Assembly: GCA_965216565.1 (NCBI GenBank)
Contig: OZ244170.1
Coordinates: 352,001-416,000 of the forward strand
Direction: 5' to 3'
DNA: 64,000 nucleotides
From: Bythopirellula sp.
GTDB lineage: Bacteria > Planctomycetota > Planctomycetia > Pirellulales > Lacipirellulaceae
Part shown: positions 1 through 64,000 of the stretch, piece after piece
How the letters are laid out: every line of letters starts with the position of its first letter
Numbering within the stretch: position 1 is the stretch's first letter
Position numbers and translations under genes: made by a program
The notes under the pieces: model-generated
Database searches by the model: none
What the model was told of the DNA's origin: nothing
The model's input: the letters and a program-made list of their open reading frames with translations, nothing else

Positions 1-2
1 GC

Positions 3-1112
3 GTACTTGTCGCCCTCCTGCTTCCCGCGGTCCAAGCCGCCCGTGAAGCGGCCCGCCGTACGCAGTGCGTGAACAACATCAAGCAAATGGGTTTAGGAGC
101 AGTCAACTACGAGAGCGGCAATGGAGCCTTTCCGCCGGGACGACTCTACCCGGACTGGGCGAATTCCAATGGCGTACAAAAGACTGGCTACACCAATTAC
201 GAGGGGGGAATCAAGGCTAACGATAAGACAGGTTTCTATTCTGTTCACATTTGGCTATTGCCTTACATGGAAGCAGGCAATGTTTATGACTTGATCGATT
301 TCAACAGGGCTCAAGTCAAGAAGATGCTCGATCCTCGCAATCCACATTTCGACGCCTACTCGACCGCTCAAGGTATCTTTCTGTGTCCCAGTGATGGCAA
401 TGTCGGAAACATTATTTCTGAGAACAACTACCGTTCCAACTTCGGTGGCGATACGCCTGGTGCAGGAGCTAGTAGTGCAGGAGCAAAACCGGGAGATGTT
501 GGAAGGTTCGATGCCTGGGATGGGTCGGGGAATGGAGCTTTCAGCTATTCCATCAAACGTACAGGGCTTAAGGCTGGGGAATTTACCGATGGCCTTTCTA
601 ATACTGCTTTTTTCTCTGAGCGGGTTAAGGGGAGTGGCGACGAAAACGCAGACATTCCTGTTAGATCTTCGATAATAAGATGTCCCACCGGGCCCGCAGT
701 TGGAGGCCTATTTGACGATCCTGATTCTACAAACGATGGGTACTCAAAGGCCCTAGCAGCAGGACAGAATCCCACAGGTACCAAAGGATATACGTTTAAT
801 GCGGCAGGTCGCTGGATAGGCGAATGGTCCAACGGGTGGCCGTTTGCCGGATACGACTCTACTCAATACAACCATGTCGCTCCTCCTAATTGGGAAGGGC
901 AAGATTGTGGTACTAACTTCATTCCAGATACCCCGGGTGAACATGCCGTAATCGGTGCTCGTAGCGATCATCCGGGCGTCGTCGTCGTCTGCTTTGGTGA
1001 TGGCCATACGTCCATCGTTTCCGATGACGTCGACATTTGGGTGTGGCGTGCTGCCGGTACACGGAATGGGCCCTCCTATAATGGCGTTGAGCCCACGGGC
1101 TTTGATTTCTAA
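3..1112 (+). CDS. DUF1559 domain protein (prepilin-type N-terminus), 5'-truncated by the window edge
   Basis: The frame is open from position 3 and reads [32 protein letters not shown], the standard DUF1559 start; the C-terminus has the H-X9-DG motif ([15 protein letters not shown]). Confidence 0.95.
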
Positions 1113-1253
1113 TCGACCGAATCACTCCTCTTGATTTTGGCACCCGGTGCGATAGGTTAGAGTATTCGATCAAATGGTTTTGGACTCCTTGGCAGGTCCA
1201 ATTCCCTTCGGCTACCGTCTTCTAATCTTCAATTCCCAATAAGGGGTATTGCC

Positions 1254-2348
1254 GTGGTCAGTTCTCAGTCTGTGGTTCCCGTCACGCCAGCCTCTCGCAG
1301 AGGGTTAGTTCGTCCCCAGATGATGATGGCCCTGGTCCTCATTGGGCTATTGGCCGCGTTCCTGTGGATGCGTGCGAGCAATCTCGAAACGCAAGCCCGG
1401 CAGGACGACGTGCAGCGGACGATGAGCACGTTCATGAGCAATCTGGCTCCGATGAGCAAGCTCGACCCGCTCTACACCGATAGCGACGGCGACCTGCTAG
1501 CCGACCCACCAGAAAATGCAGACCTGGCCGTTGAACCCACCGAGCTAACCTTCGCATTCATCGCCTCGCGCGATTCCACAAACAACGAGGATGTGTGGAA
1601 GCCAGTTCTCGAATCGATTTCCGAAACGACCGGCGTGCCCTGCAAGTATCTCCGGCTCACAAGTACGAAAGACCAGCTTCAAGCTCTGCGCAGTGGGCGC
1701 CTCCATGTCACGGCCTTCAGTTCTGGTGAAGTACCCACGGCAGTGAATCTCTGCGGCTTCAACCCGGTTTGCACCATCGGCGATGACGATGGTAATTTCG
1801 GCTACAAGATGCAGTTTATTGCCAATTCGAAAAGCGAGTTGAAAGATTTGGCAGATCTTCGCGGTAAGAAAATTGTGTTCGTGCGCCCTCGATCGAACTC
1901 GGGTTACAAAGCGGCGCTCGTAGAACTAATGGGTGGGCAGAAAATGTGGCCGGAACGCGACTACCAATGGAGTTGGTCCTACGGTCACGTCGATTCGATC
2001 AATGCGATCGCCTCCGGTCAAGCCGATGCCGCCCCGGTTGCCAGTGACGTGTTCGCACGAGAAGTCGCCAAGGGCGAACTGAAGGCTGACGATTTCCGCG
2101 TGATTTATGAGTCGGAGCGTTTTCCACCCATGGCCTTCGGTTACACCTACAATCTGACCGAAGAGCTGCGAGAGAAAATTCAGACCGCGTTACTCGATCT
2201 TGAGTGGGATGGAACCCCACTCGAGAAAGAATTCGGCGGCGACGGTTCGAGCAAGTTTGTGGCCCTAACCTACAAAGACGACTGGGCGAATATCCGCCGT
2301 ATCGATCGTGCTGCAATGGATGCGAAGCGAGAAATCCAAGGCAACTAA
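1254..2348 (+). CDS. PhnD-like phosphate/phosphite/phosphonate substrate-binding protein, N-terminally membrane anchored
   Basis: N-terminal hydrophobic helix; QLQALRSGRLHV, DLRGKKIVF..PRSNSGY, SYGHVDSI and IYESERFP motifs typical of the PhnD family. Confidence 0.85.
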   Translation: MVSSQSVVPVTPASRRGLVRPQMMMALVLIGLLAAFLWMRASNLETQARQDDVQRTMSTFMSNLAPMSKLDPLYTDSDGDLLADPPENADLAVEPTELTFAFIASRDSTNNEDVWKPVLESISETTGVPCKYLRLTSTKDQLQALRSGRLHVTAFSSGEVPTAVNLCGFNPVCTIGDDDGNFGYKMQFIANSKSELKDLADLRGKKIVFVRPRSNSGYKAALVELMGGQKMWPERDYQWSWSYGHVDSINAIASGQADAAPVASDVFAREVAKGELKADDFRVIYESERFPPMAFGYTYNLTEELREKIQTALLDLEWDGTPLEKEFGGDGSSKFVALTYKDDWANIRRIDRAAMDAKREIQGN

Positions 2349-4363
2349 TTCTCTGTCAAGGCGTCATTCTCAGCCAGCAGCGGTGTGTTCACGGCGTGAA
2401 TCCGCGCAGAATTAGAAATTCCGGAAAGCAAAATACACAAGGCGTGGTATCGACCCATGTCGACCGACACAACATCTTCGATTTCACTTTTTAATTGTGG
2501 CTTCTGCTCGGCATCGAAGGCGAGTGTCAATTTTGGAGTTTCGTAGACGATTTGATCGCCGGATTGATTCAGGATCGAGATCTCGCCTTCGATTCTGGCT
2601 GTCAAAGTCAATGCATTCTGAGCTGCTTCGACGAGAAATCCGTCATGCGGCGTTCCCGCCTCAAAGGCTTCGCGGCTGCCAAAAAACGTAGGCTTCTTCA
2701 AGTAGGGGCCATCATACTCCGGGCAAAAAGTGTCGCAGTTCCCGCAATGGTTACAATAGTCGGCAAAATTAGCAATTTGCTCGCTCTGTTCCAGCTTGAA
2801 TGTCTTCTCCTCGCCAATGGTTTGTATTCGACCATCGGGAGAGACTTCGAGATCCTGATAGAAGAATTCCACTTTGCCAGTATGGTAAGCAAAGTTCGCA
2901 TCGTTAGGGCAAACGGGGATGCACTTATCGCAGGTGATGCAGTCGAACGTCGTAAGATGCGAATCGATCTTTTTGGGGACCGATCGATTCCGATCGGCGT
3001 AGTAGCGAGAATCAGCCTGTGTTTCTTCAACGATCAGGGGCGTGTTTAAAAACCCAGCAACAATAGGGTCACCGCCTGCGGCTTCGCGTTGTCCGCGACA
3101 GTCAAGAATGTAGTCCCCAATCGTCTTTGCCCCGACGGCATCCATGGCCTTGGTGAGCTCCTTGAAATACGGCGGCAAACGGCCATACCCGCCTGTTTTC
3201 AATAAGTCAGTACAGGTTGTGATCGGCACAAACCCACAGGCGACCATCGCTGCTACGTTCTTCCGATCGATACCAGCTGAAAATGAGATTGGAGTCTGCG
3301 AGCCCATCGACTGCCGGTATTCGTTTGCCAAAGTTAGCGTAATCACGTGGAGCGGAAGACCGGAGAGGTACATGACTTTCTCCTCGGGGGAGAAGAAATC
3401 CTTATGGTTCGAGACTTCCAGCGTATTGGAAAATTTTGCTCCATACCCCAGGCCATTCTCCTCAGCCAATGTGGCTAATCGCTGGCTCATGGCGATCGAT
3501 TCGTCAAATTGCAATCCATTGGTATAGGCTTCAGCATGGACGGTGACTTCGTGATAGCCCATCACTTCGTAGAGTAAGTGCTCCAGTCGTTCTTTGCCAA
3601 GCATGGGGGGATTCATTTTCACGATGACATCTACGCCCATCTCCTGAAGAAGGAATTCACAGATGCGTTCGATTTCGTCCGCCGGGCAGCCGTGGAAAGT
3701 GGAAAGGGTAATGCTGCGACTGAGATTTGTCGGATAGTCGAGATCTTTCAGTCTAGAGAGACGAGCCGGAATCTGATCTCGCAATCTTTCGACAATCTTG
3801 CTCGCATCCATCATGCCACGGATGAACTGACAAACCTTTTCCGTTTGAATCCCTTCGAGGTCGTAACCGATTGACATGTCTAAAATGGTTTCAAAGGCGG
3901 CACTTTCCGGAGAGTAATTACCAAGTGGCTCCGCAAATTCCTCTGGAGCGTGACGCAGCATATGAATGAGCATTGCCCCTTGAACATATTGGTCGAGGGA
4001 TTCTTCAACGAGCAGTTCCTGCGACCATTCGATGTTATAGCCCACATTTGTGGCGTCGATGCAAGGGCGTCCGATGTCGAGCCGATCATTCACCTGCACA
4101 GTTTTCAGTTCCATGATCCGAGAACCTGCCAACCACGAGAGAACCAGGTTCTGGGCCATTTGAGATTGGGGGCCAGAAGCCGGGCCAACAGGATTGCCTG
4201 CCCTTTGACCATGAAAGTCGACCGACAAGTCGTGTGTCGCACCTTCGTTGGAAGGCAGATACCACTTCCGCGCAGGCAAGTCGAAGATGGATTGCTGATT
4301 CGCATACTCTAGTCGCATGCGATCGATGAGTTCGACAAACGGTGTGCAGAAGAGGTCGACCAT
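2345..4363 (-). CDS. YgfK-like oxidoreductase (DHODH/DPD-like flavin barrel plus C-terminal 2x[4Fe-4S]), short form
   Basis: GPASGPQSQMAQN, ELKTVQ..D.L.I.RPCID, YNIEWSQEL, SITLSTFHGCPADEIERIC and KFSNTL match the YgfK N-terminal domain; ferredoxin motifs CITCDKCIPVCP and CNHCGNCDTFCP; adjacent to ssnA/ygeW/ygeY. Confidence 0.85.
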   Translation of the reverse strand: MVDLFCTPFVELIDRMRLEYANQQSIFDLPARKWYLPSNEGATHDLSVDFHGQRAGNPVGPASGPQSQMAQNLVLSWLAGSRIMELKTVQVNDRLDIGRPCIDATNVGYNIEWSQELLVEESLDQYVQGAMLIHMLRHAPEEFAEPLGNYSPESAAFETILDMSIGYDLEGIQTEKVCQFIRGMMDASKIVERLRDQIPARLSRLKDLDYPTNLSRSITLSTFHGCPADEIERICEFLLQEMGVDVIVKMNPPMLGKERLEHLLYEVMGYHEVTVHAEAYTNGLQFDESIAMSQRLATLAEENGLGYGAKFSNTLEVSNHKDFFSPEEKVMYLSGLPLHVITLTLANEYRQSMGSQTPISFSAGIDRKNVAAMVACGFVPITTCTDLLKTGGYGRLPPYFKELTKAMDAVGAKTIGDYILDCRGQREAAGGDPIVAGFLNTPLIVEETQADSRYYADRNRSVPKKIDSHLTTFDCITCDKCIPVCPNDANFAYHTGKVEFFYQDLEVSPDGRIQTIGEEKTFKLEQSEQIANFADYCNHCGNCDTFCPEYDGPYLKKPTFFGSREAFEAGTPHDGFLVEAAQNALTLTARIEGEISILNQSGDQIVYETPKLTLAFDAEQKPQLKSEIEDVVSVDMGRYHALCILLSGISNSARIHAVNTPLLAENDALTEN

Positions 4364-4533
4364 AATAAAGTATTGTCAATTTCAGGTGTCTGCGGAATAG
4401 AGAGTCCCCTACTTACCAGCTTGAGGACTGTCCGCAATTCTAACAACCACAACCGTTAGGCTCTAGCTAGGGTGAGTTGGTTGAGATAGATTTCAAGTAA
4501 CAAAATAATGCCAAGTGTAGGGAGAATCCATAT

Positions 4534-5799
4534 TTGAGTCGCTCGCTAGTGACCGAGCTGGAATGTGTTACGTGTGCTCGAATCGAACGTGCGGATGATG
4601 CGGCTGCGCCTGAGCAGGTCGCCATGACCTGCCCGTCCTGCGAAGGCTTCGAGGGCGTGCTCGATTTCCACTACGATTTGGACGCCGTTGCCGCCGCTTG
4701 GCAAGCGAATCCCTTATCCTCTCGGCCCACGAATCACTGGCGTTACGCCGAGCTATTGCCCCTGGCCCCGCAATCCATTCCTCAGCAGTGGCAAGTGGGT
4801 TGGACGCCTGTAATCGACGCGAAACGATTGGCCGATGAACTCGGATTAGGGCAGATACTGCTGAAAGACGAAGGCCGCAACCCGTCGGGTTCTTTCAAAG
4901 ATCGCGCCAGTTCAGTGGGCGTCGCGCATGCCCTGCAAGTTGGTGCCACAACCATCGCCTGTTCTTCCACGGGCAATGCTGCTACTAGCTTGGCTTGTCA
5001 TGCGGCATTAGCCGGATTGCCGGCGAGAATATTCGTGCCGCACACGGCACCCGAACCCAAGTTGGCTCAGTTGCTTCTTTACGGTGCGACGGTCTATTCG
5101 GTCCAGGGAACCTACGATCAAGCCTATCAGCTTTGCTCAGCCGCCTGTGAAGAGTTCGGCTGGTACAATCGGAATTGCGCGATCAATCCAGTGCTAGTGG
5201 AAGGCAAAAAGACGGCAGGCTTGGAAATCGCCGAACAATCGCTGTCGATGGGTGGAATCCCCGATTGGGTTGCGGTTAGTGTGGGAGACGGTTGCACTAT
5301 CGCAGGCATTTGGAAGGGACTCATCGAAATGAAAGCGTTGGGCGTGATTGATCGAGTGCCCAAGCTGCTGGGAGTTCAAGCAGAAGAGGTCGCCCCGATT
5401 GGGCAGGCGCTGCAAACAGGCAAATTGCCTGCTCCGGGCGATGGCGAAACAATGGCCGACAGCATTGATGTGCAGGCCCCTCGCAATTGGCAGAAGGCAG
5501 TGCGTGCGCTCCGTCAGGCAGAGGGCCAGGTGATCCTCGTTTCCGATGAGCAAATTTACGAAGCGATGCGGTTAGGTGGACGGCACGGTGTATTCGCTGA
5601 ACCCGCTGCGGCGGCAGCCCTGGCTGGCGTCGTGGCCGCGGTAGAATCCAAGGTGATTGGCCCCAAGGAGCGAGTGCTGGCAATGGTCACCGGCAGTGGG
5701 CTCAAAGACATTCGCAGTGCCATCCAAGCAGGCGGCAATCCATTCAAAATCGAGCCAAGCCTTTCGGCATTGGCCGACGCAGAAAAAGCAGTTAGTTGA
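4534..5799 (+). CDS. Threonine synthase-like PLP enzyme (fold type II) with N-terminal CxxC/CxxC
   Basis: KDEGRNPSGSFKDR (PLP lysine), SSTGNAA, EGKKT, VSVGDG, EPAAAA, TGSGLKD; TTG start preceded by GGGAGA. Confidence 0.85.
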   Translation: MSRSLVTELECVTCARIERADDAAAPEQVAMTCPSCEGFEGVLDFHYDLDAVAAAWQANPLSSRPTNHWRYAELLPLAPQSIPQQWQVGWTPVIDAKRLADELGLGQILLKDEGRNPSGSFKDRASSVGVAHALQVGATTIACSSTGNAATSLACHAALAGLPARIFVPHTAPEPKLAQLLLYGATVYSVQGTYDQAYQLCSAACEEFGWYNRNCAINPVLVEGKKTAGLEIAEQSLSMGGIPDWVAVSVGDGCTIAGIWKGLIEMKALGVIDRVPKLLGVQAEEVAPIGQALQTGKLPAPGDGETMADSIDVQAPRNWQKAVRALRQAEGQVILVSDEQIYEAMRLGGRHGVFAEPAAAAALAGVVAAVESKVIGPKERVLAMVTGSGLKDIRSAIQAGGNPFKIEPSLSALADAEKAVS

Positions 5800-5819
5800 G
5801 ATAGTTGGAAAGGTGTAGT

Positions 5820-7271
5820 ATGGCAGTTGAGCAGCAGGTAACCGATCAAACAATAGAGCGTTTTCGTGAGCGAAAAATTCTATTGCCCACGTTTGCGCAG
5901 ATGCAGAATCCCGACCTAATTCCGGAGAAAATCAAATCGCGTCTAAAAGAAGTCGGTCTCTGGGACGTCGATCCGGTCAATCTCTTTCGGATTAGTTGGA
6001 AAAACGAGGCGGTGGAGAAGGGCGGACTATTTGGAGAAGGGAATTGGGTCGAGTTTCCTTCAGAATTCACCGGCGTCGACGCCCGGATTATTGGTTTGGT
6101 TGGCAAATATTTTCCCACCGGGGCCCATAAAGTGGGGGCTGCTTACGGCTGTCTGGTGCCGCGGCTCGTTAGTGGTGAGTTCGATCCTACTAAGCACAAA
6201 GCCGTTTGGCCGAGCACGGGCAATTACTGTCGGGGCGGAGCGTTCGATTCGGCACTTGTCGGTTGCACGGCAGTTGCGATTTTGCCGGAGGAAATGAGCC
6301 GCGAGCGTTTTGAATGGCTCAAAGACATCGGTGCCGAGGTGATTGCCACGCCCGGCTGCGAATCGAATGTGAAGGAAATCTACGACAAATGCTGGGATAT
6401 CCGAGAAAACCGGCCTGAATGCGTGATCTTCAATCAGTTTGAAGAATTCGGCAATCCCACGTGGCACTATCATGTAACCGGCTCGATGATCGAAGATATC
6501 TTCGACAGCCTGCCCGAGGGACATCGTTTGGCAGGTTACATTTCGGCCACTGGAAGTGCCGGGACAATTGGTGCCGGAGATCGCCTCCGCGTTAATCATC
6601 CAGGTGTCCGAGTGGTTGCTACCGAGGCTCTGCAATGTCCGACCTTGTATCAACTTGGTTTCGGCGGTCATCGAATTGAGGGAATCGGCGATAAGCATGT
6701 TCCCTGGGTTCACAACGTTCGTAATACCGACGTGGTGGCGGCTATCGACGACGAACAATGTATGGCACTGTTCCGATTGTTCAACGAAGATGCCGGGAAA
6801 GAGTTTCTCGCGAAGTCGCTGTCCGAGGAATTTATCTCACAACTGCCGCAATTAGGCATCTCGGCAATTTGCAACATGATTGGCGCGATCAAGACGGCCA
6901 AACACTTTGAAATGGATAGCAAGGACGTCATTTTCACTTGCTTAACTGATGGGGCTGAACTGTACGCCAGCCGACTCGAGGAACTGAGCGCTGAGCACGG
7001 TAGTTTTTCTGCCGACGATGCCCTCTATACAAAAGCCCGATACTTGGATGGGACCGCGGTGGATCACTATCGTGAGTTGACTTATCACGATCGCAAAGCA
7101 CTGCACAACTTCAAATACTTCACTTGGGTAGAACAGCAGGGCCGCACGGCAGACGAATTACGGGAGCTATGGCAACCGGAGTTCTGGCAGCAGACCTTTG
7201 CCCAGGCAGAGCAGTGGGACCAGGAGATTGAAGCCTTCAACAAACGTACTGGCGTGCTGGAACTGCTCTGA
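5820..7271 (+). CDS. Cysteine-synthase-family PLP-dependent enzyme, long form
   Basis: FPTGAHKVGAA (PLP lysine), WPSTGNY, NQFEEFGNP, SATGSAGT, HRIEGIGD; ATG at 5820 chosen after GAAAGGTG. Confidence 0.8.
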   Translation: MAVEQQVTDQTIERFRERKILLPTFAQMQNPDLIPEKIKSRLKEVGLWDVDPVNLFRISWKNEAVEKGGLFGEGNWVEFPSEFTGVDARIIGLVGKYFPTGAHKVGAAYGCLVPRLVSGEFDPTKHKAVWPSTGNYCRGGAFDSALVGCTAVAILPEEMSRERFEWLKDIGAEVIATPGCESNVKEIYDKCWDIRENRPECVIFNQFEEFGNPTWHYHVTGSMIEDIFDSLPEGHRLAGYISATGSAGTIGAGDRLRVNHPGVRVVATEALQCPTLYQLGFGGHRIEGIGDKHVPWVHNVRNTDVVAAIDDEQCMALFRLFNEDAGKEFLAKSLSEEFISQLPQLGISAICNMIGAIKTAKHFEMDSKDVIFTCLTDGAELYASRLEELSAEHGSFSADDALYTKARYLDGTAVDHYRELTYHDRKALHNFKYFTWVEQQGRTADELRELWQPEFWQQTFAQAEQWDQEIEAFNKRTGVLELL

Positions 7272-8581
7272 TGCCCATCTGTTTCACTAATGCGAAGCTG
7301 GTACAACTCGAACCTCCGCTAGTTCTTGACGGTGGATTGCGAGTTGAAGAAGGTGCCATTGTTGAATTGGGGGAGTCGATTGCTCCGGCCGAGGGCGATG
7401 AGATCGTCGATTGCCAGGGAGCGGTTCTTATGCCGGGGTTGGTCAATGGGCACACGCACCTCTATTCGGCGTTGGCAGCGGGTATGCCGGCCCCGCCGCG
7501 TGAACCGAAGAATTTTCACGAGATCCTAGAATTGGTCTGGTGGCGGCTCGATCTGGCCCATTCGCTGGAAAGCGTGAAGGTCAGCGGCCAGATTGGGGCT
7601 CTGGCGGCACTCCGCTGCGGGACGACGACGCTCATCGACCACCATGCTTCTCCGTCAGTCATTGAAGGCTCATTGACGCACTTGCAGGATGGCATCGCGC
7701 AAGTTGGTTCTCGCGGCGTGTTGTGCTACGAGGTGACCGATCGCAACGCGCCGGACGAAGGGCAGCAGGGACTCATGGAGAATGTCCGCTATGCTGAGTC
7801 GTGTGTAGATAGCCAACAGTTTGCTGCGATGATTGGTGCCCATGCGAGTTTCACATTGGAGGAGACTTCGCTCGCTTCTTGTGTTGATGTGGCAAAACGC
7901 CTGAAGTTGGGCGTGCATATCCATGTGGCTGAGGACCCAGTCGACAAAAAGGTCACGCAAGAAAAGTTCGGAATGGGGCTGTTGGACCGCTTTGAAAAAC
8001 ATGGCTTGCTGGATGTGCCGAATACAATTTTCGCACACTGCACCCATCTGGATGAAGACCAAATGGCGCGTCTGAGCGAGCACAAGAATTCGATTCGACT
8101 CGCCCACAATCCCAATTCAAATATGAATAACGGGGTCGGCTACACGCCGGTCGCCAAGTGGCCGCAGACGCCGCTGCTGGGGACCGATGGCATCGGGGCC
8201 GACATGTGGCGGGAAGCACGGACCGCCCAGTTCAAGAGCCACGATGCCGGGTTGCCCGTGCCGTTTGGCCAGCCCCTGAAGATGATCGCCCAATCCGCCG
8301 AGTTTGCATCAAACGCCTTGGGCACACGAGTAGGTGTTCTTGAAAAGGGCGCCGCCGCAGATTTGGTGGTAACCAGCTACACCCCCGCCACACCGCTCGA
8401 TGCCACCAACCTCGCCGGGCATTTTCTCTATGCCATGGGACCCGAATTCGTACGGCACGTAATGATCGACGGTCGTTGGTGCCTGAAAGAAGGCAAAGTC
8501 ACCAGTTGCGACGAACAATCAATTCGCGCTCATTCGGTGGATGTCGCCCATGGGTTGCACGAGCGGATGTCGGCTTTGTAG
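7271..8581 (+). CDS. ssnA: SsnA-like amidohydrolase
   Basis: PGLVNGHTHLYS metal motif, GTTTLIDHHAS, LCYEVTDRN, GAHASFT, HIHVAE, HNPNSNMNNGVG, LGTDG; coupled to the upstream gene by a TGATG overlap. Confidence 0.88.
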   Translation: MPICFTNAKLVQLEPPLVLDGGLRVEEGAIVELGESIAPAEGDEIVDCQGAVLMPGLVNGHTHLYSALAAGMPAPPREPKNFHEILELVWWRLDLAHSLESVKVSGQIGALAALRCGTTTLIDHHASPSVIEGSLTHLQDGIAQVGSRGVLCYEVTDRNAPDEGQQGLMENVRYAESCVDSQQFAAMIGAHASFTLEETSLASCVDVAKRLKLGVHIHVAEDPVDKKVTQEKFGMGLLDRFEKHGLLDVPNTIFAHCTHLDEDQMARLSEHKNSIRLAHNPNSNMNNGVGYTPVAKWPQTPLLGTDGIGADMWREARTAQFKSHDAGLPVPFGQPLKMIAQSAEFASNALGTRVGVLEKGAAADLVVTSYTPATPLDATNLAGHFLYAMGPEFVRHVMIDGRWCLKEGKVTSCDEQSIRAHSVDVAHGLHERMSAL

Positions 8582-8603
8582 GATGTCGTGAGGCCTACCC
8601 TAC
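8578..8603. repeat. GTAG-type REP-like short palindrome
   Basis: GTAGGATGTCGTGAGGCCTACCCTAC between convergent genes; its reverse strand begins GTAGGGTAGG, as does the copy at ~9710. Confidence 0.45.
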
Positions 8604-8616
8604 GGTGGCAATTGCA

Positions 8617-9576
8617 TCAAAGCACGATCCGCGTACCGCTCGTGCCGGCCAGAATCTCTGTGAACTTATTCACGTGGCCAATCAAGACTTGGGAGTTCGG
8701 CTGTTTCGAATGTTGCAGAAACTCGATTGCGGCGCCGATTTTGGGGCCCATGGAGCCGGCACCGAATTCGCCTTGCTTCGCATATTCTTCAGCGTCGGCC
8801 AGTGAGAGTTCCTTGAGTTCTTTTTCAGCGGGTGTACCGAATCCCAGGCAGACGCGCTCGACGCCGGTGAGAATCACTACGGTGGAGATTCCCAGGCCAC
8901 GAGCCAGCAGTGCGGTGGTGAGATCCTTGTCGATCACTGCCGCGGCGCCTTGGTAGAGTCCTTGTTCGTCTCGGTAGACGGGAATGCCACCGCCCCCGCA
9001 GCAGACGACGTGCCCGCCGGCGTCGACGAGGCCTGCGATAGTTTCCACCTCGAGAATTTCTTGAGGCAATGGCGAGGGCACGATGCGGCGATAGGCATCC
9101 TCGGCAACTTTTTGGATGTGCCAATCATCTTCGCGCTGGTGTGCCTCGGCGATGGAACGCAAGAGGCGGGGACCGATGGGCTTGGTGGGATTGTTGAACG
9201 CGGGATCGTCGCGGGCAACCAGAACCGAAGTAACAATGGTGGTTGCTTTGCCGGGTTGGCCCCGGCGATGCAGATCGTTGGTGAGACACTGGGCGATCAT
9301 GTAGCCCATACCGGCTTGGGTGTCTGCGACGCAGACCTCAAGTGGAATCGGATAAAGCTCGGTGCGGGCGATCTCCACGCGTCGCAGCACGTTGCCTACT
9401 TGGGGGCCGTTGCCGTGGGTGATGATGAGCTGATGCCCATCGGCGATGGCAGCCCCCAACTGCTGGGCGGTTTCGTTTGTTTGGGCGAACTGTTCCTCAA
9501 TGGTCCCCTGACTATCGGGGCTGCTGATCGCATTGCCGCCGAGGGCGACGACTAGTTTTTCTGTTGCCTTGGGCAT
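8617..9576 (-). CDS. arcC: Carbamate kinase (ArcC/YqeA family)
   Basis: VVALGGNA, THGNGPQVG, PTKPIGP, RRIVPSP, GGGGIPV, AVIDKD, GSMGPK. Confidence 0.95.
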   Translation of the reverse strand: MPKATEKLVVALGGNAISSPDSQGTIEEQFAQTNETAQQLGAAIADGHQLIITHGNGPQVGNVLRRVEIARTELYPIPLEVCVADTQAGMGYMIAQCLTNDLHRRGQPGKATTIVTSVLVARDDPAFNNPTKPIGPRLLRSIAEAHQREDDWHIQKVAEDAYRRIVPSPLPQEILEVETIAGLVDAGGHVVCCGGGGIPVYRDEQGLYQGAAAVIDKDLTTALLARGLGISTVVILTGVERVCLGFGTPAEKELKELSLADAEEYAKQGEFGAGSMGPKIGAAIEFLQHSKQPNSQVLIGHVNKFTEILAGTSGTRIVL

Positions 9577-9595
9577 AGAAGTCTTCAACTAGGGT

Positions 9596-9695
9596 TGAAT
9601 CGAGAAAAAACAACTTCCGATTTTTTTAGTCCCCTCACCTAGCCTCTCCCCAAGGGGGCGAGGGAATTGGGGAGAAGTTGTTTTTTCTCGATTCA
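9596..9695. repeat. Composite REP-like element, copy 1
   Basis: Perfect 22-bp inverted repeat (TGAATCGAGAAAAAACAACTTC / GAAGTTGTTTTTTCTCGATTCA) enclosing CCTCACCTAGCCTCTCCCCAAGGGGGCGAGGGA. Confidence 0.8.
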
Positions 9696-9783
9696 TATGT
9701 TTTCCCTCGGTAGGGTAGGTGCGGTACCTATGTCCCTCTTGAGTTCATTCGTGCAGATTCGTGACATTCGTGGTCAACAACTC

Positions 9784-10815
9784 CTAGAACGGCCGCTCCC
9801 GCATCGTGCAGGACATGATGGCTTTGGCGGTATGCAACCGGTTTTCTGCTTCGGGGAATACCACCGATTGCGGGCCGTCGATCACTGCGTCGGTCACCTC
9901 CGAGCCACGGTCGGCAGGCAGGCAGTGCATGTAAACTGCCGACTTCTTGGCGAGTCCCATGCGCCGTTCGTCGCAGATCCAATCTTTGAACTGATCGTTC
10001 TTGTCGAGGCAGGCCCGTTGGTTGTCGTCGATTTCCTTTTGGCTCGTCGCATTCTGGCGTTCGAGCATCAGGTCGTACACGCCCCAACTCTTTGGATAGA
10101 CAATGTCGGCGTCGGCAAAAGCGGCGTCCATGTCGTCGACAATCTCGAACTTCCCACCGGAAGCCTCGGCATTGGCCTGGGCAGCTTCAACCGTCCGACC
10201 AATCAGGTTGTAACCGGGCGGGTGCGCGAGCGACACGTGCATTCCAAAGCGAGTCATCAAGGTGATGAGCCCCTGCGGAACGCTTAACGGTTTGGCGTAC
10301 GAAGGAGCGTAGGCCCAACTAACAGCGATCTTAAGCTCCGAAAGATCTTTGCCAAACGTTTCGCGGATGGTTTGCAGGTCAGCCAGCGTTTGCGTGGGAT
10401 GATCGACGTCGCATTGCATGTTGATAATCGGCACGTCGGTGGCCTCAGCCATCTCGCGCATGTAGCGATTGCCTTCGTTGAGTACCAAATCGTGGCGGAT
10501 GCAAATCCCATGACCCATCGAGGCAAGAATCTTGCCGGTGTCGGCAGGTGTTTCGCCGTGGCTAATTTGGGTGACGTCGGCGTCCAGGAAATGGGCGTGC
10601 CCGCCGAGTTGTGTCATGCCTGCTTCGAAGGCATTCCGGGTGCGCGTAGATTTATCGAAGAACAGCAAGTAGGCAGTCTGATGGGGTAGTAGTTGAGTTG
10701 GTTCCCCACGATGGAACTTTTCTTTGAGTTCCGTCGTAGTATCAAGCAGCAATTCAAGCTCCTCGGAGCTCAAGTCTTGTGTTTCGATATAGTTCTTGCC
10801 CTTCAAATTAGCCAT
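9784..10815 (-). CDS. ygeW: YgeW-type (knotted) carbamoyltransferase
   Basis: KSTRTR, HPTQTLAD, WAYAPSYAKPLSVPQG (YgeW-type signature), YPKSW, MHCLPADRG, EAENRLH; start placed at MANLKG. Confidence 0.88.
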   Translation of the reverse strand: MANLKGKNYIETQDLSSEELELLLDTTTELKEKFHRGEPTQLLPHQTAYLLFFDKSTRTRNAFEAGMTQLGGHAHFLDADVTQISHGETPADTGKILASMGHGICIRHDLVLNEGNRYMREMAEATDVPIINMQCDVDHPTQTLADLQTIRETFGKDLSELKIAVSWAYAPSYAKPLSVPQGLITLMTRFGMHVSLAHPPGYNLIGRTVEAAQANAEASGGKFEIVDDMDAAFADADIVYPKSWGVYDLMLERQNATSQKEIDDNQRACLDKNDQFKDWICDERRMGLAKKSAVYMHCLPADRGSEVTDAVIDGPQSVVFPEAENRLHTAKAIMSCTMRERPF

Positions 10816-10817
10816 GC

Positions 10818-12083
10818 TTAGCCTTTCTTGCGTTTGAAATTCATCGGTGTTTTGTTCTCGCGACCCTCTGCCAGATCGCAGTAGGACTGGCCATAGCCAG
10901 CGTAGAATGCGGCACAATCGACTAGGTGCTTAATCGGCACAGAGTCGTTCACCGTGTGGGCGACGTTCTCCGCAGCTGGCCCAAAGCCGACGCAAGGAAT
11001 ACCAAACATGCCGGCGATTGAAACTGCGTTAGTGCTGAATGTCCAGCGATGGACCGTTGGAGCTTTGCCCAGTGTTTCGCGATGCGCCTTGATGGCCGCT
11101 TGTACTTGGAGATCGTCTTCTTCCTCGCACCACGTGGGGAAGTATTTTTCAGTTTCATAGGTGAGCCCCGTGTAGCTGGGGCGGGCGTAAACGGGCACGG
11201 CGACTTTAGCTTTGACCCCGGCACGCTTTACGGCATCTTTCACTTCGGCGACGGCCGAGCGTTTCGTATCGCCGATCGTGAGCCGTCGATCAAGATGCAA
11301 GTAGGCCTGCCCCGGTACGGCACAGAGACTGGGTGTCTTGCAGTCTACGTAGCTGACAGTGATGGTGCCTTTGCCGAGGAATTTATCTTCTTTCAATCGT
11401 TCGTTCAGTTTTTCAATTTCAACGGCAATCTTCGATGCCTTGTAAATCGCGTTGTCGCCCTTGTGCGGCATCGAACCGTGGCACGACTTGCCTTTGCAGG
11501 TGACGCCGATTTCCATCCGACCGCGATGGCCTCGCAGGATGGTGCAGTTGGTAGAGTCGGTCACCACGACAGCATCGGGGCGAATCTTGCCTTCGTTAAC
11601 AATGTACTGCCAGCAGAGGCCGTCGCAATCTTCTTCCATCACGGTGAAAGTAAGCAATAGACAATATTCGGACGTATCGAGCCCAAGATCGCGAATGATT
11701 TTAGCGGCGTAAACCATCGCAGGTACGGCGCCTTCCTGATCGCCTGCCCCGCGGCCCCAGACTTTGCCATCGGCCACCTTGCCCTTGTAGGGATCGTGTT
11801 TCCATTCAGAGCGGTCTCCCACACCGACGGTATCGATGTGGGCATCGATGGCGATCAGCTTTTTACCTTTCCCGGGTTTTCCCACTTGTCCGAACAGGTT
11901 GCCCATTTTGTCTGTCCAGATCTTGTCGAACGCACCGGTCGATTTCATCTCGGCACGGATGCGCTCGATAACACCCTTTTCCTCGGCAGATTCCGAGGGA
12001 ATTGCGATCAGGTCGCGCAGAAAGCGGACCATCTTTTTTTCGTATTTTTTGGCAGCTTGGTGAAGCGAAGTTTGTTTTTTCAT
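10818..12083 (-). CDS. ygeY: YgeY-family M20 metallohydrolase
   Basis: DAHIDTVGVG, GRGAGDQEG, TVMEEDCDGLCWQY, RGHRGRMEI, HGSMP..GDNAIYK, WTFSTN. Confidence 0.92.
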   Translation of the reverse strand: MKKQTSLHQAAKKYEKKMVRFLRDLIAIPSESAEEKGVIERIRAEMKSTGAFDKIWTDKMGNLFGQVGKPGKGKKLIAIDAHIDTVGVGDRSEWKHDPYKGKVADGKVWGRGAGDQEGAVPAMVYAAKIIRDLGLDTSEYCLLLTFTVMEEDCDGLCWQYIVNEGKIRPDAVVVTDSTNCTILRGHRGRMEIGVTCKGKSCHGSMPHKGDNAIYKASKIAVEIEKLNERLKEDKFLGKGTITVSYVDCKTPSLCAVPGQAYLHLDRRLTIGDTKRSAVAEVKDAVKRAGVKAKVAVPVYARPSYTGLTYETEKYFPTWCEEEDDLQVQAAIKAHRETLGKAPTVHRWTFSTNAVSIAGMFGIPCVGFGPAAENVAHTVNDSVPIKHLVDCAAFYAGYGQSYCDLAEGRENKTPMNFKRKKG

Positions 12084-12313
12084 GGAGAGTCTAATTTAAC
12101 AAAGCCTATTGGGAGCCGAAATGGAAGCTTGCGCTTGCAAAGGCTCCGATGGTGTGTGAAAATCGAAGGCGGTGGAAGGATAGTCTGGCAGTTGCAAAAT
12201 ATACTGATGCCAGGCACGAGTTGGCCACCAAAATTTCTTAGCTCGTGACGTTGCGTCGGCGGCGTGGCGGTGCGAGATGTTTTGGAATCTTTTCCCACTG
12301 GAGGCCAACCGAA

Positions 12314-14983
12314 GTGTCGACTGTCACTGAGTCTTCTCATCTTCTGTCCTGTTTCGTCAATGGGGATGCCGTCGAATTGCGGATACCCGAAGCCGACGAC
12401 CTCACTTTGCTCGACGTCCTGCGTGATTATTTGGGCATCACGTCACCCAAGAATGGGTGCCAGCCGCAAGCACAATGCGGGTGCTGCACGGTCTTGATCG
12501 ACGGCAAGCCGGTGCTTTCCTGCGCGCTAAAACCGAAAAAAGTGGAAGGCAAATCCATCACCACGCTGGAGGGTCTGGACGAAGAACACCGGGCACAAAT
12601 CTCAAATTCGTTTGTCCAATGCGGCGGTGTGCAGTGTGGATTCTGCATTCCTGGCATGGCGATGCGAGCGGTTGGATTGTGCGACAAAAAACCAGAGCCT
12701 ACGCGGGAAGAAATCGCCACAAGTTTGAAACCACACCTGTGCCGCTGCACCGGTTACGCCCAAATTGTCGATAGCGTCGAAGAGTATGCCCGCGTTCGCC
12801 GCGGTGGTGAAGCACAGCCTGTTGAAGAAGCTGATTTGAGTGGCAAAGTCGGCACCAGTTTGCCTCGTTACACGGGGCACGACGCCGTGTTGGGTGACCG
12901 TAAGTTTGTCGATGACATGACCGTGCCAGAGATGCTCTATGGGGCGGTGAAATTGTCGGACCATCCGCGGGCGACCGTGAAATCGATCGATGGAACTGCG
13001 GCACTTGAATTGGCGGGCGTCCATCGCGTAGTGACTGCAGCCGACATCCCAGGGGATCCGTATGTTGGATTGATCGAAAACGATTGGCCGACGTTCATCG
13101 CCATCGGGGAAACCTCGCGCTGCACGGGCGACGTGATCGCCGCCGTGGTAGCCGACGACCAGCGACTGGCCCGTCGCGCGGCGGAGCTTATTCAGGTCGA
13201 ATACGAAGTGCTTGAGCCGGTAACCGACCCGCGCAAGGCGTTGGAGCCAGACGCACCACTAGTGCATCCGCAACGCGATAGCAATCTGCTCAGCAAGTCG
13301 TCGCTCAAACGGGGCGACATCGAAGCCGGGTTTGCCAACTCCGCTCATATTTTGGAAGACACCTACCGCACGCAGCACATCGAGCATTTGTTCCTGGAGC
13401 CAGAAAGTTGTATCGCAGTTCCGTCAGACGAGAATGGCGAACGATCGTTGTATATCTACAGCCAAGGTCAGGGTGTATTTGACGATCAGCGTCAGATTTC
13501 GTCCGTGCTGGGCGTCGACAAAGATCGCGTGCAAGTTGAGCTAGTCTCTAACGGTGGGGCATTTGGCGGCAAAGAGGATATGTCGATTCAAGCTCAGACC
13601 GCACTCATGGCTTGGATTGTTGGCAAACCCGTCAAGCTTACATTGACGCGTCCCGAGAGTTTCCGAATTCACCCCAAGCGGCATCCTATTGAACTCAGCT
13701 ACAAAATTGGCTGCGATGCCGAGGGGCACATCATGGCCGTCCAGGCTCGAATTATTGGCGACAAGGGTGCCTATGCCTCAGTGGGAGCGAAAGTGCTGGA
13801 ACGTGCCGGTGGCCACGCAACAGGGCCGTATCGGGTGCCAGCCATCGACATGGAATCGCTCGCCGTCTACACCAACAATCCGCCCTGCGGAGCGATGCGA
13901 GGCTTTGGCGCGAATCAGGCCGCTTTTGCCATCGAGGGCTTGCTTGATCGTCTCGCCGAGAAGTGTGGCATCGATGGCTACGACATCCGCGAGCGAAACA
14001 TCCTGGGGCCAAATGAACAATTCGCTACGGGGCAGGTCCTCGATAAACCTTTCGGTTTGCGGAAGACCTTAGAATCAGTCCGCGATCAATACAAGGCGGC
14101 GAAGTTCGCTGGAATCGCTTGTGGTATTAAGAACGTAGGCATTGGTAACGGGATGCCCGACATTGGCCGGGCAGCGCTCTCCGTGGAAGACGATGGCACC
14201 GTACACATCCGTACCGGCTTCACCGAAATGGGGCAGGGGCTGTTTACCATCTGCATTCAGTTTGCGGTGGAGGCCACAGGCCTGAAGCCGGAACAGTTCG
14301 AGTGCTCCACCGACACCAGCTTAATGCTCAACTGCGGTCAGACGACGGCCAGTCGTGCGACGGTGCTCGCCGGCAATGCGATTGCCGAGGCGGGCAAGGG
14401 GCTCAAGGCGGCGCTCGACTCGGGTAAGAGTTTGGCAGACCTTGCCGGCCAGGATTTTCACGGCGAATGGATCTGCGATTACACTAGCAAGCTCGGCAAG
14501 GATATCGATAAGCCGGGCGGTCCCAAGACGCATCTGACCTATGGCTTCGCGACTCAAGTGGCGATTCTCGACGACGATGGCCGTTTGGAAAAGATGATTG
14601 CCTCGCACGATGTGGGCCGCGTAATCAATCCGGTGCATCTCGACGGTCAGATGTACGGTTCGCTGCACATGGGTATCGGTTATGCACTAACCGAGGATTT
14701 TCCCGTCGAAGGGGGACAGATTCAGGCCAAGAAGATGAACGACTGCGGCGTGCTGCGTTCGCATCAAATGCCGGAGATGGAGCTGATTTACGTCGAAGAA
14801 GAAGATCCCGAGTGCCCATTTGGTGCCCGGGGTGTCGGCGAGATTGGTCTCGTTCCCACCGCTCCAGCGATTGCCGGGGCCCTGTATAAGTTCGACGGTG
14901 TGGTACGTCGGCAACTGCCAATGAGCGATTCGCCGGCTGCCTTGGCTATCACCAAGCCTAATGCGCGACGCAATGGCAAGTAG
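12314..14983 (+). CDS. Xanthine-dehydrogenase-family molybdoenzyme with fused 2x[2Fe-2S] domain (selenium-dependent XDH-like architecture)
   Basis: GCQPQAQCGCC, QCGFCIPG and LCRCTGY Fe-S motifs; GGAFGGKE, GAMRGFG, EMGQG, TTASRAT and ARGVGEIG Mo-binding motifs; GTG at 12314 preceded by GGAGG. Confidence 0.92.
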   Translation: MSTVTESSHLLSCFVNGDAVELRIPEADDLTLLDVLRDYLGITSPKNGCQPQAQCGCCTVLIDGKPVLSCALKPKKVEGKSITTLEGLDEEHRAQISNSFVQCGGVQCGFCIPGMAMRAVGLCDKKPEPTREEIATSLKPHLCRCTGYAQIVDSVEEYARVRRGGEAQPVEEADLSGKVGTSLPRYTGHDAVLGDRKFVDDMTVPEMLYGAVKLSDHPRATVKSIDGTAALELAGVHRVVTAADIPGDPYVGLIENDWPTFIAIGETSRCTGDVIAAVVADDQRLARRAAELIQVEYEVLEPVTDPRKALEPDAPLVHPQRDSNLLSKSSLKRGDIEAGFANSAHILEDTYRTQHIEHLFLEPESCIAVPSDENGERSLYIYSQGQGVFDDQRQISSVLGVDKDRVQVELVSNGGAFGGKEDMSIQAQTALMAWIVGKPVKLTLTRPESFRIHPKRHPIELSYKIGCDAEGHIMAVQARIIGDKGAYASVGAKVLERAGGHATGPYRVPAIDMESLAVYTNNPPCGAMRGFGANQAAFAIEGLLDRLAEKCGIDGYDIRERNILGPNEQFATGQVLDKPFGLRKTLESVRDQYKAAKFAGIACGIKNVGIGNGMPDIGRAALSVEDDGTVHIRTGFTEMGQGLFTICIQFAVEATGLKPEQFECSTDTSLMLNCGQTTASRATVLAGNAIAEAGKGLKAALDSGKSLADLAGQDFHGEWICDYTSKLGKDIDKPGGPKTHLTYGFATQVAILDDDGRLEKMIASHDVGRVINPVHLDGQMYGSLHMGIGYALTEDFPVEGGQIQAKKMNDCGVLRSHQMPEMELIYVEEEDPECPFGARGVGEIGLVPTAPAIAGALYKFDGVVRRQLPMSDSPAALAITKPNARRNGK

Positions 14984-15572
14984 TGCCAAACAGATAATCG
15001 GCGTTCTCCTGGCTGCGGGGCGGGGACGGCGGATGAATGGCCGCAAGCAATTCCATCCTTGGCCAACGTCCCAGGGGGAGAAACCCCTAGTGGCCGCTGC
15101 GTACGATGCTGTTGTGGACGCGTGTACGGAAATGGTCGTCGTCCTCGGACATCGGGGCGACGAGGTGGCAGCCGCGCTGGAGCCCCGCCAGTTTCACCGT
15201 TGTCCCAGCGATCCCGACGCACCCATGTTTGCCTCGGTCCAGGCAGGGATTCGTGCGGCTCGGGAAATTGACGATCGGTTCTCTGTTCTGTTGCACCCCG
15301 CCGATCATCCAGAAGTGGCCCCGTTAACGCTAACTTTGCTCATGCAACAAGTGGAGGAGCATCCCGATCTGGTTGTTATTCCGGAATACGAATCGCGAGG
15401 CGGCCACCCAGTAGTGATTCCCGCGGCAATAGCCGAAAGCCTACTGTCAGCCGAATGTCCTCAAGGCTTGGGAGAATACTGGAACCAGCATCCCGAGCTT
15501 TGCCATCGTTTTGCGGTAGAAGACAAGAGCATCGTACGCGACATAGATCACGCTAAGGGCGAAAAGAGCTGA
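14973..15572 (+). CDS. mocA: Molybdenum cofactor cytidylyltransferase-like nucleotidyltransferase (MocA/YgfJ)
   Basis: LLAAGRGRRM, PMFASVQAG, HPADHP, GGHPV, RDID; overlaps the end of the Xdh gene. Confidence 0.8.
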   Translation: MASSAKQIIGVLLAAGRGRRMNGRKQFHPWPTSQGEKPLVAAAYDAVVDACTEMVVVLGHRGDEVAAALEPRQFHRCPSDPDAPMFASVQAGIRAAREIDDRFSVLLHPADHPEVAPLTLTLLMQQVEEHPDLVVIPEYESRGGHPVVIPAAIAESLLSAECPQGLGEYWNQHPELCHRFAVEDKSIVRDIDHAKGEKS

Positions 15573-15594
15573 ACTAGCCATTCTCAGCGCAATA

Positions 15595-15622
15595 CAAAGC
15601 CCCGTTGTCTTCGGGGCTTTTG
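15595..15622. terminator. Intrinsic terminator hairpin, probably bidirectional
   Basis: AAAGCCCCG-TTGTCTT-CGGGGCTTTT between convergent mocA and tRNA-Ser. Confidence 0.75.
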
Positions 15623-15640
15623 TCAATCGAGCGCATGAAG

Positions 15641-15729
15641 CGGAGAGGACAGGATTCGAACCTGCGGACCAGCGTTAACCAGTCACCGATTTAGCAAACC
15701 GGCGCTTTCGACCACTCAGCCACCTCTCC
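15641..15729 (-). tRNA. tRNA-Ser (GCT)
   Basis: Reverse complement GGAGAGGTGGCTGAGTGGTCGAAAGCGCCGGTTTGCTAAATCGG...GGTTCGAATCCTGTCCTCTCCG; long variable arm; CCA not encoded. Confidence 0.96.
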
Positions 15730-15831
15730 GGAGGGACTGCCGTTAGGCTTCCCAGTATTTTAGGGCAACATGTCTTTGCTGCAAGGCCGAGCTTTCTTAG
15801 GCTGCAGGCAGTTCAGGCTTAGGGCCGAGCG

Positions 15832-18051
15832 TTAGCCGAAGTGAATGGCATACAGCAGCGGGGCGATGATCATTGCTACCACGCTGATGAGCTTGATCAG
15901 GATATTCAGCGAGGGACCGGAGGTGTCCTTGAACGGGTCGCCCACGGTGTCGCCGGTGACCGAGGCCTTATGCATCTCTTCCAGCTCCTCGCCCCATTTA
16001 TCGTGACCCTCATCCTTCACCTGTTTCTTGGCATTGTCCCAGGCTCCGCCGGCGTTGGATTGGAAAATCGCCAGGCACACGCCGGAGATGGTAACTCCCA
16101 CCAACAAACCGCCTAGCATGTTGACGTCGATCAATCCCACGACCACGGGTACCACGACCGCCATAAGTCCGGGAGCAATCATTTTCTTGATGGCTGCGGC
16201 TGTGGCAATGCTTACACAGTGCGAGTAGTCGGCCTTGCCGTCAGCAGCTTGGATGATCTTCGCTTCCTCGTCGGTGGGGTCGCGTTCTTCACTTTCTGCT
16301 CTTTGAGCAGCAACTAGAGCAGGTCGAAGTTCGACGATTTCATTGAATTGTCGGCGAACCTCTTGGATCATATCTTGGGCCGCGTGTCCCACCGCAACCA
16401 TAGCCATGGCCGAGAAGCGGAACGGCAGCATACAACCGATTAACAATCCAACGAGCACGTAGGGGTCTGCCGCGTCGATGTCGACTTCGCCACGCATCTT
16501 GGTGAGATAGGCAGCCGTGAGACTCAATGCGGTCAAAGCCGCTGATCCAATGGCAAAGCCTTTTCCGATGGCAGCGGTGGTGTTTCCTACGGCATCGAGT
16601 TTGTCGGTGCGTGCCCTCACGTCGCGACCAAGCTGGGCCATTTCGGCGACCCCGCCGGCGTTGTCGGCAATTGGTCCGTATGCATCGGTGGCAAGTTGGA
16701 TAGCAATGGTGGAGAGCATTCCCAAAGCCGCCATGGCGATACCATAGAGGCCCGCAAAGTGATAAGCCACGAGGATCGCTCCACTAATCACCAAGATGGG
16801 CATCGTGGTGGAATTCATACCCACTGCAACGCCTTGGATGATTGTCGTTGCGTGTCCCGTACGAGAAGACTCGACAATGGTTTCCACAGGTTCTCGATTG
16901 CAGGCGGTGTACCATTCGGTGATCATGCCCACGGCGAGCCCAGCAATCAGTCCGGCCGCGACTGCCGCGGCAACACCCCACCACTGAAACACTTGTGGTG
17001 AATCGGCAATGATGTCCTGAGCACTGACTCCTGCGGCAGGAATCATGTAATAGATCGCAGCTATGGTGCCGGCAACCATCAAGACTCCCGATACGAAAGA
17101 GCCACGGTTAAGTCCCTTCTGGGGATCGCCTCCTTCGCTTGTATTGACGAAGAAGAAGCCGATGATCGAAGCGACAATGCCGACAATTGCCACGACCAGC
17201 GGCAAATAGATGGCGTTCATTCCCGCCCCAGCTTCGGCAGCTTCTAGGCCTTCGTACCACACCACACCGAGCACCATCGAGGAGATGATCGCCCCGACGT
17301 AAGATTCGAACAAGTCGGCACCCATGCCCGCGACATCGCCGACGTTGTCGCCCACGTTGTCGGCAATTGTGGCAGGGTTGAGCGGATGATCTTCGGGAAT
17401 GCCAGCTTCCACTTTTCCGACCAAGTCAGCACCTACATCTGCCGCCTTCGTAAAGATACCGCCACCCACGCGCGCAAACAGCGCAATGGATGAAGCCCCT
17501 AGCGAGAAGCCGGAGAGAATATTCAGAACCAATAAGGTTGTATCGCCACCTTCGGTAGCAGCCGGATACATCCGCATATAGAGAATTAGTAGCGACCCCA
17601 GGCCAAGTAAAGCTAGTCCTGCCACGGACAAGCCCATGACCGATCCACCCGCAAAGGCTACTTGCAGTGCTTTGTTGAGACCGTCGCGAGCAGCCGATGC
17701 GGTGCGAGTGTTGGCCGCCGTGGCAGTCTTCATTCCAAAGAAGCCCGCTAGTGCAGAGCACAGGGCACCTAGAACGAATGACAAGGCAATCCAGGCATTG
17801 GTATTTTGACCAGAGCTGACTTGGTTATTGGCCACTCCCAATATGATGGCAACCAGTACGACAAAAAGGGTTAACATGCGATACTCGCGCGATAGAAACG
17901 CCATCGCCCCATCCGCAATCCAACCACCAATCATTTTCATGCGGTCGTTGCCTGCGTCTTGGGACTGAACCCATTTCGCTCTGACTAGTGCGTAAGCGAG
18001 CGCCAAGAGTGCGACGCCCGGGACCACGTAGATCACCTTACTTGTATCCAC
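15832..18051 (-). CDS. hppA: Membrane-bound pyrophosphatase, K+-dependent type (probably Na+-translocating)
   Basis: [45 protein letters not shown] (Ala rather than Lys at the K+-dependence position), [14 protein letters not shown]. Confidence 0.95.
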
Positions 18052-18294
18052 TTGTTTAGTTCCTAAGAGAATGAATCAGCTGGAAGTAACTCAGCCTATG
18101 ATGCAAATGTAGGTTGCGGTTTGTAATGAGAGAGCCTCTGAAGGACCAGTGCCCGACTGGTCGCTAAAACCGCTACTTGTGTGCCAATTGGAGAACGTCC
18201 GATAACCACTCTAAAAAAATGTGAAACCTCTAATGCCGAGAGTCTATTACAGGGACCAGTTCTTGAAAACCGGAATTCTGACAGGTTCCGAAAC

Positions 18295-19380
18295 CTAAGA
18301 ACGGGCGACCTGGAGATCTGTCATGGCCCGGGAAAGGTCGTCGATCCAACATTCTACGAGAGTCGCCAGGTTGGCATTGCGGTCGATTTCGGTTTCAGCC
18401 TCTATGCAGCGGTCGAGGGCAGCAAGGGCAACGTCCTGGGCAGCAGGGCCGAGCTCCGCAAGCAAGCGTTGGGCGATAGAATCGCTGCCGGATAGCTCCT
18501 CTCTGGGAGCTTCGGACCCTGCGCTTTGGCAAGAGGCTCGTACGACTTTCGAATACAAATCGGCGATGAATTGAAAGATTGTCCGTAGGCTCTGGCGGCG
18601 AGTCGCGGCATCTTTGCCTGAGGCATTGACGAAATCTTGCACCTCCTTGGCGATTCTCGAGCCATTGAATTGGCTGGGCAATAGTTGAGGCAGCAGCGAG
18701 TTGCGTAGTTCCCACAGCTCAGCACCTCCCAAATCGCGGGCTCGTTGCAGGCTGCCCTGGGATATCAGGGCTAGCTGGCTTGCGTGTTGGCTGTCGCTCG
18801 CAAGGCCATGCTCCACGAGTAGCTGGGATAGGTGTTCGGGTGAAAGCTCAGAGAACCTCACGACCTGAGCACGAGACAGTATCGTCGGCAACAGGCGACT
18901 CCGGCTGGTCGCCAGCAAGATGAGCACTGCACCCGGTGGGGGTTCTTCGAGAGTCTTAAGCAAACAGTTGGAGCTTTCTATCGATAGATAGTCGGCATCG
19001 TCGATCACCGCGACCCGGCGACGACCGAGCATGGGTCGCATCGAAATCTCATGGCACAGGCCTTCTTGATTCCGATGATCTCGATCTCCCAGAAAGAGAT
19101 CTACAGGCAGTTTGCTCTTGCCGGCGGGAAGGCTCACCAACGACAAATCAGGATGAGTTCCTGCTTCGGCCTGCCGACACGAATCACAATTGCCGCATGC
19201 TTCCAATTCGGTTGGCGCGCACATTTGGCAGAGCAGGGCCTTCGCCAACTTCACAGCCAACGTGCGTTTTCCCACTCCCGGAGGTCCCAGGAAGACGTAG
19301 CTTGAGGCAAGCCGACCTTCAGCAAGACTTTGCCGAAAGCGATTCACTACGTCGTCGTGACCGACAATTTCTTGCCACAT
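18295..19380 (-). CDS. holB: DNA polymerase III subunit delta'
   Basis: GPPGVGK, Zn motif CxxC..CxxCxxC, HPD, NCLLKTLEEPP, LLPTILSR. Confidence 0.93.
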   Translation of the reverse strand: MWQEIVGHDDVVNRFRQSLAEGRLASSYVFLGPPGVGKRTLAVKLAKALLCQMCAPTELEACGNCDSCRQAEAGTHPDLSLVSLPAGKSKLPVDLFLGDRDHRNQEGLCHEISMRPMLGRRRVAVIDDADYLSIESSNCLLKTLEEPPPGAVLILLATSRSRLLPTILSRAQVVRFSELSPEHLSQLLVEHGLASDSQHASQLALISQGSLQRARDLGGAELWELRNSLLPQLLPSQFNGSRIAKEVQDFVNASGKDAATRRQSLRTIFQFIADLYSKVVRASCQSAGSEAPREELSGSDSIAQRLLAELGPAAQDVALAALDRCIEAETEIDRNANLATLVECWIDDLSRAMTDLQVARS

Positions 19381-19567
19381 ATGCTAATCTGCTGATGTAA
19401 GTTTCGCCTAGAATTCTCTATCTCCCCCACCTCGTTACCAATCGTAGCAGGACTTCTTGCCGTGGTACAAGGTGACGGCTTAACCTGGCGAGATAGCTTT
19501 GCTCTAGGCTGCCCATGGTTCTAGAATGGAATTAGCCGCAACTTCACCCCTATCCTCCGGGGCTTTC

Positions 19568-20971
19568 ATGCCAACGCCTTTGTCTCCTACCAAGCTCTTG
19601 AATTGTGGTGGTTGTGGAGCCGTTTTGCCGTTAGGCAACGCCAAGGCTGGGCAGAAGTGCCGTTGCGGTCGGTGCGGGAAGGTGATGGTCGTTCCTGGGG
19701 GGAAGGGAAAACGATCCAAGCCGAAGAATCAGGCTCAGCCCCTGGGGTTCAACTGCCTGCTATGCAGCACACGTTTGACTGTAACAACAGCCGACGTCGG
19801 ACGAAAAGCCCGTTGCCCCGATTGTGGAAGGATCAATGTGGTCCCTCAACCTCCGCAGCCAAAGCCCAAACAAACTCCTGCCGCGATGCATGGAGAGCAA
19901 TACGAGATGTGGGATGCCGGAGAAGCACCTGACAATGCTGAATTACTCGCCAAGCAACCAAAGTTCTTTCCCGTTTACTGCCAGGTGTGCAATACGTTGA
20001 TGCATGCTCAGCCAAATCAAGTGGGCTCGCAACTGACGTGCCCAGACTGCGGCGGAAGCACTCGAGTTCGCCAGCCACCGGTTGAGAAAGAAAAGGGATC
20101 GGCGCTGGTGCAGGACGGTGAGGAGTATCAGCTCGACGAGTCTGAGCAACTTCCCGAACGACCCGACTATGTGCCGTACCAAATTCGGCAGATGGAAGAG
20201 CGAAATGAGTACGAGGCCAAGCTCGAAGAACGTCCCTACGAAGACAATGCCTTGCCTCCGAACCCATTAATCGAGGGTGTTTGGTCAATGCTGGGACGCA
20301 CGCCTTTGCCTGCCTCGATCTTTGCGTTTTCGTTTGCATTGCTCCTGGAGGCTTGGTTTCTATCCAATGCCATGGCAAATGTCGACGGCATGGCGTTGAT
20401 GATCGTACTAGTTGCCTACGGCACAACGGCGGTGTTCGGATTCTTGATTTTGCTGGGTGTCTCGGCGATGTGGCTGGCGGTACTGAAAGAAAGTTCCGAG
20501 GGTAACAACAAGCTCTATGATCCGCCCGGGATGATGTTTCTCGATTGGGTAGGCGAGAGTTTCTATGTGGTGTTTGCTACGGCAATCGCCATTGCACCGG
20601 GGATGCTCGTCTGGCGGTTCGTGCCGAACCTACCCGAATGGGCCGGTCCCGCGGCGGCCCTTGTAAGTTGGATGGCGTTGTTTCCGATATTTCTACTCTC
20701 TCAACTACAGAACGGGACGCCACTGGAGTTCTTCTCGCCGCGGTTGGGGAGTTCGATTGGGAAATGCCCCGGCCCCTGGCTGCTGTTCTACGCGGAGTCG
20801 GTCTTGGTGGTCGGCGGTTGCGTCGGTGCGGTGATCGGTTTGCAAATGACGTCTCCCTGGTTAGTCGTCGTTTCTGTGTTGCTTGTCTCTTTGGCCAGCT
20901 TTCTCTATTTCCGGCTCCTGGGCCGACTAGCTTGGTGGCTGGCGGAACGCACGCCCGCTGAGGATGAGTGA
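19568..20971 (+). CDS. Hypothetical membrane protein with three zinc-ribbon modules and a C-terminal multi-pass domain
   Basis: CGGC..CGRC, CLLC..CPDC and CQVC..CPDC followed by about six hydrophobic segments; start uncertain (19526 or 19568). Confidence 0.8.
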   Translation: MPTPLSPTKLLNCGGCGAVLPLGNAKAGQKCRCGRCGKVMVVPGGKGKRSKPKNQAQPLGFNCLLCSTRLTVTTADVGRKARCPDCGRINVVPQPPQPKPKQTPAAMHGEQYEMWDAGEAPDNAELLAKQPKFFPVYCQVCNTLMHAQPNQVGSQLTCPDCGGSTRVRQPPVEKEKGSALVQDGEEYQLDESEQLPERPDYVPYQIRQMEERNEYEAKLEERPYEDNALPPNPLIEGVWSMLGRTPLPASIFAFSFALLLEAWFLSNAMANVDGMALMIVLVAYGTTAVFGFLILLGVSAMWLAVLKESSEGNNKLYDPPGMMFLDWVGESFYVVFATAIAIAPGMLVWRFVPNLPEWAGPAAALVSWMALFPIFLLSQLQNGTPLEFFSPRLGSSIGKCPGPWLLFYAESVLVVGGCVGAVIGLQMTSPWLVVVSVLLVSLASFLYFRLLGRLAWWLAERTPAEDE

Positions 20972-21007
20972 GATCTCCAGCGGCAAGGTGCTAGCGGTCT
21001 ATTGGCC

Positions 21008-21036
21008 TAGCCGGAGGCACACCTGCCTCCGGCTAC
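21008..21036. repeat. GTAG-type REP-like perfect hairpin
   Basis: TAGCCGGAGGCA-CACC-TGCCTCCGGCTA; the minus strand begins GTAG. Confidence 0.6.
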
Positions 21037-21059
21037 TGAGCGTGCTGCCAGCATGGGGA

Positions 21060-21156
21060 GAATTCAGGAAGAATCACTTCCGTTTTTTCTTATCTCCTCA
21101 CCTAGCCTCTCCCCAAAGGGGCGAGGGACCGAGGAGAAGTGATTCCTCCTGAATTC
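21060..21156. repeat. Composite REP-like element, copy 2
   Basis: 21-bp inverted repeat with one mismatch (GAATTCAGGAAGAATCACTTC / GAAGTGATTCCTCCTGAATTC) enclosing CCTCACCTAGCCTCTCCCCAAAGGGGCGAGGGA. Confidence 0.8.
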
Positions 21157-21251
21157 GTTCGCAACCCGAAATGCACTAGGAACTCTGAGTAGATTTCGCT
21201 AAAAGAGCCGCCGTAACTTATGCCCGAAGCGCATCCATCGGAGGCCTCGAC

Positions 21252-21587
21252 GTGTTCTTACGATTCAATTCCAAAGGAGCCAGGCGTGCCGACGACGGGA
21301 AGTTTCATCGCCGTGCAAAATTTGGGGCCGAGGCAAGCCCCGGCGGTAAGCATCGCGAATGGACCTACAATCTAATCAGCCATCAGATCGGCACGAGCGT
21401 CAGTCGCACGATCTATCACGCCGAGATAAGAGACCCCCACAACAATCAACTCGCATTCCTGCGGGATTTTTCTAGCTTGGATCAGGCTGCCAAAGCGGCC
21501 CGGGCGTGGATCGATGAGCGGCTCAATCTGGTCGCTAAGCTGCGTGCTGCAGGTTCAGTAGGCCAAGTTCCGCCGCCACCTTCTTAG
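21252..21587 (+). CDS. Hypothetical protein
   Basis: 111-aa ORF with GGAGG ahead of a GTG start; fills the gap before purQ. Confidence 0.65.
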   Translation: MFLRFNSKGARRADDGKFHRRAKFGAEASPGGKHREWTYNLISHQIGTSVSRTIYHAEIRDPHNNQLAFLRDFSSLDQAAKAARAWIDERLNLVAKLRAAGSVGQVPPPPS

Positions 21588-21602
21588 CCGTAGTAGCCGG
21601 CA

Positions 21603-22367
21603 TCAGGTAAAGTAACTCACCGCGTTGCGGAACATTTGCAGCCCGTCGGGCTCAGGCATTTCTTGCTGCCGAGTCCACTGCGGATGGTGCGTGGGATCGA
21701 TGTAACGCTCAGGATGGGGCATCAGCCCCAACACATGGCCGGAGCTATCGCACATGCCTGCCACATCTGCGGCAGAGCCGTTGGGATTGTGAGGCTCACT
21801 CGAATTTGCGCCTGGAGCATATTGGAGCACCAGTTGCTTGTTTGATTGGAATCGATCGAGAACTGCGTCGTCGCGAAACACAATCCGCCCCTCAGCATGG
21901 GCGATCGGAAGGAACATCGATTCGATGCCTTGCAGAAAGGGGCACTTCGAACTCTGCACTTGCAAGTGAACCCAGCGATCGATGTAACAGCCCGACTCGT
22001 TCCAGCACAGCGAAACGGCGGGACCTGTTTCGTCATCGGAGTCCAAAAGGCCAGACTTCATCAGCACCTGAAACCCATTGCAGATTCCTAGGATCAGCTT
22101 GCCCGCAGCGCGGAACTCTTGGAGCACCTCTGCCAGATGGTGACGGATTTGATTGCCGAATACCCGCCCAGCTGAGATATCGTCGCCGTAGCTGAAACCA
22201 CCAGGAATGCACAGAACTTGGAATTCGGCGGCTTGCTGCGGATTCTCAAGCAGACTGTTCAAGTGCAAGACTTCCGACTGCCCGCCTACTTTTTGGAAGG
22301 CAAAAGCCGTTTCAGCATCGCAATTGGTACCGGGCGCTCGGAGGATGAGAATACGGGGCTGGGCCAT
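21603..22367 (-). CDS. purQ: Phosphoribosylformylglycinamidine synthase glutaminase subunit
   Basis: APGTNC, PGGFSYGD, LGICNGFQ, PIAHAEG, NPNGS, GLMPHPER. Confidence 0.96.
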   Translation of the reverse strand: MAQPRILILRAPGTNCDAETAFAFQKVGGQSEVLHLNSLLENPQQAAEFQVLCIPGGFSYGDDISAGRVFGNQIRHHLAEVLQEFRAAGKLILGICNGFQVLMKSGLLDSDDETGPAVSLCWNESGCYIDRWVHLQVQSSKCPFLQGIESMFLPIAHAEGRIVFRDDAVLDRFQSNKQLVLQYAPGANSSEPHNPNGSAADVAGMCDSSGHVLGLMPHPERYIDPTHHPQWTRQQEMPEPDGLQMFRNAVSYFT

Positions 22368-22417
22368 AGTGAATTTGGTCTTTGAGGCTTATTGGGTATT
22401 TTTGCCGAGGAGGGGGG

Positions 22418-25339
22418 TTACCAATCGAGAGGCTTTTGCCAGTGCTCTTTTAACTCGCGAAGCTCGCGTTCTACCAACGGCTTTTCATCGGATTGATTTC
22501 GAATAACCAGTTTGGAACTGCCAGTAGTTTGACCGATGCGATGGCAAGTGAGGTTGGCGAACTTCTCGGCAAATGATTCGCAATGTTCAGGAGGAACTTC
22601 GCAGAGAAACCTTGTATTGGATTCGCTGAACAATTTAGCGGTTACGGAGACCGATTCCATAACCGAAAGTTCCAGCTCGGCTCCGACATCCCCGGCGAAG
22701 GCCATTTCGGCGGCTGCGACGGCAAGCCCCCCCTCGCTAAGGTCATGGCAAGCACGGACCAGCCCACCAGAGATGGCTGCATGCATTGCCGCAAAGATTT
22801 GTTTGGCGGTTTGTCCGTCGACGGTAGGAACTTGCCCTCCCTGCAGATTATTGACGAGAGCAAAGTGTGACCCGCCAAGCTCGTCCTTGGTTTCCCCAAT
22901 GAGGAATAGGACGTTACCTGGCGATTTAAGATCCATTGTCACACAGCGACTTACGTCTTCAACCTGGCCCATCGCACTAATCAGCAACGTGGCGGGGATG
23001 GCTATGGTTTGCTTTTGATCAGCCGAGTCGACATAGGTGAATTCGTTATTGAGGCTGTCTTTGCCACTGATGAACGGTGTTTCGAGCGTCAGCGAAAGAT
23101 CGTGGCAAGCCAGGGCAGCCCGTACCAGCGATCCTAGAGTCTCGCTTTTCTCGCAGTCTCCCCAGCAGAAGTTGTCCAGGATCGCAATTCTCGCAGGGTC
23201 TCCGCCAACCGCCACACAGTTGCGGACCGCCTCATCGATGGCACTGGTAGCCATGTGGTACGTGTCGATGTCGCCGTAGTGCGGGTTCATGCCGCAAGAA
23301 ATCACAACTCCCCGCCGCGAATCGAGCACAGGACGAATGACCGCCGCATCGCCTGGACCATCCATCAGAGCTCCCACCAGAGGCTTGATGACGCTTCCCC
23401 CCTGTACCTCGTGATCGTATTGCCGAACTATCCAATGCTTGCTCGCGACGTTGTAGGATCCAAGAATGCGGTTTAGATCGTCGCTATAATCGGAACGCTT
23501 TGGTTCTGGCTGAGTTGTATTGGGTTGGGGTTCGTAAATTGCCTCGCGGATCACCGGGGGTCGACCGTTGTGGAGCAAATCCATGGAGAGGTCCGCCACC
23601 GTCTCGCCATCGTACTTGAGCACAAGCCTGCCAGTGGGCTCGAATTTACCGATGACTGTGGCCTCTACACTTTCTTGTTGGCAAAGGGCAAAGACTTCCT
23701 CCCACGAATCGCTCGGAACACTTAGCACCATGCGCTCTTGGGCTTCGGATATCCAGATTTCCGTGTAAGTGAGTCCCTCGTACTTCACTGGAGCCCGTTC
23801 GAGCCAGACTTCCGCTCCGATCTTCTCACCCATTTCGCCGACGGCGCTGCTGAATCCGCCTGCTCCGCAATCGGTAATCGCTGTGTATAGTCCGCGATCG
23901 CGTATCTTAAGCAGAACGTCCAGGACCTTCTTCTCTTCGATGGCGTTGCCGATTTGAACGGCACCGCCAGAAAGCGATTCGCTCTCACTGGTAAGTTCCG
24001 CACTAGAGAATGTCGCCCCGTGGATTCCATCGCGACCGGTGCGGCCTCCCACGCTCACAATCAGATCGCCCGGTTGTGGCTCTTTGAAAGATTTGTCATG
24101 GGGAATCAGACCGACATTGCCGGCATAAACTAATGGATTCCCCAAGTAACGAGGATCGAAGTAGACCGCACCATTGACGGTAGGAATGCCCATGCGATTG
24201 CCATAATCGCGGACGCCGCTGACAACACCTCGCATCACTTGCTTGGGGGGCAGCACACCCTGAGGCAAGTTTTCGCTGGGTGTATCGGGTGGGGCAAAGC
24301 AAAACACGTCGGTGTTGCAAATCGGTTTGGCACCCATTCCGGTGCCAATAGTGTCGCGGATCACTCCACCGATGCCGGTGTTGGCACCGCCATAGGGTTC
24401 GAGGGCAGAGGGGTGATTGTGCGTTTCGACTTTGAACGCGAGGTTTTGGGTTTCGTCAAAACGAACGATGCCTGCGTTGTCTTGAAACACGCTCACGCAC
24501 CAATCGTCTGCTCCCCACCTCTTACGCAGCTCAACTGTGGCGGCGAAGATTGTCTCTTTCAGCATGTTTTCGAATTGGCGCTCGCCTTGCTCGTCGCGAT
24601 AGGCAATCCGACCGGCAAGAGTCTTGTGGCTGCAATGTTCGCTCCAAGTTTGTGCCAGTGTTTCCAATTCGATATCGGTAGGTTCGCGGCCAAGGTCGGC
24701 AAAGTACTGCTGGATTGTCTGCATTTCAGCCAATTGCAAATAAAGCTGGCCCTCGCGGCTCAGCTGCATCAGCCCTTTGTCATCGAGCCCTGCGATCGGC
24801 GTGTGACGCAAGTCGAACTGATATTCGCTACCAAGCTGCAAGCGATCGAAGGGCAGGGGGCCCAGGGCAATCTGCTCGATTGCATCATTAGCCAAGATGC
24901 GGCTGCAAACGGCTCGCAATTTTTTTTCGTCTGTAGTACCGATCCAATACTTACGCAGTGTTCGCACGGCATCCACTTCGAATCCGAAGTCTCGAACGGC
25001 GGCTTCGGCACTTTGGGCAACGGGGTCCATGACACCCGGTTTTAATAGGACATGCACTAATGCCCCGGCCGATCCGTTGGATGCAAACGGGGGAGAGTCC
25101 AATTTGGAGTCGCCCACCGGAGCGGTGACGGCCTGCTCCGCCAAGGTATCGGTAAAGAGTTCACTGGCGAGCCTCTCAAATTGCGGTGAGTCGAGGCTAG
25201 CTCCTTGCACAAGAAAGCCTCGCGCCGAGGCAACTTTCAAATCGTTGTCGATCCCCAAATCACGGGCATCAGCTGCTACCTGCAAGGCTTCGCGATCGGG
25301 CAGTCCGTTGCGGGGGTGAAGATCAATTTCCCAAAGCAT
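22418..25339 (-). CDS. purL: Phosphoribosylformylglycinamidine synthase PurL with N-terminal PurS-like region
   Basis: QTWSEHCSHK, KVETHNHPS, GRDGIHGATF, DCGAGG, SEAQERM, QYDHEVQ, ISGKDSL, HDLSEGG. Confidence 0.96.
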   Translation of the reverse strand: MLWEIDLHPRNGLPDREALQVAADARDLGIDNDLKVASARGFLVQGASLDSPQFERLASELFTDTLAEQAVTAPVGDSKLDSPPFASNGSAGALVHVLLKPGVMDPVAQSAEAAVRDFGFEVDAVRTLRKYWIGTTDEKKLRAVCSRILANDAIEQIALGPLPFDRLQLGSEYQFDLRHTPIAGLDDKGLMQLSREGQLYLQLAEMQTIQQYFADLGREPTDIELETLAQTWSEHCSHKTLAGRIAYRDEQGERQFENMLKETIFAATVELRKRWGADDWCVSVFQDNAGIVRFDETQNLAFKVETHNHPSALEPYGGANTGIGGVIRDTIGTGMGAKPICNTDVFCFAPPDTPSENLPQGVLPPKQVMRGVVSGVRDYGNRMGIPTVNGAVYFDPRYLGNPLVYAGNVGLIPHDKSFKEPQPGDLIVSVGGRTGRDGIHGATFSSAELTSESESLSGGAVQIGNAIEEKKVLDVLLKIRDRGLYTAITDCGAGGFSSAVGEMGEKIGAEVWLERAPVKYEGLTYTEIWISEAQERMVLSVPSDSWEEVFALCQQESVEATVIGKFEPTGRLVLKYDGETVADLSMDLLHNGRPPVIREAIYEPQPNTTQPEPKRSDYSDDLNRILGSYNVASKHWIVRQYDHEVQGGSVIKPLVGALMDGPGDAAVIRPVLDSRRGVVISCGMNPHYGDIDTYHMATSAIDEAVRNCVAVGGDPARIAILDNFCWGDCEKSETLGSLVRAALACHDLSLTLETPFISGKDSLNNEFTYVDSADQKQTIAIPATLLISAMGQVEDVSRCVTMDLKSPGNVLFLIGETKDELGGSHFALVNNLQGGQVPTVDGQTAKQIFAAMHAAISGGLVRACHDLSEGGLAVAAAEMAFAGDVGAELELSVMESVSVTAKLFSESNTRFLCEVPPEHCESFAEKFANLTCHRIGQTTGSSKLVIRNQSDEKPLVERELRELKEHWQKPLDW

Positions 25340-26171
25340 CTCGAATCCGTTTCGCGTTGTGGAGTGTCGCTTGCAATTTATCCCAATCCTCTTCCTCTAA
25401 ATTTGAGGTGAGCTTTTCCAGTTCGGCGGTTACCTGGCGGATGGCCTCGAGAACGGCGGACTTATTTTGGGCGAAAATCTGAGTCCATAATTCGGGGTCA
25501 GCGGCTGCTACCCGCGTCGTATCTTGCCAACCACCGGCAGTCAGGGGCAGCCACTCTTGGGGGGTAATGCTTGCCAAAGCCGAAGCCACCATATGAGGCA
25601 GATGGCTGGTTGTTGCCAGCGCTCGGTCGTGCTCTGCAGCTTTCATGTTGACGACCCGCGCCCCCAAATTTTGCCAGAAGGATTCCACTTTGGCGATGGC
25701 CTCTGGCGACGAACTCTCGAGGGGAGTCGTCACAACCGTCCGATCCTCAAAAAGATTCGCCAGGGCGAACTCTGGGCCCGTCCGATGGTCTCCCGCTAGG
25801 GGGTGGCTCCCGACGAACCGTGCAGAAGCGGAGTCGAGACTGTTGGAGAGGACACTAGATATTTCTGCCTTGGTGCTGCCCGCATCAGTCACAACAGCGG
25901 ATTGGGGGGCTGCGGCAAGGGCCCTGCGAGCAAATTCTGCAATCGTCGAGACCGGCGAAGCGATGACCACCACCTCGGCAGATTCAACGCCCGCTTCAAG
26001 ATCAATCGAATCCATATCAATGGCGCCAACAGCTAGCGCCTTGTCCAAGCTTTCCTGTCGTCGACCTATGCCGACAACCTGTCGCGCCAGTCCGCGCTCT
26101 TTTAAGGCTAGGCCGATCGAACCTCCGATCAACCCCACTCCAACTATCGCAACTTGCTCGTAGTGACTCAT
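25323..26171 (-). CDS. tyrA: Prephenate/arogenate dehydrogenase
   Basis: GVGLIGGS, TDAGSTK, FVGSHPLAG, EHD...SHLPH, DTTRVA. Confidence 0.93.
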   Translation of the reverse strand: MSHYEQVAIVGVGLIGGSIGLALKERGLARQVVGIGRRQESLDKALAVGAIDMDSIDLEAGVESAEVVVIASPVSTIAEFARRALAAAPQSAVVTDAGSTKAEISSVLSNSLDSASARFVGSHPLAGDHRTGPEFALANLFEDRTVVTTPLESSSPEAIAKVESFWQNLGARVVNMKAAEHDRALATTSHLPHMVASALASITPQEWLPLTAGGWQDTTRVAAADPELWTQIFAQNKSAVLEAIRQVTAELEKLTSNLEEEDWDKLQATLHNAKRIRDALGN

Positions 26172-26558
26172 TGGGATGGGGCTCTAGATGGGGAGAAAGT
26201 GCGAGGATGGCCGGTTTCGAACCCGCATTCTAGCAAACGTGCTGCAAAAATCAGGGCCCTAGATCGATAGGGTGTGGATCGGGAATTTGGGCCTCGCAGA
26301 TGCAAAATCGCTATAGCCGTCAAACTGCGCCGAGGTCGCGCAGCTTTGTCGAACGGAAATGGCCTTTCCAGATATCGGTCAAAAGAGTGAAAATGGGTAT
26401 CTCGGCGATTGATCGATGAACAAACTACGCTCTATTGCAGTAGAATACCGCATACCACTTGCAGTTGTGTGCTAGATTGAAATCGAAGGCACACCGTGTT
26501 TTCAAAAAGCGAAGGGATTTGCGCAAACATGCCATTTTGTGATCGAGAGCTAACTCCC

Positions 26559-27650
26559 ATGTTGCGCTTTACAGGATTCCTACTATTCTTTCTCAGCCTT
26601 GTGGCTTCTCCGGCAGCGGCTCAAGAGTGGGCCGAGCGAATGTTTAACAAAGTCGAACACGACTTTGGCACTGTGGCCCGTGGTGCAAACACCGTCTACA
26701 AGTTCGAAGTCACGAACATCTACAAACAGACGATGAAAATCACGGGAGTCACTTCCAGTTGTGGCTGCACGACTCCGACCATTGAGAATGCCACTATCGG
26801 TACGCACAAGAAGGCGTTTATCGTTGCCAAATTCAATACTCGTACTTTTGTCGGACGTCACGGGGCGACGCTGACGGTATCATTTGCACCGCCGTTCTCG
26901 GCTAAAGTTCAAGTTCGCGTTCACGGCAACATTCGCAGCGACGTTGTGTTTTCGCCTGGCTCAGTGAACTTTGGAACCGTTGATGAGGGGGTAGCGAAAG
27001 AGCAGAAAGTGCAGGTCACCTATGCGGGCCGCAGTAACTGGAGCATCACCGATGTCACGAACGATAATGACCATTTTGAAGTGGAACTGAACGAGCTGAC
27101 TCGGCAGTCCGGAAAAGTAACTTACGATTTGCTAGTGCGGCTCAAGGACAATATTCCTGCTGGTTACATCAAAGACGAACTCACGGTAGTGACGAACGAT
27201 CAAAGAGCCGAAAGTCAGCGGATCCCACTCTATGTCGAAGGACACATCATTCCAGAGATCTCCGTCACGCCTGAGACCTTGGTTCTTGGAGATGTGCTGA
27301 CGGGTGAGACCGTCACTCGCAAAATTGTAGTGCGTGGGAAAAAGCCGTTCCGCATCCTCGATGTTTCTTGTGAGGACGATTGCTTTACCTTCAAGTCATC
27401 TGGGGAACAAAAGCAGATCCACTTGGTCGAACTCATTTATCTGCCGAAAGATTACTCGGGTGCGATCAAAGCACCGGTTACGATCACCACGGATGTGAGC
27501 AATCGCCCAGCGACTATCAACGTCTCTGCTAGCGTTACTGACATCCAGGCAGAGGCGTCTGGTGAGCCAGTCGAAGCAGCGAAGGAGAAGGACGATCAGT
27601 CGCGAGATACAGAGTCAGCAGACCAAGTAGTCGAATCTGCTAGCAGCTAA
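26559..27650 (+). CDS. DUF1573 domain exported protein (Ig-like repeats)
   Basis: Signal peptide ending AAA-Q; HDFG...F.VTN...SSCGCT motif of DUF1573. Confidence 0.85.
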   Translation: MLRFTGFLLFFLSLVASPAAAQEWAERMFNKVEHDFGTVARGANTVYKFEVTNIYKQTMKITGVTSSCGCTTPTIENATIGTHKKAFIVAKFNTRTFVGRHGATLTVSFAPPFSAKVQVRVHGNIRSDVVFSPGSVNFGTVDEGVAKEQKVQVTYAGRSNWSITDVTNDNDHFEVELNELTRQSGKVTYDLLVRLKDNIPAGYIKDELTVVTNDQRAESQRIPLYVEGHIIPEISVTPETLVLGDVLTGETVTRKIVVRGKKPFRILDVSCEDDCFTFKSSGEQKQIHLVELIYLPKDYSGAIKAPVTITTDVSNRPATINVSASVTDIQAEASGEPVEAAKEKDDQSRDTESADQVVESASS

Positions 27651-27800
27651 GACTCAGTGCATGCTTGAGGGTTGGCCTCTCTGTTGACAACATTCAGGGC
27701 TTTTTGCATACTTCCCGCCCAATTTCCGATCTGCAGCACCTCATTGTGAGCTGCTGGTCGACACTCTTCTACCAACTCCTTTTGCTGCGAAACCAACGGC

Positions 27801-28712
27801 ATGGTCAGAGACCTACGTCTACCGTTCGGCCAAATCTGCGTTGCGCAGACGGTCCGCGTGTTCGCGTTGCTGCTTTGCTTTATTAGCGTTTCCCGAGTTC
27901 AGAGCGAACAGCTAGACTTCGCGAGCGAAGCCGACGCCGCCTTTGCCGAACTCCATTTGGGACAGGGTGATTGTGAGGCGTGCGGGCCCGATGCAGCGGA
28001 CTTTGGCGAGTGGGAAACGATCGTCGAAAGATCACCATCGCACATGCATGTGCCTCAAGAGGAATTGCTCCCCTTCGATTGGTTTCGCCATTTTGGGTTT
28101 CGACATTCTTCCTCTCATGGACGCAACGTTGGCAAAGGCTTGCCGTTGGACAAAACGAGCTGGCTCAATCGACCTATCCACGCGGATTGGTTTATTGGCC
28201 CCTTGTTGGGGGACGACCTGATCACGGATCGTGTGACCCAAACCAATGTGTTGCTGGGAGGGTTCAGATTGGGATTCGATTTCGATCACTATTGGGGAGC
28301 GGAGTGGCGCTTCGGATGGGCCAACCCCAATGCCGACTTTGCGTCGCCCCTAGCCGAGGCCAACGATGTTAGCTACGTGGTGAGCGACGTCGATCTGATG
28401 TACTACCCCTGGGGCGACTCCAAGGTGCGTCCCTACGGGCTTATTGGTTTTGGCGTTACGCAGCTCGATTTCCAAGACGATGTCGGGCTTAACCTGCATA
28501 CAACATTAGCCACCTTGCCTTTCGGCGCGGGAATAAAATTTCAGCACAATCCGTGGATGGCTTGGCGGCTGGAAGCGCTCAACAACCTCGCCTTTGGCGA
28601 CGATCGCGTCTCGACGATGAACAACATTTCTTTGACGGCCGGAGTGGAAATGCGTTTTGGCGCGAAGCCTGCTACTTACTGGCCCTGGCGAACGAGCCGT
28701 AGGGTTTGGTAG
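27801..28712 (+). CDS. Outer-membrane beta-barrel protein (OmpA-like transmembrane fold)
   Basis: Amphipathic strands GGFRLGFDFDHYWGAEWRFG, RPYGLIGFG, PFGAGIK, TAGVEMRF; start uncertain. Confidence 0.75.
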   Translation: MVRDLRLPFGQICVAQTVRVFALLLCFISVSRVQSEQLDFASEADAAFAELHLGQGDCEACGPDAADFGEWETIVERSPSHMHVPQEELLPFDWFRHFGFRHSSSHGRNVGKGLPLDKTSWLNRPIHADWFIGPLLGDDLITDRVTQTNVLLGGFRLGFDFDHYWGAEWRFGWANPNADFASPLAEANDVSYVVSDVDLMYYPWGDSKVRPYGLIGFGVTQLDFQDDVGLNLHTTLATLPFGAGIKFQHNPWMAWRLEALNNLAFGDDRVSTMNNISLTAGVEMRFGAKPATYWPWRTSRRVW

Positions 28713-28761
28713 CATAGGCTGAGTATTCGCCTCTCCCAACCAAAGCGCTCGGATTACTCTC

Positions 28762-30204
28762 TTGTCGCTGCCCCAGCCATCGAATCTTCGACTTGCCGTA
28801 TTGGGGGGAGGTATCTCGGGACTTACCGCTGCCTATCGGCTTACAAAGCTTCTCCCCGCAGCGCGGATTGAGTTATTCGAAGCGTCTGATCGCCTGGGTG
28901 GGGTGCTGGAAACCCATCAGCCACCTGGGTTGCTGGTGGAACGCGGTGCAGACAGTTTCCAGAACAAGCTCTGCTGGGGTGTCGAACTCTGTGAAGAACT
29001 GGGGATCGCAGAAGAGTTGATTCACACCAATTCGGAAAATCGTCGGGCATTGATCCTGAAAGGCGACCAACTTCATCCAGTGCCAGAAGGCTTTGTGATT
29101 ATCTGCCCGCACAGCATGTCTTCCATAATGAAAACCCCTTTGCTTTCCTGGCGGGGAAAATTGCGTGTGTTCGCCGAATCCTCAGTACCTGTGCATCCTG
29201 AAATTGATCGTCCAGATTTTGACGAGAGCGTAGCCTCGTTTGCCAAGCGTCGGCTGGGGGCAGAGTGCTTCGAACGTCTTGTGCAGCCCTTGCTCGCCGG
29301 AATTTATACTGCCGACCCAGAAAAACTAAGCATGGCCGCCACCATGCCCAATGCCATTGCTGACGAACGCGTTCATGGTAGCCTGTACCGAGGTGCCAAG
29401 AAAAGATCTGGTGAGGCGAGCCAAACGGCCAGTGGTGCCCGCTATGGCACTTTTCAAACTTTAAGGGGTGGGCTTAGTCGATTAGTGCAAGAGCTTGCGG
29501 AACAAATCGGCGTACAGAATATTCGAATGAATCAAGGCGTCAACAGTCTTCGAAGGCAAACCCTAGACCAATGGGTGCTGGAGACGGATGCTGAGGAAGT
29601 TGGTCCATTCGATGGTGTAGTCGTAGCACTGCCCACTCCGCGAGCAGCAAACATCTTGGAAACTACGGACGAGGCACTAGCAGGGGAGTTGGCACGAATT
29701 CCCTATGCGAGTAGTGCAATCGTGTCGCTTGCCTACCGAACGAACCAGATCTCGAAGCTACCCACTGGATTTGGAATCGTGGTACCATCAGTTGAAAATC
29801 GACCATTTATCGCAGCGAGTTTTTCTAGCGTCAAATTTCCAGGGCGTGCCCCTGACGATCAGCTTCTCGTGAGAGTCTTTCTAGGTGGAGCCACACTACC
29901 AGAGCAAATGAAGCTTTCGGATCTGGAGCTAGAGTCTATCGCCCTTGGTGAGATGAAAAAGCACCTTGGCACAGAAGCGTCACCGCTATGGTCGGATATC
30001 GTGCGCTGGAATGAAAAGATGCCTCAATACCATGTTGGGCATCTGCAATTGGTGGAAAGAATCGAACGTCGAGTTCGCGAGATATCAGGTTTGGAATTAG
30101 CAGGCAATGCTTACCGTGGCGTGGGGATTCCCCAGTGCATCCACAGTGGGGATGAAGCCGCGCATCGATTGGCTGAGACTATCGGAGTGGCTAAAGAGAG
30201 TTAG
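28762..30204 (+). CDS. hemG: Protoporphyrinogen/coproporphyrinogen oxidase (HemY/HemG flavoprotein)
   Basis: GGGISGLTAA, EASDRLGG, ERGADSF, PLLAGIY, PQYHVGH, AGNAYRGVGIPQC. Confidence 0.93.
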   Translation: MSLPQPSNLRLAVLGGGISGLTAAYRLTKLLPAARIELFEASDRLGGVLETHQPPGLLVERGADSFQNKLCWGVELCEELGIAEELIHTNSENRRALILKGDQLHPVPEGFVIICPHSMSSIMKTPLLSWRGKLRVFAESSVPVHPEIDRPDFDESVASFAKRRLGAECFERLVQPLLAGIYTADPEKLSMAATMPNAIADERVHGSLYRGAKKRSGEASQTASGARYGTFQTLRGGLSRLVQELAEQIGVQNIRMNQGVNSLRRQTLDQWVLETDAEEVGPFDGVVVALPTPRAANILETTDEALAGELARIPYASSAIVSLAYRTNQISKLPTGFGIVVPSVENRPFIAASFSSVKFPGRAPDDQLLVRVFLGGATLPEQMKLSDLELESIALGEMKKHLGTEASPLWSDIVRWNEKMPQYHVGHLQLVERIERRVREISGLELAGNAYRGVGIPQCIHSGDEAAHRLAETIGVAKES

Positions 30205-30847
30205 TGTGGGTTGGCTCGAATCGGATTTCCGTGGCGAACTCGGTGCGCAGTAGGCTTGCCTCGTCACTCCTATCCAAAAGGGAACCGAATTGAGTAATAG
30301 CTTGATACGGATCTCTTTCGTAGGCGTCAGCAAACTCGGTGCTCTTCTCTGCAGCGGCGACGAGCGACCGTAATGAAGACAAGCGTCTGAAGTCTGCAGC
30401 CAGCGTGGGGTCGGCGGAGAGTGCTTTTTCGATAGCGGCCCTTTCCGGCGAGTCGCTGAGAACCTCCAGAGAACCATCATGGCGAGAGATTCCAAGTTTG
30501 ATCTCGCCAGATGGTTTGATTCCTGCCTGGCTCAGCGCGGCTTCCAATCGCCGTCCCAGTTCGTCCTGCAAATTCTCTGCATGATGTGAGATGTCCTCGA
30601 TGCGGAGTGCTGTCTCATCGCCTACCAAGGGATGGCCAGTTAGGACTTCGCTCAGCAATCGGGTGTGGGGATTTTCGTGTGCAGCGACGGAGCTTCCTTC
30701 AATCTCTGCAAGCTCTTCCTCTTGAAACAAGGACTCAGCGGCATCCAACGCAGCAGAAAAAGGCTGTGTGATCTTCCGAGCAGCTTGGCTCAGATTCGAG
30801 ATTAGGGAAGGCGCGGCAGCACCAAGCCAAAGAGGTTCCATTTGCAA
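30191..30847 (-). CDS. Hypothetical protein
   Basis: 218-aa ORF with plausible composition; no family recognised. Confidence 0.6.
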   Translation of the reverse strand: MQMEPLWLGAAAPSLISNLSQAARKITQPFSAALDAAESLFQEEELAEIEGSSVAAHENPHTRLLSEVLTGHPLVGDETALRIEDISHHAENLQDELGRRLEAALSQAGIKPSGEIKLGISRHDGSLEVLSDSPERAAIEKALSADPTLAADFRRLSSLRSLVAAAEKSTEFADAYERDPYQAITQFGSLLDRSDEASLLRTEFATEIRFEPTHTNSL

Positions 30848-30936
30848 CAGCTCCGACTACGAAAAGCACAACGTCTTACGCTACGCTTCATCGTCGGACC
30901 ATTGAGTGGAAGATTAGAGGAACCAGCGAAAGTTTA

Positions 30937-30961
30937 CCGGGGCTAGCACCGCTAGCCCCGG
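30937..30961. terminator. GC-rich hairpin (terminator or REP)
   Basis: CCGGGGCTAGC-ACC-GCTAGCCCCGG downstream of the SHD1 gene. Confidence 0.55.
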
Positions 30962-30988
30962 ACTTTGCTCGTATATCTTGATGTTATG

Positions 30989-32245
30989 CTACTTAGCGAG
31001 CTGGCTTACCAGTTTCTTGGAATTGCCTTGTTTCGCTAGCATCTCTTGCTGCGCCACGTCCTGCCCCCGAACAAACTGGACATCACTTTTGCTCAACCGA
31101 CGCAGCGGCACACGCTTCATCGAGCCATTTGCCTTTTCAATCACGATGGCGTCTGTGTCAAGGCTGACCAAGCGTGCTTCGCAATGGTATCGGGCTGTGT
31201 TGTCTGTCCAGTGTCGCGTCTGCGTGCTGTGCAATCCGCCAGCAATGCGTAGTTTGGCAGGAATCGAATCGGAGCCAAACAAATCGTCGAAGTCATCTTC
31301 GCTGTCGTCGCTTTCGGCTGGCTCCTCCGCTTCTTCTGGCGCAGATTCTTCAGCAGGCTCCTCAGCCGACTCAGTGGAGCTGCTGTCTGGCTCTTCTGTC
31401 TCGGTAGGTTCGGCTGGTTCGTCGAACATGTCATCGAATAGATTTTCTTCAGGCTCCTCGGCAGTTTCGTTTTCTTCAACAATGGGTTCAGATTCCTCAG
31501 CAGAGGCAGCTTCTGGCTCATCGAAGATGGAACCGAACTCGTCGCCGCTATCCTCGGCCTCGGCGGGCTGGGGATCAGTGGCAGGCTCGATTTGGGCAGG
31601 TTCAGCTGCCGGAGTCGTTTCAGGTTCAACCAGGGTATTGTTTACGATGTCATCCTCGGCATCGTCATTGGCCACAGGTTCAGCAAATGTTTCCTGAGCT
31701 GGGATCGGTTTCGGATCGGCCAACTGCTCCTCTGGTTCCAAGGCTGGCTGAGGGGTGACGCTCTCGTAAATCTCAGGAACTTTTTCGACCGAGGGCTTGG
31801 CGACCTCAGTGTGCTGGTGCTCGTGGACCGTCACGCTTCCTGAGCTACTGCAACCGCAAGACTCGCTTTGTACTGCTGCGACCTCTGAGCCACCACAGTT
31901 GCTGCAGCCACAAGACTCACTATGTGCCATCGTGGCCTCAGAGCTGGAACAGCCGCACGATTGGTCACCGCAAGCCGATCCGCAATCTGCACAACCACAG
32001 GAAGAATCTGCACAGCTGGAGACTGTTCCGCAACCTGTAGCGTTATGGCAAGGTTGGTCGCAGCAGGATTCCACATAGCTAGAAGAACATCCCCAACAAT
32101 CGGAACTCCAGCTTTCGTAGACAGGTTCGCTATAGACGACACCACATCCACAACCATCGGCCAATGCGGCCAGGGAGGGACCAAACGTCAAGGTAAGGGT
32201 CATCGAATAAACTAATGTCTTCTGGAAGGCACGATACATCTTCAT
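30989..32245 (-). CDS. Exported protein with Cys-rich N-terminus, acidic linker and C-terminal SHD1 domain
   Basis: Signal peptide ending ALA-D; RHWTDNTARYHCEARLV...VPLRRLSKSDVQFV matches SHD1. Confidence 0.85.
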   Translation of the reverse strand: MKMYRAFQKTLVYSMTLTLTFGPSLAALADGCGCGVVYSEPVYESWSSDCWGCSSSYVESCCDQPCHNATGCGTVSSCADSSCGCADCGSACGDQSCGCSSSEATMAHSESCGCSNCGGSEVAAVQSESCGCSSSGSVTVHEHQHTEVAKPSVEKVPEIYESVTPQPALEPEEQLADPKPIPAQETFAEPVANDDAEDDIVNNTLVEPETTPAAEPAQIEPATDPQPAEAEDSGDEFGSIFDEPEAASAEESEPIVEENETAEEPEENLFDDMFDEPAEPTETEEPDSSSTESAEEPAEESAPEEAEEPAESDDSEDDFDDLFGSDSIPAKLRIAGGLHSTQTRHWTDNTARYHCEARLVSLDTDAIVIEKANGSMKRVPLRRLSKSDVQFVRGQDVAQQEMLAKQGNSKKLVSQLAK

Positions 32246-32490
32246 TTCCTTTACTAATTTCTCTTAGGCAAATGCACTCGCCTACGTCCTAGCGGGCGTT
32301 GCGGTCTAGGCAGCAGCCCAGATCTCGCATGGCCAAATCGGGCCAGAGTAGCTAGCTTTCCATTTTCAATCAGCGAAATGCTCAGTTATCTATGGTAATC
32401 AACATCAGCCCAAAGGCAAAGTTAGCACTAGAGGCTAGCCTTAACTTGCAGGCGAAAATGCCCGTGGGTGATGTCTATTATGAAGCCAGA

Positions 32491-33375
32491 CTAGTGAGCC
32501 GGATTGACGGAACCCACGTCTTTGTAGGTGTGCTGGAGATAGCTGGACATCGATTCATGCTTATCTCTCACAAGCTTTTCTTCCATTCGATGTTGGGTAG
32601 CTGCACTTTGCCAGCTTTGGGCAAAGGGACCGGTGAGCTGGTCGTTGTGCGAGTCCGTCAGCAGATTCACCGCTCGCCGATAGAGTTTCGCTCCGGCATG
32701 GTGCCAGGTGCGAACCTGCTTGGCATGCAAAAGGAGCTTCGAATCGACACCAAGCTCATCGAGTGAATCAATTTCCTCAACGGCAGTCTCGTGCCCCTCT
32801 GCGCGATGGCTGAGGTAATCGAACAGTTGCCAGCTATCGTGGTTGCCAGGTGTGGTGGTTCGTGCCTTAACTTCATCATTGATACATGTCACCAAGGCGA
32901 GCCAGTACTTTTTAGTCGCAACAAACTTCTCTTCCTCGGTTAGCTCAGGGTGATCGGCAGTATCTTCTATGAGCTGTTCATCCGAAGCTTCGTCTGCTTC
33001 AGTCGAGGGTACGCTTTCAATTGGATCGGATTCGTTAGAAGCACTGGGAGAATCGCTCGACTCGGCGATAGGCGTCGTAATGCCGATTTCCGAGGTACCA
33101 ACACTTTCTAGCGAAACAGGTGATTCCTCTGCAGATTGTTCGACTGTGGTTTCAGTCTCACTTGCTACGGAATCTTTGTCCGAGAAGTAGCCTGGGTCGA
33201 CGATCTCTGCCTGCTCCAGGACGGTCGTGCACATGGTCTTCATGTCGACGCCCAGGTAAAACGAACCAAGGGCAACACCGCCGCCGAGTGCACAGAGGCA
33301 ACCAACGAATTCGACAAACGAAAGCCCTTTGCGAGAGTGACTAACACGAACGCCATCGTTCCCAAAAGAACCCAT
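32491..33375 (-). CDS. Hypothetical protein with a prepilin-like (class III) N-terminus
   Basis: SRKG/LSFVEFVGCLCALGGGVALG, then an acidic linker and a helical domain. Confidence 0.7.
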   Translation of the reverse strand: MGSFGNDGVRVSHSRKGLSFVEFVGCLCALGGGVALGSFYLGVDMKTMCTTVLEQAEIVDPGYFSDKDSVASETETTVEQSAEESPVSLESVGTSEIGITTPIAESSDSPSASNESDPIESVPSTEADEASDEQLIEDTADHPELTEEEKFVATKKYWLALVTCINDEVKARTTTPGNHDSWQLFDYLSHRAEGHETAVEEIDSLDELGVDSKLLLHAKQVRTWHHAGAKLYRRAVNLLTDSHNDQLTGPFAQSWQSAATQHRMEEKLVRDKHESMSSYLQHTYKDVGSVNPAH

Positions 33376-33624
33376 TTATCTTCTCCCCAGGTAAAAATAT
33401 GTCGCCCTTACTTGGCGGTGGAAAAAGCCAACGCGAGATTTACCAGCGCGCCTACTTTTGAAACATAGCTTTCCTCAGGCAACTTCAACCAAATCAATAG
33501 GAATCGCAGCGCTGGCATATCCGAGCGAGCCCCAATTAGATCCGCTCGTGGCGATTAATCCGATTGTGGGGAGTAGCGATGTGAATATCGCCAGACAGAA
33601 CTGAGGCCTGCGAACCGCTAGGCT

Positions 33625-35523
33625 CTAGCTCGTTGGTGGGGTATCTGCTGCTCGACGGGCGGCGCGACGTCGATCGGCTTCCTTGAGAAGGGTTTTTCGC
33701 AATCGAATAGTGCTTGGAGTGACCTCCACTAGCTCGTCGTCTTCGATGTATTCCAGACAAGCTTCTAGCGACATTTCCCGTACGGGTCGAACTTGGCTAT
33801 TATCATCCTTACCCGCGGCCCGGACGTTGGTCAGCTTTTTGCCGCGGACCACGTTTACGACCAAATCGCCCATTCGGCAATTTTCACCGACTACCTGACC
33901 CTCATAGATTGGATCGCCAGGACGAATGAAGAATTCGCCCCGATCGAATAAGGCGTCGAGCGAGTAAGCAGTGGCATTTCCCGGCTCATTGGCAACTAAT
34001 ACTCCCGCCGAACGTTGTGGGGTATCGCCGCGTACGGGTTCGTAGTTAAGCAGTGTATGGTGCATCACTGCTTGGCCTTGCGTCGCATTGAGCATCCGAC
34101 TCCTCAAGCCCATCAGTGAGCGGGCAGGAATCGTAAACTCCATGTGGACGTAGCCACCGGCCGTGCCGCGGTGACTAATTTTGGTGACAGTCGCCCTGCG
34201 ATCGCCTACGAGTGACATGACAGCACTTTGGCATTCTTCCGGGCAGTCGACGACAAGCTGCTCGATCGGCTCGCATTTTTTCCCATCGATTTCTCGATAG
34301 ATTACCTGAGGTTTGCCCACGCACAATTCGAACCCTTCACGGCGCATGTTTTCAATCAAGATACCGAGGTGCATGAGCCCCCTGCCAGAGACCCGGAACT
34401 GTTCTTGCGTTGCTCCTGGATTCACCCGCAACGCAACATTGGAACGCAATTCCCGATCGAGACGCTCTGATATCTGCCGACTGGTAAGGTATTTGCCGTC
34501 CTTGCCGGAAAAGGGGCCGTCGTTCACGCGGAAGGTCATGTGCAACGTCGGTTCGTCGATACTCACCAGTGGCAAGGGCTCGGCATAAGATGGATCGGCA
34601 ATGGTGTCGCCGATTTCGATCGGTTCCAGGCCAACCAGTGCGCATAAGTCTCCAGCATCGACACGGTCGACTTCTTTGCGGTCGAGGCCGTCAAATGCTA
34701 GGACTTGCTGAATTTGACGATTGCTGGACTGCCCCTGGCGATCGATCACCGTTACTTGTGTTTTTTTCTGTGCCGCGCCGGACAGAACCCTTCCGATGGC
34801 AATTCGCCCCACGAACTCTGAGTAGTCCAATGTCGTGACTTGCATCCGGAAAGGTTTGTCGGTGGGACCTGTCTGGGGGGCAGGAACCCGCTCAACGATT
34901 GTTTCAAACAGTGGCCGCATGGTCTTCGAGGGATTGTCTAAATCGAGCGTGGCCCAACCTTCTTTGGCAGAAGCAAAAATTGTGGGGAACTCGAGTACAT
35001 CATCGGGTGCTTCGAGATCGACAAGCAAATCGAAAACTTCGTCCACCACTTCATTAGGCCTGGCGTCGGGTCGATCGACCTTGTTGACCACGACAATTGG
35101 CTTCAGGCCATTCTGCAGAGACTTTTGCAACACAAATCGCGTCTGTGGCATCGGTCCTTCAAAGGCATCGACCAGCAACAGCGTCCCACTAGCCATGCCG
35201 AGTACGCGTTCCACCTCGCCACCAAAATCAGCGTGACCAGGGGTATCGATTAGATTGATTCGATAATCGTCCCCATCATCGGCTTGATAACGAACCGCGC
35301 AGTTCTTGCTGAGAATTGTAATGCCCCGTTCGCGCTCTAAATCGTTCGAATCGAAGATCAGTCCGTGTTGGCCTCCAGCCAACTTGGTCAGGTCTTCAGT
35401 TCGGAATTGGCCAGACTGGTACAGCAATTGATCGACCAGGGAGGTCTTGCCGTGGTCGACATGCGCAATAATGGCAACGTTTCGGAGCATGGATGAAGTA
35501 TGTGCGGGTGGAGCAATAGACAT
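33625..35523 (-). CDS. typA: Translational GTPase TypA/BipA
   Basis: IIAHVDHGKT, ERERGITI, DTPGHADFGGEVER, NKVD, VSGRGLMHL, DDELVEVTP. Confidence 0.97.
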   Translation of the reverse strand: MSIAPPAHTSSMLRNVAIIAHVDHGKTSLVDQLLYQSGQFRTEDLTKLAGGQHGLIFDSNDLERERGITILSKNCAVRYQADDGDDYRINLIDTPGHADFGGEVERVLGMASGTLLLVDAFEGPMPQTRFVLQKSLQNGLKPIVVVNKVDRPDARPNEVVDEVFDLLVDLEAPDDVLEFPTIFASAKEGWATLDLDNPSKTMRPLFETIVERVPAPQTGPTDKPFRMQVTTLDYSEFVGRIAIGRVLSGAAQKKTQVTVIDRQGQSSNRQIQQVLAFDGLDRKEVDRVDAGDLCALVGLEPIEIGDTIADPSYAEPLPLVSIDEPTLHMTFRVNDGPFSGKDGKYLTSRQISERLDRELRSNVALRVNPGATQEQFRVSGRGLMHLGILIENMRREGFELCVGKPQVIYREIDGKKCEPIEQLVVDCPEECQSAVMSLVGDRRATVTKISHRGTAGGYVHMEFTIPARSLMGLRSRMLNATQGQAVMHHTLLNYEPVRGDTPQRSAGVLVANEPGNATAYSLDALFDRGEFFIRPGDPIYEGQVVGENCRMGDLVVNVVRGKKLTNVRAAGKDDNSQVRPVREMSLEACLEYIEDDELVEVTPSTIRLRKTLLKEADRRRAARRAADTPPTS

Positions 35524-35952
35524 AGATCGTTAACGGGCAAATTGAAAGTCTGGAGAGGGGGGAGGGGTGACTGCTGGCGGCCAAATTCAGAGAGAACTGG
35601 CAAACAACGCGTCAGGGGATCGTCTATTGTATTGATATTTCGCGGCAGGGGCAGTTCATTTTCACATCTTCTCGTCCCGGCACAGCGATCTTCTTGAGCC
35701 TTGTGAAACGTTTTTTCCCGCAAACTCTGTCTAAATGGATGTTCAGAGGGCTTTCTCAGTCTTTTATGCCAACCAATGCTCAGTAACTCAGGATGCATTG
35801 GTCGAACAAAAGAGTTGGGGGCAGTAGCTTAACTTGTTGAGCTTGCTCGTGGCTCGTATACTTTAAACGGACGGTGCATGAACCCGTGGGCACCGTTTGC
35901 CCTGAAGCAGCATGGACCGCAGCAACGTTGACTCGACACTTGGAAAACAGCG

Positions 35953-37719
35953 GTGTCAGAACCCTCCGTGTCGCAAACCGATCAAACCTCTTCCAGCGAC
36001 GCCAAGTCTCTCCCGCCCAAGGTCTTATTTTTGGGAGGGAGCCACGACGCGATGGTCGATTTTCGTCGTCACTTTGGTGACGAGGTCGAAATCGTCGAAG
36101 TCTTCTCACCGGTGAAGGCTCTCACGCGCATGGCTCGAGAAGAATTCACGGCCATCTACTGCGATGCCGACCATGTGGCCGAAGTCGCCGACGTAGGACG
36201 TTTGATCCGCAATGATCGAATACTGCAAGGAATGCCCGATGGAGTTGTGCTACTGGACAACGAAAATACCATCCTCTGGGGCAACGGTCGGCTCAGCGAA
36301 TGGAGTGGTCAGGATGACGTCATCGGTCAGAATTTTTACACCGTGCTAGGAAGCCCGGAAATCCTCGGCCCCGATTTCTGTCCGTTTCATACCGCGCTCA
36401 GTACAAAACATTCCAGCGTCTCTGTCGTACGTGTAGACGACAACCAGTACTACCGGATCCACTGCGCACCGATCATCGACTCGCCGAACGAAACGCCTCA
36501 GCATCTAGTCGTAACTGTTCACAACGTATCCGACGAGTTGCAGCAACAACAAAAACTGGCGGCAATTCATCAAGCGGGTGTCGAACTAGCAGATCTAACG
36601 ACCGATGAAGTCGACAGCCTGCCTGTGGAGGAGCGTATTGAGCTTCTCAAATCGAATATTGTTCAGTGTACTCAAGACGTGCTGCTAATCGACGTGATCG
36701 AGATTCGCATGCTCGATCAGGAAACCAACGAATTGCAACCGCTGCTGGCGGTGGGAATGATCGAGTCGGCTGAAAATCGAGAGCTTTTCGCCAAGGCTGA
36801 AGACAATGGTGTCACGGGTTTCGTAGCTGCCACCGGCAAGAGTTACGTCTGCGAGAATTGTGCGGAAGACCCCCTTTATTTGGAGGGAGCTGCGGGTGCG
36901 AGAAGTTCCCTAACGGTGCCTTTGATATTTCACGAGCAAGTGATCGGCACGCTCAACGTCGAGAGCCCCGAAGCGAATGCCTTCTCCGAAAGTGATTTGC
37001 AGTTTCTTGAGATTTTCGCCAGAAACGTAGCTGTCGCTATTCACACGCTCGACTTGTTGGCCGCTGAAAAAGCGAGTACGGCGGCCGCAAGCGTCGATGC
37101 GATCCACAGCGCGGTAGCTTTGCCCATCGATGTTATCCTAAATGATGCGGTAAATGTGATGGAGCGCTATATTGGTCACGAAGCGGAAGTGGTAGAGCGT
37201 TTGCAATCCATTCTCCGTAATGCCCGCGACATTAAACGAGTGATCCAAAAAGTGGGTCAAACGATGGCTCCGGCACAAGCCTCGCCAAGCTCGTCTGTGC
37301 CGATGGCTCGGCCATCACTGACCGGCAAACGCATTCTAGTGGTCGACGACGACGAACAGGTACGTGCCGCGGCCCATGCGTTGCTGGAGCGCTATCGCTG
37401 TATAGTTGAGACGGCTCGAAGTGCAAAAGAAGCTGGCTTAATGGTTAGCAACCTCGGGCCTGGGAACAAGTACGACGCGATTCTGGCGGATATTCGGCTT
37501 CCCGACGCCAATGGCTACGAATTCCTGCTGAGCATGAAGAAGTTGCTCGATTATGTCCCACTGATCCTAATGACTGGCTTTGGCTACGATCCTGGTCACA
37601 GCATATTGAAGGCACGGCAAGAAGGCGTGGCAAGCGTGCTGTATAAGCCTTTCCGATTAGACCAACTCCTCAGTGCCATCGAGGACCTTGTCGATTCGCA
37701 TCCCTCTGGTCAGGGTTGA
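35953..37719 (+). CDS. Signalling protein: PAS, GAF and C-terminal receiver domain
   Basis: ILQGMPDGVVLLD (PAS); NGVTGFVA...SSLTVPL...IGTLNVES...FSESD (GAF); RILVVDDD..DIRLPDANG..MTG..KPF (receiver). Confidence 0.88.
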   Translation: MSEPSVSQTDQTSSSDAKSLPPKVLFLGGSHDAMVDFRRHFGDEVEIVEVFSPVKALTRMAREEFTAIYCDADHVAEVADVGRLIRNDRILQGMPDGVVLLDNENTILWGNGRLSEWSGQDDVIGQNFYTVLGSPEILGPDFCPFHTALSTKHSSVSVVRVDDNQYYRIHCAPIIDSPNETPQHLVVTVHNVSDELQQQQKLAAIHQAGVELADLTTDEVDSLPVEERIELLKSNIVQCTQDVLLIDVIEIRMLDQETNELQPLLAVGMIESAENRELFAKAEDNGVTGFVAATGKSYVCENCAEDPLYLEGAAGARSSLTVPLIFHEQVIGTLNVESPEANAFSESDLQFLEIFARNVAVAIHTLDLLAAEKASTAAASVDAIHSAVALPIDVILNDAVNVMERYIGHEAEVVERLQSILRNARDIKRVIQKVGQTMAPAQASPSSSVPMARPSLTGKRILVVDDDEQVRAAAHALLERYRCIVETARSAKEAGLMVSNLGPGNKYDAILADIRLPDANGYEFLLSMKKLLDYVPLILMTGFGYDPGHSILKARQEGVASVLYKPFRLDQLLSAIEDLVDSHPSGQG

Positions 37720-37754
37720 ACCCGCGACTCTTACGACAAGGTCTCTGACTACGC

Positions 37755-38930
37755 ATGATGGCAATCTTGTTTCTTGGTGCAGCTTTCGTGGCCTTGGTCG
37801 GCCACGGTTATTTTTGGGTCGCGATTGTTAATCGACTCCATGGTTTAGCTGGTCGTCGAAAACTAATTGATCTGGCAACACTCGCATGCACAGTTTGCTT
37901 TTTAGCCTTCCCGGTGTATGTGCTCGCACATGGCAAGGCAGTCTTCGCTTATTGGAATTCATTCTCGGTTTCCGAATCGTTGTTGGCTGTGCGATATTTT
38001 CAGGCATGTTTGCTGATGAGCCTGGGTGAATTTCTTGTCAAATCGCTATGGCCATCCGAGCGCGATCAATCATCTACCTTGCTTGAAGCAAGCCGCGAGT
38101 CAGTAGACGTCGACAATTCCTCTAGCCTGGATTACTACCGAGGATCGTATGCTCGGTTCCTCGGTGCCATTCCTGGTAATCAATCGACACAGCTGAGCAT
38201 CGACTGTAAACGCGTTATGGTGCCACAGCTTAATCACGCACTCGAGGGGATTCGGATTGTCCACCTGAGCGATTTTCATATGACGGGTCGCCTCGATGTC
38301 GAGTGGTACAAGATCGTTGTCGATCAGGTGACTCAGTTGGAGCCGGATGTTGTAATCATCACGGGGGACATTGTTGAAAATCCTGAGTGTTTTCCGTGGC
38401 TGGAGGAAACCATCGGCCAGCTTAGTGCGGAGTTTGGTGTGTATTTCATTCTCGGAAATCACGACAAATATGTGGATATCGCTCGCACAAAGATGATCCT
38501 GGCCAGTGCGGGCCATGTGTGTGTAAGTGGGCAGTGCTTAGAAACGGCGTGGAACGGTGTCCCTGTGTTTCTCGCAGGCAATGAACGCCCCTGGTTCGAA
38601 AACGTGGGGGCATGGCCTGAAGTTGGGAATCATGAAGCAAGAACAGCTCCCTTGCGCGTTGCCTTGCAGCACACACCCGACCAATGGGAATGGTCACGGA
38701 ATAACGACGTCGACTTAGTCTTTGCGGGGCACACGCACGGAGGCCAGATTTGTTTGCCAATTCTAGGGGCTGTGGCGTGCCCTAGTCTTTACGGAACGCG
38801 ATACGCTGCGGGAGTTTTTCGACGGGGAAACTGCGTGATGCACGTCACCCGAGGATTGTCGGGTCGCACGCCGTTGCGTTGGCTTTGCCCGCCCGAAATT
38901 GCACTGCTGGAGTTGGTTGGGCCGGCTTAG
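37755..38930 (+). CDS. Membrane-anchored metallophosphoesterase (YkuE/YaeI-like)
   Basis: HLSDFH, TGD, GNHD, HTPD, GHTHGGQ. Confidence 0.9.
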   Translation: MMAILFLGAAFVALVGHGYFWVAIVNRLHGLAGRRKLIDLATLACTVCFLAFPVYVLAHGKAVFAYWNSFSVSESLLAVRYFQACLLMSLGEFLVKSLWPSERDQSSTLLEASRESVDVDNSSSLDYYRGSYARFLGAIPGNQSTQLSIDCKRVMVPQLNHALEGIRIVHLSDFHMTGRLDVEWYKIVVDQVTQLEPDVVIITGDIVENPECFPWLEETIGQLSAEFGVYFILGNHDKYVDIARTKMILASAGHVCVSGQCLETAWNGVPVFLAGNERPWFENVGAWPEVGNHEARTAPLRVALQHTPDQWEWSRNNDVDLVFAGHTHGGQICLPILGAVACPSLYGTRYAAGVFRRGNCVMHVTRGLSGRTPLRWLCPPEIALLELVGPA

Positions 38931-38965
38931 TGTGATTGCCCAGCTTAGTGTGATTGCTGAGTCGA

Positions 38966-40150
38966 CTAGCCAGTTAGCACCATAGCACCCTGCGCAGGTG
39001 GTGTTGCGAAGGCGGTCGCCTCGATCCCCGTTTTTTCCTGGTACGCCTTGCTAATTGCCTCGGCGATCGCTTCGGCCTGTTCAGTTTTGACGAGTGAGAC
39101 TGTGCAGCCGCCAAACCCGCCCCCCGTCATTCGCGAGCCAAAGACTCCCTTCTCCAGTCCAAGCTGCTCCGCCAGGGAAACAAGGACATCGAGTTCATCG
39201 CAACTTACCTCGTAATCGTCTCGCAGCGATGCATGGCTCTCGTACATCAGCTGGCCAACCTGCTCCCACTGCCCAGCTTCGCAGGCCGTAGCCGCCTCGG
39301 TGGTCCGCTGGATTTCGCCAATCACGTGCCGCGCTCGGCGGTAGTGCACGTCGTCGATTTTTGCTTTGTTCTCCTCGAGCAGCGACATGGTTGCGTCTCT
39401 CAGAGATTTGACTCCCAGGCTGGCTGCAGCTGCTTCACATTGCTCACGGCGTTCAGCGTACTCGCCACCTGTCAGCTCGTGCTTGACGTTACTATTGATG
39501 ATTAAGATGCTAACGCTCGAGTCGGCTAGCGGGACCATCTGTGGTTCTTGGCTGCGGCAATCGAGTAGCATCAGGTGCCCCGACTGACATAACACAGAAC
39601 TGAATTGATCCATAATGCCACACGGTACGCCAACCTGATGTTCAGCTTGTTGGCTCACCAGGGCCTTCTTAACCGGAGGCATTGACTTGCCGGTGAGTTG
39701 TTCCACAAGTGTCGCGGTGGCAACCTCGAGCGCAGCGCTACTAGAGAGGCCTCCCCCCAGCGGTACAGTTGATTCAATGACGGCATCAAAGGGCAGGGCA
39801 GCGAGACCCTCTGCCCGACAGCCATCGAGCACACAGGCCACATACTGGGCCCATACTGGCAGGCTCGACCGATCCTGACTTTCGAGAGTGATTTCCTGTT
39901 TAGCTTCCACCGTGGAACTGTAGACGCATGCTTCGCCTTCGGCAGCGGAAGTCGGGTCAGCCGCGATCACGGTATATCGATCGATGGCCATTGGCAGCAC
40001 AAAGCCATCGTTGTAGTCAGTATGTTCGCCAATAAGGTTTACCCGCCCCGGCGCTGCGACGACGATTGTTGGCTCTCTTTGGAACTGGTTTCGGAAAGTA
40101 GCGGTCGCTCGCTCCGCCAAATCGGAAAGTGAAACAACTTTGTCCATCAC
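38966..40150 (-). CDS. galK: Galactokinase
   Basis: APGRVNLIGEHTDYN, PLGGGLSSSAA, CGIMDQ, GSRMTGGGFGG. Confidence 0.96.
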   Translation of the reverse strand: MMDKVVSLSDLAERATATFRNQFQREPTIVVAAPGRVNLIGEHTDYNDGFVLPMAIDRYTVIAADPTSAAEGEACVYSSTVEAKQEITLESQDRSSLPVWAQYVACVLDGCRAEGLAALPFDAVIESTVPLGGGLSSSAALEVATATLVEQLTGKSMPPVKKALVSQQAEHQVGVPCGIMDQFSSVLCQSGHLMLLDCRSQEPQMVPLADSSVSILIINSNVKHELTGGEYAERREQCEAAAASLGVKSLRDATMSLLEENKAKIDDVHYRRARHVIGEIQRTTEAATACEAGQWEQVGQLMYESHASLRDDYEVSCDELDVLVSLAEQLGLEKGVFGSRMTGGGFGGCTVSLVKTEQAEAIAEAISKAYQEKTGIEATAFATPPAQGAMVLTG

Positions 40151-40218
40151 AGGGCCCTGAATCGATCGATTTACGGTTTAAACAGTCCTCGAAATTTCAA
40201 GTTTGCAGCTTGGCAAGA

Positions 40219-41502
40219 TCACGAAGCGATGTCAACGGCTCGCAAGTTCTTGACGAGTACTAAGGTCATCACTAGAAAACTCGCGATGGCACCGAAAAGC
40301 ATGGACCATGCCGCTCCGGCGACGCCAAACTCGCTGATCAGGGGATAAACAGTAAGTGAGATGGCGATAAAGGTGGCTACTTCGCCCCAAAAATTTGCCT
40401 CGGGTAATTGCAGGGCATTCAAGCCATTGGAACTAGTTAGCGCCAGGCTTGTGACCAAGGTATTAACGCTCAGGATGACTAGGACGCTGTTAGCCCAACT
40501 AAATTCGGGGCCAAAGATTTTCTCCAACAACCAGCTCCCGCCGAGAACAAAGATTACGCAGACGGTACCTAGAACGACCGAATAGATGGCTGCTGAACGA
40601 AATAGTTCTACGTGTAAGCCTTTCTTCCCATACTTGTTAAAGGCCCGGATGGCCCGCGGCTGGAGCAGATTGTTAAGGCCCCGTACGAATACCCAAGAGA
40701 ATCCTGCGAGAGTAACACATACTGCCAACACGCCAGCAGCAGAGCGGTCGATCAATCCGGCAACAATCCAGGGCATAGCCACCTGGCAACCATCTCCTAA
40801 GAGTCTGCCGTAGACTAACCATCGCGAGTATGTCCAATGTTGCTTCCAATGGGCTTGGATGGCGCGGCGATCGAACGTGAATTCAACCTTCGGCTTTCCG
40901 ACAAACCAGCTCAAGGCGCCAAAAGCACAAGCAACACTAATAGCTAGAAAACTGTATGGAATCGTTAACTTTTCAAGCCAAGCCATTGCGAGTAGCAATC
41001 CAACTTGAAGCAAGAACACCAGACCATCAACCACTAGGGCAGTTCGAAGTCTAAAATGGGCAAAACAAACTGTGCGCAAGAATTCCCGAAGCATGTAAGG
41101 GACAATCGCAACGCACAGAGCTAGAACGCTGAATGCCATTGTGCTCGCCCCCTCCGTGGCAAACAGGTAGCCACTGTAGAGACATGCAGCGAGGACCGTC
41201 AGCAGGGCCAGGATCAATTGGTGAACCAAAGTGCTGCCGAGTAGGCTAGCCAGCGCGGCATCTTGACGTTGCGCGGAAAACACCATGTACGGTACCGAGA
41301 GGCCCCTTGCTTGAATCATCGACGCGAACAGCACGAGCGAAAGGCACAGAGAATAGATTCCAACCTCTTCCGGAGTGCATACCCGCGCTAGGATTAGCAT
41401 CGTGAGGAAAGTTGTGGTGCTGGCGATGCCCTGGTCGAAAAGGGCCAGGACTCCCTGTCGGGCACCCTTGGAATCTACGACTTTTCTTACCTTTTGAACC
41501 AT
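40219..41502 (-). CDS. Wzx/MOP-family polysaccharide flippase-like protein
   Basis: About 12 hydrophobic segments; DQGIAS..ILARV..PEEVGIYS N-terminus and FGVAGAAW C-terminus. Confidence 0.8.
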   Translation of the reverse strand: MVQKVRKVVDSKGARQGVLALFDQGIASTTTFLTMLILARVCTPEEVGIYSLCLSLVLFASMIQARGLSVPYMVFSAQRQDAALASLLGSTLVHQLILALLTVLAACLYSGYLFATEGASTMAFSVLALCVAIVPYMLREFLRTVCFAHFRLRTALVVDGLVFLLQVGLLLAMAWLEKLTIPYSFLAISVACAFGALSWFVGKPKVEFTFDRRAIQAHWKQHWTYSRWLVYGRLLGDGCQVAMPWIVAGLIDRSAAGVLAVCVTLAGFSWVFVRGLNNLLQPRAIRAFNKYGKKGLHVELFRSAAIYSVVLGTVCVIFVLGGSWLLEKIFGPEFSWANSVLVILSVNTLVTSLALTSSNGLNALQLPEANFWGEVATFIAISLTVYPLISEFGVAGAAWSMLFGAIASFLVMTLVLVKNLRAVDIAS

Positions 41503-41940
41503 CGTGTTCTGTTCTCAGAGAGTTCGCTGGCTGGGGGGCGAATTCTCCGCGTGCTTCATGTCTGCACGTAGTGCTGCGCTATCTGCCCGGGAATAGCACC
41601 ACTCGAGAGGGGATCGGCTGACCACGATCTTACAACCAATGGAAGGCAGTGAGTCGTCTGCGCCTGATTGGCAATTGGGATTGGATTTCGGTTGTCCTCG
41701 ACACTGGTTCCGGTAATTGCCGCGAATCCCTTAATTCACAGTCTCAAAGTCGATTTTCCTTGACAATAAGAAAATGCCGGTTCATTATACACAAGTTAAG
41801 AGGATTGCACGGTTTATGCAGTCTGAAATGAATTGGACGATTCTGAGCCTTCCTGGCTCATAGTCAGCGTTTCAGTGAGTGTCCCCTACAGGACGGGGTG
41901 CTCTCATTCTCATGCCTTTCTTTTTTGGGGAGACTCCACG

Positions 41941-42366
41941 ATGAAGATGATGATGATTTTGCCAGCTTTGGCAATGATGTGCCTCGTGAGCTCGGCTCAA
42001 GCCGACAACGGTGCGATCGACAGTGCTACGCTTAGCGCCATGGGCCTAAGCAACGTTCAAGTGATGTCCGATGTAGAAGCTCAAGACGTACGCGGCATGG
42101 GCTATGCCCCACCTCGTAGAAGCTTGGCACTCGCATTTGGCGTCTCGTTCGCCAGCATCAATGCAGGTCCTGCCAGTGCCGGTACTTTGGACGGTTTCTT
42201 GTCCTATGGCAACCACGTTGCTAAGGGTCAGCATGAATCCGTAGCCCAGATCTCGGAAACCAAGACCAAAACTAAGACGATTCTTGGCGTACCTGCGTAC
42301 TCCATCACAAAGACTCGTACCTTGACAATTGGCGCTGGTGGTAGCTCCAGCTCGTTTGCTTTTTAA
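41941..42366 (+). CDS. Small Sec-exported protein with double-glycine-like pro-leader (paralog A; candidate fibre subunit)
   Basis: GGGGAG ahead of ATG 41941; signal peptide ending AQA-DNG; leader MSDVEAQDVRGMG; co-linear with the gene at 42941. Confidence 0.85.
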   Translation: MKMMMILPALAMMCLVSSAQADNGAIDSATLSAMGLSNVQVMSDVEAQDVRGMGYAPPRRSLALAFGVSFASINAGPASAGTLDGFLSYGNHVAKGQHESVAQISETKTKTKTILGVPAYSITKTRTLTIGAGGSSSSFAF

Positions 42367-42412
42367 GCATGAAAGTGTGAGTTCCCAGGCATTTTCGATG
42401 CCTGACAATTTT

Positions 42413-42453
42413 AAGCGTCTCGACGTTTCCTGGTACGTCGAGACGCTTTTTTT
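42413..42453 (+). terminator. Intrinsic terminator of paralog A
   Basis: AAGCGTCTCGACGT...ACGTCGAGACGCTT followed by a T tract. Confidence 0.85.
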
Positions 42454-42680
42454 GTCTGTCGATCTAATCTGCCTCTGCTAGTTTAAAGCGAATCCCTAGG
42501 GGCTCTGAAGTCTGCTTCTCCATCAGAAGGTTTCCTTTATCCAGGGGATATTCGTTTTCTTTAGGGGCTGTGGCCCCGATTGGTTGAGGATTCGCCTCAA
42601 TCTCATAGCTCGCAAAGCGTCCATTGGCCGAAAAATATCCCCGCAAGATTGGTCTGGCGTGGCCAGTTTTGGTACTGCCT

Positions 42681-42713
42681 GTAACGGTTGTATGGGGAAT
42701 GGTAACGATTGTA
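42681..42713. promoter_or_regulatory. Direct repeat GTAACG(G/A)TTGTA x2, 21 bp apart; putative regulator binding site
   Basis: GTAACGGTTGTA at 42681 and GTAACGATTGTA at 42702, upstream of paralog B. Confidence 0.55.
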
Positions 42714-42940
42714 CGGCCTCTGCGAATTGTTCTTCTCTCGGACCTTGGAACCTAGGCAAATTTCCGAACTCCATTGTTGATGCACTGGGGGTCCCGATTA
42801 GCGTGAGATAGAGAGGGCAGCGACGGGCAACTCAACTTTACCCGGGAAGTTGACCAACCCGTCAAAAACCTCCAACTACTTTTCGGACTACTTAAAAGTC
42901 CACCATCTCACCTCTGTATTCTTACCAGGAGTACCACACG

Positions 42941-43408
42941 ATGACGAAGCTTTTTGTAACTTTGCCTGCTCTGGCTTTGGTTGTTGCCCTTTCCAGTAGC
43001 GCTGTTGCCGACAACGGCATTAACGATGCAACTCTTGCTGACATGGGCCTAGCCGGTGTTGAGCTGATGAACGATGCCGAAGCTATGGAAATCCGTGGCT
43101 TAGGCTACAACGGTGGCCATCAAATGCCACAACCCTCCGGACACGAGAAGCCATGGTCGCTGGCTTTCGGTGTTTCTTACGCTGGAGTTGAAGGTGGCGA
43201 CAGCCACAGTGGCGCTGGTGCCGGAACGCTTGATGGCTTTATTGCCGAAGGCAAGTTCATGGCCTCTGGCGAGCACTACTCGGAAGCTGGCTTGACCAAG
43301 GTTGAGTCGCACGAGCTGCAAGTGAAGGGTCAACCTGCGACTTTGGAAATCAAGACCAAGTCGATCAAGGTCTTCGCTGGTGGTTTCGCAACCGCTTCGA
43401 GCCTCTAA
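42941..43408 (+). CDS. Small Sec-exported protein with double-glycine-like pro-leader (paralog B; candidate fibre subunit)
   Basis: AGGAG ahead of the ATG; signal peptide ending AVA-DNG; leader MNDAEAMEIRGLG; shares LAFGVS, AGTLDGF and KT.....AGG with paralog A. Confidence 0.88.
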   Translation: MTKLFVTLPALALVVALSSSAVADNGINDATLADMGLAGVELMNDAEAMEIRGLGYNGGHQMPQPSGHEKPWSLAFGVSYAGVEGGDSHSGAGAGTLDGFIAEGKFMASGEHYSEAGLTKVESHELQVKGQPATLEIKTKSIKVFAGGFATASSL

Positions 43409-43465
43409 GGAATAGATCACAGGCAAGTGCCTGATAAATGGTGATCAGGATGATCGCAAAAAAAT

Positions 43466-43503
43466 AAAAGCGTCCTGTCGCAATGCGGCAGGACGCTTTT
43501 TTT
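43466..43503. terminator. Intrinsic terminator of paralog B, possibly bidirectional
   Basis: AAAAGCGTCCTGTCGCA-A-TGCGGCAGGACGCTTTTTTT. Confidence 0.85.
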
Positions 43504-43517
43504 CGTGGACCCCAGAT

Positions 43518-43566
43518 AAAAAACCCACGGAAGGCCAGAGTTTGGCGGGGGAGGCCTCCCGTGGGT
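43518..43566 (-). terminator. Probable terminator of the minus-strand barrel gene
   Basis: ACCCACGGAAGGCC...GGCCTCCCGTGGGT stem with an A run at 43518-43523 (U tract on the minus strand). Confidence 0.6.
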
Positions 43567-43575
43567 GCGCTAGGT

Positions 43576-45147
43576 TCACCAAGTGAAGCCCGTGGCAACA
43601 GACACACCATACAGGTCGACAATCAGTCCAGGGGCATCTGCCGTTGTACTCACAACGTAGTCGTTCGTATCTCCCCCATCTGTGGTTTGTACTCCGGCAA
43701 AAGAGCCAGAAGCTGCTCCGCCGCTCGAGGCATCCCAATACTGGTATTCGAAGGCAGTCCGGAAGAATGCCTTGGCTGGCAGACAGCGTAGAGCAAAGTC
43801 CCACTGAATACCCGCCTGGAATTCGCCAATAAACAGATCGTCATTGACGCTGGTTCGGGCACCATCGATCGAACCTGCCGATCCACCTGGAACTGATCCA
43901 TCGGTAGGAATGACCGTTACCCCAGCACTTGTTTGGACTTCGCTGTGGTTACAGCCCCACAAAACAGACGAGCGGGCACTGTAGAACCAATGGGCACAAG
44001 AGCAAGGAAACAGTGGTTTGCGACCGTTCAGCCCGAACGTAAGTCCTGTACCATGGGCGCTACGATTTGCTCGGGTGGTTCCTTCGAGGATACCGTCCGT
44101 GGTATCGGTGCGGACGAACGAGCGACCGTAGATCGATTCGTGATGTTCAATCAAAGCATAACGTGCACCGAACGACAGTTGGTTTTTGCAGCCATGCAGG
44201 CAGAAGTTTCGGGTGACTTCCAGGTCAGCATAGTAGGCTTCAAATATGCTGTTTGCATTATAATCGTTGTCGGGATAGAGTTCCCATGGCTGGAGCGAAT
44301 CGAAATCATTCTCTCCTGCTCGCAAGTGGAAATAGCGACCAACGATGCCCCATTTGCAACCTTGAACACCGAGCCAAATTCGTGGAGCGACATAAAAGTC
44401 GTTTAGGTCGGCGTGATCCCAATAGGGACCGAATTGCTGGAGTCCAGTCCGCGTGCCATTTACGAGTTGTTCGAATTCATACGTGACACGTCTGCCATTA
44501 ATATCAGGCGACAAGAAGACTGCCTCAGTTCCTGCAACGATGGTGCAAGGCCGTTTGCAGCAGCGTTGACATGCACAGCCGCCTCCACAACAAGAGTCGC
44601 AAAAACCCTGCGCACAAGCATCGCAGCAACCGGTGGCTCCGCAGTAAAGCGGGTCCTGCCAGGTCGGTTCAGCTCCGCTATCATCCGGGGTTGGACCCAC
44701 GCTAGAGATAGCAGGTTCTTCTGCAGGTAGATCGTAGATCTCCTCGTTGGCTTGGGCACGGATGACTCGCGACGTCCCGATGTTGCCCACCGCAGAAATA
44801 TCATTTCGATAGGCGGATGCCGCTGGTCGGGGAGCGACCGGCGTAGAATGGGTCACACTTGTAACCAGAGGTCGCTGCTGTGGTTTTTCATCCGTCGCAA
44901 CAAAGTTGCCTTTGTCGTCCTGCTCCGTGAGCCAACGGACTGTCGTTGTTTGGGTATCTCCGCTGTTGCGAGTCGACTTGGATTCGAGGGATGCTTGCAT
45001 CCGTTCGAGCTGTGCCGCTTTTTCAGCTAGTTCTGCGGCCAGTTGCGATAGGTCGCCAGTCGATTGACCAGCTGCCCACAAGACGTTGCACCAAGAGGTG
45101 CCGACCATTGCCAAACAAATGGCAGTGATACTAAGTAGCTTCTTCAT
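43576..45147 (-). CDS. Planctomycete-type outer-membrane beta-barrel protein (Lpg1974/BBP7-like) with a Cys-rich pre-barrel segment
   Basis: Signal peptide MKKLLS..; short coiled coil; Cys cluster; strands APRIWLG, GIVGRYF, SFGARYA, GEFQAGIQW, RTAFEYQYW; ends ATGFTW. Confidence 0.8.
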   Translation of the reverse strand: MKKLLSITAICLAMVGTSWCNVLWAAGQSTGDLSQLAAELAEKAAQLERMQASLESKSTRNSGDTQTTTVRWLTEQDDKGNFVATDEKPQQRPLVTSVTHSTPVAPRPAASAYRNDISAVGNIGTSRVIRAQANEEIYDLPAEEPAISSVGPTPDDSGAEPTWQDPLYCGATGCCDACAQGFCDSCCGGGCACQRCCKRPCTIVAGTEAVFLSPDINGRRVTYEFEQLVNGTRTGLQQFGPYWDHADLNDFYVAPRIWLGVQGCKWGIVGRYFHLRAGENDFDSLQPWELYPDNDYNANSIFEAYYADLEVTRNFCLHGCKNQLSFGARYALIEHHESIYGRSFVRTDTTDGILEGTTRANRSAHGTGLTFGLNGRKPLFPCSCAHWFYSARSSVLWGCNHSEVQTSAGVTVIPTDGSVPGGSAGSIDGARTSVNDDLFIGEFQAGIQWDFALRCLPAKAFFRTAFEYQYWDASSGGAASGSFAGVQTTDGGDTNDYVVSTTADAPGLIVDLYGVSVATGFTW

Positions 45148-45760
45148 CTTAAGATTCCCCCCTGCCGCTGTACCGACAACGCTCGCGAATGCTAAGCGGT
45201 GTACCAACGACAAATTGCCAAAAAGTTCTTAACTGGGTCGAAAAGTTTGAGTCCCTGCTTCTTGCCCGAGATGCCTCAAAGAGATTCGCGAGCAAAAGGC
45301 AAACTTAGTACTCCGCATTCGTTGATCCATAAAAGGAATGCGACTGGCACTAGTCGGGTAACCGCCAATGGTGGACTAATGCAGAGAACAGGATCGACAG
45401 TCAAAACCGATTCGATCGAAGAATTTAGTACCCACTGATACAACCGGTAGAATCGTTAAACTCAACCATGTGTCTCAACGTGCGGAAATAGCGGTATTCG
45501 CGGGGTGGCAGCGCATTCGTGAGTCTTCAGGTGATAGCTCCGATAGCACTTTCTTAGACCGATCTTCCAGTATCCAGGCAGTGATTCTCAAGAGTATGCC
45601 TTAGTTAAGACGATGAATCGCTACAACCGGCATAACACGCAAAGTTTGCCAAATCGTGTCCCGCGGCGGTTGCTGGCCACATTTCGTACTGAATTATCAA
45701 CTAGCGCTGTGCGAAGCACGTTCCAACATGGCCAATACAACAGAGACCAATCGAACGAGC

Positions 45761-47830
45761 ATGAAATTGCAAGTGAGCTCAATAATGAAGCTCGCGTTGA
45801 CACTTTCAATTACGCTCGTGAGTTTCCAAAAGACCGAAGCGGTCGAGAAAAACTCACAAAGCTGGTTTCGCCCATTTGCCTGGCAAGAAAGTCCTGAACC
45901 CGGTCAGGGGTCCGGTATCGAAGCACCTCCGGTAGCCAGGAATCTGAACATTTTTAAATGGTCGAACGATGTCCAGCCGCAAGCTCAGCAGCCATCATCG
46001 GATACAACGCGGACTCAAGGCACACGTCTGCCGACGGTGCAGCAGCCCAGCACAAAACTATTGGCCGGTCTTCCATCTGGTCCGAGCATCCCTGCTGATT
46101 TAGATGCTGAATCGCCAGTGATTGCCACAGATAGCCTGCAACAACCTGGCTCCGTAGCGGTTACTGCTTCGCAGCAGTTCGCCACCATTGCTGAGCCTCA
46201 AGGTTCAGCGTCGAGTGTGTCGGATAACGTGCGTCAAACGGCCGCTTATGGGCAGCAGCCGGTGAATTGGCCTGCAGAGAATGAGCAATCCAATCAGGCA
46301 GCAAATTCATCCGGAAACAACAATCCATTTTCATGGACAAACTCAGGACCTGCAGTGCCTCAAAGTGTGGCACCTCCACAAACGGCTCCCATCATGGAGC
46401 GTAGCCGCCAGCCTTGGGAGTGGTCCAACAATCCTACGGTGCGAGAGAAGCCACAAGAGATTATGCCACCCGATGAACCCTCATTGGGTTCAGCATTGCA
46501 TAATGCCCTAAGCTGGTCTGACCAACCGAATCCAACACCACCAACGGCTGCCGAAAGTGGGCGGCCTCCGGAAGATGCAACCGACGCAGAATTGGTTGAA
46601 TGGGAAAAGCAAAAATATCCTTGGATCCGCCCCTTTTACTGGGCAAATAGCAACCCAGAACTTGGGGTAGAAAACGAAATCGCACCGCGTGACCCCACTC
46701 AAGTAGAAGGTTATGTACCGCTCCTGGCAAAACCGTTCAATTGGGACAATCGCCAGGTGAGCCAGCAGCCTAGGCCGCTCGCAGAAACGCCAAATGGGTT
46801 AACCAGCTATCCTACAACACAGGCTGCCGCATACTTTCAAGACGAGGAATCGCTACCGAATCCACTTGAAGAGCTCAAAATCCCTAGAGACGACGAGGCA
46901 GATCGTAATCAGACAGCGGGCACTGCTAAGGACAATGAGCTCGATGGCGAAAAGAAGGGCACGCTGGCCGAAGCAGAATCGCTTGGTGAAGCACCAGAAG
47001 ATAACAGCTTACAATTCCTCAGGGCCGATACGGTGCTGCTGAAGCCTGGAGACTTTCAGTTCGACTACGGCTTCGCCTATACCAAGTTTGATCGAACAAC
47101 GCCTGTCATTGTGGCTACTGATGCGGGTAACGTGGTCGAACATGCAGAGTTGCGACTGCGTGAACTTCGGGTTCCATTCGAAATTCGCTATGGTCTAGCC
47201 AGACGCGTCCAACTATTCCTGAACGTGCCCTTTGGATGGGTCAATTCAGAATTCAGCTTCCCCGGGTTCGACGAGTTCGAGAACGATGGCGGCATCGGCG
47301 ACATAGTCTTTGGTGGATCGTTTTTGCTAAGAGAAAACGATCCTTGCAACAAGCCTGACGCAATTCTTACGTTCGCTGCAGTGGCACCGACCGGGAATGA
47401 TCCTTTTCCCGCCGTAGGCGCATCGACTGCTGCTCCTTCGCTAGGCAATGGTTTTTGGTCGCTTGCTTCCAATTTGTTGTTCATTAAGAACTACGATCCG
47501 GTCGTGCTGTTCTACGGAGCGGGTACTCGCCAGAACTTCGATACAGAGTTCAACGGACAAGAGTTCCGTGCGGGTGGAGAATACAACTATCAATTTGGCG
47601 TTGGCTTCGGCGTTAACAGCAAAGTCACGTTTAGCACGCGCTTCAACGGTGCCTATGTAACGGAGTCGAGACTCGACGGTCAACGGATCCAAGGTTCAAT
47701 ACAGGAGCCGATGACCCTGGGTCTTGCCATGACCATTGCTAAGAACAAGAAGCTTATCGAGCCGTTCGTCGATTTTGGGCTCACCGACGATGCATCTGAC
47801 GCAAGATTTGGCATTACCTGGACGCGATAG
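45761..47830 (+). CDS. FapF-like ('transporter'/MetA-pathway family) outer-membrane beta-barrel with a long Pro/Gln-rich N-terminal region
   Basis: RYGL..R, GIGDI, APTGNDPF, GNGFWS, YDPVVLF and FGLTDDASD resemble FapF-family motifs; immediately upstream of a C39 peptidase; start uncertain (45761 or 45785). Confidence 0.8.
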   Translation: MKLQVSSIMKLALTLSITLVSFQKTEAVEKNSQSWFRPFAWQESPEPGQGSGIEAPPVARNLNIFKWSNDVQPQAQQPSSDTTRTQGTRLPTVQQPSTKLLAGLPSGPSIPADLDAESPVIATDSLQQPGSVAVTASQQFATIAEPQGSASSVSDNVRQTAAYGQQPVNWPAENEQSNQAANSSGNNNPFSWTNSGPAVPQSVAPPQTAPIMERSRQPWEWSNNPTVREKPQEIMPPDEPSLGSALHNALSWSDQPNPTPPTAAESGRPPEDATDAELVEWEKQKYPWIRPFYWANSNPELGVENEIAPRDPTQVEGYVPLLAKPFNWDNRQVSQQPRPLAETPNGLTSYPTTQAAAYFQDEESLPNPLEELKIPRDDEADRNQTAGTAKDNELDGEKKGTLAEAESLGEAPEDNSLQFLRADTVLLKPGDFQFDYGFAYTKFDRTTPVIVATDAGNVVEHAELRLRELRVPFEIRYGLARRVQLFLNVPFGWVNSEFSFPGFDEFENDGGIGDIVFGGSFLLRENDPCNKPDAILTFAAVAPTGNDPFPAVGASTAAPSLGNGFWSLASNLLFIKNYDPVVLFYGAGTRQNFDTEFNGQEFRAGGEYNYQFGVGFGVNSKVTFSTRFNGAYVTESRLDGQRIQGSIQEPMTLGLAMTIAKNKKLIEPFVDFGLTDDASDARFGITWTR

Positions 47831-47867
47831 GCTTTCCGAGGCTCCGCTGCTTTGCGGAGGGTGAAAC

Positions 47868-48638
47868 ATGAACGTCAAAATATCTAGTTGCTGTTTACTC
47901 GTGGTCATAGCATTGGGTGCGGCTGCGCCCTGTCACACCTATGCGGAGGGCGATCGTCAGGAGCCCCCTAAAAAGAGCCAGCAAAAGAAACGCGAGCGTC
48001 CGGGCCCACCAGTTCGAGACCGCGAGCATACTTTTGCTAAACGTGTGCGAAACTACCGGGAGCTCAAACGCCAGAACATTGTTATGCAGCAGCGAGATTA
48101 CTCTTGCGGTGCGGCAGCATTGGCCACGATTGCCCACTACTATTGGCGGGACAACGTCGATGAGGAGTTCTTTCTGTCTATACTAGATCACATTCTAACC
48201 CTAGAAGAAGCTAAAGAGCGGGTCGAAAATGGCTTGGCGATGAGCGACCTGCGCCGTGCTGCCGTCGAGGCAGGCTACAAGGCTATTGTGGGTAAGGTTT
48301 CTTTTCAAAAACTCACCGAGTCGAAAGTGCCATTAATCGTGGGCATCACTGTCGACGACTACGATCACTTTGTCGTGTATCGCGGTACTGACGGCATCTA
48401 TGTTTATTTGGCTGATCCAATTCGCGGGAATCTTCGCGTTCGCAGCCATGTGTTCATCAAACAGTGGCAAAAGAATGCAATCTTGGCGATTGCTAAGCCG
48501 GGTGCCAAAGTGAAGGAATATTCCCGTCTGAGCATCACAGGCGACGAGCTATTCCTGGGTCGGCTCAATGATCAGGTTGTGCGGACGGCAGGCGAACGAC
48601 CGATCACGCGTCCCATCTATCGCCCCATCGTACGCTGA
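47868..48638 (+). CDS. Stand-alone exported C39 peptidase (FapD-like)
   Basis: Signal peptide; MQQRDYSCGAAALAT (Gln, Cys), YDHFVV (His), YLADP (Asp); no fused ABC transporter. Confidence 0.92.
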   Translation: MNVKISSCCLLVVIALGAAAPCHTYAEGDRQEPPKKSQQKKRERPGPPVRDREHTFAKRVRNYRELKRQNIVMQQRDYSCGAAALATIAHYYWRDNVDEEFFLSILDHILTLEEAKERVENGLAMSDLRRAAVEAGYKAIVGKVSFQKLTESKVPLIVGITVDDYDHFVVYRGTDGIYVYLADPIRGNLRVRSHVFIKQWQKNAILAIAKPGAKVKEYSRLSITGDELFLGRLNDQVVRTAGERPITRPIYRPIVR

Positions 48639-48655
48639 TCGGCGTGGCGTTAGGG

Positions 48656-48868
48656 CTATTCTGATTCGTCTGAGAGTGCTTCCTGGATGATCGACGCGAT
48701 GTCGAACTTGCCACTATTGATAGAATCGAAGACCGATTCGTGCATCGTCTGCGCGTCGTAGTCTTCCAGCTTTGCCAAGATCTTTCTGATCGCTACTGGG
48801 GAGTGGCCTTGCTCGCGCAACCATTCCATCAGTTCTTCATGATTCGGGTCTGGAGTAGACATGGGCAT
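48656..48868 (-). CDS. Small acidic hypothetical protein
   Basis: 70-aa ORF directly after tsaB on the same strand. Confidence 0.65.
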   Translation of the reverse strand: MPMSTPDPNHEELMEWLREQGHSPVAIRKILAKLEDYDAQTMHESVFDSINSGKFDIASIIQEALSDESE

Positions 48869-48892
48869 TCATCCGTCAGAGTAAAGTTTGGA

Positions 48893-49600
48893 TTAGGCAA
48901 TCGCATCTGCTTTTTCTTCAGCTGCACTTTTGCGAAAGTAATTGGGCACGAGTTGCATGGGATCGATACCGCCTTGGCTGAGGAAAATCTTTGCTCCAAG
49001 TTTACCGATCGCTCTGGCAGTGGGCGACCATAGTTCGGACTCGGCAATTGTGACGCCACTGGGAATACGATCGGCAAGAGTATTCAGCGGCGGCCCTGTG
49101 ACTAGGTCACCGGGTTGAAGCAAGTCGAGCCACTCGTCGATTTTCAACAAAAGCGTATCTGGCGGAGTGACCATCTCAGACTCGCTTAGGAAAGTATAAC
49201 TGGCAGCAAACAGCTCTTGCCGTTGTGCGTCTAGTATTGCCCACACGCGTTGACTCTTTTTGTGCTCACCCGAGTCCGCAATCTTCATTGCGAGTGCGGA
49301 GAGGCTATGTACACCTACCAATTTCGCAGCGCTGGAATAGGCCAGAGTTTTTGCGGTGATGACACCAATCCTCAATCCAGTGAATGAACCTGGACCCGTG
49401 GCAACGCAGAGAAGATCTACGTTTTCGATGTCCCAGCTGCATTTCTTCAGTAGCGAGGAAATCTGCGGGACGAGGGAACACGCAGTTCGTTCATTTTTCG
49501 GTAACGAGACTTCTTGAACAAGCTCGCAGCAATCTTGCCGGACTGTCAGCGTAGCCAGGCTTCCCCGACGGTCGATGGATTCAATAGCAAGTATCCGCAT
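48893..49600 (-). CDS. tsaB: tRNA threonylcarbamoyladenosine biosynthesis protein TsaB
   Basis: MRILAIES, GPGSFTGLRIG..AKTLA, LDAQRQE, P.YFRKSAAEE. Confidence 0.93.
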   Translation of the reverse strand: MRILAIESIDRRGSLATLTVRQDCCELVQEVSLPKNERTACSLVPQISSLLKKCSWDIENVDLLCVATGPGSFTGLRIGVITAKTLAYSSAAKLVGVHSLSALAMKIADSGEHKKSQRVWAILDAQRQELFAASYTFLSESEMVTPPDTLLLKIDEWLDLLQPGDLVTGPPLNTLADRIPSGVTIAESELWSPTARAIGKLGAKIFLSQGGIDPMQLVPNYFRKSAAEEKADAIA

Positions 49601-49971
49601 GGCAACTTTTTAGTAGATCTGGATCAGCATAGACCAAGTAATTGGGGACGCTTCGTCCGAGTTGAGTCCTGAGTTGCGGGTTTAGCCCGATCGTCCTGCC
49701 GGGCCTCCATTCTCGCTCGTAGAGATGGAATCCGCCACCATTCTCGAACACATTCTTGGCTTGGGCGATCGTAGCAGGAGCAGGGAGGTGCATTCTAACG
49801 AATCGCTGGGCGGATAGAGCGTCCTTGACCGGTCTCTTTTCGGGATTTAGACTAGCCAGTTGGATCGTACAGTCGAGGCCTCTTATTGCTTTTAGGGGTA
49901 ATCGAATTGAGCCCCGTCTCTAAGTCACGATCGCATAACTACAGCCCTTTCAGCGACTGGTTTTTGTTGCA

Positions 49972-50724
49972 GTGCGTCGAGCGATAATTAGTGACATTCA
50001 CGGTAATCATGTAGCCCTCGAGAGCGTGCTTGCGCACATTGCGGACCAAAAGGTCGATGAAGTCTACTGCTTGGGTGACATCATCGGCTATGGACCCAGT
50101 CCGTGCGAATGTCTCGATGCGGTGATCGACAACGCCAAAGTGTGCCTACTGGGCAATCATGACCAGGGTGCAATGTTCGATCCCGAAGGATTCAATAGTG
50201 GTGCTGAACGCGCCATTTTTTGGACTCGCGAACAACTGGAAAACAGTGGTGGTAGCCCAGATAAAATTGATCGCCGCTGGGATTTTCTGGGAACCTTGCC
50301 GCGTGTTCATCGAGAAGACCCTTGGCTGTATGTTCATGGATCACCGCGTAACCCGGTCAACGAGTATGTCTTTCCGGAAGACATTTACAATCAAAAGAAA
50401 ATGGAAAAGCTTTTTGGGTTGATTACCAAGGGCTGTTTCCAAGGGCACACTCATGTGCCGGGCGTGTTTCTTGAGAGCTTGGAATTTATCACACCCGAGC
50501 AGACTCAAAATGTTTTTGAGATCAAAGACGAGCGGTTCATGGTGAATGTGGGTTCCGTAGGCCAGCCTCGGGATGGAGATCCTCGTTCTTGCTATGTCGT
50601 GCAGGAAGACGACAAGATTACGTTCCATCGCGTGGAGTACGATGTGGATGTAACGGCAAATAAAATCTACCAGACTCCCGATCTGGATAATTTCTTAGGA
50701 GACCGTATCAAGGAAGGACGCTAG
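49972..50724 (+). CDS. Metallophosphoesterase (calcineurin-like)
   Basis: [43 protein letters not shown]. Confidence 0.92.
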
Positions 50725-50885
50725 CCGATAGCGTGAGTCGCCTCCTGTGATGCAGTTGGCGGCTGGGGTCTCAGACAATCTGCCAATTCTACTGGTAGCC
50801 TCAACCCACCCCCCTCCCAGATTGTTGCTCTACCAGTGTAAAATATTTCTTTCTTTCCTCAGTCTTTTTTGCGAGAGCGTCCCAC

Positions 50886-53312
50886 GTGGAACAACGACGA
50901 GTCATCCTATTTTTAATGCTCTCGTTCACGGTATTGGTGCTCAATGGCCTGCTGTTCCCGCCTGAAGAAGTTGCGGACAACAAACTCCCTCCTAAGGGAA
51001 AGCAAGAAGCAGCGGCAGTCGCTGAGGGCGGTGCGGAAGCGGACGCCAGCGGCGAACATTTCGACCAAGGGGCCGATGCTCCAGGTGCTCTGGATGGCCA
51101 GGATCCCAACGAGCAGCCCGTTGAGCCAGTTGCTGAGGTCCCGCTCGAATTTGCGACCCTAGGATCTATCGCCGAAGACTCGTCTTATCGGATGCTGGTA
51201 ACACTGACCAACAAAGGGGCGGGTGTCCAACGTGTGGAACTTGCCAACCGTCGGTACCGAGATCTGCAGGATCGAGGGGGTTACCTGGGGCACTTGCAAC
51301 TAGTAAAGGCCGCGGAGGGCGGACTCCTAGTTCAGGTGGTCGGCGAGGGAACTCCCGCTGCGAATGCAGGAATCAAAAAGGGCGACCGACTGCTCTCTGC
51401 CAAAGCGGGCAAGACTTCAGCTGAGCTCAACTCGCCCAAGGATTTCACGAATCTTTTGGAAGAGCTCGAACCGGGGCGAGAGATCATCCTCAGAGTTGCT
51501 CGAGAAGATGGTCAAGATGAAGAAATCGAATTGGAATTGGTGCGTCGTCCGCTGGAAGTCATTCGTCCCGAGGCTGAGAACTTCCTGATGCGTACCGGGT
51601 CGATTCCTGCTGATTTGGAATCGCCTCCCTCTCTACTTTTTTCCCTCGAGCAACTGGGATCGCAGAAACTCACTGCCGAGATCGAAAAGGCGAAAGGTCG
51701 TGCCCAACAAGCGATTGAAGAACAAACGGGCGAACAAGTTTCCGTTCCCAAAGAACTTGCAGGGGTCGCGCTGAGCGAGTCAAACTGGGAAATCGTTGAG
51801 CAGGACGAAACAAGTGTCACTTTCCGCCAACGAGTGCCGCAGCATAACCTTGAAGTCATCAAGCGCTATCGGATTGCCACGATTGCGAACGAAGAACAGA
51901 GCGAAGCAGATTTTCCTGCCTACCATCTCACACTTGACATCGAAATCCGTAACGGTGGCGACAAGCCAATCAACAATCTTGCCTACCGTCTTGATGGCCC
52001 GAACGGACTTCCTCTGGAAGGTTGGTGGTATGCTCATAAAGTGGGACGTGAATGGACGGTAGGTCTCCGCGACATCTTTGCCCGACATGTAGGTGAGGAT
52101 GACCCCGTTCAGTTTGGGCCTCAGGCAGTGATCGATGGCGACTTCGAGCCCATGATGGGTACTCCTCTCGCATACATCGGCATCGATGCACAGTACTTCT
52201 CGGCAATGCTAATTCCCGAGAAACCATCGCTCGACACAACCTGGATTGATCAGGCACTAGCCACACTCTTGAGCCCTCAACCCAAAGCTCGCGGTACTGA
52301 AGGTCGCTACGCGAATGTTTCGTTCCGTTTGATAAGCAAAGAATTGACTCTCGAGCCGGGCGAGACACTCAAGCATTCCTATAAGCTCTTTGCCGGTCCC
52401 AAACGTCCTGAGCTACTTAAGAAGTATCAGGTTGTCGACGATCCTGCCTATTCGCTTGGCGACTTGGAGTATTACGGATGGTTCTCCAGCGTTTCTACAG
52501 GCATGCTCGCTATCCTGCATTTCTTCTATGGGATTGTTGGCAACTATGGCATAGCCATTATCATGCTCACGGTGCTGGTGCGTCTCTGCCTTTTTCCCAT
52601 CAGCCGCAAGCAAGCCAAGAGCATGGCTGCGATGCAAGCGCTGCGTCCTGAAATGGACAAGTTGAAGGAAAAGTACAAGAACGACATGCAGAAGCAGTCG
52701 TCTGAAATGCAGGCGCTGTACCGCAAGCACAACATCAATCCGCTGGGCGGCTGCCTGCCGATGTTTATCCAACTGCCCATAATGCTGGGGCTTTATAGGG
52801 CACTCGCGGTAGATCTGGAATTGCGACAAGCTCCGTTGATTAGCGAAAGCGTGCGATGGTGCTCCAATTTGGGTGCTCCCGATATGCTATTCGACTGGTC
52901 CGGGTTCATGCCCGAATTTATTACTAGTGGCCAAGGGTTTTTAGGATTAGGCCCTTACTTCAATATTCTGCCGATCGTCACCATCTTCCTGTTTATTTTG
53001 CAGCAAAAGCTCTTTATGCCTGAAGCAGCCAACGAGCAGGCTGCTTTGCAACAAAAGATCATGCAATACATGATGATTTTCATGGGCCTGATGTTCTTCA
53101 AGGTGGCATCGGGGTTGTGCATTTACTTTATTGCTTCCAGTATTTGGGGCATTGCAGAAAGAAAGCTCATTCCGCCACCAAAGGTGGCTGAAGGCAGTGG
53201 AAGCTCGAACGACAATGGCAATGGATTCAAGTCGAGTTCAGCTCGGTCATCCTCCGACAAGAAATCGAACTCCAAGAACAAAGGCAAGCGGAAGCCAAAG
53301 AAGAAGCGTTAA
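50886..53312 (+). CDS. yidC: Membrane protein insertase YidC with an inserted PDZ domain
   Basis: N-terminal helix; LTNKGA; LFAGPK; YYGW; GNYGIAII..T..VR; NPLGGCLP; PDZ motif GTPAANAGIKKGDRLL. Confidence 0.95.
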   Translation: MEQRRVILFLMLSFTVLVLNGLLFPPEEVADNKLPPKGKQEAAAVAEGGAEADASGEHFDQGADAPGALDGQDPNEQPVEPVAEVPLEFATLGSIAEDSSYRMLVTLTNKGAGVQRVELANRRYRDLQDRGGYLGHLQLVKAAEGGLLVQVVGEGTPAANAGIKKGDRLLSAKAGKTSAELNSPKDFTNLLEELEPGREIILRVAREDGQDEEIELELVRRPLEVIRPEAENFLMRTGSIPADLESPPSLLFSLEQLGSQKLTAEIEKAKGRAQQAIEEQTGEQVSVPKELAGVALSESNWEIVEQDETSVTFRQRVPQHNLEVIKRYRIATIANEEQSEADFPAYHLTLDIEIRNGGDKPINNLAYRLDGPNGLPLEGWWYAHKVGREWTVGLRDIFARHVGEDDPVQFGPQAVIDGDFEPMMGTPLAYIGIDAQYFSAMLIPEKPSLDTTWIDQALATLLSPQPKARGTEGRYANVSFRLISKELTLEPGETLKHSYKLFAGPKRPELLKKYQVVDDPAYSLGDLEYYGWFSSVSTGMLAILHFFYGIVGNYGIAIIMLTVLVRLCLFPISRKQAKSMAAMQALRPEMDKLKEKYKNDMQKQSSEMQALYRKHNINPLGGCLPMFIQLPIMLGLYRALAVDLELRQAPLISESVRWCSNLGAPDMLFDWSGFMPEFITSGQGFLGLGPYFNILPIVTIFLFILQQKLFMPEAANEQAALQQKIMQYMMIFMGLMFFKVASGLCIYFIASSIWGIAERKLIPPPKVAEGSGSSNDNGNGFKSSSARSSSDKKSNSKNKGKRKPKKKR

Positions 53313-53348
53313 CCTTGGTGATCGGCTTGACTCCGAGATCGCTCCGCG

Positions 53349-54713
53349 ATGGTGCTGGACCCTCACGATACAATCGTTGCCATTGGCACGCCGCCACGAC
53401 CTGCCGGTCGTGGAATCGTGCGCCTGAGTGGCCCTCGTGTGGTCGATTGTCTTTCTCGCAGCTTCGTTCCTGATGATTTCGATTGCGATTGGCAGTCGCT
53501 GCAGAGTGCCCGATGTCTGTCCGGTAAGATACTCTTGCAACAAGACATTCCCTGTAACCTACTTCTTTGGCCCACTGCCAAAAGTTACACGCGGCAACCA
53601 ACAGCCGAGATCAACACATTCGGGGCGATGCCGATTCTGGAAAAGATAGTCAAGCATCTGTGCGAGCAGGGGGCGCGACTAGCTGAGCCAGGCGAATTCA
53701 CTCTCCGCGCGTTTCTGGCCGGACGACTCGATTTGACCCAAGCCGAGGGAGTGCTAGGAGTGATCGATGCCCGCGCACCTGCGGAGCTTAACGCATCGCT
53801 CGAACAGCTTGCCGGAGGGCTTTCGCATCCGCTCCAAGTCACACGGCAGCAGCTGATCGAACTGCTTGCCGAACTGGAAGCTGGGCTCGATTTTGTGGAA
53901 GAAGATATCGAGTTCATATCCGTGGAGCAATTGTGCTCAAACTTGAAAGCTGCGCAAATATCGGTTCAGGAGACTCGCGTACAACTTTCCTCTCGGGCAA
54001 CCTCAATGGAGCTGCCGTGTGTTGCGGTCGTTGGACCTCCCAACGCTGGTAAGAGTAGTTTGTTCAATGAACTTCGCAGGAAATGGGGGGCAGATGTCGG
54101 CCAAGCCGAGGCGATTGTATCTCAGCAGGCTGGTACCACTCGTGATTATGTTACCGCTGAGCTAGAAATAAATGGAATTGGTTGCCTGTTGGTCGATACC
54201 GCTGGAGAGGACACTACAACCCAAGAAGCTTCGATTGATCGGATTGCCCAGGCGATGACAGGACGTCAGAAAGAAACAGCCTCTTTGCTTGTTTACTGTC
54301 GAGAGCTAACTAGTGCAGCCGATCACGAATGCCTTGATATCAAGACTGAGGCTTTGCCTGTCTGGACTAAAAGCGATCAGGTAGACGCTTCCGGAATCGA
54401 CGAGCTCACTTGTAGTGCTGTGACAGGTGAAGGTCTCGATCGATTGGCTACCGAGATCCAAACGCGGTTGGAGAGTTTGCTCGAAGAACGTGGGAGCATT
54501 ATCGGCTCGACGACCTTGCGATGCGGCGACAGTCTCGAAAATGCCGACAAAGCGTTATCAGAAGCGCTATTGCAGGCCGAACAGGCGGGCGGAGAAGAAT
54601 TGGTGGCCGCCGAGGTTCGTCTGGCACTGACAGAGATTGGCCGCGTAGTTGGTACGGTCTATACCGACGATATTCTGGATCAAATCTTTGGCCAATTCTG
54701 CATTGGCAAGTAG
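53349..54713 (+). CDS. mnmE: tRNA modification GTPase MnmE
   Basis: DTIVAIGTP, AEPGEFTLRAFLAGRLDLTQAE, GPPNAGKSS, GTTRD, DTAG, FCIGK. Confidence 0.95.
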   Translation: MVLDPHDTIVAIGTPPRPAGRGIVRLSGPRVVDCLSRSFVPDDFDCDWQSLQSARCLSGKILLQQDIPCNLLLWPTAKSYTRQPTAEINTFGAMPILEKIVKHLCEQGARLAEPGEFTLRAFLAGRLDLTQAEGVLGVIDARAPAELNASLEQLAGGLSHPLQVTRQQLIELLAELEAGLDFVEEDIEFISVEQLCSNLKAAQISVQETRVQLSSRATSMELPCVAVVGPPNAGKSSLFNELRRKWGADVGQAEAIVSQQAGTTRDYVTAELEINGIGCLLVDTAGEDTTTQEASIDRIAQAMTGRQKETASLLVYCRELTSAADHECLDIKTEALPVWTKSDQVDASGIDELTCSAVTGEGLDRLATEIQTRLESLLEERGSIIGSTTLRCGDSLENADKALSEALLQAEQAGGEELVAAEVRLALTEIGRVVGTVYTDDILDQIFGQFCIGK

Positions 54714-54986
54714 CTGATCATCAAATTGCTTCGCAGGCTCTTACCTCCACAGATTGTCCAGCTACGAGGCTATTGGAGTGGCTTGAGTCTTTTTGAAACT
54801 ATCCTCCGATAACGGTCGCCCGTATTGCCCCACTTTAGACTTCTCTGAGACGCGTCGATTCCGCAAGATTTCGTCAAAACGCTCTTCCTAGTCGGGTATG
54901 TTTTTTAGTCGCCGTTCTTCGCTGCTTCCGTCTACATCTAAGAGTTGCCTGCTCGATTGAGGATTTCGTTGAACAAGTTACCGAGA

Positions 54987-56555
54987 ATGATGTCGTTGCC
55001 CTCACTGTTCATTGGGGCATTCCTATTCGGGGTGGCACTTCCCTCCGATTGTTCACTAGCTGAAAACCTCTGGCTCGATAGTGCGAGGGCTTCGATCACG
55101 ACTGATGAGCTCCATGCGCATGCCGGCTTTATGGCCGACGATATGCTCGAAGGGAGGGAAGCAGGTTCGCGCGGTGGTTTGGCCGCCGCTAGATACATTG
55201 TCAGCAGGCTCGAAGAATGCGGCTTGAAGCCGGGGGGACCCAGCGGAACCTTTACACAAACGTTTCCCGGCAACTCACAGAATATACTCGGCGTATTAGA
55301 GGGAACCGATCCCGACCTGAAGCACGAGTTCATTGTGGTCGGCGCTCACTACGATCACGTTGGCTACGGCACCCGTCGTAATAGCTATGGACCGATTGGT
55401 TTTATCCATAATGGTGCCGACGACAATGCCAGTGGCGTGGCCACGCTGTTGGAGGTCATCGACGCTCTGGCCCAGACCTCGCATCGACCCCGTCGATCGA
55501 TATTGTTCGCATTCTGGGATGGCGAAGAGAAAGGCCTGCTTGGTTCGAAGCACTGGATGAGCAGTCCCACCGTGCCAATATCAGACGTACGTCTGGCCTG
55601 GAATATTGATATGGTGGGTAGGCTCGAAGGGGGCCGGATCGAGGTTATGGGAGCCCGCACGGGGGCAGGAATGAGGCAACTCTTGAGCTCATCCTCACTC
55701 GATGACGGGATTTGGGTCGATTTCACTTGGGAATACAAAGACAACAGCGATCACTGGACGTTCTACCAAGCAGGCATCCCGGCACTCTGTCTGCATACTG
55801 GCTTACACGACGACTACCATCGACCCTCTGACGACGTTGAGAAACTCAACATCGAGGGTATGCGGTTTGTCTCGCGCTACTTCGTCGAGCAGATCACTAA
55901 GCAGGCCGATGCCGACGTGTTACCAGCGTTTCGTGCCCAATCGCGGCATGAGAATAAGTTCACTCAAAAACGACAGCAACGAGCTCTACCAGATTTCGCA
56001 CCTCGATTTGATTTTGCGTGGGAGTTCCAGCCAGGCACTGAACCAAGACTCTTAGTCACTAATGTCCCGCGGCGTTCGATGGCCGAGCAAGCAGGTCTGC
56101 AGGGTGGCGATCGAATTGTGAGTGTCAACTCGTTGCCGATCAAGAGTAAGGCTTTACTACCTGCAGCCGCCTTGCAGGCGGAGACAGAGCTTTTGTTGAT
56201 CGTAGAGCGGGATGAGCCGCAAGGGTTGGTGGAGATCGAGTTGCCGCTTGCCGGAGGGCCGGTACGACTTGGCCTGTCGTGGCGCGACGATCCAGCAGAA
56301 CCCAATTCTGCCTATGTAACCCGCGTAGTGCCCTATTCGCCCGCACACCAGGCGGGCATTAAACTTTTTGATCGAGTTCATGCTCTCAATGGGGAACCGA
56401 TTGCCGGTCAGGCCGATTTTCTGACCAAAGTGCGTGAGCTGTTAGCAACCGACGCTCAAGAACTGCGGCTTGAAATAGAATCGAATGGCCTTGTGACTGA
56501 GCGAGAAGTCTCTTTCCTTTTGCCCACCGAGAGTGAGCAGGACGCCACATTGTAG
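54987..56555 (+). CDS. M28 family metallopeptidase with two PDZ domains
   Basis: LEGREAGS, GAHYDH, NGADDNASG, GEEKGLLGS, NIDMVG, SDH, DYHRPSD; two PDZ-like segments; start uncertain. Confidence 0.9.
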   Translation: MMSLPSLFIGAFLFGVALPSDCSLAENLWLDSARASITTDELHAHAGFMADDMLEGREAGSRGGLAAARYIVSRLEECGLKPGGPSGTFTQTFPGNSQNILGVLEGTDPDLKHEFIVVGAHYDHVGYGTRRNSYGPIGFIHNGADDNASGVATLLEVIDALAQTSHRPRRSILFAFWDGEEKGLLGSKHWMSSPTVPISDVRLAWNIDMVGRLEGGRIEVMGARTGAGMRQLLSSSSLDDGIWVDFTWEYKDNSDHWTFYQAGIPALCLHTGLHDDYHRPSDDVEKLNIEGMRFVSRYFVEQITKQADADVLPAFRAQSRHENKFTQKRQQRALPDFAPRFDFAWEFQPGTEPRLLVTNVPRRSMAEQAGLQGGDRIVSVNSLPIKSKALLPAAALQAETELLLIVERDEPQGLVEIELPLAGGPVRLGLSWRDDPAEPNSAYVTRVVPYSPAHQAGIKLFDRVHALNGEPIAGQADFLTKVRELLATDAQELRLEIESNGLVTEREVSFLLPTESEQDATL

Positions 56556-56591
56556 GTTGGACCGTTTGTAAGCGACAGCTCATCACAAGGT

Positions 56592-56891
56592 TCAGTGGCT
56601 TGCGCCGATTGCTCGTAGTTTGTCCCAAGTGTATAGCCCCGAATTGTGGCCGTCGGACCAGTGGACTCGAATCGCATAGCCACCCACGGGTTCCATTTTT
56701 TCGATTTTAATGTCGCTGGGAACAGAATCAGGGTCTAAGATTCGTTCACCCGTCCATTCGTTCACGCAGTGTGCACATTGGCAGAGGCCTCGTAGCTTGA
56801 AGAAGGAAATCTCGTCTTGACGATCGTCCCACTGGACGGACAAAACACCTTTATCTCGCTGGGCACTAATATCGTTGGGAACTTTGCTCAT
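56592..56891 (-). CDS. DUF971 / GBBH N-terminal-like small protein
   Basis: W.D..LRGLCQCAHC..PVGGYAI..WSDGHNSGLYTW..L. Confidence 0.88.
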   Translation of the reverse strand: MSKVPNDISAQRDKGVLSVQWDDRQDEISFFKLRGLCQCAHCVNEWTGERILDPDSVPSDIKIEKMEPVGGYAIRVHWSDGHNSGLYTWDKLRAIGASH

Positions 56892-57089
56892 AGTGTTTCC
56901 AAGATAGTCCGAACCGAGCTGCCTCGCTATGTCTCCGATAGATGGCAGCTCCGAACCAGAGCATGGCAATAGGAAAGCCCAGCAGAGCCCAGAATCAAGA
57001 CCTAGTCGATGCCACTAGCACCGGCTATACTTCTCTGCCAGGCCAAGCTGGAGGTCTCAGGCAGTCAGGAAGGCTGGCATGAACAATTA

Positions 57090-57173
<84 letters not shown>

Positions 57174-57209
57174 CTTATGTGGCTGGAGACTTACACCTCC
57201 TGCCTCTCC

Positions 57210-57282
<73 letters not shown>

Positions 57283-57284
57283 CT

Positions 57285-57318
57285 AGATAACCCTAGTTTT
57301 ATAGGGTTATCTTTTTTT
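57285..57318 (+). terminator. Terminator after the tRNA pair
   Basis: AGATAACCCTA...TAGGGTTATCT followed by a T tract. Confidence 0.75.
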
Positions 57319-57577
57319 ATGCTTTGTAGTGCACGGTCGACTAATCGACCTAAGTAGTGCAGAATCGACCCGTTTTGTAGTGAAAGAAGTAGTGAAAGTT
57401 TTTTTATCTATTGAAGACACCATTCAAACTTGAGGCCGAGAAAGCATTACGCGGTTCTAAGATATGGGGCTGCTGAGATTGTTCTTGGAGCAAATTGATA
57501 GCCCATCCAAGCTAGTCTTGGTTGTATGAACGAGGTCGATCTCGGAGGCCTTGAAATAGGTTTTTGTCAATAGTGCA

Positions 57578-58447
57578 CTACTCAACATCAACACCTAGGA
57601 TGCGTGCTATGAAATGAGAAAATGGTTCGCCCGTTAGCATATTGGCTTCACCCATGTTCCGAGCGTAGCTCATTATCCATTCTCTTGGATCAGAGACAAC
57701 GATACCTTCTTTGTCAGCCAGTTCCTGCTTAAGAGTGTCTAACACGAGAGGTAAAGCACCCTGGCGTTTCGCGTCAGATAGTATGACGAAAAGGTGCGTA
57801 TCTATTTTATTTTTCTCATCTAGCTGTTCGCTTCTAGGCGATTCTTGCCGCAATAAAAGGTTACGCAATCGACTGGAATGAAGTGGTGCCTGGTGCACGG
57901 GATTCTGGTAGATATAGGCGAGAATTGAGGAATAGGCATCTACATTTATGTCGTGTTTAGTTGCTAAAGCCTCTTGTCTTTCTACTTCCCTAAACATCCA
58001 GCTTGCAGGGTCTTCAGTTAGAATCCCTTCATGCTCAAGAAGGTCTTTTTGAAGTTGGTCGAGGACCGCATTTTCTATTCCAGCTTCTCGCACACTATAT
58101 AGCTCAGCAAATACGGCCATGGGCAGTCGAGGTCCGCGGGCATTCATTTCAACACCGTTTTGAACGTAAGTTTTCCTTAGCAGCAAGTTTCTAAGATTGC
58201 TGGCATGATGTGCAATTTTTTCTCCAAGTTGTTGCTCTTGCGATATGGCTGGGTGAGTTTCGGGCGTCTCACTTGAAGTATTGAAGACAGCATCAAATCC
58301 AGGTGCGGGGGATGAGTTCTCGTGAGCAATGATCTCCTGCCTTCGTCCTTCACCCTCTGGTGCTACCTCTTTAAGGTCGATGGTTGAGGTCAGGTCAGTA
58401 CCACTTGTTGATTGCGATTGGCCTGGTAATGAAATAATCGGGGTCAT
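57578..58447 (-). CDS. Hypothetical protein with an internal domain duplication
   Basis: HASNLRNLLLR...EGILTEDPASW recurs as HSSRLRNLLLR...EGIVVSDPREW; GGAGAG ahead of ATG 58447. Confidence 0.75.
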   Translation of the reverse strand: MTPIISLPGQSQSTSGTDLTSTIDLKEVAPEGEGRRQEIIAHENSSPAPGFDAVFNTSSETPETHPAISQEQQLGEKIAHHASNLRNLLLRKTYVQNGVEMNARGPRLPMAVFAELYSVREAGIENAVLDQLQKDLLEHEGILTEDPASWMFREVERQEALATKHDINVDAYSSILAYIYQNPVHQAPLHSSRLRNLLLRQESPRSEQLDEKNKIDTHLFVILSDAKRQGALPLVLDTLKQELADKEGIVVSDPREWIMSYARNMGEANMLTGEPFSHFIARILGVDVE

Positions 58448-58712
58448 TTGATTGCTCTCCAAAACCTTACAGATAATTACTTTCGCTGTTCTTCTCTACG
58501 AAAGTTATTGGAGGGTTGTCAGGTGGAGTAGCATAGATACTTAAGTTAGGTGGCATGCTTGGAGCAATCGAACGTAGCCTCATCTGGCTTAATCAATATG
58601 ATTTAGATGGCTTTTCTTAGGGATGAACTCTGGTACATTAGGGTGTTAGGAAAATCCCTCGTTCTTGAGCCAGTCGTGATAGATTAGCCTGAGATTAAAG
58701 GCGTTATAAGTA

Positions 58713-59555
58713 ATGTCGCAGGACACCCTCAATCTCGGTGATTTCGACTCTTCTCTATGTCGACCTCTTGGTTGTACCTTCTATTTCATCACCTCAATAG
58801 TAATGGTCTTTGGGTACAAGGTTGATATTCTGTTCCCAATTGGTGGTGAGGACTGGTTTTGGGGAGTCCTGGTAACGGCAGGCGGTGCCGTTCTCTTCAT
58901 GTGGCCTATTGGTTTAGTTTTTCTGCTGCTCTCTATTCCGTTCATCAAATTACTCGGTAAAGGTCTAGGCTTTCTAGCTATCTTGCTATGTATGGTTCTA
59001 TTTTACCCCGCACTGAACGTAGCAATTGGAGTAAGCCAAGGACACTTTGAAGATAAGGCCAAGATTCTTCTTCGTATGGATAGAGAACGTGGAGTCCGTG
59101 AAGAGCTCCCCGAGGAGTTATCCCACAAGCGGGTGGAGTACTTTGTTTTTTTGACGGAGAGCGTAAACAGTTCGTTTCTAGATGCAAAGACAGCCTTTGA
59201 AAAACTGATTGATATCAACTTCATCAAGTCCCTACAGCCCAATATTGAGAAGCAAATGCAAATAGGGGAAATCGTCGATGAAAGCATTAAAGAGTTATCG
59301 AGAATGCAAGGCAGTATGCCCGCAAGAGAGGTACATGTGGACAATTGGAAATACTTTAACGGAGCATTCCTCGAGGCTTCACTGGAGATAAAACGACTAA
59401 GTGAAATACGCAGCATTCACTTTGAGGAGGGGGAATTATTAAGCGTTAATAGAGAGGCCCCAAAGACTCATAGCCCGCTAATGACTTTTCTTGCTTTTTG
59501 GTTTTTTGTTGGCATCGGCATGATCGTGATTAAAGGAATCATGAAGGGCAATTGA
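58713..59555 (+). CDS. Hypothetical membrane protein
   Basis: Three to four N-terminal hydrophobic segments, a helical soluble region and a C-terminal hydrophobic helix. Confidence 0.7.
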   Translation: MSQDTLNLGDFDSSLCRPLGCTFYFITSIVMVFGYKVDILFPIGGEDWFWGVLVTAGGAVLFMWPIGLVFLLLSIPFIKLLGKGLGFLAILLCMVLFYPALNVAIGVSQGHFEDKAKILLRMDRERGVREELPEELSHKRVEYFVFLTESVNSSFLDAKTAFEKLIDINFIKSLQPNIEKQMQIGEIVDESIKELSRMQGSMPAREVHVDNWKYFNGAFLEASLEIKRLSEIRSIHFEEGELLSVNREAPKTHSPLMTFLAFWFFVGIGMIVIKGIMKGN

Positions 59556-59587
59556 CTTGCTCAGCTACGAGTTCAGAAAGTGATGGC

Positions 59588-61111
59588 TCAGTCGTCACGA
59601 AAACTCTTTATGTCATCAGGTCCGAAGTCATCTTCTTCGTGTTCATCGTTAGCTCCGAGTGCATTCTCTATTTTTGTTGAATCCCATTCGGGTGCTTCCC
59701 AATCGTCCTCGAAGAACTGGGTTGGTAACCACTTCTTTCTCCCATCTGGTAACTTTTCAGGTTCCCAATAGGGTTGGAAGAACTTCTCTCTGATATTGAA
59801 GGGCTCAGCATGTTGATCGATGATATCTCGGGTAAATCCAGAAATTCGTCCATCGGACTTAATATTCCTGATGTCTTTTTCCGAGATGATAGTGTCCAGA
59901 ACCCTCGCCCCACCAACCTTTTTAGTTTGGCGTTCCTTATTCCATGGCTCATCTGCCGCTACGTTCTTTTCAGTCGAAGCCTCTTTCGGACCTAATAATT
60001 CGGCGGCCCATTTGGTATCTTTGGGGTCCTCAACTGCAAGAATCATTTTATTGCCAAGCTGACTAGTAAGCGTCTCTACGTTAGCTTCTGTTTTGAATGC
60101 CGAAACAAGAGAATGTCTTGTTTGGAAAGCCAATAGAGCAAAAATACCGAGCCAGCGACCTTCCAATAGAGTTGTTGATAGAGCTTCATGGTTTGAGAAT
60201 TTAGCAAACTCATCAATTATTATTGCAGTATTGAACGGCGAATCGTCACCTTCTTTAGGTGGATTCAAGTCCCGATTTAAGAGGATTGCTTGAAGACGTG
60301 TCATCACAGTGCGATTAAGCTCATTGAGCATAGAGCTAGGCTCTGTGTCAGCACCAAGCACTAGAATACCTTCTGTCTTGACCCAATTCTTCAAGCTAAC
60401 TGATTTGCCGTCCATCACGTGTTGATGCATGTAATCTGAGAGCCGTCTTAATCCTTCAAATCGTCCCCTCACATCGGCTTGAATATTATCAGCTGTTCGA
60501 TCAGAACCAAGATCGGCGAGAAGTTCGCGACCGTGCTGTCGGGTTGCAATAACCTTCCGCCTAAGATCAGGATTTAGCATGACGTAGACAAAATCCGTGA
60601 ATGTCCAGTCTTGCTTTAGTATGCTTTTTAGACCGAGAAGCGTATGGGTTATTAGTCCACGACTCATCTTATTAAAAAACATCGCGGCGTCATCGGTCCC
60701 AGTTGGCTCGGGGACTAAAGTGGCGGCAATTCCCATCGCATCATTCTCGTGAGCAACATCAGCGGCGATGTCCCAGGCATAAGCTCTTTTGTCATGCGGG
60801 TGCATAAGAATTAGATCTACGCCGCTGTCTTTTATTGCATAGATGTTGGAAGCGAACTCCGGCTTTGGGTCATAAATGATGAGACGTTGATTACTCCCTG
60901 GGAGTATGTAGGGAACGATATCATGTAGGATCGTATGTATGACTGTGCTTTTTCCACTCCCTGTCGCACCCATAATCATGAAATGACGTTCACGCACTTT
61001 CCTGAGAGGAAGTTTCTTACGGAAGTCACCCCAGAAAATCTTTCTTTCCGTTGGTTTTGGTCGAAACCAATTTCGTATTGCTGCAAAAAGTCCGGTTTTT
61101 TTTGTGGCCAT
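59588..61111 (-). CDS. Type IV coupling protein-like ATPase (TrwB/TraD DNA-binding domain)
   Basis: RHFMIMGATGSGKST (Walker A), IYDPKPEF, HPHDKRAYAWD, IIIDEF (Walker B), EGR..G...LAFQ, KWAAELLG. Confidence 0.88.
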   Translation of the reverse strand: MATKKTGLFAAIRNWFRPKPTERKIFWGDFRKKLPLRKVRERHFMIMGATGSGKSTVIHTILHDIVPYILPGSNQRLIIYDPKPEFASNIYAIKDSGVDLILMHPHDKRAYAWDIAADVAHENDAMGIAATLVPEPTGTDDAAMFFNKMSRGLITHTLLGLKSILKQDWTFTDFVYVMLNPDLRRKVIATRQHGRELLADLGSDRTADNIQADVRGRFEGLRRLSDYMHQHVMDGKSVSLKNWVKTEGILVLGADTEPSSMLNELNRTVMTRLQAILLNRDLNPPKEGDDSPFNTAIIIDEFAKFSNHEALSTTLLEGRWLGIFALLAFQTRHSLVSAFKTEANVETLTSQLGNKMILAVEDPKDTKWAAELLGPKEASTEKNVAADEPWNKERQTKKVGGARVLDTIISEKDIRNIKSDGRISGFTRDIIDQHAEPFNIREKFFQPYWEPEKLPDGRKKWLPTQFFEDDWEAPEWDSTKIENALGANDEHEEDDFGPDDIKSFRDD

Positions 61112-61116
61112 AGTGA

Positions 61117-61584
61117 TTATCTCCAAAAAAAGATGATTCTAAAGATGACCCTAAAGGCGGGGTCAGCCCACCCAGGCTCGCCTCTCCCACGATCATCTGC
61201 TTTCGACTCTGGAGGAACACAAAGGAACAGGTAGACTACTGCTGAAAAGAGAGCGGGAATCGTGCAGAGCCAGAAAGGAACTGCACTTAGGCTTTCTTTA
61301 GAGTGCAAGTACCCAGGTATCCCCCAGACGAAAAACATTGATAGCATCGAGAGAATAGCAAGGGCGTTTTTCTCCAAGAGGGAGAGGTTAAGAGCTTTAT
61401 GATAGAAAGAGACCGCGAAGTATGAGAAGGGGAGGAGGTAAGCATATACGAGAGTTGGGGAAGGGTTCTCAGGGAGAAAGGTATATTGAAATTCTTTGTC
61501 CTGTGCGATCAGGTAGTAGACGATTGCAGCCAGTGATGCAGCAAGTGCACAAGTAAGAGCAAGATGGAATATAGGTTTCAACAT
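61117..61584 (-). CDS. Small protein with about four transmembrane segments
   Basis: Hydrophobic 155-aa ORF between the relaxase and the coupling protein. Confidence 0.65.
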   Translation of the reverse strand: MLKPIFHLALTCALAASLAAIVYYLIAQDKEFQYTFLPENPSPTLVYAYLLPFSYFAVSFYHKALNLSLLEKNALAILSMLSMFFVWGIPGYLHSKESLSAVPFWLCTIPALFSAVVYLFLCVPPESKADDRGRGEPGWADPAFRVIFRIIFFWR

Positions 61585-61613
61585 GATGATGCCAGAGTTG
61601 GACAGACCGCTGT

Positions 61614-63998
61614 CTATTTGTCGTACGAGGTGTCGTGTGTAGGGGGCAGAACTTTTGGAGGAGCATTTTGTTCAGCGATTGAGGCAGCCAACTCATGGGC
61701 CATCTCTTGTCGCCGTGATCTTTCAAGTTGAGACTTAAGCGGGCCATCAAGAGGCTGCTGAACAGGCTTATTCTCGTAGTCATATTTTGGTGGAGCTAGG
61801 GTTCCTCGTGCTAACTGGGTAAGAACTTCGCCAGCACTGTGTTCCGTCGTGTATAGGTTAAGGGTCTTTTTGTGGCGACTCCCTTGAACATAGCTCATTT
61901 CTTTATCTGTCATTGAGTCCCCAAGTGCCACATACATGTTATCGATTGTTGCCCCTTGAAGTTTATGCACTGTATCTGCGTAGCTAAGGCGAAAAGCGGG
62001 GCGTTGATCGTGCTTATCCGGTTTGGCAAACTTGGTTCGACCGATGATTGTTTCTAAAGGGATGAGGCGAATATCATCATCGTTGGGCCTGTATTTGAAT
62101 GTAGGTTTTTCAGGGGCTTGCCTTAAAAGCTGGATTGCTGAGTGCTTGAGTAGCTCTGTCGCCTTTGTCTTTAGGGATTTTTTCGGCACGTCAATTTTCA
62201 CCGCGATCGCTTTAGTCCAGCCCCAATCTCGAATCCCAAGGATAATGCCCTCATCGCCGTTAAAGACTCGAAGCTTTCGTGAGTTCTTCTGGAACTTGAT
62301 TTTATCGCCCACATAGAAAGTAGTGTCATCGAACATTAACCGCTTCTTAGACTCTAGTTGACCTGCTTTGAGCCTGACTTGCTGTGCCGCAAGGTTTAAG
62401 GCATCAACTTGTTTGTTGGTTGAGGCAGCAATGACATGGCTGTCTGGATCTTCCGCACCACCTGCCTTCTCCCAATCTTTGATAATCTTCTCTTCTAGTT
62501 CGTGTGAGGTCTCAGAGACATTAAGAAACCCTTTTTCAGCATATGCTCTAAGGAAATCCTCAACTCTTGCCTCAGAGATGTCTATTGTGGCTTTTTTAGC
62601 CCAGTCTTTTTCTTGACGTTCAACTTTGACCAGCTTACTGCTTCCAAACATGTTGATGATTTGAGTAAACGCAGCACCGGGACCAACAGGAGGGAGTTGC
62701 TTATCGTCACCAACAACGATGAGGCGGGCACCTTGTTCCTCAACAGCTTTAACTAGTAGCTGCATGTCGCCTGTTGTAACCATGCTTGCTTCATCAAGCA
62801 CTAACACCTTCTTTTGGGATAGTTTTAGTTTCTCACGTTTGTAGGTCCACTTCTTTCGTGCAGCACGAGTCAGTTGTCGTAAGTGATGCTTTACTAGGTA
62901 TTTCTTCTCTGGGTAGATCTGCAAAAGTCGCATTTTGAGCGTATCGGTTGGTATGCCAGCTCCAGCTTGTAGCTCCTGACGTGCTCTATGAGTAGGAGTG
63001 AGGCCGATTACCTCATAGCCTTGAGCCTCATAAGCTTGTCGTGTTGCCGCAAGCATGGTGGTCTTACCAGTACCAGCTAAACCCGTCACAACACGCACGG
63101 TAGCGTCACCTAATACGAGATGCTGTACAGCCTCTGCCTGTTCAGAATTAAGTTCGAGAGAGAAATCACTACCTTTTTTATCAACAAGTTGAATTGGCTT
63201 ACTAAGAAGCTTCTCAACCTTCTTCTTGGATAGCTGTACTAGCTTCCTATCTTTCAAGGTATTTAGAGATTCAGTTAGCAACCGCTCAGATTCAAGGGTT
63301 GAGCTAGTAGTGAAGTATTGCTCGAAACTTCTGGTTCCCAGGTTATGCAATCTGCTTGAGTCAGCAACTTCCTTGTCAAACTGAGAAAGGAAGTAATCTG
63401 GCGTAACGCCAGAAGCTTGTAGCTGATGAGCAACTTCAAGCATAAGGTCTTTACGCGAGAAGTAGCTCTTGATGCTTTCTAGTGACTCAACTCCTTCAGA
63501 AAGTGACCGCCGTAGCACTGAGTACCTATCTGTCTTAGCTCGCCCTTTGCCTAACAACTCGCGTGCTTTGGAAAGGGTGAAGCCTACTTCGCTAGACTCA
63601 TGCCGCCAGCGATCAAACAGTTCGCTTCTTGCAGGAACTACGTCCTTCACTGCCCGAGTGGCTAGATTTGCTAAGGCAGCAGCTGAAGCGGTCTCAACAC
63701 CTTTCTTCCCAAGTTCTTTCTCAATTTGCTTACGTCTTTTAGAGAATGCATCCCTAACATCTTTGGATATTCCGGCAACTTCAAAAGAAGTATCATTCTG
63801 CTCAATTGCTAATCCAAGTTCTTGCTCAAGTATGTGGGCGAACTCCAGCCTATAGATTGCACCAGCAAGCATCTTATGCTGGTAAAAGGGTTTGCTTAGA
63901 AGAGCGCGAACATTTGAATCGGGGCAGAATCCAAGATTGAGAAGTAGGCAGTGAGTATGAAGCTGTGGGTCGAGTGCTCGACTAGTACTATGCTCAAA
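61614..63998 (-). CDS. MobF (TrwC/TraA-type) relaxase-helicase, 5'-truncated by the window edge
   Basis: The frame is open past the tracked ATG and reads FEHSTSRALDPQLHTHCLLLN (MobF three-His motif); FSKRR..I; SF1B helicase motifs GLAGTGKT, LDEASMV, VGDDKQL, ERQ, YADTVHKLQGAT, YVQGSRH. Confidence 0.93.
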   Translation of the reverse strand, partial: FEHSTSRALDPQLHTHCLLLNLGFCPDSNVRALLSKPFYQHKMLAGAIYRLEFAHILEQELGLAIEQNDTSFEVAGISKDVRDAFSKRRKQIEKELGKKGVETASAAALANLATRAVKDVVPARSELFDRWRHESSEVGFTLSKARELLGKGRAKTDRYSVLRRSLSEGVESLESIKSYFSRKDLMLEVAHQLQASGVTPDYFLSQFDKEVADSSRLHNLGTRSFEQYFTTSSTLESERLLTESLNTLKDRKLVQLSKKKVEKLLSKPIQLVDKKGSDFSLELNSEQAEAVQHLVLGDATVRVVTGLAGTGKTTMLAATRQAYEAQGYEVIGLTPTHRARQELQAGAGIPTDTLKMRLLQIYPEKKYLVKHHLRQLTRAARKKWTYKREKLKLSQKKVLVLDEASMVTTGDMQLLVKAVEEQGARLIVVGDDKQLPPVGPGAAFTQIINMFGSSKLVKVERQEKDWAKKATIDISEARVEDFLRAYAEKGFLNVSETSHELEEKIIKDWEKAGGAEDPDSHVIAASTNKQVDALNLAAQQVRLKAGQLESKKRLMFDDTTFYVGDKIKFQKNSRKLRVFNGDEGIILGIRDWGWTKAIAVKIDVPKKSLKTKATELLKHSAIQLLRQAPEKPTFKYRPNDDDIRLIPLETIIGRTKFAKPDKHDQRPAFRLSYADTVHKLQGATIDNMYVALGDSMTDKEMSYVQGSRHKKTLNLYTTEHSAGEVLTQLARGTLAPPKYDYENKPVQQPLDGPLKSQLERSRRQEMAHELAASIAEQNAPPKVLPPTHDTSYDK

Positions 63999-64000
63999 AG

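What the first reader, a model, noticed from the sequence alone, without database searches (positions are those of the whole stretch)
41941..48638. Candidate undescribed planctomycete Fap-like fibre/amyloid export system: C39 peptidase, FapF-like barrel and two non-Fap precursor proteins
Seen: a FapF-like barrel gene (45761-47830) directly followed by an exported C39 peptidase with intact Gln/Cys/His/Asp and no ABC transporter (47868-48638), a second divergently transcribed barrel, and two small paralogous exported proteins. Established: in the Pseudomonas fapABCDEF operon a periplasmic C39 peptidase (FapD) and the barrel FapF export Sec-translocated amyloid subunits. Inference: this locus keeps the FapD/FapF core but exports different cargo, since the two small proteins lack the Asn/Gln-rich triple repeats of FapB/FapC. 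They could build a surface fibre, biofilm matrix or other appendage. I know of no characterised system like this in planctomycetes, but I could not search the literature.
Basis: partly seen in the sequence, partly recalled or inferred. Interest (0 to 1): 0.9.

Follow-up and report, generated by a model that had tools for sequence, protein, structure and literature searches.

The report
Fap-like export module with leader-tagged cargo
A planctomycete gene cluster pairs relatives of the Pseudomonas amyloid-export pore and its periplasmic protease with a second outer-membrane barrel and two small secreted proteins that carry a shared bacteriocin-like tag, which the protease is predicted to cut before the pore likely exports them, so it offers a testable answer to what this protease class recognises.

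Summary
The locus holds a FapF-like barrel (FapF crystal chains, E 6e-16), a stand-alone exported C39 peptidase with Gln74/Cys80/His167/Asp183, a second unrelated barrel on the opposite strand, and two paralogous exported proteins (41% identity).

New here: both small proteins carry a roughly 30-residue leader directly after the Sec signal peptide. It ends in an invariant Arg-Gly and has double-glycine-like spacing. The same leader tags many unrelated Gly/Ala/Ser-rich mature domains: 83 genes in 61 loci, and 1,071 protein clusters in public data.

Among 301 genomes of the same order, 51 have both barrel and leader, 5 the barrel only, 2 the leader only, and 243 neither. The C39 gene sits next to the barrel in 55 of 55 loci. 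All four parts occur in 37 of 39 loci with full flanks, and no fifth gene is conserved. One related cargo is a five-repeat CsgA-like protein.

Most likely this is a two-step route: Sec export, leader removal by the C39 peptidase, then export through the FapF-like pore of beta-rich surface or fibre proteins. Cleavage, export and fibre formation are untested. It is not a Fap operon, because FapA/B/C/E are absent.

This scan had already noted the same class on other DNA, including one Pirellulales window. I found no paper describing it.

The parts
41760..41788 (+). promoter-like site upstream of small precursor A (TTGACA-17-CATTAT, 10 of 12)
   Evidence: This is a consensus match only. The region as a whole has no more promoter-like sites than shuffled sequence (4 found, 4.8 expected).
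41941..42366 (+). small precursor A (141 aa): signal peptide (residues 1-21), leader (residues 22-53, nt 42004-42099, invariant Arg51-Gly52 at 42091-42096), then an 88-aa Gly/Ala/Ser/Thr-rich mature part ending GAGGSSSSFAF
42413..42448 (+). terminator-like hairpin (14-bp stem, 8 G-C pairs, T-run) 47 nt after precursor A
42941..43408 (+). small precursor B (155 aa): signal peptide (residues 1-23), leader (residues 24-54, nt 43010-43102, invariant Arg52-Gly53 at 43094-43099), then a 101-aa mature part ending VFAGGFATASSL
43576..45213 (-). second outer-membrane barrel. The ORF runs to 45213, but the likely start is the Met at 45150, followed by a signal peptide. Then come a short coiled-coil-like stretch, a long linker and a Cys-rich cluster. 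The C-terminal ~320 aa (about 43579-44540) form a tall beta-barrel.
   Evidence: AF2 model pLDDT 89.6. Foldseek matches to a Legionella porin, Pla/OmpT, OpcA and FadL. ESM Atlas neighbours carry Legionella_OMP/BBP7. Present in 45 of 55 surveyed loci.
45761..47830 (+). FapF-like outer-membrane channel (689 aa from 45761). It has a signal peptide, then a ~400-aa Pro/Gln-rich N-terminal region with six PFxW(S/T)N-type motifs. The C-terminal barrel domain is at about 47045-47815.
47868..48638 (+). stand-alone exported C39 cysteine peptidase (256 aa), FapD-like, with catalytic Gln74, Cys80 (codon 48105-48107), His167 and Asp183

Best explanation
This is a four-part outer-membrane export module in which two small Sec-exported precursors carry a conserved leader that the neighbouring periplasmic FapD-like C39 peptidase is predicted to remove, after which the FapF-like barrel likely exports the Gly/Ala/Ser-rich mature proteins to the cell surface.

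**Shown by sequence and searches**
- The homology of the pore to FapF and of the peptidase to FapD.
- The intact catalytic residues of the peptidase.
- The two-part N-terminus of the cargo: a signal peptide, then a ~30-residue leader with invariant Gly(-18) and Arg-Gly.
- The modular use of this leader on many unrelated mature domains.
- The near-obligate linkage of the four gene types.

**Inferred**
- The peptidase is periplasmic.
- It cuts at or next to the Arg-Gly. The spacing of conserved positions fits a cut one residue after Gly.
- The mature proteins cross the FapF-like pore unfolded.
- Outside the cell they assemble into a beta-rich polymer or surface layer.
- The second, tall PVC-porin-like barrel serves as their anchor, nucleator or co-channel.
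For: **Homology of the machinery**
- FapF: NCBIfam 2.1e-17 and PDB 6e-16.
- FapD: 2.4e-26.
- Gln/Cys/His/Asp are invariant in 54 C39 homologues.
- The C39 homologues are 190-373 aa with no ABC part. 47 of 62 have an uncharged stretch of at least 11 residues N-terminal of the catalytic Gln.

**The leader**
- In 83 cargo genes, G(-18), R(-2) and G(-1) are invariant. L(-22) is in 82 of 83, S(-10) in 72, D(-9) in 78. Position -3 is always V or I and position -6 always G or A. Conservation collapses after +2.
- Only 4 genes in the 5.2-Mb genome carry the leader. One of them has an unrelated His/Lys-rich tail.
- The leader profile scores no other ORF among about 8,200 better than E 2.3.
- It finds 1,071 cluster representatives in 1.84 billion proteins. 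In the 150 best hits listed, of 59-261 aa, it sits mostly at residues ~20-59.

**Linkage**
- Genome level, 301 genomes: 51 both, 5 barrel only, 2 leader only, 243 neither.
- Locus level, 55 loci: C39 adjacent on the same strand 55 of 55, second barrel 45, leader gene 46, all four 43.
- With at least 5 kb on both sides (39 loci): 39, 37, 38 and 37 respectively.
- Gene order differs between clades, for example Bremerella cremea L007.
- No fifth family is conserved; the best other family is in 7 loci.

**The cargo**
- Mature parts are 36-144 aa (median 84) with G 17.5%, A 13.7% and S 12.9%.
- A C-terminal [AGS]GG-containing motif occurs in 50 of 83 cargo genes against 45 of 2,173 background ORFs.
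- The AF2 model of precursor B shows four long strands, at low confidence.
- One cargo in a related genome (L034:7730-8335) has five 23-residue repeats and matches the CsgA model at 7.7e-7.

**Precedent**
- FapD is an active periplasmic C39 peptidase that is essential for secretion. Its target is unknown, and FapE loses about 70 N-terminal residues (PMC5557850, passages read).
Against: - No experiment or complex model supports cleavage. The complex prediction could not be run.
- The residue after Arg-Gly (K/M/T/L/Q) is not the Gly/Ala/Ser that C39 peptidases usually accept at P1. The resemblance to the canonical double-glycine leader rests on spacing compared with a consensus that I recall from memory.
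- None of 39 cargo proteins hits a curated double-glycine-leader model, even at E<=10.
- The planctomycete leader profile does not score Aeromonas FapE (-0.2 bits).
- The cargo model is of low confidence (pLDDT 63) and has no fold match.
- Only 1 of 39 cargo proteins resembles a known amyloid subunit. That hit scores 29 bits against a cut-off of 160, and Pfam did not confirm it.
- Many cargo proteins end in an aromatic residue after an alternating strand, which would also suit membrane insertion.
- A second barrel2/FapF-like pair in the same genome has no peptidase and no cargo beside it.
- Relatives are not independent, so the co-occurrence counts overstate the number of independent events.
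Confidence: 0.6

Rival explanations
1. The cargo proteins are microcin-like bacteriocins or antimicrobial peptides. The module would then be a Sec-dependent version of bacteriocin export, with leader removal in the periplasm and release through the barrel, used for competition rather than for building a structure.
For: - The leader has a double-glycine-like layout.
- Mature parts are small and Gly/Ala/Ser-rich. That composition is known for class II microcins (recalled, not tested).
- There are tandem arrays of 1-5 divergent paralogues.
- Distribution is patchy: 56 of 301 genomes in the order and 2 of 7 other genomes of the same genus.
- One orphan leader-tagged gene in this genome encodes a ~55-residue His/Lys-rich cationic tail.
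- 11 of the 147 best metagenomic hits are strongly cationic.
Against: - No conserved immunity-like or other fifth gene was found, although ORFs under 70 aa were not clustered.
- The dedicated second barrel and the shared C-terminal strand motif have no role in a toxin model.
- One cargo is CsgA-like.
- The window's locus is syntenic with housekeeping neighbours in two relatives.
- No bacteriocin family was hit.
Confidence: 0.15
2. The small proteins are not secreted but are outer-membrane components. They might be four-strand units that oligomerise into a barrel, or that dock onto or complete the second barrel. The leader and the peptidase would control their assembly, and the FapF-like protein would act as insertase or partner.
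For: - The model shows four long antiparallel strands (low confidence).
- The C-terminus often ends in Phe/Trp/Tyr after a Gly-Gly strand (31 of 83), like the C-terminal signals of barrel proteins (recalled).
- A second barrel is invariably nearby.
- The barrel2/FapF-like pair also exists on its own in this genome.
Against: - FapF is a secretion channel in the only studied case (PMC5557850).
- Many cargo proteins end in Lys/Arg/His/Gln/Pro instead.
- Mature domains as short as 36 aa, and a CsgA-like repeat protein, do not fit a membrane-subunit model.
Confidence: 0.12
3. The peptidase does not cut the small proteins. It would process one of the barrels instead, as was proposed for FapF. The conserved N-terminal segment would be an uncleaved targeting or anti-aggregation domain recognised by the pore.
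For: - Rouse et al. considered FapF itself a possible FapD target.
- The position after Arg-Gly is atypical for C39 cleavage.
Against: - The leader profile hits neither barrel.
- Conservation stops sharply right after Arg-Gly-x-Gly, as expected for a removed propeptide.
- The leader's layout matches the class of signal that C39 domains read.
Confidence: 0.08

Closest known systems
Pseudomonas Fap functional-amyloid system (fapABCDEF): FapD periplasmic C39 peptidase, FapF trimeric barrel, FapE
   Same: - The pore is homologous (NCBIfam FapF 2.1e-17; PDB FapF 6e-16) and so is the stand-alone exported C39 peptidase (FapD 2.4e-26). The two genes are adjacent, and the cargo is Sec-dependent.
- FapD is catalytically required for secretion, and FapE is N-terminally processed (PMC5557850, passages).
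- A genuine fapBCDEF operon from Aeromonas caviae was read for comparison.
   Different: - No FapA, FapB, FapC or FapE relatives were found.
- Scores are far below NCBIfam's equivalog cut-offs (63 against 700 bits; 92 against 330 bits).
- The module has an extra, fixed second barrel.
- The cargo carries an explicit conserved leader, which has not been described for Fap.
- The Fap system is reported only from Beta-, Gamma- and Deltaproteobacteria (PMC3792158, abstract and passages).
Fil 'putative pilus' system of Acinetobacter (NCBIfam FilB C39 peptidase, FilC barrel)
   Same: It has a C39 peptidase plus a FapF-related barrel with non-Fap cargo. The window's proteins hit FilB (1.5e-20) and FilC (3.5e-6).
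   Different: - The matches are weaker than those to FapD and FapF.
- No other Fil family was hit by the small proteins or the second barrel.
- For Fil I found only papers on FilF as a vaccine antigen (search listing), and none on mechanism.
Double-glycine leader peptides processed by C39 domains of ABC exporters (bacteriocins and microcins; EbfG1-4/PteB of Synechococcus elongatus)
   Same: - The peptidase family is the same (PDB 6mpz at 3.4e-6, 4ry2 at 6e-4).
- The leader has a similar layout: hydrophobic at P4, P12 and P15, Ser at P11, acidic at P8 and Gly at P2 (compared with the recalled consensus LSxxELxxIxGG).
- EbfG proteins show that such leaders can tag biofilm matrix proteins rather than antibiotics (PMC4997328, abstract).
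   Different: - Here the leader follows a Sec signal peptide.
- The peptidase is free-standing and exported, with no ABC transporter.
- P1 is K/M/T/L/Q, not Gly.
- Export would be through an outer-membrane barrel.
- No curated double-glycine-leader model is hit.
Curli (CsgA/CsgB secreted through CsgG)
   Same: - It also secretes unfolded beta-prone subunits in two steps for assembly at the surface.
- One leader-tagged cargo in a related genome has five 23-residue repeats and hits the CsgA model at 7.7e-7.
   Different: - The channel and accessory proteins are different.
- The window's own cargo has no curlin repeats.
- Pfam gave no hit for that related cargo at E<=0.1.
Legionella_OMP (PF05150) / BBP7 (PF07585) porin-like barrels of Planctomycetota and Chlamydiota
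   Same: - The second barrel's nearest ESM Atlas clusters carry these families (scores 0.97-0.95).
- The best Foldseek match is a Legionella Dot/Icm-associated porin (E 3e-10, TM 0.46/0.61).
- It has a Cys-rich segment before the barrel.
   Different: - No Pfam hit at E<=1.
- TM-scores are modest.
- This subfamily is specifically linked to the C39/FapF-like pair.

Membership tests
Fap system (fapABCDEF) | FapF-type outer-membrane barrel | tested here: met
   It is a homologue but not an equivalog. NF058560 gives E 2.1e-17 at 63 bits against a cut-off of 700. PDB FapF chains match at about 6e-16 over the whole barrel.
Fap system (fapABCDEF) | Stand-alone, Sec-exported C39 peptidase with a catalytic Cys (FapD) | tested here: met
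   NF058616 gives 2.4e-26 at 92 bits against a cut-off of 330. Gln74/Cys80/His167/Asp183 are invariant. It has a signal-like N-terminus. Its location in the cell is predicted, not shown.
Fap system (fapABCDEF) | FapB/FapC amyloid subunits with Asn/Gln-rich repeats | tested here: not met
   The small proteins gave no NCBIfam hit at E<=1 or E<=10. The FapB and FapC models are in the library, since they hit the Aeromonas operon.
Fap system (fapABCDEF) | FapE and FapA accessory proteins | tested here: not met
   No FapE (NF058559) hit. No further conserved gene family in the neighbourhoods. The leader profile does not score Aeromonas FapE.
Fap system (fapABCDEF) | N-terminal periplasmic coiled coil and plug helix of FapF | not tested
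   No coiled-coil predictor or fold was run on the FapF-like protein. The N-terminal extension varies from 3 to 573 residues among homologues.
Fil system (Acinetobacter filABCDEF) | FilB peptidase and FilC barrel together with FilA/D/E/F | tested here: not met
   The FilB (1.5e-20) and FilC (3.5e-6) hits are weaker than those to FapD and FapF. No other Fil model was hit by any protein of the locus.
Double-glycine-leader peptides with a peptidase-containing ABC transporter | C39 domain fused to an ABC transporter | tested here: not met
   The C39 homologues are 190-373 aa with no transporter part. No ABC gene is conserved nearby.
Double-glycine-leader peptides with a peptidase-containing ABC transporter | N-terminal leader ending Gly-Gly/Ala/Ser, with no Sec signal | tested here: not met
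   The leader lies behind a Sec-type signal and ends Arg-Gly-x. The layout is similar by eye only. No curated leader model was hit.
Curli subunits (CsgA/CsgB) | Curlin repeats | tested here: not met
   The window's two proteins gave no hit. Only one cargo of a related genome (L034) hits CsgA, at 7.7e-7.
Legionella_OMP/BBP7 porin-like barrels (second barrel) | Match to PF05150 or PF07585 | tested here: inconclusive
   No Pfam hit at E<=1. However, ESM Atlas neighbours carry these families, and Foldseek finds a Legionella porin first.

The most novel reading that the evidence does not exclude
The Arg-Gly leader is the recognition and cleavage signal of periplasmic FapD-class C39 peptidases. 'Sec signal + leader + periplasmic C39 + FapF-type barrel (+ porin-like partner barrel)' is then a general two-step secretion pathway in its own right. 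In Pirellulales it serves more than a thousand unannotated cargo clusters and builds a so far unknown class of beta-rich (amyloid-like) surface fibres or coat on planctomycete cells.
Probability: 0.35. Interest if true: 0.8.

Novelty: new variant of a known kind. Interest (0 to 1): 0.62.

Why it matters
- **An open question becomes testable.** The substrate and recognition signal of FapD-type periplasmic C39 peptidases were still open in the papers I read: Rouse 2017, and a 2026 preprint that says only 'precursor processing'. This module offers a simple, strongly conserved candidate signal (MGL..MSD..G..VRG-x-G) on short cargo proteins in a four-gene system. That makes the question directly testable by mass spectrometry and by an in vitro cleavage assay.
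- **The core is used more widely than Fap.** The FapD/FapF core occurs outside Proteobacteria with entirely different cargo. That fits the old observation that the FapD and FapF models hit larger families (PMC3792158).
- **A large unannotated protein family.** The leader marks a large set of small secreted planctomycete proteins whose role is unknown. That role could be cell-surface structure, attachment or competition.

Tried and rejected
- **Complex prediction.** There is no result of any kind.
- **Link to FapE.** Aeromonas FapE shows ...ELADGELAHLRGRY after its signal peptide, which looks similar by eye. The planctomycete leader profile gives it -0.2 bits, no better than FapB/C/D. It remains only a lead.
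- **Pfam and NCBIfam on the cargo.**
  - Pfam: 0 meaningful hits for 44 proteins.
  - NCBIfam: nothing for 146 of 147 metagenomic hits; the one exception looks like a chimera with a cytochrome oxidase fragment.
  - At E<=10, only the CsgA hit stands out among 39 proteins.
- **Fold search with the small-protein model.** No match at E<=0.001. The best rows were long hairpins of unrelated proteins.
- **Sequence search of solved structures.** Nothing for the second barrel or the small-protein profile.
- **A fifth conserved gene** (chaperone, immunity protein, regulator, ABC transporter). None found; the best other family is in 7 loci. ORFs under 70 aa were not examined.
- **The PFxW(S/T)N motifs** in the N-terminal region of the FapF-like protein. 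They are confined to the window's close relatives and are not a feature of the family.
- **Rfam on 41000-49500.** No match.
- **Chance or neighbourhood artefact.** Rejected because the four gene types stay linked through rearrangements.
- **MetA-type barrel.** Rejected.

Full report
**What is in the window**

ORF listing and translation show five genes between a Polysacc_synt-type flippase gene (40219-41502, minus strand) and tsaB (48893-49600, minus strand):

| Gene | Coordinates | Strand |
|---|---|---|
| small precursor A | 41941-42366 | + |
| small precursor B | 42941-43408 | + |
| second barrel | 43576-45213 (likely start 45150) | - |
| FapF-like barrel protein | 45761-47830 | + |
| C39 peptidase | 47868-48638 | + |

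The wider neighbourhood is housekeeping: BipA, galactokinase, YidC, MnmE and an M28 peptidase. A strong terminator-like hairpin follows precursor A, at 42413-42448. The promoter-like site upstream of it is a consensus match only. There is no Rfam match in 41000-49500.

**The machinery**

*FapF-like protein*
- Its C-terminal ~260 residues match NCBIfam FapF at 2.1e-17 (63 bits; the equivalog cut-off is 700). They match FilC at 3.5e-6.
- They match the FapF crystal chains 5o65/5o67/5o68 directly by sequence at about 6e-16, over the whole barrel.
- There is no Pfam family at E<=1.

*Peptidase*
- It matches Pfam Peptidase_C39 at 3.2e-19, FapD at 2.4e-26 (92 bits; cut-off 330) and FilB at 1.5e-20.
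- It matches C39 domains of bacteriocin exporters in the PDB: 6mpz at 3.4e-6 and 4ry2 at 6e-4.
- Gln74, Cys80, His167 and Asp183 are invariant in an alignment of 54 homologues.
- The homologues are 190-373 aa with no transporter part. 47 of 62 have an uncharged stretch of at least 11 residues before the catalytic Gln, and most of the rest have one of 9-10 residues. A periplasmic location is therefore predicted, not shown.
- The genome has only one such peptidase.

*Second barrel*
- It is unrelated in sequence to the first barrel and has no PDB sequence match.
- Its C-terminal 349 residues, folded with 39 homologues, give a confident all-beta barrel (pLDDT 89.6, pTM 0.84) with strands of 24-32 residues.
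- The best Foldseek match is a Legionella Dot/Icm-associated porin (E 3e-10, TM 0.46/0.61). After that come FadL/TodX, Pla/OmpT and OpcA.
- The nearest ESM Atlas clusters carry Legionella_OMP or BBP7 and are mostly planctomycete. Many family members have a Cys-rich segment just before the barrel.
- I read it as a specialised member of the PVC porin-like barrels. Membership by Pfam is not met.

**The cargo and its leader**

The two small proteins are paralogues (41% identity, E 7e-33). A search of 5.8 billion proteins gave 81 relatives. All are unnamed or 'hypothetical', and where labelled they are from Planctomycetes.

Alignment shows a signal peptide ending Ala-x-Ala, followed by a conserved block. 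I then collected 83 such genes from 61 loci and anchored them on the Arg-Gly:

| Position (relative to the Gly of Arg-Gly = -1) | Residue | Count of 83 |
|---|---|---|
| -22 | Leu | 82 |
| -19 | Met / Leu | 64 / 13 |
| -18 | Gly | 83 |
| -17 | Leu / Phe | 74 / 7 |
| -10 | Ser | 72 |
| -9 | Asp | 78 |
| -6 | Gly or Ala | 83 |
| -3 | Val or Ile | 83 |
| -2 | Arg | 83 |
| -1 | Gly | 83 |
| +1 | Lys/Met/Thr/Leu/Arg | variable |
| +2 | mostly Gly/Ser/Phe | variable |

Conservation ends after +2.

Suppose the residue after Gly is P1. Then P2 is Gly, P4 is hydrophobic, P8 is acidic, P11 is Ser, and P12 and P15 are hydrophobic. That is the spacing of the classical double-glycine leader LSxxELxxIxGG. 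I recall that consensus from memory and did not test it. No curated leader model hits any of 39 cargo proteins, even at E<=10.

The leader is modular:
- The genome's six-frame translation holds exactly four copies.
- Two are in the window. One is an orphan full-length relative. The fourth is an orphan whose leader is followed by an unrelated ~55-residue His/Lys-rich tail.

Outside the window's own family and one other, only the signal-plus-leader part matches. The mature parts fall into many unrelated types:
- They are 36-144 aa long (median 84).
- They are rich in Gly (17.5%), Ala (13.7%) and Ser (12.9%) and poor in charged residues.
- 50 of 83 carry an [AGS]-Gly-Gly motif 4-16 residues from the C-terminus, against 45 of 2,173 background ORFs. 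31 of 83 end in an aromatic residue.

A 35-position leader profile searched against 1.84 billion cluster representatives gave these results:
- 1,071 hits at E<=0.001 and 154 hits at E<=1e-10.
- In the 150 best hits listed, the leader sits mostly at residues ~20-59.
- Those 150 proteins are 59-261 aa long.

The best 147 hits have the same composition, with P1 Lys 63, Met 46 and Gln 15, and P1' Gly 101. 146 of the 147 have no NCBIfam family.

The AF2 model of precursor B is weak (pLDDT 63). It shows two short helices in the leader and four long strands, and it has no fold match.

**Linkage**

*Genome level*
- In an even sample of 401 genomes of the phylum, the barrel occurs in 2, counting this genome.
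- In 301 genomes of the order it occurs in 56, and the small-protein/leader profile in 53.
- Comparing the two lists by hand: 51 have both, 5 only the barrel (G419, G462, G508, G528, G668), 2 only the leader (G468, a match at a contig end; G648, 78% complete), and 243 neither.
- Relatives are not independent. However, the positives are spread over 14 family labels and the distribution is patchy.

*Locus level*
- I fetched 55 loci from 53 of the 55 other barrel-positive genomes.
- Left out were G538, which has only contig-end fragments, and G370, fetched earlier as L010 and holding all four parts by tblastn.
- I searched their ORFs iteratively with the four window proteins.

| Feature | All 55 loci | 39 loci with at least 5 kb on both sides |
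|---|---|---|
| C39 gene adjacent on the same strand | 55 | 39 |
| second barrel | 45 | 37 |
| leader gene (1-5 copies) | 46 | 38 |
| all four | 43 | 37 |

(Counts.) The two exceptions among the 39 are the most divergent loci, L065 and L066. Three of the five 'barrel only' genomes do have a leader gene by this more sensitive search (L024, L032, L065).

Gene order differs between clades, for example small gene, C39, FapF-like, second barrel in Bremerella cremea L007. The linkage is therefore not just inherited synteny. No fifth family is conserved; the best other family is in 7 loci.

This genome also has a second divergent barrel2/FapF-like pair with no peptidase or cargo beside it.

**Mechanism**

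The best-supported reading is a two-step route:
1. Sec export of the precursor.
2. Recognition and removal of the leader by the exported C39 peptidase, at or next to Arg-Gly.
3. Passage of the unfolded mature protein through the FapF-like pore.

The second barrel would act as surface anchor, nucleator or co-channel. Only homology, motif conservation and linkage are shown. Cleavage, export and the fate of the cargo are inferred.

A fibre or matrix role is favoured for these reasons:
- The Fap precedent.
- The beta-prone composition of the cargo.
- The shared C-terminal strand motif.
- The dedicated second barrel.
- One cargo in a related genome (L034:7730-8335, next to C39, FapF-like and second barrel). 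It has five repeats with an exact 23-residue period and matches the CsgA model at 7.7e-7 (29 bits; cut-off 160). Pfam did not confirm this.

The main rival is a microcin-like or antimicrobial-peptide function. In its favour are the cationic orphan, the patchy distribution and the divergent tandem paralogues. Against it are the lack of an immunity candidate and the absence of any role for the second barrel. Membrane insertion of the small proteins, and a peptidase that acts on the barrels instead, are the lesser rivals.

**Comparison with what is known**

- **Rouse et al. 2017** (PMC5557850, passages read). FapD is an active periplasmic C39 peptidase needed for FapC secretion. Its target is unclear, Fap proteins lack canonical C39 sites, and FapE lacks peptides from its first ~70 residues.
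- **A 2026 preprint** (10.64898/2026.10.01.755530, passages). It still describes FapD only as 'involved in precursor processing'.
- **Dueholm et al. 2013** (PMC3792158, abstract and passages). The Fap system was found only in three proteobacterial classes, and the FapD and FapF models hit larger families.
- **Parnasa et al. 2016** (PMC4997328, abstract). Double-glycine-tagged small proteins can serve biofilm formation.
- **Fil system.** It exists as NCBIfam models, and I found no mechanistic paper. The search for FilA/FilB/FilC gave 0 papers. The FilF search listing showed vaccine and review papers.
- **Literature searches.** Searches for FapF with Planctomycetes (2 unrelated papers by title and abstract start), for 'periplasmic C39' (only Rouse 2017) and for FapF/homologs/double-glycine (listing) found no description of this module. 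Supplements were not read.
- **Aeromonas comparison.** I read a genuine fapBCDEF operon from an Aeromonas caviae record. Its FapE has an ...LRGR motif about 25 residues after the signal peptide, but the planctomycete leader profile does not score it. The link to FapE stays a lead.

The locus therefore works like the Fap secretion core but is not a Fap operon. FapA/B/C/E are absent, scores are far below equivalog cut-offs, and there is an added barrel and an explicit leader.

**Earlier notes of this scan**

A word search returned 27 earlier notes in at least 22 genomes that describe FapD/FapF-type cassettes with leader-tagged cargo. They come from Acidobacteriota, Omnitrophota, Armatimonadota, spirochaetes, sulfate reducers and one Pirellulales window. 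These are unchecked AI notes. I used them as leads only, for the FapE comparison and for asking whether the barrels carry the leader. In this system the barrels do not.

**Verdict**

This is a new variant of a known kind. It is of real interest because it offers a concrete, easily tested candidate for the long-open recognition signal of FapD-class peptidases, and because it reveals a large unannotated cargo family. Function is still inferred. The order is Pirellulales by inference: Bremerella cremea is about 80-85% identical in DNA to loci of a genus that the tool places in the same order as the window.

Noticed in passing
own genome outside the window: L009 6565-8235 (-) and 8916-10673 (+) = G000:C1:3003564-3007672: A second divergent pair of a barrel2-like gene (64% identity) and a FapF-like gene (barrel 63% identity). 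No C39 peptidase or leader gene lies within 20 kb. It is flanked by a PP2C-like gene and by what look, from their translations, like Mla-type ABC genes. The genome has only one FapD-like peptidase.
   Followed up: partly
own genome outside the window: L014 1366-1770 (-) (G000:C1, about 1751700-1752100): An orphan gene with a signal peptide and the same leader, followed by an unrelated ~55-residue His/Lys-rich cationic tail. It looks like an antimicrobial-peptide-type cargo.
   Followed up: partly
own genome outside the window: L013 1465-1971 (+) (G000:C1:3889868-3890326): An orphan full-length relative of the two small proteins, with a Gly/Lys-rich insert. It is far from any barrel or peptidase gene.
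   Followed up: no
window 45761-47000: The ~400-residue N-terminal region of the FapF-like protein is Pro/Gln-rich and holds six PFxW(S/T)N-type motifs. The motif is shared only with the closest relatives (L002, L003, L009), so it is not a family feature.
   Followed up: partly
L034:7730-8335 (+) (genome G695): A leader-tagged cargo with five repeats of an exact 23-residue period (xxQGGxxNxNxAxxxxN type). It matches NCBIfam CsgA at 7.7e-7. It would be a curlin-like protein served by a FapF-type rather than a CsgG-type channel.
   Followed up: partly
L027 (genome G678); L046 and L050: Duplications of the machinery. L027 has two FapF-like/C39 pairs in tandem, each with a leader gene. L046 and L050 have two C39 genes side by side.
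   Followed up: no
L002 and L006 (contigs of a MAG labelled Granulosicoccus): These contigs carry the module in the same gene order as the window, including tsaB, with 50-87% protein identity. They are probably planctomycete contigs mis-binned into a gammaproteobacterial MAG.
   Followed up: no
L070 (NZ_AP026896.1, filed as an Aeromonas caviae 'plasmid' of 4.94 Mb): The record is chromosome-sized and carries an unannotated fapBCDEF operon (NCBIfam hits). It is probably a chromosome filed as a plasmid.
   Followed up: no
window 50886-53312 (+): A YidC-type insertase of 808 aa with a PDZ domain hit (PDZ_2 at 1e-7) in its N-terminal or periplasmic part. This is an unusual combination, and I did not look into it.
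   Followed up: no

What the first reader, a model, noticed from the sequence alone, without database searches (positions are those of the whole stretch)
42001..43110. Two-step leader in both small proteins: Sec signal peptide followed by a double-glycine-like C39 recognition motif
Seen: after the AxA signal-peptidase site both proteins share DNG.I..ATL..MGL..V..M(S/N)D.EA..(V/I)RG(M/L)GY. Established: C39 peptidases recognise leaders of the type LSxxELxx(I/V)xG(G/A/S) and cut after them. Inference: MSDVEAQDVRG and MNDAEAMEIRG are variant leaders, so the proteins would cross the inner membrane by Sec and then be matured in the periplasm by the neighbouring C39 enzyme, with the acidic pro-peptide possibly preventing premature assembly. 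Sequence similarity drops right after RG.GY, as expected at a leader/core boundary.
Basis: partly seen in the sequence, partly recalled or inferred. Interest (0 to 1): 0.8.

Follow-up and report, generated by a model that had tools for sequence, protein, structure and literature searches.

The report
Second leader for Fap-type periplasmic protease
Two small planctomycete proteins carry, behind a predicted export signal, a conserved tag ending in Arg-Gly that also marks FapE of the Pseudomonas-type amyloid system, and this tag is likely read and probably cut off by the neighbouring FapD-type protease, which would give a testable site for an enzyme whose target was still unknown in the papers read.

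Summary
The motif is real and specific: its strict pattern occurs 4 times in the genome, always behind a signal peptide. The neighbours are a FapF-like barrel, a second predicted outer-membrane barrel and the genome's only C39 peptidase, which is FapD-like and has an intact active site. In 201 genomes of the order, leader and peptidase occur together in 38 of 39 positives each. The leader is conserved (Arg-Gly in 100 of 100) and the cores vary. It is not a true double-glycine leader: -7 is Gly/Ala and -1 is bulky. The same register with bulky -1 occurs in 64 of 69 genes following fapD-like genes elsewhere, including true FapE (shuffles 1.2%), but in only 4 of 102 FapB/C-like proteins. So it is most likely the FapD-family recognition leader. 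Binding, cutting and the exact bond are inferred, not shown. Two first-reader claims fail: acidity is not conserved, and A/B similarity resumes after a short linker. This scan noted the same leader before in another genome.

The parts
41760..41788 (+). sigma-70-like promoter candidate (TTGACA-17-CATTAT) upstream of ORF A
   Evidence: consensus match only (4 found vs 4.8 expected in shuffles, this one 10 of 12)
41941..42366 (+). ORF A, 141 aa precursor: predicted signal peptide (aa 1-21), pro-leader (aa 22-52/53), Gly/Ala/Ser/Thr-rich core
   Evidence: no Pfam match over cut-off and no NCBIfam match
42004..42099 (+). pro-leader of A; recognition motif MSDVEAQDVRG at 42064-42096, -1 residue Met at 42097-42099
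42413..42448 (+). intrinsic-terminator-like hairpin with U run after A
   Evidence: z -7.2
42941..43408 (+). ORF B, 155 aa precursor: predicted signal peptide (aa 1-23), pro-leader (aa 24-53/54), linker, core predicted as four long beta strands (aa 72-153)
   Evidence: low-confidence model, pLDDT 62.5, pTM 0.35
43010..43102 (+). pro-leader of B; recognition motif MNDAEAMEIRG at 43067-43099, -1 residue Leu at 43100-43102
   Evidence: predicted helices aa 29-34 and 45-51
43466..43505 (+). intrinsic-terminator-like hairpin with U run after B
   Evidence: z -6.9; not listed by the pattern scan
43576..45213 (-). predicted outer-membrane beta-barrel with long strands (likely start ATG 45147), conserved member of the module
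   Evidence: 39 loci with >=270 aa matched; pLDDT 94.3; best match Legionella porin I 9nh1, Z 23.4, rmsd 2.9, 233 aligned; OpcA Z 20.5; OmpT-type Z 17.2
45656..47830 (+). FapF/FilC-like outer-membrane channel with a long N-terminal region (likely start ATG 45761)
   Evidence: FapF E 2e-17, 62.9 bits, far below the 700-bit cut-off; PDB FapF 5o65, E 1.7e-16
47868..48638 (+). stand-alone C39 cysteine peptidase, FapD/FilB-like, with Sec-type signal; Gln74, Cys80, His167, Asp183 intact; the only C39 match in the genome
   Evidence: (FapD 92 bits vs 38 for the best ABC-fused model)

Best explanation
The two proteins are likely cargo of a planctomycete FapD/FapF-type export module, and their conserved 30-residue pro-leader is likely the signal that the neighbouring C39 peptidase reads and probably cuts off. 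Inferred steps: (1) Sec export and removal of the signal at AxA. (2) In the periplasm the leader helix (-10 to -4) would dock on the peptidase groove, with the invariant Arg-3 possibly pairing with an Asp that is nearly invariant in FapD-type C39s. (3) The cut would fall most likely after R-G-X (canonical register, bulky P1), otherwise after R-G. (4) The Gly/Ala/Ser-rich beta-strand core would leave through the FapF-like channel and assemble at the surface as a fibre or coat, perhaps anchored by the second barrel. Shown here: the motif, its conservation, the gene module, the joint distribution, and the same motif on FapE. Not shown: binding, cleavage, export, assembly.
For: Leader-positive genomes 39 of 201 and C39-positive 39 of 201 in the order; overlap 38, own genome included. 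In 34 of these 38 a leader gene lies within 10 kb of the C39 on one contig; in the other 4 the C39 is within 2.2 kb of a contig start (counted by hand). The C39-only genome G111 has a divergent leader gene (..IRA) beside its fapF. In 300 further genomes of the phylum the C39 clade was found in 0 and the leader in 1, a marginal hit. Of 100 leaders from fetched loci: R-3 100, G-2 100, D-10 97, V/I/L-4 100, M/V/L/I-12 97, AxA-to-Arg distance 28-32 in 96; 99 cores fall into 18 groups. The leader profile matches 1107 clusters at 50% identity. All 40 aligned C39s keep Gln, Cys, His and Asp. In loci picked by the peptidase alone, 64 of 69 distinct downstream genes carry [LVIM]x4[LM]x3RG, with -1 = R51, K11, M2 (shuffles 1.2%). 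Three of these pass the NCBIfam FapE cut-off, one in a complete fapBCDEF operon (5 scanned). Only 4 of 102 FapB/C-like proteins match. This parallels Rouse 2017 (PMC5557850): FapD Cys is needed for secretion, and only FapE lacks N-terminal peptides (first peptide at residue 72). The Asp at the PCAT1 Gly57 position is present in 40 of 40 planctomycete and 76 of 77 other FapD-like enzymes.
Against: No direct evidence of cleavage, binding or expression. The genes travel as one cassette, so co-occurrence is largely linkage, and kin are not independent. Two defining residues of C39 leaders are not met: -7 is Gly (80) or Ala (20), whereas L(-7)A strongly lowers PCAT1 binding (PMC6959990); -1 is never Gly in 100 or in 145 further leaders, whereas the PCAT cleft is narrow. 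PCAT1's groove residue Ile59 is Arg in 35 of 40 planctomycete enzymes. The FapE MS gap does not map a cut and a reviewer doubted it. G071 has a leader match but no C39 match (91% complete, 370 contigs). The RG counts among profile-selected hits are partly circular. The core has no Fap amyloid family match and no known fold, so 'fibre' rests on analogy and composition.
Confidence: 0.66

Rival explanations
1. The leader is read but not cut: it is a targeting or chaperone tag bound by the C39 (or by the FapF periplasmic region), and the catalytic Cys acts on another partner such as the FapF linker.
For: Bulky -1 and small -7 break the known cleavage rules. Rouse 2017 proposed FapF itself as a possible FapD target.
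Against: Conservation stops sharply at R-G-X with free cores behind it, as at a cut site. The FapE N-terminus is missing in MS. The conserved FLR motif before the FapF barrel is not an RG motif.
Confidence: 0.16
2. The pro-region is a structural part of the mature subunit (an assembly helix or anchor) and is unrelated to the peptidase; the link to C39 is only cassette linkage.
For: The upstream LxxMG(L/M) half is as conserved as the RG motif and has no counterpart in FapE leaders. Linkage alone explains co-occurrence.
Against: The same register and RG are on FapE, whose core is unrelated (no FapE match for A or B). The leader is fused to unrelated cores such as the His/Lys-rich orphan in L002. 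Its -12/-4/-2 spacing equals that of solved C39 leaders.
Confidence: 0.1
3. Processing is as proposed, but the released cores are diffusible or contact-dependent antibacterial or signalling proteins (microcin- or glycine-zipper-like) rather than fibre subunits.
For: Conserved leader with variable Gly/Ala/Ser-rich cores, up to 11 copies per genome, and orphan copies resemble bacteriocin precursors.
Against: No modifying enzyme, immunity-like gene or C39-ABC transporter was seen in the window locus, and the genome's only C39 is stand-alone. The channel is FapF-like, and its known relatives export fibre subunits. Cores are near neutral on average and predicted beta.
Confidence: 0.08

Closest known systems
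Fap functional-amyloid system of Pseudomonas (fapABCDEF; Rouse 2017 PMC5557850, Rouse 2018 PMC6173800)
   Same: Stand-alone Sec-exported C39 (FapD-like) next to a FapF-like barrel; Sec-exported small cargo; FapE carries the same-register leader ending R-G-(R/K/M).
   Different: No FapA/B/C/E match and no Asn/Gln amyloid repeat family in A or B. Gene order is fapF then fapD. All cargo found carry the leader, not one minor subunit (cargo were identified by the leader, so others could be missed). The leader has an extra LxxMG(L/M) helix and Gly/Ala at -7. A second barrel is part of the module. The C39s form their own branch (100/100; unrooted).
Fil putative pilus system of Acinetobacter (FilA, FilB, FilC; NCBIfam NF050077-79)
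   Same: C39 (FilB-like, E 1.5e-20) plus FilC-like barrel (E 3.6e-6); FilA has a signal followed by MDDAALSAATG-Q in the same register.
   Different: Scores are far below cut-offs; no FilA match for A or B; FilA has Thr, not Arg, at -3.
Double-glycine leaders cut by PCAT C39 domains (LahT150 PMC6363468; PCAT1-CtA PMC6959990)
   Same: Hydrophobic -12 and -4, Gly-2, predicted helix over -10 to -4, same catalytic residues.
   Different: There the leader replaces a Sec signal and is cut in the cytoplasm by an ABC-fused domain; Leu-7 and a small -1 are required. Here the leader follows a Sec signal, -7 is Gly/Ala, -3 is invariant Arg and -1 is bulky.

Membership tests
Double-glycine leader (PCAT substrate) | Hydrophobic residues at -12 and -4 | tested here: met
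   -12 M/V/L/I 97 of 100; -4 V/I/L 100 of 100
Double-glycine leader (PCAT substrate) | Leu at -7 | tested here: not met
   Gly 80, Ala 20 of 100; Ala in A and B
Double-glycine leader (PCAT substrate) | Gly at -2 followed by Gly/Ala/Ser at -1 | tested here: not met
   Gly-2 100 of 100, but -1 is K33 M26 L15 T13 R5 S3 Q3 H1 E1; in 145 further leaders Gly 0, Ala 3, Ser 5
Double-glycine leader (PCAT substrate) | Leader at the N-terminus, exported by a C39-ABC transporter | tested here: not met
   Leader follows a Sec-type signal; the only PF03412 match in the genome is the stand-alone 256-aa protein (genome 94% complete)
Double-glycine leader (PCAT substrate) | Cleavage by the C39 enzyme | not testable with these tools
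   needs N-terminomics or an in vitro assay
Fap system (fapABCDEF) | Stand-alone C39 with signal peptide and intact catalytic residues (FapD-like) | tested here: met
   below the equivalog cut-off (92 vs 330 bits), so a relative and not FapD proper
Fap system (fapABCDEF) | FapF-like outer-membrane barrel within 5 kb of the C39 | tested here: met
   adjacent gene; E 1.7e-16 to PDB FapF, 62.9 vs 700 bits
Fap system (fapABCDEF) | FapB/FapC subunits with Asn/Gln amyloid repeats, and FapE | tested here: not met
   A and B match no NCBIfam family at E<=1, while the same library names FapB, FapC and FapE in control loci; cores have N 4.9%, Q 2.7%. Only the six locus proteins were scanned, not the whole genome.
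Fap system (fapABCDEF) | Amyloid fibre formation | not testable with these tools
   needs expression and microscopy
Fil putative pilus system | FilA (NF050077) subunit | tested here: not met
   no match for A or B; control FilA scores 328 bits
Fil putative pilus system | FilB and FilC above cut-off | tested here: not met
   73.7 vs 475 and 26.6 vs 630 bits; related only

The most novel reading that the evidence does not exclude
A universal 'second leader' (hydrophobic-x-D-x-x-x-x-x-hydrophobic-R-G-bulky) is the address label and cleavage site of all FapD/FapF-type systems, FapE included. FapD-type C39s have a re-built specificity (Arg at P3, bulky P1). Planctomycetes use this module, with an extra barrel as anchor, as a general periplasm-to-surface route for more than a thousand clusters of freely exchangeable small proteins that build a new kind of beta-strand fibre.
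Probability: 0.35. Interest if true: 0.87.

Novelty: new variant of a known kind. Interest (0 to 1): 0.72.

Why it matters
In the papers read, the target and site of FapD are stated as undetermined (PMC5557850, PMC6173800), and the authors expected a non-standard recognition sequence. This comparison names a candidate: the LxDxELxxLRG-(R/K) motif behind the FapE signal peptide, and its planctomycete variant. A few point mutants and an N-terminal read would test it. If right, it defines the sorting signal of a secretion route found in several phyla. It also assigns a role to a large unannotated planctomycete family (1107 clusters; no Pfam family common in the nearest ESM Atlas clusters), and offers a portable tag for exporting chosen proteins through FapF-type channels.

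Tried and rejected
RNA evidence: no RNA holder listed, no evidence either way. Fold of precursor B: low-confidence model; no Foldseek match at E<=0.001 and best VIA Z 2.9, inconclusive. Idea that the FLR helix before the FapF barrel mimics the leader: rejected, the residues after R are not Gly and vary. Idea that the cores are related to the long strands of the second barrel: no support (probability 0.8%). Idea that a bulky residue at the PCAT1 Ala55 position compensates for small -7: rejected, FapD enzymes with Leu-7 cargo have Met/Leu there too. The Gly71 position does differ (Gly 75 of 77 vs I/V/M/T 40 of 40), but this is one clade contrast and the passages read do not name it as a contact. 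Pfam scan of 69 leader members: only weak PepSY_2 hits (10 members, best E 0.012), not accepted. BBP7 as a name for the second barrel was recalled; Pfam did not match it. One search was meant to sample another phylum but appears to have returned the planctomycete sample again; not used. One search returned mainly Aeromonas-like FapE relatives; not used for counts. Literature searches listed no paper describing this leader or a planctomycete fapD-fapF locus. Most subscription journals are outside the library, only the top rows were seen, and the main supplementary PDF of PMC5557850 (with Fig. S18 on FapE motifs) was too large to read; Fig. S1 of PMC6173800 (phyla with fapD-fapF) was not opened. 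Either may already show part of this.

Full report
OBSERVATION. ORF A (41941-42366) and ORF B (42941-43408) are 44% identical. Each starts with a Sec-type signal ending AQA or AVA (read by eye; Ala at the -1 site is invariant in 79 of 79 homologues with a residue there). The described pro-region follows. Each gene ends in a strong hairpin with a U run, so each is probably its own transcript. The genome holds four such precursors: A, B, a full-length paralogue at C1:3889868 and an orphan ending at C1:1752036 that shares only the signal and leader and has a His/Lys-rich core. The strict motif occurs nowhere else in 5.62 million residues of six-frame ORFs. Between A and B it drops for a short linker and returns to 22 of 39 identities at A residues 64-102 (counted). 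Across the family the leader is the conserved part (47% vs 30% mean pairwise identity over about 590 random pairs from different loci).

SURROUNDINGS. Downstream lie three genes. First, a minus-strand gene whose C-terminal 321 residues fold with high confidence into an outer-membrane-type barrel with long strands (pLDDT 94.3; best match Legionella porin I, Z 23.4, rmsd 2.9, 233 aligned). Second, a FapF-like channel (E 1.7e-16 to PDB FapF). Third, a stand-alone C39 peptidase closest to FapD and FilB, with a signal peptide and intact Gln/Cys/His/Asp. It is the only PF03412 match in the genome. The organism is a planctomycete, inferred from named relatives and the ESM Atlas clusters.

DISTRIBUTION. 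In 201 genomes of the order, 39 have the precursor family and 39 have the C39 clade; 38 have both. Most matches cover only profile positions 1 to about 60, that is signal plus leader. In 34 of the 38 a precursor gene lies within 10 kb of the C39; the other four C39 genes sit near contig starts in fragmented assemblies (hand count). G111, C39-only by score, has a divergent precursor ending IRA beside its fapF. G071 has a leader at a contig edge and no C39 match. The two same-genus genomes lack both. In 300 further genomes of the phylum the C39 clade was not found, and the leader gave one marginal hit. In the fetched loci the fapF-like gene lies directly upstream of the C39 on the same strand, and the second barrel is matched over at least 270 aa in 39 loci. 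Because these genes are linked, co-occurrence shows a conserved cassette, not independent co-evolution.

THE LEADER. In 100 precursors from loci L001-L055 and the window, numbered in canonical register: L-23 99, G-19 100, -12 M/V/L/I 97, -11 S/T/P/N 98, D-10 97, -7 G80/A20, -4 V/I/L 100, R-3 100, G-2 100, -1 K33 M26 L15 T13 R5 S3 Q3 H1 E1, +1 G51 S32 F10 A4. Net charge is not conserved (mean -0.8, 28 positive). Cores have a median length of 78 aa, are 45% Gly/Ala/Ser, and 99 of them fall into 18 single-linkage groups. The leader profile matches 1107 clusters at 50% identity; all 150 listed have R-G, and -1 is never Gly in the 145 that fit the pattern (selected by the profile, so partly circular). 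The model of B puts a helix at residues 45-51, that is -10 to -4 (low confidence), as in solved C39-leader complexes (PMC6363468 sections 8 and 9, PMC6959990 section 8 and passages). By those papers Leu-7 matters and the cleft at the cut is narrow, so this is not a member of the double-glycine class.

THE LINK TO FapE. To see whether the departures are a property of FapD-type enzymes, I fetched 80 metagenome loci by the peptidase alone (best 80 of 580, ranked by likeness to an Aeromonas FapD, so biased to true Fap operons and with many close kin). Nine had no complete downstream gene and two duplicates were dropped. Of 69 distinct downstream genes, 64 carry [LVIM]x4[LM]x3-R-G in residues 15-130, against 1.2% of shuffles. 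Three more have T/S-G in that register, and two were mis-called frames counted as misses. D-10 is in 58 of 64, and -1 is Arg 51, Lys 11, Met 2: bulky, as in the planctomycetes. Three of five such genes scanned pass the NCBIfam FapE cut-off, one in a complete fapBCDEF operon. FapB/C-like proteins match in 4 of 102, and those four hits lie in the amyloid repeat itself. In nine plasmid-collection loci the gene after fapD has R-G in 7 and x-G in 2, mostly with Gly at -1. Acinetobacter FilA has the register with T-G. One further locus was broken by transposases and the Neisseria C39 showed no fap context. Rouse 2017 (PMC5557850; passages and supplements 1, 6 and part of 8 read) showed that FapD is periplasmic, that its Cys is needed for secretion, that only FapE lacks N-terminal peptides (first at residue 72), and that the target was unclear. 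Rouse 2018 (PMC6173800; passages) repeats this and notes fapD-fapF pairs in five more phyla. A 2026 preprint (10.64898/2026.10.01.755530; passages) still says only 'precursor processing'. On the enzyme side, an Asp replaces PCAT1 Gly57 in 40 of 40 planctomycete and 76 of 77 other FapD-like sequences. It is a candidate partner for Arg-3; this is inference from alignment only. The planctomycete enzymes form their own well-supported branch.

MECHANISM. Most likely: Sec export, signal removal, docking of the leader on the periplasmic C39, a cut at R-G-X, passage of the beta-rich core through the FapF-like channel, and assembly at the surface, possibly on the second barrel. My odds: leader recognised by the C39 about 0.82; also cut about 0.7; given a cut, after R-G-X about 0.6 and after R-G about 0.3; cores are surface fibre or coat subunits about 0.55. 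None of these steps is shown directly, and no complex could be predicted.

COMPARISON AND NOVELTY. It works like Fap/Fil secretion and uses a leader descended from or convergent with the double-glycine type. It is not a member of Fap (no FapB/C/E match in the locus), of Fil, or of the PCAT substrate class. It is a new variant of a known kind. The searches listed under Tried and rejected found no description in print, with the limits stated there. This scan has noted the same leader before in another genome (e1-7669306, e1-7669316); those are unchecked AI notes, seen after my reading was formed, and are not counted as evidence.

VERDICT. Interest 0.72, because it turns the open FapD-substrate question into a simple experiment.

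Noticed in passing
G000:C1:3003567-3007670 (L055:5568-9670): A second copy of the barrel plus FapF-like pair (FapF 61% identical) with no C39 and no leader gene within the 18 kb fetched; may share the single C39 and the orphan precursors.
   Followed up: partly
L002:7693-8037 - (G000:C1 about 1751695-1752036): Orphan precursor with the same signal and leader but a short, very basic His/Lys-rich core, next to dnaA; could be a metal-binding or antimicrobial-like cargo.
   Followed up: partly
L001:7866-8339 + (G000:C1 about 3889868): Orphan full-length paralogue with a Gly-rich insert, upstream of RimK-like ATP-grasp, 7TM transglutaminase-like and aspartyl-protease-like genes (names from recall, not scanned).
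   Followed up: partly
window 40219-41502 -: Polysaccharide flippase-like gene (PF01943) divergent from ORF A; also next to the precursors in L004 but not matched in the other loci.
   Followed up: partly
window 43576-45213 -: The barrel gene has a Cys-rich stretch (CCDACAQGFCDSCC-like) before the barrel and conserved Cys inside it; strands are long enough to project well outside the membrane.
   Followed up: partly
L034, L038 (G062, G119): Tandem duplicated C39 genes behind one fapF-like gene.
   Followed up: no
L037:11471-11854 + and L036:6583-6975 -: Divergent precursor type with GGC(L/C)C just after the leader and a Val/Asn/Lys-alternating core; their C39s branch apart from the rest.
   Followed up: partly
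L057:7838-8100 and L059:7261-7500: Some proteobacterial FapF N-terminal coiled-coil regions end in a similar motif (LARKRGG, LGTQRARG); possible second FapD site, not counted.
   Followed up: no
L003, L007: Records titled Granulosicoccus carry this planctomycete-type module; the phylum search centred on that genome looked like the planctomycete sample, so the title may be a mislabel.
   Followed up: partly
window 30989-32245 -: Secreted-looking protein with a Cys-rich N-terminus, long acidic linker and C-terminal SHD1 domain (PF03983).
   Followed up: no
window 58001-64000: GC drops to 45-46% against about 54% elsewhere; possible inserted DNA.
   Followed up: no
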